Below are positions 1 through 20,000 of a stretch of DNA of 20,000 nucleotides, one piece after another. Under the pieces are notes generated by a model, which was not told the origin of the DNA, did no database searches, and was given only the letters and a program-made list of their open reading frames with translations. Both the position numbers and the translations under genes were made by a program. Numbering within the stretch: the stretch's first letter is position 1; each line of letters starts with the position of its first letter. Source of the DNA: Candidatus Borrarchaeum weybense (GTDB lineage: Archaea > Asgardarchaeota > Sifarchaeia > Borrarchaeales > Borrarchaeaceae); contig JAHQJS010000005.1 in the NCBI GenBank assembly GCA_019057385.1, positions 169,481 through 189,480 of the forward strand. The letters run 5' to 3'.

Positions 1-6
1 ACGCAG

Positions 7-585
7 GTGTTTGGCTATCGAGCAAATTCTATATTGGCAGAGTGGTGGTACTGGAATTACAAACTAGCTAAACACGAATCGCTCTTGAAAACCACCAACG
101 ATGCACATACTTCTAAAGAGTTACGTTGGTTATACCGAAAGCGGAAGCGGAGATTTAGGGATGTGATAAACAAAGTAGTGAATGACTTTGTAGTGCGCTG
201 TTGGTCACAAGGCGTATCAGAAATAGTATTAGGTGAGCTCACCAACATACGTGACTCAGCTCAATTCTCTAAGAAGTTGAACTCTATGATCCATCTGTTC
301 TGGAGTCATCGCTATCTGGTGACACGCATCAAGGAAAAAGCCGAGGAATATGGTATCACCGTAAGGGAAATAGATGAACAAGGGACCTCCTCAGTATGTC
401 CTCGATGTGCTGCTAAAAGAGTAGTACGGAAGGGTAGATTGTTCAATTGTCTACGGTGCAGACTTGAAGCCCATCGAGACGCCGTAGGTTGTGTCAATAT
501 AAGGCTCGCTCAGGGAGACCATCTCGCTGCGGGAGTCATTAACAGGGCGGTGGCACGCCCCTCATTTCTCACCATAGAAGTGTAG
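7..585 (+). CDS. tnpB: TnpB-family (IS200/IS605/IS1341) RNA-guided nuclease homolog, C-terminal part; 5' part lies outside the window
   Basis: ORF contains the E-containing motif 'IVLGELTNIRD', Zn-ribbon 'CPRCAAKRVVRKGRLFNCLRC' and terminal RuvC motif 'EAHRDAVGCVNIRLA'. ORF is open to the left edge and lacks the first RuvC aspartate region. Confidence 0.88.
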   Translation: MFGYRANSILAEWWYWNYKLAKHESLLKTTNDAHTSKELRWLYRKRKRRFRDVINKVVNDFVVRCWSQGVSEIVLGELTNIRDSAQFSKKLNSMIHLFWSHRYLVTRIKEKAEEYGITVREIDEQGTSSVCPRCAAKRVVRKGRLFNCLRCRLEAHRDAVGCVNIRLAQGDHLAAGVINRAVARPSFLTIEV

Positions 586-587
586 AA

Positions 588-612
588 CCCCACTGCTTTA
601 ACTGTGGGAGTA
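588..612 (+). mobile_element. Probable right end of the IS200/IS605-type element (subterminal hairpin)
   Basis: Immediately after the tnpB stop: 'gaacCCCACtgctttaactGTGGGagtatgtcagt', a CCCAC/GTGGG stem typical of IS605/IS1341 right ends. Confidence 0.6.
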
Positions 613-1245
613 TGTCAGTACTTGGTATCCAAACCATATTCCAAATCCGATGAGAATTATGCCACAAACAAGAGAAACGTATTTTAGAAATTTACCACCA
701 ACTCGTTTTCCTCCCTTTCCTAAAACTAAAGCAAGGACGAAAAACCAGAGAACGACTCCTACAACAACAAAGAAACTGTAGAAAAGGGCACTCAATTGAG
801 TGACTCCGCCGATTACTGAGGAAAGGTAGGATCCAAATATACCAATCCAAAAAATAATGGTAATCGGGTTAGCGACTGTGATTAAATACCCTGCTGGAAA
901 TGACCATCGTATTGACATTTTTGCAGAGTTATCTTCCTCTTTCGACTGTGGATCAATACCTTTAAACTGGATAAAATCTTTGATTGCTATAAAACCCAAG
1001 TAGACCAAGATTATACATCCGAAAACCCAGATCACTATTTTAGCAAGAGGGTACAGAAAAAGAACAGAGAGCCCAAAAAATACGATTAATAGGTACGTTG
1101 AGTCCGCGGCTGCAGCCCCTAAGCCCGTCAAAAATCCGTGATAAAATCCATTTACGCCGCGCTTGATAACCTCCGTTGTTGTTGGGCCAACGGGAGCGGC
1201 TAAGGATATCCCTATAAGAATAGCAATGAGGATTTCCACAATCAT
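598..1245 (-). CDS. LysE/RhtB-type amino-acid exporter family membrane protein
   Basis: 215 aa with multiple hydrophobic segments and LysE-type N-terminus 'GISLAAPVGPTTTEVIKRGVNGFYHGFLTGLGAAAAD'. Confidence 0.75.
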   Translation of the reverse strand: MIVEILIAILIGISLAAPVGPTTTEVIKRGVNGFYHGFLTGLGAAAADSTYLLIVFFGLSVLFLYPLAKIVIWVFGCIILVYLGFIAIKDFIQFKGIDPQSKEEDNSAKMSIRWSFPAGYLITVANPITIIFWIGIFGSYLSSVIGGVTQLSALFYSFFVVVGVVLWFFVLALVLGKGGKRVGGKFLKYVSLVCGIILIGFGIWFGYQVLTYSHS

Positions 1246-1395
1246 ATTTGGCTATTTAATGCGATTTTTTAAAAACCTTTACTTTGTAGCGAAACACCAT
1301 CAGTTTTTAGAGTTTATAAGTTTGAACCTACTAGAACTATGTTTAAGTATTGTTTTTTCTTAAGGTTTTAAAAAGAGAAAACGAGGCGTATTAAA

Positions 1396-1776
1396 ATGAA
1401 AAAAGAAGTAGTAGTTTCCGATAAGATTCCAAAGCCAATTGCACCTTATAGTCCAGGCATAAAAGCAGGCAATTTCATTTTCGCATCGGGGCACGTTGCG
1501 TTGGATCCCTTAACTGGAGAAATTGTAGGCGATACAATAGCCGAACAAACAGAACAAGCGTTGAAGAATCTAAGAGACGTTATTGAGGCTGCTGGAAGTT
1601 CTTTAGAGCATGTAGTAAAAACTACAGTCTTTTTAAGCGACATGAATGATTTCAAAGAGATGAATGCCGTGTACGGCAAATTCTTTCAAAATAATCCTCC
1701 AGCGCGAAGTACAGTTCAAGTAGGTCTTGTTCTAGGATTTAAAGTTGAGATTGAAGCGATTGCTATAATCCCATAG
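1396..1776 (+). CDS. ridA: RidA/YjgF/YER057c/UK114 family reactive enamine/imine deaminase
   Basis: 126 aa, 'PIAPYSPGIKAGNFIFASGHVALDPLTGEIVG...QTEQALKNLRDVIEAAGSS...VVKTTVFLSDMNDF...VYGKFFQNNPPARSTVQVGLVLG...VEIEAIAI'. Confidence 0.95.
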   Translation: MKKEVVVSDKIPKPIAPYSPGIKAGNFIFASGHVALDPLTGEIVGDTIAEQTEQALKNLRDVIEAAGSSLEHVVKTTVFLSDMNDFKEMNAVYGKFFQNNPPARSTVQVGLVLGFKVEIEAIAIIP

Positions 1777-2077
1777 ACTGCTTTTTGCTCAATATAATAA
1801 GATCCAACATTCCTTTCTTTTTTACCGCTTCGACAGCATAATTTGCTTAATTCGGAAGTTTTTAGAAGATTAGAAAGAACCCAATGTACCCTGTGAGGTG
1901 TGTATACTGTCGAAGGAAAATGAATCATGTTCTTTTAGAGGATGAGGAGCTAGTCCTTGGACCTGGGTTATAGTTTTAGCAGTCCTAGGATTGCTTACTC
2001 TCTTGTCGTTTTTGACATAAAAAAATCTCAAGAATAAATAGAATGAAAAGGCCTCTAAAACGCGGGGGGCTTTGGAC

Positions 2078-2094
2078 GGCGGGTGCAACTCGCC
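2078..2094 (+). terminator. GC-rich hairpin followed by TTTT; possible terminator or part of an unannotated RNA
   Basis: GGCGGGT-GCA-ACTCGCC (7 bp including one G-U) followed by 'ttttaatt'. Confidence 0.35.
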
Positions 2095-2138
2095 TTTTAA
2101 TTCGCTGAGATGAAAAGAAAAAGGAGAAAAAAGAACTT

Positions 2139-3380
2139 CTAAGTAAGTATATCATGGAAAGTGAGAAGTTCAATATCAAGAGGCTTTTTTGTAATATTTC
2201 CTAGTCGAGCACCGATCAGGTATTTGATATTTTTCTCTGAAGCAATATCTGATAATCGCTGAGTAATAACCCCATCAAACACAATTGCGTATACTCCTTC
2301 TATTGATTGAAGTTTATTAGTGAGTTCTGAAACTGGCATTGAATCTATTGAATTAAGTTCCTCACCAAATAAAACGGCTTCGGAAGTTTCTGTAATGTTC
2401 TCTGCGCTTTCTATAAGAGGTTCAGGTACTTTGGGAGTCTTTTTCTTCTTTTTAGTACTTTCTTTTGTGGGTTTTTTTACACTTTTAACTTCCATACGTG
2501 GTTTGTCTTGTTGACCTTCGAGGTATTGTTCAATGGGTATTTTGTTCCGAAGTTCTTTGATAATTTCTTTTCGTGACAATTCTTCAACTTCTCTATTCGG
2601 TGGAGCGCGAGCAACATAGTCTATCTCTGTAAGTTGCAACAGTTCTTTGAGGACAAGTTCGCCACCTCTGTCTCCATCTACGAATGCTATAGCGGTTTTC
2701 TTGCGTGAGAGAGTGACAATAGTATCTGGGATAGATGTGCCTTCAACAGCAATCACATTACGGAAACCATGCTTAAGAAGGTTTAATACGTCAGCTCGCC
2801 CTTCTACAATAATAATGGTCTCCGATTCGTTGATTTCTGGTCCAGCAGGAAGTTGATCCTTTCCATATTTCATGATGACTCCTAAACGTGCCGCTTTGAT
2901 AACTTCTTCGCTTATCCTCTGACTCTCAGGGATAACGTCATCTTCCCATGCTCTAAGGATCTGTGTTGCCCGATTTATGATATTTTTGCGTTTTTCATCA
3001 CGTACATCTTCGATTTTCGCCATGCTGACATGTGCTAAACATGGGCCGACTCTATCAACCGTTTCAAGAGCGGCCGTTAAGATGGCAGTTTCAATTTTAT
3101 CTAAACTTGAGGGAATGGTGATGATTCCGGTTGATTTCCCGCCTTTTGAATCAATACTTACTTGAATTCTACCAATGCGACCTGTCTTTTGAAGTTCGCG
3201 AATGTCTAATTCTTCGCCAAGTAATCCTTCTGTTTGACCAAAGATCGCGCCAACGACGTCTGACTTCTCAACCACTCCTTCAACTTCTATTTTTGCACGA
3301 ACAACATATTTTGTCGTGCTATAAGATTCAAAATTCTCATTCATAATTAACATCCTCCATTTTTCAAAAAGAGATTTCAC
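2139..3380 (-). CDS. dnaG: Archaeal DnaG-like primase / Toprim-domain protein
   Basis: 413 aa; archaeal DnaG N-terminus 'TTKYVVRAKIEVEGVVEKSDVVGAIFGQTEGLLGEELDIRELQKTGRIGRI', Toprim 'IIIVEGRADVLNLLKHGFRNVIAVEGT...KKTAIAFVDGDRGGELVLKEL'. Internal ATGs leave the exact start uncertain. Confidence 0.95.
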   Translation of the reverse strand: MKSLFEKWRMLIMNENFESYSTTKYVVRAKIEVEGVVEKSDVVGAIFGQTEGLLGEELDIRELQKTGRIGRIQVSIDSKGGKSTGIITIPSSLDKIETAILTAALETVDRVGPCLAHVSMAKIEDVRDEKRKNIINRATQILRAWEDDVIPESQRISEEVIKAARLGVIMKYGKDQLPAGPEINESETIIIVEGRADVLNLLKHGFRNVIAVEGTSIPDTIVTLSRKKTAIAFVDGDRGGELVLKELLQLTEIDYVARAPPNREVEELSRKEIIKELRNKIPIEQYLEGQQDKPRMEVKSVKKPTKESTKKKKKTPKVPEPLIESAENITETSEAVLFGEELNSIDSMPVSELTNKLQSIEGVYAIVFDGVITQRLSDIASEKNIKYLIGARLGNITKKPLDIELLTFHDILT

Positions 3381-3578
3381 AATATTTTACAATGGATCGA
3401 GATACTCGATAATGCTCAATTTGAAAGTGAAATTAATTTTAAGGTATAATGTGAACTAAATCTTTCTTTAACTCTCCTCCTATTTATGATATGATTTGCT
3501 AACGTAATTTTTACGAATGTAAAGGAAATTATAACGGCTATCTTTACTTTATTTTTTGGAACTGATCACATTATAACT

Positions 3579-4019
3579 TTAATCCTTACCGATAGTATGT
3601 TGACTCGATACTTGGAGTTTTGAGACTAACGAATTGAGGCTTTCAACATCTTTTGTCAGTCGACTAAACACTTTTTTCATTTTGAGCCAATGTACTAAAT
3701 CGGTTTTACAACGCTTTGATTCTAGATGACTTGCCAGTTTTTTTGTAAGTTTTTCTCCTTGATCATCGAAGTCTGCTAAGAGTATAATTCGATTATAATG
3801 TGCGAGTTGCTCTGCGACTTCAAATAAAGGGTCACCAACATGAACGCAATGAATAGGTCCTCGTATACCAAGTGCACGCAAGGATGCTTTGTCTTTTTTT
3901 CCTTCCACGATAATCGGTGTCCCGCTGTTTGAGTCTACCATCAAGTCGTGAAGGACATTGTCCATTTTTTCGGTCCAGTTTTGTGAAGGAAACTGACTAG
4001 TTCTCTTTTTTCTAGACAA
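3579..4019 (-). CDS. Small archaeal Toprim-domain protein (UPF0292-like)
   Basis: 146 aa; 'TPIIVEGKKDKASLRALGI...IILLADFDDQGEKLTKKLASHLES' Toprim motifs. Confidence 0.75.
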   Translation of the reverse strand: MSRKKRTSQFPSQNWTEKMDNVLHDLMVDSNSGTPIIVEGKKDKASLRALGIRGPIHCVHVGDPLFEVAEQLAHYNRIILLADFDDQGEKLTKKLASHLESKRCKTDLVHWLKMKKVFSRLTKDVESLNSLVSKLQVSSQHTIGKD

Positions 4020-4268
4020 TTTTGATGCATCTGCTTTTAGTATTTATATGCATAACTCTTAGCACATTGTAGAGTATCATGTTTGCTTTTACGCATTTGC
4101 ACGATTCTTATCTCTTAATTAAAAAGAATACCCGTAGCTTTATAAAGCTACTGAAAGCAGTATCTTGCAGACGAGCACGATGCAAGGAGTATACCAATTC
4201 ATCAATGCATTGAAAACGATCATAATTAACTTAATGACAAAGGCAAAAATCAAAGAAAGGCGAGAAAC

Positions 4269-5294
4269 GTGGAAATTCCTGAGATAATCACCCGAAATCT
4301 GGAAGAAATCCTAACAGAAGAGGAACTAATCGAATTACTAAGATCTAAGAAGAAGATTAGGACATACGTCGGCTATGAAACAAGTGGATTTGTCCATATT
4401 GGGACTGCATCTACTGCTTTAAAGCAATTAGACTTTTATAACGCAGGTTGGGAAGTTGTAGTTCTTTTAGCAGATCTTCATACCTTTTTAAATTCGAAAG
4501 GATCGAAAGAATGGATTGAAAGTATGATAGACTATTGGAGAGAAATATTCAAAGCATTGGGATTGAAGAAGGCTGAATATGTTACAGGGTCTGAGTTCGA
4601 GTATGAACCGAAATACGTTCTTGATCTACTAAGATCGACGCTTCTTACAACCCAAACACGAGCACGACGCAGTATGGATGTAATTAGTAAAGAAATGGAG
4701 GATCCAAAGGTGGCTCAACTTGTCTACCCTCTCATGCAGTCTTTAGATATTGGTGCACTCAACCTTGATGTAGCTCATGGTGGGATGGAACAACGAAAAA
4801 TCCATGTGCTTGCCCGTGAGATCTTACCAAAATTGAGTTATAAGAAACCAGTATGTGTTCATGGCACATTACTTTCATCTATAAAGGGCCCTGGAGAAAA
4901 AATGAGTTCAAGTAAGCCAGAGACCGTTATTCTTGTCCATGAAAAGCCAGAAAACATCAGAAAGAAGATGCAAAACGCTTATTGTGTTAAAGGACAAGAG
5001 GAAGATAATTTTCCACTTGATGTTGTGAAAATGATTATATTTCCTGTACTCGGAGAATTAACGGTTATTCGCCCCGAAAAATTCGGTGGTGATGTACGCT
5101 ACACTCGCGTCGAAGATATTGTTTCTGATTTTGTCCAAGAAAAACTACACCCACTTGATTTGAAAAAAGCAGTAGCAGAAGCAACAATAAAGGTTTTTGC
5201 TGAAGTTAGAGATATGATTGATTCAAATAGAGACCTTCTTGAGCCTTTAATAGAAAAATATGGTGCAGAATTAGTTGAAGAATTAAGTATCTAA
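4269..5294 (+). CDS. tyrS: Tyrosyl-tRNA synthetase, archaeal type
   Basis: 341 aa; class I 'GFVHIGTA' HIGH-like motif, 'GGMEQRKIHVLAREILPKL', 'GEKMSSSKP' KMSKS-like motif. Confidence 0.92.
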   Translation: MEIPEIITRNLEEILTEEELIELLRSKKKIRTYVGYETSGFVHIGTASTALKQLDFYNAGWEVVVLLADLHTFLNSKGSKEWIESMIDYWREIFKALGLKKAEYVTGSEFEYEPKYVLDLLRSTLLTTQTRARRSMDVISKEMEDPKVAQLVYPLMQSLDIGALNLDVAHGGMEQRKIHVLAREILPKLSYKKPVCVHGTLLSSIKGPGEKMSSSKPETVILVHEKPENIRKKMQNAYCVKGQEEDNFPLDVVKMIIFPVLGELTVIRPEKFGGDVRYTRVEDIVSDFVQEKLHPLDLKKAVAEATIKVFAEVRDMIDSNRDLLEPLIEKYGAELVEELSI

Positions 5295-5353
5295 AATATT
5301 ACTTTTTCTTGTTTTGTCTTAGATTAACTTCATTTAAAAAGAAGTAGAGGGAT

Positions 5354-5375
5354 GTTAGTGTTTCCTGACACTAAC
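5354..5375. repeat. Perfect 8-bp inverted repeat (hairpin)
   Basis: GTTAGTGT-ttcctg-ACACTAAC directly read. Confidence 0.75.
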
Positions 5376-5679
5376 TCGATGCAATCATAGGTCGGCAGTA
5401 GCTCTCATTCCTTTGCACCGTTCTCTCATGCCAGGTGATCTTAACAACCCTCTCCCGCTGGCTGTCTCACGTCTGGGTTGACTCTGTTTTCATTGATGGG
5501 TGACACACCCTGCCTCAACAAGAGCCCTATTTCGTGAATTTTAACTAACCAACGGTGCTCTAGATGTCGCCTTTGTTTTGCTCTAGCCATCATCGTTACT
5601 CCTAGGCTAGTCCTCGAAAAAAGGGCTTTCCTTTCATCGCTTAGGTCTATATACTCGTAGACCAATTTAAGGATTTTTG

Positions 5680-5752
5680 TTGAAACGTTACCTTTGCTCG
5701 GTTTCTCTCAAAAATCTTATAATCACTAAATTATTAGCAGGTAACGCTTCAA
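5680..5752. repeat. Inverted repeat, 14-nt arms (13/14 match), 45-nt spacer
   Basis: ttgaaacgttacct (5680-5693) versus the reverse complement of aggtaacgcttcaa (5739-5752) = ttgaagcgttacct. Confidence 0.7.
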
Positions 5753-5768
5753 TGACAAATTTAAATTA

Positions 5769-5886
5769 GTGAGCTACCTCGTGCTGAAACATCGAGGCTT
5801 CCTGCTTCACAGATGGACTCGATCCCCTTGACGGGTTACGGAGGTCTTATCTCCACAGGCTTAACATCCCTACGCCCCGTAGGTAC
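5769..5886 (-). ncRNA. TnpB-associated right-end / omegaRNA (reRNA)-like sequence, copy 1
   Basis: Minus strand 'gtacctacggggcgtagggatgttaagcctgtggagataagacctccgtaacccgtcaaggggatcgagtccatctgtgaagcaggaagCCTCGatgtttcagcaCGAGGtagctcac'. The 'gaagcaggaagcc' block plus terminal hairpin is characteristic of archaeal IS605/IS1341 right ends. Near-identical to 11894-12015. Confidence 0.65.
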
Positions 5887-5908
5887 TATTAACTAGTTTA
5901 CCATCTAT

Positions 5909-5917
5909 CTATATAAA
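5909..5917 (-). promoter_or_regulatory. Putative archaeal TATA box driving the omegaRNA-like copy 1
   Basis: Minus strand TTTATATAG; centre is about 27 nt upstream of the conserved block's 5' end at 5886. Confidence 0.4.
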
Positions 5918-6028
5918 CCCTGCGTCTAAATTCATCTACTTGCTCAAGCCTTGTGGCTTTCTTGAGGAATTTTCCATAAACATAATCATTTTCATCGACA
6001 ACTTAGCTCCGTACAGAGGTGCTTTCTA

Positions 6029-7570
6029 ATGAAACAGTCGCTGACACTATTTGATACTGAAGAAACTGTCCTCAAAACTCTTAAAAAAGACGATATGATG
6101 GATATTGAGAGTATATCAAAATCTACACAATTAGATAATGCTCAGATTAACTCTATTGCCTTTTCACTTCAAGAAAAAGGACTGGTTCAGATAGTTGAGG
6201 AAAAAAGCACATTCATTTTTTTATCAGACGAAGGCAAAAAATATGCTACGGTAAAACTACCCGAAATTCGATTACTTCATTATCTCTGTAAAGTAGGGGC
6301 ACAAGAAATCCCGACAATCCTACAGACGCAAGATCACGGAATGGAAAAGGCAGAGGTTACTATTGGTCTCAATTGGTTAAAGAAAAAGAAATGGGCAGAA
6401 CTTAAAAAACAGCAAAATGGAGCAACACTCCTTTATGTAACCGAAACTGGAAAAGATGCGGCACTTGGCCCCTGCTGCGAAGAAGAATTCCTTTCTCTTT
6501 TAGCAAAAAGTGATTTAGTCTTAGAGGAAATGCCTTCTAAAGATAGTTATATTGATAGTTATCTTGAATTTAGAAAAAGAAAATTACTAAAAGAAAAGGA
6601 AATAACAACAAGAAAACTTCAATTAACGGAACTTGGAATGAAAGTGGTGACAGGAGAAGTCCAAATTATTAAAGAAGTGAGTAAGCTTACTCGTGATGAT
6701 ATAACCTCTGGAAGATGGAAATCTGTCGTGCTTAAACCCTATAATGTTACAGCACCTCCTCCTACTGTATATCTCGGGAAGAAACAGCCGTTCCTTGAAT
6801 TCTTAGAAGAGGTAAGAAGGGCAGTAATTGGTATGGGATTTCAAGAAGCAAAAGGTCCCCTTATTGAGATGGAGTTTTGGAATTTCGATGCATTGTTCCA
6901 GGCGCAAGATCATCCAGCCCGTGAGATTCATGATACGTATTACTTAAAAGACCCGATATTTGGTGATTTAGAACTAGATGCTCTAAGAAAACGAGTGAAA
7001 GCGACTCACGAAAATGGCTGGACAACCGGTTCGCGCGGTTGGAGATACCCTTGGAGTTTGAAACGTGCATCCCGACTTATTCTTCGTTCCCAAACTACAT
7101 CGGTCTCTATGCGATTTTTACACGAGCATAAGACTCCCCCACTCAAAATGTTCTGCCTTGACAGGAATTTCAGACCTGATGTCTTAGATGCTACACATGC
7201 TATAGAGTTTTTTCAATTGGAGGGTATTGTAGGCGACAAGAATTTGACTTTAAAGCACCATCTAGGATATTTGAAACAAATTGTGATAGAACTAATTCCA
7301 GGTGCGGAAGTGAAATTCAAGCCGGGCTATTTTCCTTTTACGGAACCTTCTGTTGAAGTCTTCGCTCGTCATCCGAAACTAGGATGGATAGAAGTCGGAG
7401 GATCTGGAATTTTCCGACCAGAAGTCGTCAAACCATTTAATGTTGACTTTCAGGTGCTAGCTTGGGGGATCGGTATTGCACGACTAGCTATGATCTACCT
7501 TGAATATGATGACATTCGCGATCTTTACAGCGATAACCTTGACCTTCTAAGGACTAAGGAAGTGAGGTGA
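6029..7570 (+). CDS. pheS: Phenylalanyl-tRNA synthetase alpha subunit
   Basis: 513 aa; N-terminal winged-helix region, class II motifs 'MGFQEAKGPLIEMEFWNFDALFQAQDHPAREIHDTYYL', 'GWIEVGGSGIFRPEV', 'GIGIARLAMI'. Confidence 0.97.
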   Translation: MKQSLTLFDTEETVLKTLKKDDMMDIESISKSTQLDNAQINSIAFSLQEKGLVQIVEEKSTFIFLSDEGKKYATVKLPEIRLLHYLCKVGAQEIPTILQTQDHGMEKAEVTIGLNWLKKKKWAELKKQQNGATLLYVTETGKDAALGPCCEEEFLSLLAKSDLVLEEMPSKDSYIDSYLEFRKRKLLKEKEITTRKLQLTELGMKVVTGEVQIIKEVSKLTRDDITSGRWKSVVLKPYNVTAPPPTVYLGKKQPFLEFLEEVRRAVIGMGFQEAKGPLIEMEFWNFDALFQAQDHPAREIHDTYYLKDPIFGDLELDALRKRVKATHENGWTTGSRGWRYPWSLKRASRLILRSQTTSVSMRFLHEHKTPPLKMFCLDRNFRPDVLDATHAIEFFQLEGIVGDKNLTLKHHLGYLKQIVIELIPGAEVKFKPGYFPFTEPSVEVFARHPKLGWIEVGGSGIFRPEVVKPFNVDFQVLAWGIGIARLAMIYLEYDDIRDLYSDNLDLLRTKEVR

Positions 7571-9270
7571 AACAAATGCCAACTATTACGGTGTCCTACA
7601 ATGACCTTATTAGTCTGATTGGAAAAGAAATCCCATTAGAAACATTAGAGGATCGTTTGTTTTACATTAAAGCAGAAGTTGAAGATATCACACCCATTTA
7701 CGGGTCAAAAAATGAAGTTGTTGACCACGATCTTCAAGTTGAGATCACTTCAGACAGACCAGATCTGCTCTCAGCAAGTGGTCTCGCACGCGTCTTAAAA
7801 GGTGTTTTTGAAGTAGAAATGGGCCTCCAAAAGTTTGATGTTGAACCTTCTGGAATTCAATGCACTGTTGACTCTTCTGTACTAGATGTACGTCCCTATA
7901 TCGTTTGTGGCGTCGTAAAAAATGTTCATTTAACAGATGCCTTAGTTCGACAGTTAATGCAACTTCAGGAAAAAATTCACGATACCCACTGTCGTAGACG
8001 ACGAAAGGGCTCTATTGGACTTCACAATCTCGATGCGGTTGAGCCTCCTTTCACATACTTGGCAGAAAAACCAGAGAATATCAACTTCGTTCCACTTAAC
8101 GAGACAGAAAAAATGAATGGCTATGAAATACTAAGAGAGATTCCAAAAGGGCGGGATTATGCTCATATAATATCGGATTTCGACAGATATCCGCTTTTGG
8201 TAGATAAAAACGGTGATGTTCTCTCCCTGCCACCAATAATCAATGGCAATCTAACAAGAGTTGACATGGATACTAGAAATCTCTTTTTTGACGTGACCGG
8301 AACTGATGAATATATCATTATTTATGCTCTACACATTCTTCTTGCTGATCTTTACGATCGTGGCGCGAAAATCGAATCAGTTGAGATCCTCTATCCTGAC
8401 AAAACTCCTGAAGTCTATCCTAACTTCACACCTACTAAAATGAACTTGAGTCTACAAAACACAAATGAACTGCTTGGATTTGGCTTAAACCTAAATGATT
8501 TAACAACAATACTGAAAAAAATGCGATTTGATTCAAAAGAAATTGATGATGACACTTTAGAGGTTCTTGTGCCTGTATATCGACCAGACTTTCTTCATGA
8601 AGTTGATATAATTGAAGACGTAAGTATTGGCTATGGCTATGATATAATGGAACCTGAGCTTCCGCAATCAATGACTGTGGGCGGGGAACTTCCTTTAAGC
8701 ACATTCGAACGTAAGATTAAAGATTTGATGGTTGGAATGGGCTTTCAAGAAATTTTGAATTATGTCCTTACAAATATGCATGATCTTGAGACAATTCGTT
8801 CGTTTACTGAATCTAATGAGATAACTGAAATTGCAAACCCAGTAAGTGAAAAATATACTTTCATTCGTAATCAATTGATGCCAGGACTCATTAACTTTCT
8901 AAGTAAAAATACCCATAGTGCTTTTCCACAGAAAATCTTTGAAGTAGGTCCTGTCGGAATCCCTGATTCGTCTTTCATAAATAAAGTACGTACTGTTTCA
9001 AGAATAGCTGCAGCCATTACTGACTATGCTACAAGTTATGAGCACATTCAAGCAGTAGTGGGAGGGCTTCTCACCAACTTAGGCGTTCCATTTAAACTGA
9101 AAACTGCGGTCAATCCTTCTTTTCTTGAGGGAAGAGTTGCTGAGGTCTTTGTAAAAGGTAACAAAGTAGGTGTTTTGGGAGAACTTCATCCCGAGGTATT
9201 GCTTAAATTTAAACTAGAAAACCCCACCGCCGTTTTCGAAATTGAAGAACTCCCTCTCTTTGAAGCATAA
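7567..9270 (+). CDS. pheT: Phenylalanyl-tRNA synthetase beta subunit (archaeal/eukaryotic type)
   Basis: 567 aa; 'VEITSDRPDLLSASGLARVLKG', B5 region 'RPDFLHEVDIIEDVSIGYGYDIMEPELP', overlaps pheS by 4 nt. Confidence 0.97.
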   Translation: MKQMPTITVSYNDLISLIGKEIPLETLEDRLFYIKAEVEDITPIYGSKNEVVDHDLQVEITSDRPDLLSASGLARVLKGVFEVEMGLQKFDVEPSGIQCTVDSSVLDVRPYIVCGVVKNVHLTDALVRQLMQLQEKIHDTHCRRRRKGSIGLHNLDAVEPPFTYLAEKPENINFVPLNETEKMNGYEILREIPKGRDYAHIISDFDRYPLLVDKNGDVLSLPPIINGNLTRVDMDTRNLFFDVTGTDEYIIIYALHILLADLYDRGAKIESVEILYPDKTPEVYPNFTPTKMNLSLQNTNELLGFGLNLNDLTTILKKMRFDSKEIDDDTLEVLVPVYRPDFLHEVDIIEDVSIGYGYDIMEPELPQSMTVGGELPLSTFERKIKDLMVGMGFQEILNYVLTNMHDLETIRSFTESNEITEIANPVSEKYTFIRNQLMPGLINFLSKNTHSAFPQKIFEVGPVGIPDSSFINKVRTVSRIAAAITDYATSYEHIQAVVGGLLTNLGVPFKLKTAVNPSFLEGRVAEVFVKGNKVGVLGELHPEVLLKFKLENPTAVFEIEELPLFEA

Positions 9271-9299
9271 AAGAATAAGAATTACATTAATTAATGTTC

Positions 9300-9785
9300 T
9301 CACTTTTTTTCTTCAAGCAGCTTCCCATTTTTGTTAATTGTCCCTGCCCTAATTCGTGACGATGAGATTGGCATCCCATCTTCTGCTAATATTCGGGGAA
9401 CACTTATTATGGTTAAGGGCACAAGCCTATTTGCTTTTCTTATGTCATTGATTTCTTCTGCAGTAGGACGAGTTTCTTCAGTAACGATTATTGCCTCCAT
9501 TTCAGGTAATGTAATAGCAGGACCATATCGATCATTAAGCTTCACAATTTTGGCGCGTTGGAGAAGTCCATTATTTTGCAAATAGTTTTCCATGTTTTTA
9601 ACGCGCTGCGTATAAGATTGGACTTTTTTGGCGTTATCTTTATCGGAGAGCATTTCCTCAGAAGTAATTCCAATTAAAACATGCTCTCCGATTTTAAAAG
9701 CTTTCTGAAGAAGTGTTTTATGTCCTTTATGAATACGGTCGAAGGTCCCACCAATACCGACAAACGAATATTCTTTTTGTGGCAC
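9300..9785 (-). CDS. coaD: Archaeal phosphopantetheine adenylyltransferase (CoaD)
   Basis: 161 aa; 'VGIGGTFDRIHKGHKTLLQKAFKIGEHVLIGITS...YTQRVKNMENYL...DRYGPA...IVVTEETRP'. Confidence 0.92.
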   Translation of the reverse strand: MPQKEYSFVGIGGTFDRIHKGHKTLLQKAFKIGEHVLIGITSEEMLSDKDNAKKVQSYTQRVKNMENYLQNNGLLQRAKIVKLNDRYGPAITLPEMEAIIVTEETRPTAEEINDIRKANRLVPLTIISVPRILAEDGMPISSSRIRAGTINKNGKLLEEKK

Positions 9786-9873
9786 AGATTACCCTCAGGT
9801 TCCCTCTACATTTTTATGTGACAAACTAAAAAAATAATTGTTAGCCTCCCCACTAAAAAAACTTGTTTCGAAT

Positions 9874-10305
9874 CTACGCGCTTTGAGCGGTTTCTGTACT
9901 TTGAGGTTTAACTTCGAGGGGATTATAGGCATAAATTAAATCTATGTAAAGTGTATCTTGTCCTCCACATAGCGGACAATTTCCTAGTTTCTTGTAGACA
10001 TAATCGCCTTCCTTGAAGTCTCTAATTTCTGAGTATTCGCATCCTTCTTGTTCGCATTTTAATTGAGACACTGTATGCCACTCAATCTTTTTTGAACGTC
10101 CTCTGATCCAGAAATTAAATAACCAGATAGCTCCAAGTATTAGGAGTCCAAACAGCAATTGTGTTTGCCATTGACTCCCTTGTGGATTCTGAAAATAGCC
10201 TGTAGTTGCCGATACTATGAAATATAAGGATACTACCATTCCAATGCCTATAAGGATTAAAATTACACGCGAAACGCGTGCTTGGGGTCTTTTTTCTTCA
10301 CTCAT
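9874..10305 (-). CDS. Hypothetical membrane protein: two TM segments plus a cysteine-containing domain
   Basis: 143 aa; two hydrophobic stretches, then 'LKCEQEGCEYSEIRDF...LGNCPLCGG', a CxxxxC...CxxC pattern suggestive of metal binding. Confidence 0.7.
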   Translation of the reverse strand: MSEEKRPQARVSRVILILIGIGMVVSLYFIVSATTGYFQNPQGSQWQTQLLFGLLILGAIWLFNFWIRGRSKKIEWHTVSQLKCEQEGCEYSEIRDFKEGDYVYKKLGNCPLCGGQDTLYIDLIYAYNPLEVKPQSTETAQSA

Positions 10306-10315
10306 CTTTTCAACC

Positions 10316-11449
10316 TCATTGTCCTACTCCAAGTGTGTTTCCAATTCCTGCTACGACTATCGTATCTCCTTCGTTTGTTTGATTATTAATAATCCAATGA
10401 ATGCGTTTAATGACGTCATCTACGGACGTTGCTATTGATTTTTTCATTGAAGTCAGAGCGTCCTCGATCGATTGCTTTACTATTATTGCATCAATAGGGA
10501 TGTTGTACTTTACCCCAGATTCTTCTATTTTGTGTTTTTCGGGACCGGGATCGCCAATTGCTGCGCCGACACCTTCGATCACATCGCCGGTCACTTCGCC
10601 TTCTAACTTCAAGGCGGCATCGATCATTATTACACGAGCAACTTTCCCTTCTTTTTCCTCTATGACATTCTTTACTCCAAGTCCGGGCTTTCCAACAGTA
10701 CCTCCGGGTCCCTTAGCCTTTACAATGATGACATTGCGGTTATTTATGTTCTTTTCGACTGCAACGACCTCTTTTGCTACCTCCTTCGGTTCACCGCCTC
10801 TCATGAGTCGCGCTGCGACAAGAGGTCCTACGCCATCACCGATGGGTTTACCTTCTGCAAAGCACTTTAACGCTTCGAAATACGCCTTAGCGAAGATCAT
10901 AATTAAGGGGAGCTGCATGTAAATCTGCATGATTAAAAATGTGCTCTTAGTTTTCTTGCCAAGTAATAAGAAGTGACGTATTATTCTAAAGATAGTGAAA
11001 ACGGCTATTGTCGCCTCAATCACGTTTTCAAGTGTTTTAGAATCCGCCTCATTCGCTTTAGGTGCTACGCGAGAGACGAAATCTTCGAATCTTGACTTTC
11101 TCACATCCATCAAATGCTCTAATCGGTTTAAAACTCCTGCCGGGTCTTTATCCACAGGCATTATCATAAAGAATTCAAGGAAACCTTCTATCGTATCAAA
11201 CACTTCCTCGTCAGAAGCATCGCTAAAATTCGAGACCCGTAACTTGCAGATTACTTTGCCTTCTCGCTGCCATACATCTAACTTCATTAGTGCACGTTCA
11301 ATTTGTTTAAGCCACATGAACTGCTGAATACGCTGTCCATAAAATATTGAGAAAATGATAAAGACAAAGAATAATAAATTGAAGATAACGGCATATGGAT
11401 TACTTCCTTCCCCACCGCCACCTGTTAATAAATCTAATAACCCTTGCAT
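10316..11449 (-). CDS. DUF1512-like archaeal membrane protein
   Basis: 377 aa; 'NLLFFVFIIFSIFYGQRIQQFMWLKQIERALMKLDVW...VDKDPAGVLNRLEHLMDVRKSRFEDFV...IGDGVGPLVAARLM...GEPKEVAKEVVAVEKNINNRNVIIVKAKGPGGTVGKPG'. Confidence 0.72.
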   Translation of the reverse strand: MQGLLDLLTGGGGEGSNPYAVIFNLLFFVFIIFSIFYGQRIQQFMWLKQIERALMKLDVWQREGKVICKLRVSNFSDASDEEVFDTIEGFLEFFMIMPVDKDPAGVLNRLEHLMDVRKSRFEDFVSRVAPKANEADSKTLENVIEATIAVFTIFRIIRHFLLLGKKTKSTFLIMQIYMQLPLIMIFAKAYFEALKCFAEGKPIGDGVGPLVAARLMRGGEPKEVAKEVVAVEKNINNRNVIIVKAKGPGGTVGKPGLGVKNVIEEKEGKVARVIMIDAALKLEGEVTGDVIEGVGAAIGDPGPEKHKIEESGVKYNIPIDAIIVKQSIEDALTSMKKSIATSVDDVIKRIHWIINNQTNEGDTIVVAGIGNTLGVGQ

Positions 11450-11629
11450 TGTTTTCAGCCAGCCTCAAATACATGTATTTATCCGTTTCTGTATTCCTAA
11501 GACACTTTGCTATGCATTATCCTTTTCACTTTTAAACTATTCCGTAATGGACACAGTTGACAAGAATTCAGACAGTATTCATTGAATAGAGAGAACATCC
11601 TCTTTGGTATTGATATAAGCAGAAAAAGT

Positions 11630-11752
11630 GGACCTTCAGCATTCAGGTTTCCCATCTGCTCTCGCAAGGTAGTACTCCCACGAACGTCTCCAGACTTAAC
11701 TTCTGAGTTCGGCCGGGATCAGGTGTGGCCCTGGAGCGATGGCCGAAGATCC
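11630..11752 (-). rRNA. 5S ribosomal RNA
   Basis: Minus strand 'ggatcttcggccatcgctccagggccacacctgatcccggCCGAACtcaGAAGTTAAGtctggagacgttcgtgggagTACTaccttgcgagagcagatGGGAAAcctgaatgctgaaggtcc'. Signature 5S blocks, and the 5' and 3' termini pair. Confidence 0.93.
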
Positions 11753-11773
11753 AATATAAGGCATATCCCATCT

Positions 11774-11782
11774 ATATAAAAA
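11774..11782 (-). promoter_or_regulatory. Putative TATA box of the 5S rRNA gene
   Basis: Minus strand TTTTATATA about 26 nt upstream of the 5S 5' end. Confidence 0.55.
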
Positions 11783-11833
11783 CTTTACTACAAAGTATCA
11801 ATACGTCAATCGTTGATCTAGAAAAAGTAAAGA

Positions 11834-11853
11834 TGGTGGGGACGGAGGGATTT
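11834..11853 (-). repeat. 20-bp exact copy of the 3' end of the downstream tRNA-Trp gene (att-like)
   Basis: tggtggggacggagggattt at 11834-11853 is identical to 12723-12742. Confidence 0.85.
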
Positions 11854-11857
11854 TCAG

Positions 11858-11878
11858 AAAGAGAGACTTTCTCTCTTT
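11858..11878. repeat. Perfect 9-bp hairpin followed by a T-rich tract on the + strand
   Basis: AAAGAGAGA-ctt-TCTCTCTTT then 'tatttttatt'. Confidence 0.65.
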
Positions 11879-11893
11879 TATTTTTATTAATAA

Positions 11894-12015
11894 GTGAGCT
11901 ACCTCGTGCGAAAGCATGGAGGCTTCCTGCTTCTCAGACGGACTCGATCCCCGTCCGTGACGGGTTACGGAGGTCGTATCTCCACAGGCTTAACATCCCT
12001 ACGCCCCGTAGGTAC
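11894..12015 (-). ncRNA. TnpB-associated right-end / omegaRNA (reRNA)-like sequence, copy 2
   Basis: Same sequence family as 5769-5886: 'gtacctacggggcgtagggatgttaagcctgtggagatacgacctccgtaacccgtcacggacggggatcgagtccgtctgagaagcaggaagcctccatgctttcgcacgaggtagctcac'. Confidence 0.65.
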
Positions 12016-12296
12016 GGTAAACGATGGTGAGACCATCGGAGTATGCACCTTGTCGGCAAGTGTTCCTGTTATCCCTCCAATTGCTGTTGATATCTTTCTC
12101 ATTTCACCTATATAACTTGAGGCAGACCCCCCATTGCACATGATGCAAGTGAACATACACATCTACCGCAATTCATCACCACGCTGAAGCGCTGGTGCTT
12201 TCTTGCTTAGCTACTAGCAAAAAAAGTAAGATCAAACCTATAAAAACTTCTATTGAAAGAAAGCAAGAGTAAGATGACCCAGGAGTAGACGCCCTC

Positions 12297-12617
12297 TCAA
12301 AGTTTTGGGTCCGGGTCTTCGGTGTTTTCGCCACCTTCTTGTATCAGCAGCATCCGCATTGTTGACGATGCATGCCGGAATACCATTGCTTCTTGGTACT
12401 CAGGATCAGCTATCCAAGCCTCAACGTGAGTTTTGCTCGGAAACTCTAATATTACCATCCTATCTGTGTATGTCTCTCCTTCCAATGTAGTAACCGGTTC
12501 CCCGCGTGTGAGAAACTTCCCTTGGTACTTCTTCACTATGGGTGGTGTCCTATCCGTGTATTTACGATAGGTATCTGGATCATGGATCGCCATCATCGAA
12601 ATTACATACGCTGGCAT
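12297..12617 (-). CDS. DUF1330-like small protein
   Basis: 106 aa; 'MPAYVISMMAIHDPDTYRKYTDRTPPIVKKYQGKFLTRGEPVTTLEGETYTDRMVILEFPSKTHVEAWIADPEYQEAMVFRHASSTMRMLLIQ', matching the DUF1330 pattern (Y...y......+yGG+fl.RGg....lEG.w...R.VvleFPs...A..w..s.eYq....R...a). Confidence 0.85.
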   Translation of the reverse strand: MPAYVISMMAIHDPDTYRKYTDRTPPIVKKYQGKFLTRGEPVTTLEGETYTDRMVILEFPSKTHVEAWIADPEYQEAMVFRHASSTMRMLLIQEGGENTEDPDPKL

Positions 12618-12752
12618 TTATTACTCTCCTATGGATATTGTTGAGTTCAACTCCACCGCGTTCAAAAGATTTGAATCGGTTAAGAGAAAAATATCATCTT
12701 ACTGTATGATGATTCTTAAAAGTGGTGGGGACGGAGGGATTTGAACCCCCGA

Positions 12753-12833
12753 TTCGAAATGAGACTTCCCTAATTTTGACTGATGTTTTTTGCCTCATTC
12801 TTCCGCCAACCGTGAGAACCACGCCACGTGTTG
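12753..12833 (-). other. Predicted non-canonical intron (~81 nt) in the tRNA-Trp variable region
   Basis: 86 nt separate the anticodon stem from the T stem. Removing 81 nt leaves V-region 'TGGTC'. Flanks fit a relaxed bulge-helix-bulge (cgat/ttcg, 3 of 4 pairs). Exact ends are inferred. Confidence 0.6.
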
Positions 12834-12842
12834 CCATCGGGT

Positions 12843-12906
12843 TTCTCTGGTAAGCACAACTCCAGAAGATCTTCATCCTTCCGTCAGTTTTTGCTATTTA
12901 CAACCT
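12843..12906 (-). other. Predicted canonical-position (37/38) intron of tRNA-Trp, 64 nt
   Basis: Lies between 'tcgggctCCAg' and 'acccga'; restores a 7-nt anticodon loop CTCCAGA. Confidence 0.8.
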
Positions 12907-13084
12907 CTGGAGCCCGACGTGCTACATTACCTCATACTAACCTACCAGAGATTAATACGAACTGGCTACACTACGTCCCCAATTGCTACAATTGTAGACA
13001 CGAAATAGTGATCAGGTTTTGTTTTAAATTTTACTAAAAATGATAAATTAGTTGTTTCTCAACAAAAAAATAGCCCAGAACAGG

Positions 13085-14233
13085 TTATTCTTTTCTTATA
13101 AAACCCACAAGTTTCTTCAAATCGTCCGCAGTCGCTGATGGACCTACAAGTAATACTTTCTTGCGCCCATCCCCTCCTACATGACAATAGAGTACCATAT
13201 TTTCTGTTCCTACGATGTATATGTCGCAATCCTCTACATCACTTAAAACTAATGTATTTTTAGTTCTCTCTTTTTGTAACTCACCTTTCTGTAACAAGGT
13301 GTCTTGAAACTTTTCATCCCTGACGGCGTCTAAAAGAAACCCAATATCGCCCCAGAGACTCCCATCAACTGTGATATAGTAATATTCATTGAATCGTGAA
13401 TTAAGGTCATTTGAGAAATCTAACGGTCCAAGTGGTTGAGATTTTTTGTAAGAAAGCCGCACAACATCATCAGCATCATCACCTTCGCTAACAGCCTCTT
13501 TTATAGCCTGTGTTAGTTTATCTAACACAACATCACCTGAGAAGGCCCTTAACCATGCAAAAATCGTTCCGCTCCAAATCATGGTGTTAATTCCAAAAAC
13601 CACATCTGCACCAACTTTTTCTAATGTGCTTGCATCCGGTTTCTCACGAAATTGAACGCATTCCAAAAGGGGGTATTCGCCCTCTTCTAAGAGAATACAT
13701 TCAGCAATACCCATTTGTGTCGGATCGTGATGATCCTGGACTGAGGCTTGCAAACCTATAATTTTTTCTGGATGTTCCAACGTCTTATTTAAGAGGACAA
13801 GTTCAGCATTGATGAATGCATCTGCTTTATCATGATCACACGGCATAAAGATTAGGAGAATTTCTTCTGCACAATCCTCGTTGATCCATCCCGCATTCTT
13901 GCATTTCTTACATTGATTCACATGGGAGTAAATTATTCGTGCAATTGCAGCTGGAAACATATGTCCATTAGAACGGACATAAGGAGGCTCTTTAAGGACT
14001 ATATCGATTTTAGCCTCTTTAATCCACGATTGCATTGCATCATCCTCTTTGATGGCGAGTATAACTTGTAGAGGTGTCCGTTCTCGAACACGCAGAACAT
14101 CGGCCAGCAATATCCTAGTTTTATCTCGTTTTATCTTCAATAAGTGCTTAGGAAATCCTCCAAATCGCGTTGCTCGTCCCCCAGCCGATGTTAAAAGATA
14201 TTTCTCTGTGTGATGGATTTTATCCTGTGCCAT
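13085..14233 (-). CDS. Sugar-phosphate nucleotidyltransferase (mannose-1-phosphate guanylyltransferase-like)
   Basis: 382 aa; N-terminal 'LLTSAGGRATRFGGFPKHLLKI' NTP-transferase-like signature, 'LLIFMPCDHDKADAFI', 'FREKPDASTLEKVGADVVFGINTMIWSGTIFAWLR'. Confidence 0.72.
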   Translation of the reverse strand: MAQDKIHHTEKYLLTSAGGRATRFGGFPKHLLKIKRDKTRILLADVLRVRERTPLQVILAIKEDDAMQSWIKEAKIDIVLKEPPYVRSNGHMFPAAIARIIYSHVNQCKKCKNAGWINEDCAEEILLIFMPCDHDKADAFINAELVLLNKTLEHPEKIIGLQASVQDHHDPTQMGIAECILLEEGEYPLLECVQFREKPDASTLEKVGADVVFGINTMIWSGTIFAWLRAFSGDVVLDKLTQAIKEAVSEGDDADDVVRLSYKKSQPLGPLDFSNDLNSRFNEYYYITVDGSLWGDIGFLLDAVRDEKFQDTLLQKGELQKERTKNTLVLSDVEDCDIYIVGTENMVLYCHVGGDGRKKVLLVGPSATADDLKKLVGFIRKE

Positions 14234-14407
14234 TGCGTTCTCCTCATTTTACTCTTCAGACATCTCATCTGAACACCATGATTTTGGAAATGTCTCTTCA
14301 TTTCTACATTAAGTCAGGTTACAAATAAAAAAGTTAACTTCGATATCGAGAACTTCGCTCAGAATTATTATGAGCACCTTTTAATCCATGTAGTTATCTG
14401 AGCAATT

Positions 14408-14953
14408 TTAATTTATAAAGAAGTTCGTTTGATAGATATTTCCTGTGGCTGAGTAAATAGTGACCCTTACAGAACTATCTGTAAGAAAATAGTCTCCAGA
14501 TCCTTCACAATACAACTTAAAGCTAACGAAAATACGAGATGCAGGGATCGTCACCCCTAAATCATTCCCTTTAGGATTAAGTAAAGTCTCATCATCATTT
14601 AGATATACAGCTACTTTCCAGTTGTTATCCGTTCCAGATGTCCAAATTCTACCATCATTTTCTACTTCTAGATGTGTCAAAGTAATTTCTGTACCCCCTG
14701 TATTAGTAACAACAAAACTCATAGCATAATCCTGTGATGCACCTCCTGGTGCAACCGAGAACTTATTGGCTCTGTCTCCATCTCTCGCATGATATTGAAA
14801 ACCGCCAATCGCAATAGCTTCTTGCTGGCTTGCCACATAAAGAAATGCAAAACTAAAAAACATTATCACGGAGACTAATATTCCCAGAAATAAAATATAT
14901 GGAGTTTTAGCTTTGAGTTTATACACGACCCAGCCCTCTTTTCCCAAAGTCAA
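14408..14953 (-). CDS. Hypothetical membrane-anchored extracellular protein
   Basis: 181 aa; one N-terminal TM segment 'TPYILFLGILVSVIMFFSFAFLYVASQ', followed by a polar beta-rich-looking domain 'DYAMSFVVTNTGGTEITLTHLEVENDG'. Confidence 0.65.
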   Translation of the reverse strand: MTLGKEGWVVYKLKAKTPYILFLGILVSVIMFFSFAFLYVASQQEAIAIGGFQYHARDGDRANKFSVAPGGASQDYAMSFVVTNTGGTEITLTHLEVENDGRIWTSGTDNNWKVAVYLNDDETLLNPKGNDLGVTIPASRIFVSFKLYCEGSGDYFLTDSSVRVTIYSATGNIYQTNFFIN

Positions 14954-15131
14954 TTAACTTGATATCATTTTTTTCAAGTGAGTGGCTCTCAATATTAAAT
15001 GGAACAAATGGAACATATAGATTAAATGAATATAAGAAGCATATAGATCCAAGCTTCATGGATTCAGGGTTCACCATAAAGGTTAAAAAAATAAAAAACA
15101 AATCAAATAAAAAGCAATGCCACCAATAAGA

Positions 15132-15234
15132 GCCGCCGTAGCTCAGCTGGTAGAGCGTTGGACTTGTAATCCAATGACAGTTCTGCTATTCGCATAACTG
15201 GTGGAAGTCGAGGGTTCAAATCCCTCCGGCGGCT
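15132..15234 (+). tRNA. tRNA-Thr(TGT) with a 30-nt intron in the variable region
   Basis: Acceptor gccgccg/cggcggc, D-arm gctcagctggtagagc, anticodon arm ttgga-ctTGTaa-tccaa, T-arm gaggg-ttcaaat-ccctc. Removal of 15177-15206 gives a 73-nt tRNA with V-region TGGTC. Confidence 0.95.
15177..15206 (+). other. Non-canonical tRNA-Thr intron, 30 nt, variable region
   Basis: acagttctgctattcgcataactggtggaa; internal cagtt/aactg stem, relaxed BHB: ccaa + bulge tg^a, gtgg + bulge aa^g (3 of 4 central pairs). Confidence 0.8.
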
Positions 15235-15314
15235 TCATATACTGTCTCACATCCCAAAAGACAGTTTATTTAATGTGGGCGGGTGGTCTAGCATGGTATG
15301 ATTCCGGATTTGGG

Positions 15315-15343
15315 TGCCCTCCTCTTAATGAGGAGACAAAAAC
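15315..15343 (+). other. tRNA-Pro intron 1, canonical position 37/38, 29 nt
   Basis: Removal restores the 7-nt loop TTTGGGA; internal stem ctcct/aggag. Confidence 0.85.
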
Positions 15344-15351
15344 ATCCGGAG

Positions 15352-15415
15352 TTCTGCTTGGGTAACCCCAGCACGATACGGAATGACTCTACACGCGCGC
15401 TGTGGTGTCCCGTTT
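15352..15415 (+). other. tRNA-Pro intron 2, variable region, ~64 nt (ends approximate)
   Basis: 69 nt separate the anticodon stem from the T stem. Best relaxed-BHB placement leaves V-region AGGCC (3 of 4 central pairs). Confidence 0.6.
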
Positions 15416-15429
15416 GCCGGGAGTTCGAA

Positions 15430-15460
15430 GGAATAGAGAGAAACCCTCTCTTTCTGAAAA
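15430..15460 (+). other. tRNA-Pro intron 3, T-loop position 59/60, 31 nt
   Basis: Full BHB read directly: outer gggag/ctccc, central ttcg/tgaa (with G-U), bulges aa^g and aa^t, inner gaa/ttc and agagag/ctctct. Excision restores T-loop TTCGAAT. Confidence 0.88.
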
Positions 15461-15569
15461 TCTCCCCTCGCCCACCACTCTTTTTGAAAAATAAGTATTG
15501 AATAAGATAATATAATTCCTAAAATCATACTCTAATTCATTATTTGAAATGCTCAAGTTAGGTGTTTAG

Positions 15570-17027
15570 ATGAATCATGTGGAAATAATGATGCTCGATA
15601 AGAAGACCCGAATCGTTCTTTGGCAGTGTCTTGTTGAAGTTATTGAAGAATATATTACAAATGTTAATCAAGCACGCGTTGCCCCCTATTTAGATGCAGA
15701 TAAGATACGATCTCTGCTAAACTCTATTACATTTACAAAGTCCATAGATCCTTTACAGGCATTGAATTTTGTAGTGAAAGGCTTGTGGGACTATCAAATG
15801 CATGTAGCTAATCCACAATACTTTGGATTATTCAATCCGTCTCCAACCACAATGGGGATCGCAGCTGATGCTTTGGTTGCTGCTTTTAATCCTCAACTCG
15901 CAACATGGAGTCATAGTCCCTTTGCCGTGGAAGTTGAACAACATTTAATTCGATTTTTTGCTTCTCAATTTGGTTATAATTCGGAAAAAATAGATGGCAC
16001 TTTTACATCTGGTGGTACTGAAGCTAATCATACAGCTCTATTAACAGCTCTCACTCACAAATTTCCAAAATTTGCACAAAGAGGGCTAAGAGGACTCGAC
16101 ACACTGCCTAAACTGTATGTTTCTACAGAGAGTCATCATTCTCTTATAAGAACTGCTCGTTCATGTGGTCTGGGCGTAGAGGCAGTGCAACAAATACCTG
16201 TAGACGATTCATTGCAAATGAAAGTTGATGTGCTTATTGAGCAAATTGCAAAAGATAGAGACGTTGGGTTCGCTCCATTTCTAGTCGCGGCTACCGCAGG
16301 AACGACAAACGCCGGAGTGGTAGATCATATAAAAAGAATTGCTGATGTAGCAGAAAAGGAGAAACTTTGGTTTCACGTTGACGCGGCATGGGGAGGTGCG
16401 ATCGTATTTGTAACTGAAATGAGAAATGTTCTTGAAGGCATTGAACGATCAGATTCGATCACATTCGACACACATAAGTGGCTAAATGTCCCTATGGGCG
16501 CTGGTCTATTCTTAACTCGCCATCCAGAAATTCTCCTCAGAACTTTTTCTATAGAAGCCGATTATATGCCAAAAGATGCGTTGGGATTAAATGTAGTAGA
16601 TCCATATATTCGTTCCCTCCAGTGTTCCCGCAGATTTATTGGTCTAAAAGTCTTTTTATCTCTTGCTGTGGCAGGATGGAATGGATATAGCACCGTAATT
16701 AGACACCAAGTAAAAATGGGAGATTTATTGCGCCAAGAACTTAAAAAATCAGGTTGGAAAATCGTCAATCAGACAAAGTTACCAGTTGTGTGTTTTGTTG
16801 ATCAACAAAGACCAGAAGGGAAATCTGTCGAGTTCGTCGAAAGCATCGCTCAGGGAGTCGTTTCTTCTGGAAAGGCTTGGATTTCTACTACAAGACTGAA
16901 ACAGAATATACCTGTGCTTAGAGCTTGTATTACCAACTACCGGACAGAACCAGAAGATATTCATGCTTTAGTCCATGTGCTCAACGAAACAAGGCAAGCT
17001 TTTTACAGCAAAATTCGTCAAACATAG
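15570..17027 (+). CDS. PLP-dependent group II decarboxylase (aromatic-L-amino-acid/glutamate decarboxylase-like)
   Basis: 485 aa; 'FTSGGTEANHTALLTAL', 'VAATAGTTNAGVVDHIKRIADVAEKEKLWFHVDAAWGGA', PLP lysine region 'DSITFDTHKWLNVPMGAGLFL'. Confidence 0.9.
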   Translation: MNHVEIMMLDKKTRIVLWQCLVEVIEEYITNVNQARVAPYLDADKIRSLLNSITFTKSIDPLQALNFVVKGLWDYQMHVANPQYFGLFNPSPTTMGIAADALVAAFNPQLATWSHSPFAVEVEQHLIRFFASQFGYNSEKIDGTFTSGGTEANHTALLTALTHKFPKFAQRGLRGLDTLPKLYVSTESHHSLIRTARSCGLGVEAVQQIPVDDSLQMKVDVLIEQIAKDRDVGFAPFLVAATAGTTNAGVVDHIKRIADVAEKEKLWFHVDAAWGGAIVFVTEMRNVLEGIERSDSITFDTHKWLNVPMGAGLFLTRHPEILLRTFSIEADYMPKDALGLNVVDPYIRSLQCSRRFIGLKVFLSLAVAGWNGYSTVIRHQVKMGDLLRQELKKSGWKIVNQTKLPVVCFVDQQRPEGKSVEFVESIAQGVVSSGKAWISTTRLKQNIPVLRACITNYRTEPEDIHALVHVLNETRQAFYSKIRQT

Positions 17028-17038
17028 CTTTCAAGTTA

Positions 17039-17530
17039 TCATGTTAATGAAAGTGTAGTATCCTCTTTCTCAGTAGAAAGTACAATAACACTCCGCGTTC
17101 GTCCCACTCCAGGAATACGATTAATGGTTCTTATCATTCCCTCAAGAGTTGATATATTTTCGGTCTTCACTTTAATAAGGTGATCTGCATCCCCCGCCAA
17201 GTTAAATACTTCCAAGACATCCTTCATATTAGCAACTTCGTAAGGAACAGCCACATCTGGTTCATGGGCCTTAAAATCTAATGTAATTTCAATAAAGGCG
17301 GTAACATCTTTGCCTAACTTTTTCTCGTCTAAAATAACTGTGTACTTCTTGATGATTCCACTTTCTTTCATTTTTCTTATTCGTTCATGGACTGTCGGAA
17401 TCGCTAAATTTACAATTTCATCGCTTGCAATAGTTTTAATTGGTCTTGATGAATCCTCTTGTAGTAATTCAAGAATTCTCAGGTCTTTTTCATCTAACGT
17501 GAAGCCATTTGTTGACACCATAAACTTCAC
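17039..17530 (-). CDS. Lrp/AsnC-family transcriptional regulator
   Basis: 163 aa; 'LDEKDLRILELLQEDSSRPIKTIASDEIVNLAIPTVHERIRKMKESGIIKKYTVILDEKKLG', RAM-domain 'VFNLAGDADHLIKVKTENISTLEGMIRTINRIPGVGRTRSVIVL'. Confidence 0.95.
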   Translation of the reverse strand: MKFMVSTNGFTLDEKDLRILELLQEDSSRPIKTIASDEIVNLAIPTVHERIRKMKESGIIKKYTVILDEKKLGKDVTAFIEITLDFKAHEPDVAVPYEVANMKDVLEVFNLAGDADHLIKVKTENISTLEGMIRTINRIPGVGRTRSVIVLSTEKEDTTLSLT

Positions 17531-17665
17531 CCTCTACTTTTAGTGTTATCACTAAGTGAATATTTTCTTATTGATATATAAAGGTTCCCTCATATTTTCT
17601 TTGATAACTGATATAAACCAGAAGAAATAATACAAATATTGAAGTTGACCGAAAAGAGATGTTAA

Positions 17666-17998
17666 TTGTACGAAAATAATGGAGGCATTATTATCATGTC
17701 ATTTGAAGTTAATTTTAATAGAGTAACTCAAAATTTGAACACGGTTATATTAAGTGAGGAAAGGAATCTGCTACAAGAAATAGCAAAACCACAAATCTTA
17801 AAGAGTCTTAGAATATCAGAAAACAAACTCTTGCGGCTAGTTCTGAAAGATCAAAAATACTTTATTGAGTTAATAGCGAGTGGTTATAAAGTTACACAGT
17901 TAGCAGCAGGGAAAACTACTCTACAAGAGGCAGAAAAATGTTATGTGGAACTCCTCCATAAGATAAAAAATGGAGGAAGCATGCTAGAGCCATATTGA
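17666..17998 (+). CDS. Small hypothetical protein (start may be ATG at 17696)
   Basis: 110-aa ORF, 'MSFEVNFNRVTQNLNTVILSEERNLLQEIAKPQ...'. No recognised family; RBS-like 'ggaggc' upstream of 17696. Confidence 0.5.
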   Translation: MYENNGGIIIMSFEVNFNRVTQNLNTVILSEERNLLQEIAKPQILKSLRISENKLLRLVLKDQKYFIELIASGYKVTQLAAGKTTLQEAEKCYVELLHKIKNGGSMLEPY

Positions 17999-18252
17999 TT
18001 CGAAACATTACCGCAGTTCATTAGTTTTTTATGATTTTATAATCGTTAAGCACTTACTCCGAAATTTTTTTCGTTGTTGCATCATCTTTTTACTACTTTT
18101 TCTGATTCAGTAATTATCTGTATAAAAATTGCCGTAAATCTTTAGTCAAAACGGTTATAACCCCGAAAATCATTAATATATATAGGTAGGAATACCTAAA
18201 ATATTTCATGATCTATCGTGATAGTTACAAATAATGAAAGAGGTGAGGGGAA

Positions 18253-18525
18253 ATGAAGGGAAAAATAAAGGATGTTATACTTCAACTCCTCGACGAATCG
18301 TTCTACGAAGTCCCTATAGCGGTTCCTAAAGTCACAGCTTTCATAAAGGAATTCTTCCCTAAAGCAACAGAACATGAAATCGAGGCAGTTATTGAAGAAT
18401 TAATAAAGGACGGCTTCTTAATCCTTGGAATTGCTTATGGCTATGAACGTGGCATAATGAGTGCGAAGAAGATTCCTGAGAAACCACCGCTAGCCTACTT
18501 AAAGCCAATTCTTGCGAAAACATAA
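18253..18525 (+). CDS. Small hypothetical protein, possibly winged-helix-like
   Basis: 90 aa preceded by a strong RBS 'gaggtgagggga'; 'MKGKIKDVILQLLDESFYEVPIAVPKVTAFIKEFFPKATEHEIEAVIEELIKDGFLIL'. Confidence 0.7.
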   Translation: MKGKIKDVILQLLDESFYEVPIAVPKVTAFIKEFFPKATEHEIEAVIEELIKDGFLILGIAYGYERGIMSAKKIPEKPPLAYLKPILAKT

Positions 18526-18646
18526 CATTCTCTTTTTTTCGTTTTTTAGATATTTTTCTGATCTGATTTTTCAAGTCAAAAAATGGATATTTTCTCTAAA
18601 TTCCCTTGCTGACGTTTTTTGAAGAAATGAAAATAGGAAACCGCTT

Positions 18647-18675
18647 TAACGTTGATAACGCTATTAACCGTTAAC
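18647..18675. promoter_or_regulatory. 9-nt-phased TAAC(G/C) half-sites, possible operator
   Basis: TAACGTTGA-TAACGCTAT-TAACCGTTAAC starting at 18647, 18656 and 18665, upstream of the ORF at 18714. Confidence 0.3.
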
Positions 18676-18713
18676 ATTTAAAAAACGTAACATGAATTTA
18701 GGGAAGATCAACA

Positions 18714-19082
18714 ATGAAAATATCAGCTATTGAATTGGAGAAACTTTTAGACGAAATACCCGTAGCACTTACGTACGTAGATACGAACGGCATCATTCTC
18801 TATCGTAACAAAACCGCTGCACAACGACCTTTGCCGAAAGGAACTCGAGAACCTGGAGCCAACATACGAGACTGCCATGCACTACCGGAGAGTTTAGAAC
18901 AGATAGAAAAAATCTTTAATGGTTTTAAAAACGGTCGCAAAACACCACATCACTATATTTCTCAAAGGACAGATCTCAAAGAATTAGTAACTTTAACTCC
19001 GATGTTCGAAAAAGATCAGTTTGTTGGATGTTTCTCAACTATCCATCCGCTTGAAATAAAGGGTGTAAGTAGAACTTTTTAG
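18714..19082 (+). CDS. PAS-domain protein
   Basis: 122 aa; 'LLDEIPVALTYVDTNGIILYRNKTAAQRPLPKGTREPGANIRDCHALPESLEQIEKIFNGFKNG...'. Confidence 0.75.
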   Translation: MKISAIELEKLLDEIPVALTYVDTNGIILYRNKTAAQRPLPKGTREPGANIRDCHALPESLEQIEKIFNGFKNGRKTPHHYISQRTDLKELVTLTPMFEKDQFVGCFSTIHPLEIKGVSRTF

Positions 19083-19087
19083 AAGAG

Positions 19088-20000
19088 TTAGTTCCCGATT
19101 AAATCACGAATGAACTGAACTAACAGGCGTACCCCTACTCCTGAAGCACCTTTTGGGATGTATGCTTTCTTTTTATCTGAGCGAGCAGTACCTGCTATAT
19201 CTAAATGAATCCATGGAGTTCCTTTTTCTACAAATTCTGATAAAAATACAGCAGCTATAATTGCTGCCCCTTCGCGTCCACCTACATTTTTTAAATCGGC
19301 AAAATCACTTCTTAAATGCGTAGAATACTCTTTCCATAGGGGTAATTCCCAGACTCGTTCCCCAGTTTTTTCACCTGCTGACGTAAGTAGTTTCTTGAAG
19401 TTTTCTGCTTCTTTATTTGCCATTAATCCGCTAGCATGTGCTCCTAAAGTTATTCTAATTGCTCCAGTAAGTGTTGCAATATCGATTACAAGAGTTGGAG
19501 AATATTTCTTAGCATAAGTCAGTGCATCAGCCATTACTAATCTTCCTTCAGCGTCTGTATTCACAACTTCTATGGTTTTACCAGAAAAAGACTTGATTAC
19601 ATCACCTGGTTTTATTGCTTTTCCTCCGGGTAAGTTCTCTGTTGCGGGAATGAGGGCAAATAAGTGAATTGGCAACTGTAAATGGCTTACTGCATGTATG
19701 AGACCAATTACTGTGCATCCGCCGGATTTATCGTATTTCATGTTCTCCATTCCTGTCTTCTGTTTTAATGAAAGACCTCCAGAGTCAAAAGTAATAGCTT
19801 TGCCAATGACGACAATCGTTTCTAGTGCCTCTTTTTCTTGTGGAGTATATTCAAGAATAATGAACTTTGCAGGCTGATCACTTCCTTGTGCCACACTTAG
19901 ATAGGCATTTAGCCCCATTTCTTGTGCAATTTCTTCATCTAGAATATTATATTTTAGACCCAGACTTATTGCAAGGTCTTCTGACTTCGTAGCTAGGTAA
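19088..20000 (-). CDS. pepA: M17 leucyl aminopeptidase, N-terminal part beyond the window edge
   Basis: 'VIGKAITFDSGGLSLK...MKYDKSGG...NTDAEGRLVMADALTYA...DIATLTGAI...DIAGTA'. The frame continues past 19918 as 'YLATKSEDLAISLGLKYNILDEEIAQEMGLNAYLSVAQGS'. Confidence 0.95.
   Translation of the reverse strand, partial: YLATKSEDLAISLGLKYNILDEEIAQEMGLNAYLSVAQGSDQPAKFIILEYTPQEKEALETIVVIGKAITFDSGGLSLKQKTGMENMKYDKSGGCTVIGLIHAVSHLQLPIHLFALIPATENLPGGKAIKPGDVIKSFSGKTIEVVNTDAEGRLVMADALTYAKKYSPTLVIDIATLTGAIRITLGAHASGLMANKEAENFKKLLTSAGEKTGERVWELPLWKEYSTHLRSDFADLKNVGGREGAAIIAAVFLSEFVEKGTPWIHLDIAGTARSDKKKAYIPKGASGVGVRLLVQFIRDLIGN

Follow-up and report, generated by a model that had tools for sequence, protein, structure and literature searches.

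The window (the whole 20,000-nt stretch of Candidatus Borrarchaeum weybense DNA analyzed here) holds exactly three tRNA genes according to a structural scan: tRNA-Trp(CCA), tRNA-Thr(UGU), and tRNA-Pro(UGG). On the raw sequence, ARAGORN called no tRNA and Rfam matched only the Thr gene (68.1 bits), missing Trp and Pro. Upon in silico removal of the putative introns listed below, ARAGORN called normal cloverleafs for all three genes, as tRNA-Trp(cca), tRNA-Thr(tgt), and tRNA-Pro(tgg), and 12 alleles of relatives likewise yielded cloverleafs only after splicing.

12723..12980, minus strand: tRNA-Trp(CCA) gene, 258 nt including the encoded CCA, with five exon pieces and four introns
12926..12961, minus strand: Trp D-loop intron, 36 nt, between G18 and G19
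12843..12906, minus strand: Trp canonical intron 37/38, 64 nt
12801..12834, minus strand: Trp intron 45/46, 34 nt, GCAACACG...TTGGCGGAA
12800..12800, minus strand: Trp single-nucleotide exon G46, between the two V-loop introns
12753..12799, minus strand: Trp intron 46/47, 47 nt, AATGAGGC...CATTTCGAA
15132..15234, plus strand: tRNA-Thr(UGU) gene, with one intron, CCA not encoded
15177..15206, plus strand: Thr intron 45/46, 30 nt, ACAGTTCTGCTATTCGCATAACTGGTGGAA
15277..15477, plus strand: tRNA-Pro(UGG) gene, 201 nt including CCA, with three introns
15315..15343, plus strand: Pro canonical intron 37/38, 29 nt
15352..15415, plus strand: Pro V-loop insert 45/46, 64 nt
15430..15460, plus strand: Pro T-loop intron 59/60, 31 nt

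In all three genes, additional nucleotides lie between G45 and the T stem, as a sequence-only reading had claimed, and the sizes and restored variable (V) loops given there hold as well: 30 nt for Thr (TG|GTC), 64 nt for Pro (AG|GCC), and 81 nt for Trp (12753-12833, minus strand, restoring TGGTC). For Thr, placement by covariance model agrees, with Rfam putting a 30- to 31-nt insertion after model position 44 and before 45-46. That inventory had left out four further introns (Trp D-loop, Trp 37/38, Pro 37/38, and Pro 59/60), and its count of one V-region insertion per gene is right for Thr but not for Trp, where the extra sequence is better described as two introns around the exon base G46.

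Intron boundaries in related alleles

A brute-force scan of these sequences for BHB-like motifs yielded candidates by the hundreds, too noisy a result to use for placing introns without comparative data; because such motifs are frequent by chance, a BHB motif by itself is weak evidence. Natural controls for the splice junctions came from syntenic contigs of Ca. Borrarchaeum yapensis (allele L012), whose amino acid identity with the window is 99%, and of metagenomes (the other L-numbers), the window allele being termed W. A further protein match, at 100%, carries the name Ca. Borrarchaeum sp., and both matches place the window among the Asgard archaea. Alleles lacking the intron at the exact junction exist for Thr 45/46, Trp 45/46, and Trp 46/47: the Thr intron is exactly missing (TG|GTC) in four relatives (L006/7/8, L009, L012, and L136), and both Trp V-loop introns are exactly missing in L010 and L011. 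The same holds for the Trp D-loop intron (L001 and L010), the Pro 37/38 intron (L006), and the Pro 59/60 intron (L009 and L012; missing too in L135, whose T arm is of the Thr type). These comparisons support a reading in which the V-loop inserts behave as BHB introns at a single site, G45|G46, with exact junctions, coming and going between close relatives.

Five Trp alleles (W, L012, L011, L006, and L010) with different intron sets, three to five introns each at seven different sites, gave one identical 77-nt mature tRNA-Trp once spliced in silico. This bears on the view that the three genes are decaying pseudogenes whose inserts, junk or mobile-element fragments, are never spliced. The failures of ARAGORN (all three genes) and Rfam (Trp and Pro) would fit that view, as would the truncated Trp 3' end found nearby, but relatives with flanking genes just 80 to 95% identical have exons that are 100% conserved and introns that diverge; every allele gives a perfect cloverleaf after splicing; and the presence/absence comparisons show exact junctions. 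Among the Pro alleles, none of the 38 columns of exon 1 varies, versus 14 of 29 in the 37/38 intron. We regard decay as very improbable.

Even less credible is that the inserts are retained in the mature tRNA as a class II-like extra variable arm. A hairpin is possible in each of them, and the lowest-energy fold of unspliced pre-tRNA-Thr is indeed a cloverleaf with such an arm, the cloverleaf plus intron hairpin being 4.6 kcal/mol better than the BHB-enforced fold. The long variable arm of class II tRNAs is a constant part of mature Leu, Ser, or Tyr tRNA; the isoacceptors here are Thr, Trp, and Pro, all class I, and their inserts are exactly missing in very close relatives and vary in sequence and length (29 to 81 nt). 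Moreover, identical-looking inserts occur elsewhere in these genes, in D, T, and anticodon loops, and an extra arm there would break the fold. Taken together, we consider it very likely from these sequence comparisons that the inserts are archaeal, protein-spliced BHB tRNA introns with relaxed motifs, quickly gained and lost in the clade and in some cases moving between tRNA genes.

The Trp alleles also indicate how the 81-nt insertion is divided. The sequence-only reading had taken it as a single intron at 46/47 (TGG|...|TC), which leaves the mature TGGTC of the window unchanged with a central helix (H) of 3/4 pairs. In Ca. B. yapensis, however, the only V-region intron is a 29-nt 45/46 intron (TG|ACAAAACG...GGCGGAT|GTC), so that only the first part, of 29 to 34 nt, is present and GTC follows directly; the 46/47 intron is lacking. 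Because this allele has the 45/46 intron alone, we divide the 81 nt into a 45/46 intron (34 nt) and a 46/47 intron (47 nt). G46, the base left between them, is required for the TGGTC V loop, which is uninterrupted in L010 and L011; in L012, the G is followed directly by TC. Read as a single 80-nt intron, the L006 insertion has H 2/4, an intron-internal helix (h') of 1, and a deviant TGATC, while two introns give H 4/4 and 3/4 and the conserved TGGTC. In addition, the brute-force scan of the Trp gene ranked the inner 47-nt piece (H 4/4, h' 7 bp) first among its BHB candidates. A single Trp intron is thus improbable, and we retain the two-intron structure below.

Since all seven Pro alleles compared carry the V insert, we infer its 45/46 junction solely from the restored AGGCC V loop. 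More distant relatives, found via the neighboring decarboxylase, provided no insert-less Pro allele: L135 and L136 keep the full V insert, synteny is lost in L138, L140, and L143, and the L141/142 contig is without a Pro gene. A metagenome scan with a loose Pro pattern (ATCCGGA..G..CCGGGAGTTCGAA), aimed at insert-less or half-insert alleles, gave at least 120 matches, and those listed were protein-coding sequence and a few unrelated tRNA genes, with no tRNA-Pro allele of the clade among them.

Read as one intron, the Pro insert scores H 3/4 with an h' of 0. It might instead consist of two stacked introns paralleling Trp, A (15352-15383, 32 nt, ending in ACGGAA) and B (15384-15415, 32 nt, with a motif that uses the 3' end of A), a reading that we take seriously without favoring it. 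A resembles the other 45/46 introns in size (29 to 34 nt), in its 5' AGTTCTGCT, and in its 3' ...GGAA, and is almost invariant, the 3' end of B being variable; in the W, L006, and L135 alleles, B reaches H 4/4 versus 3/4 as a single intron, and it has H 3/4 in L001 and L136. On the other hand, L011 and L012 have only 2/4 for B but 3/4 for a single intron, the h' of A is 0, and A or B alone occurs in none of the seven alleles.

Splice motifs and proposed splicing route

Our BHB scoring rule was validated on the canonical 37/38 introns of Trp and Pro and on the 59/60 intron, which gave the expected outer helices of 7, 7, and 5 bp, respectively. The two 37/38 introns have H 3/4, the anticodon stem forming the outer helix in Trp, and the Pro 59/60 intron is a canonical hBHBh' with H 4/4. 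The Trp D-loop intron has H 3/4 and an h' of 12 bp. The 45/46 introns of Thr and Trp are of the relaxed HBh' form (H 3-4/4, h' 3 to 9 bp). In the window, both have H 3/4 with an A43.G mismatch and lack an outer helix, with an h' of 5 bp for Thr and 4 bp for Trp (BHB table). The earlier statement that three of the four central pairs are formed in each V-region insertion is correct in the same table when its own boundaries are used. The Trp 46/47 intron reaches H 4/4 and h' 7 bp only with the 3' end of the 45/46 intron (CGGA) as the 5' strand of H; in L006, H 4/4 is maintained via a G.U to G:C change, and h' is again 7 bp.

The Trp 37/38 intron has a conserved core, CUGA..GGAUGA..UCUUCUGGAG. A possible box C/D guide RNA in this intron or in the conserved Pro V insert gained no support: terminal C and D boxes and Rfam matches were absent from both, and the guide-RNA check of the Trp intron saw only the CUGA...GGAUGA pair and an anticodon-complementary stretch.

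No EndA gene lies within the window. By analogy, the relaxed V-loop motifs (H 3/4, no outer helix) fit a broad-specificity (alpha-beta)2 EndA with an L1 loop, an enzyme type reported in four other Asgard MAGs, from Odin-, Loki-, Thor-, and Heimdallarchaeota (PMC5829648).

Drawing on established knowledge of EndA and RtcB, we propose the following route for the 45/46 introns. The four intron bases just inside the 3' end would pair with the anticodon stem along its 3' strand (nucleotides 40-43). This would create a central helix of 3 to 4 bp between two 3-nt bulges, with the intron-internal h' beyond and no outer helix. EndA would cut both bulges, at G45/intron and intron/G46, and ligation of the exons by RtcB would restore a normal 5-nt variable loop. 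In Trp, the 46/47 intron, one base downstream, would borrow the 3' end of the first intron (CGGA) as a strand of its central helix; as this helix needs the 45/46 3' end, the 46/47 intron would best be cut while the 45/46 intron is still in place, implying an order of splicing. The V-loop motifs would also compete with the anticodon stem, which is the outer helix for the 37/38 introns, so that the pre-tRNA would have to refold between cuts.

Closely spaced introns with overlapping motifs are known to require ordered removal (tRNAscan-SE 2.0 paper, PMC8450103). Compared with that case, the two introns here lie just one nucleotide apart, and the downstream motif would be made from the 3' end of the upstream intron, so that the second intron would go first. 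The one-base exon and the neighbor-built motif offer a concrete substrate for studying in what order, and within what limits, EndA recognizes its sites.

Intron gain, loss, and probable movement between tRNA genes

Intron sites number at least seven across the clade, and 59/60 is as common as 45/46. Because one small set of genes is interrupted at seven or more positions, the V loop is no special target. The proposal that insertions at one site in three tRNAs reflect lineage-specific spread survives in part: the site G45|G46 is shared, and tRNA-Thr(GGU) of relatives has an intron at the same 45/46 site, but the V loop is not singled out. The 7-mer TTCTGCT, noted earlier as common to the Thr and Pro inserts, is present in both and extends to a 9-mer, AGTTCTGCT; the 7-mer alone is not significant, common substrings of at least 7 nt occurring in about 7% of shuffles and those of at least 9 nt in about 0.5%. 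The V-loop introns of Thr and Trp (L006) are 65% identical, a value matched in 30 of 3,000 shuffles (P about 0.01). The similarity of V-intron ends is largely forced by pairing to similar exons; we take the likeness of these introns between different tRNAs as only suggestive of transfer.

The T-loop intron provides the best evidence for transfer between tRNAs, and we consider this sequence evidence strong: the Pro copy is 90 to 94% identical to those in the Trp genes of relatives, a level reached in none of 5,000 shuffles. The Pro gene of L135 carries 21 nt of the neighboring Thr gene's T arm directly after the V intron. The route between tRNA genes would probably be DNA-level recombination or gene conversion.

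We also observed a Trp 3'-end relic in the window (11834..11895, minus strand), identified from its sequence and by comparison with L013 and L012; it consists of most of a T-loop intron plus TCCCTCCGTCCCCACCA and lies 83 nt upstream of the 5S rRNA gene. For the 323-nt piece adjoining it, Rfam gave no match and the fold was nothing unusual (z = -1.4).

A broader scenario can be offered tentatively. BHB introns may be mobile at present and may land beside a resident intron whose 3' end (…GGCGGAA or …ACGGAA) mimics the exon strand, which would produce a one-nucleotide exon, stacked introns, and an obligatory order of removal; spread from one tRNA gene to another would run through gene conversion between neighbors at the DNA level, intertwined with integration at tRNA 3' ends.

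Several elements of this picture have been published: Asgard tRNAs with multiple introns, introns in the V region, intron transposition, and neighboring introns whose removal depends on order. According to two reviews (PMC4033280 and PMC4090602), non-canonical BHB introns were described in the Thermoproteales and other TACK archaea (Marck & Grosjean 2003; Sugahara 2008), and sites outside 37/38 include the variable region, as stated in the introduction of PMC3241643. The genes described here share with those the non-37/38 sites, the relaxed HBh' motifs, and the presence of several introns per gene, and by analogy may share their dependence on a broad-specificity EndA. They differ in intron number, "up to three" per gene in the Thermoproteales (PMC4033280 and PMC8450103) versus four in the window and five in a relative, and in their host, a mesophilic-looking Asgard archaeon with a GC content of roughly 39%. 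Within the Asgard superphylum, Atabeyarchaeia and Freyarchaeia have introns in 92 to 95% of tRNA genes (Valentin-Alvarado 2024, PMC11291895; the table there has columns for up to four introns, with four observed in total for a Trp(CCA) gene), but they belong to a different class from Borrarchaeia/Sifarchaeia, for which our literature search found no paper. Our analysis extends intron-rich Asgard tRNA genes to this class and, beyond the previous report, works out gain and loss at the level of alleles, a one-base exon, and introns common to different tRNAs.

Large-scale tRNA intron transposition was described by Fujishima (2010), as cited in PMC4033280 and PMC4090602. The near-identical T-loop introns of Pro and Trp resemble that case; among the V-loop introns, similarity is weak (the 65% identity above, and P about 0.005 for the 9-mer). 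Beyond it, the chimeric Pro gene, whose T arm is of the Thr type, suggests gene conversion between neighbors as one route.

Standard finders miss such genes (ARAGORN recovered none of the three and Rfam one), so that the tRNA complements of MAGs would be under-called, and inferences on completeness and codon usage skewed. The Trp alleles amount to an unusually clean natural experiment, in which one tRNA product comes from alleles that differ by 2 to 5 introns at seven sites, and the chimeric and relic tRNA ends provide material on how introns spread.

Intron-bearing tRNA genes in a Borrarchaeum-like genome

The window encodes the alpha and beta subunits of an archaeal PheRS, a TyrRS/TrpRS-type synthetase, DnaG-like Toprim proteins, and a DUF1512 protein with 99% amino acid identity to a Candidatus Borrarchaeum yapensis MAG (it also has matches in MAGs of the Asgard lineages Promethearchaeota and Ca. 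Sifarchaeum). The window shares 84 to 96% DNA identity with B. yapensis, the decarboxylase near the tRNAs is 100% identical to a protein named Candidatus Borrarchaeum sp. by NCBI, and the organism is a Borrarchaeum-like Asgard archaeon. A 382-aa ORF between tRNA-Trp and tRNA-Thr had only six homologues (80 to 95% identity) among 5.8 billion proteins searched; their contigs, the B. yapensis contig (L012), and two found via the decarboxylase are syntenic with the window. We aligned the tRNA genes across syntenic contigs of relatives (L numbers), where individual introns were present or absent exactly. Elsewhere in the window, two adjoining ORFs with DnaG-like Toprim domains (2139-3380 and 3579-4019, minus strand) may represent a split or duplicated primase gene, and a TnpB/Cas12f-like ORF fragment (OrfB_IS605 and TNB domains) lies at the edge (7-585, plus strand), with a full-length homologue type in L135 (5744-6826).

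ARAGORN found no tRNA in the raw 20-kb window, and Rfam returned a 5S rRNA (11631-11750, minus strand) and a single tRNA, Thr(UGU), in whose alignment an insertion of 30 to 31 nt opened between the anticodon stem and the T stem. Reading of the sequence and a simple acceptor-stem/T-arm scan gave exactly three tRNA genes, with the same coordinates as the sequence-only reading had assigned.

tRNA genes and introns of the window outside the variable loop
12980 to 12723, minus strand: tRNA-Trp(CCA), 258 nt
12926-12961, minus strand: Trp D-loop intron, 36 nt
12843-12906, minus strand: Trp 37/38 intron, 64 nt
15132-15234, plus strand: tRNA-Thr(UGU), by Rfam and sequence reading
15277-15477, plus strand: tRNA-Pro(UGG), 201 nt
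15315-15343, plus strand: Pro 37/38 intron, 29 nt
15430-15460, plus strand: Pro T-loop 59/60 intron, 31 nt

With all proposed introns removed in silico, ARAGORN called the remaining 76 to 77 nt as tRNA-Trp(cca), tRNA-Thr(tgt), and tRNA-Pro(tgg), regular cloverleafs with 5-nt variable (V) loops (TGGTC, TGGTC, and AGGCC, respectively). Therefore, the earlier observation of extra V-region sequence in all three tRNAs is correct, and these insertions are a real feature. Variable-region introns of the bulge-helix-bulge (BHB) type are textbook knowledge (PMC3241643). The 3' CCA is encoded in Trp (12723-12726) and Pro (15474-15477) and not in Thr (…GGCTTCA, 15232-15237), which ends in …GGCTCCA in L006, L009, and L012.

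Two introns around a one-nucleotide exon in tRNA-Trp

All introns were scored by a geometry reportedly due to Thompson and Daniels and to Marck and Grosjean, with a 4-bp central helix (H), two 3-nt bulges said to be cleaved between the second and third bases, and an outer helix (h) and intron-internal helix (h'). Applied to the canonical introns of the window, this rule performs as it should, with outer helices of 7 bp (Trp 37/38), 7 bp (Pro 37/38), and 5 bp (Pro 59/60). Of the 81 extra nt in the Trp V loop, only the last 47 scored as perfect in the BHB scan (H 4/4 with an h' of 7 bp). Without these 47 nt the gene reads …GGTTGGCGGAA/GTCGGGGG, closely resembling the Thr junction …ACTGGTGGAA/GTCGAGGG, and the B. 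yapensis gene reads CCCGATG/ACAAAACGTGGATTCACGGGTTGGCGGAT/GTCGGGGG, which leaves a 29-nt intron at 45/46 and no insertion downstream of G46. On allele comparison, B. yapensis settles that the insertion consists of two introns; since its 45/46 intron stands alone, the window and L006-8 have three consecutive elements.

Elements of the Trp V loop (same arrangement in L006-8)
12801-12834, minus strand: 45/46 intron, 34 nt
12800, minus strand: one-nucleotide exon G46 between the two introns
12753-12799, minus strand: 46/47 intron, 47 nt

Thus, the extra ~81 nt and the restored TGGTC reported earlier stand, but not as a single insertion. The single-intron reading is unlikely: in L006 it yields an aberrant TGATC loop, and just 2/4 of its central pairs form. 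With two introns the L006 helices are 4/4 (G.U having changed to G:C) and 3/4, and the loop is the conserved TGGTC. The extra sequence is precisely absent from L010 and L011 (TGGTC) and L001 (TAATC). The 46/47 motif reaches 4/4 only with the 45/46 intron still present, its H strand being the 3' end of that intron (CGGA). Because prior removal of the 45/46 intron lowers H to 3/4 in the window and 2/4 in L006, the downstream 46/47 intron is predicted to be cut first. Introns spaced so tightly that one has to be removed before the next motif can form are mentioned in the tRNAscan-SE 2.0 paper (PMC8450103). Our literature search, of incomplete coverage, found no paper on Borrarchaeota tRNA introns and none on BHB introns separated by a single-base exon.

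Five Trp alleles (window, L012, L011, L006, and L010) carry 3, 4, or 5 introns each, with seven sites used in all (D-loop 18/19, 22/23, 32/33, 37/38, 45/46, 46/47, and 59/60), and all yield an identical 77-nt tRNA after in silico splicing; a sixth (L001) has two introns and slight exon differences. In L010 (2012-2250), introns at 22/23 and 32/33 replace the D-loop and V-loop ones. The 37/38 intron (12843-12906, minus strand) has a conserved core, AAACUGACGGAAGGAUGAAGAUCUUCUGGAG, with CUGA, GAUGA, and an anticodon-loop-complementary stretch, and no Rfam match. It is reminiscent of the box C/D guide that euryarchaeal tRNA-Trp introns harbour but lacks boxes C and D at its termini. For Thermoproteales, the literature describes both multi-intron tRNAs and the transposition of introns (PMC4033280, PMC4090602), and in the Asgard Atabeyarchaeia and Freyarchaeia (2024) introns occur in 92 to 95% of tRNA genes, often noncanonical and multiple, up to four per gene (PMC11291895). 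The L006 Trp gene (3912-4200), with five introns, goes beyond both the "up to three" cited for archaea and the four listed in the Atabeyarchaeia table. The details of value are thus the paired Trp introns with their 1-nt exon and implied splicing order, the five-intron gene, intron turnover at the allele level, and the chimeric and relic tRNA ends.

Relaxed motifs and the Thr and Pro insertions

Every 45/46 intron has the relaxed HBh' motif, with H 3/4 from exon bases 40-43 (base 43 usually mismatched), no outer helix, and an h' of 3 to 9 bp (none for Pro read as a single intron). The earlier count of 3 of 4 central pairs in all three tRNAs is correct at the boundaries used there; the Trp 46/47 motif is 4/4. 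H borrows the 3' side of the anticodon stem, so 45/46 motifs compete with the cloverleaf; they also compete with 37/38 motifs. As a cloverleaf with an intron hairpin, pre-tRNA-Thr folds at -41.4 kcal/mol, versus -36.8 with the BHB enforced. The relaxed motifs fit the predicted relaxed-specificity endonuclease, and they also fit the (alpha-beta)2 splicing endonuclease (EndA) with an L1 loop that is reported in four further MAGs of Asgard archaea (Odin-, Loki-, Thor-, and Heimdallarchaeota; PMC5829648).

The 30-nt Thr insert occurs in L001-5, L011, and L135 and is precisely absent (…CCAATG/GTCGAGGG…) from L006-8, L009, L012, and L136, which fixes its junction between G45 and G46. All seven alleles carry the Pro V insert, and its junction is therefore placed only by the AGGCC loop that removal restores; the Pro 37/38 intron is absent in L006, and the T-loop intron in L009, L012, and L135 (whose T arm is Thr-type). 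Read as one 64-nt intron, the Pro V insert scores H 3/4 in every allele and lacks h' throughout. Alternatively, it may comprise two stacked 32-nt introns: the first half (…GATACGGAA) resembles other 45/46 introns in size and ends, and the second, with ACGG as H strand, pairs 4/4 in three alleles, 3/4 in two others, and 2/4 in the remaining two. Across the seven alleles, the insert is nearly invariant over its first 50 nt (15352-15401), with 12% variable columns versus 48% in the same gene's 37/38 intron, pointing to constraint; no C/D or H/ACA boxes were seen in this stretch. Changes within it fall mostly in or beside two predicted hairpin loops.

Intron sharing and rearranged tRNA ends

Among the few tRNA genes visible in the clade, those for Thr(UGU), Thr(GGU), Trp, and Pro carry 45/46 introns; 59/60 introns are equally common (Pro, Trp, Thr(GGU), and Leu(UAA)), and five further sites are in use. 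The V loop is thus just one of several hot spots. V-loop introns of different tRNAs show modest similarity. Thr and L006 Trp introns share 65% identity, matched by 30/3000 shuffles, and similarity at the ends is largely forced by pairing to similar exons. The 7-mer noted in Thr and Pro is present and extends to a 9-mer, AGTTCTGCT (P about 0.005 for matches of at least 9), but matches of at least 7 have a P of about 0.07 in shuffles. The T-loop introns of Pro and Trp genes, at 90 to 94% identity (0/5000 shuffles), make the convincing case for intron transfer between tRNA genes. Additional multi-intron genes of relatives (L003 ~2640-2975 and L007 2-104, both minus strand) are tRNA-Thr(GGU), which has 45/46 introns and in L003 also 59/60, and tRNA-Leu(UAA), which has D-loop, anticodon-stem, and T-loop introns.

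L135 Pro (2145-2314) has its own body, but its V intron is directly followed by 21 nt from the T arm of the neighbouring Thr gene; the two T arms (GTCGAGGGTTCAAATCCCTCC) are identical, and the fold is still tRNA-Pro. This chimera is probably a gene conversion between neighbouring tRNA genes, a possible route of intron transfer.

A truncated second Trp 3' end (most of the T-loop intron plus TCCCTCCGTCCCCACCA) lies at 11834-11895 (minus strand), 83 nt upstream of the 5S rRNA, where L001 and L012 have the complete Trp gene. The T-loop intron is uniquely missing from the window's complete gene, and the stretch separating the two (11896-12722) contains a DUF1330 gene along with a 323-nt segment that L013 lacks. 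The arrangement resembles the outcome of an insertion or integration at the T loop, by which a new 3' end without the intron was supplied. Relic 3' ends of Pro, some keeping the T-loop intron and others lacking it (L136 2383-3820, L141 ~540-590, and L142 ~800-850), adjoin a ~1.1-kb segment encoding a weak LAGLIDADG_3-like ORF, inserted between the Pro and decarboxylase genes, which suggests an element integrating at the tRNA-Pro T arm. The 5S rRNA beside tRNA-Trp in L006 (4797-4916) and L008 (2959-3078) is on the strand opposite to that in the window, L001, L003, and L010.
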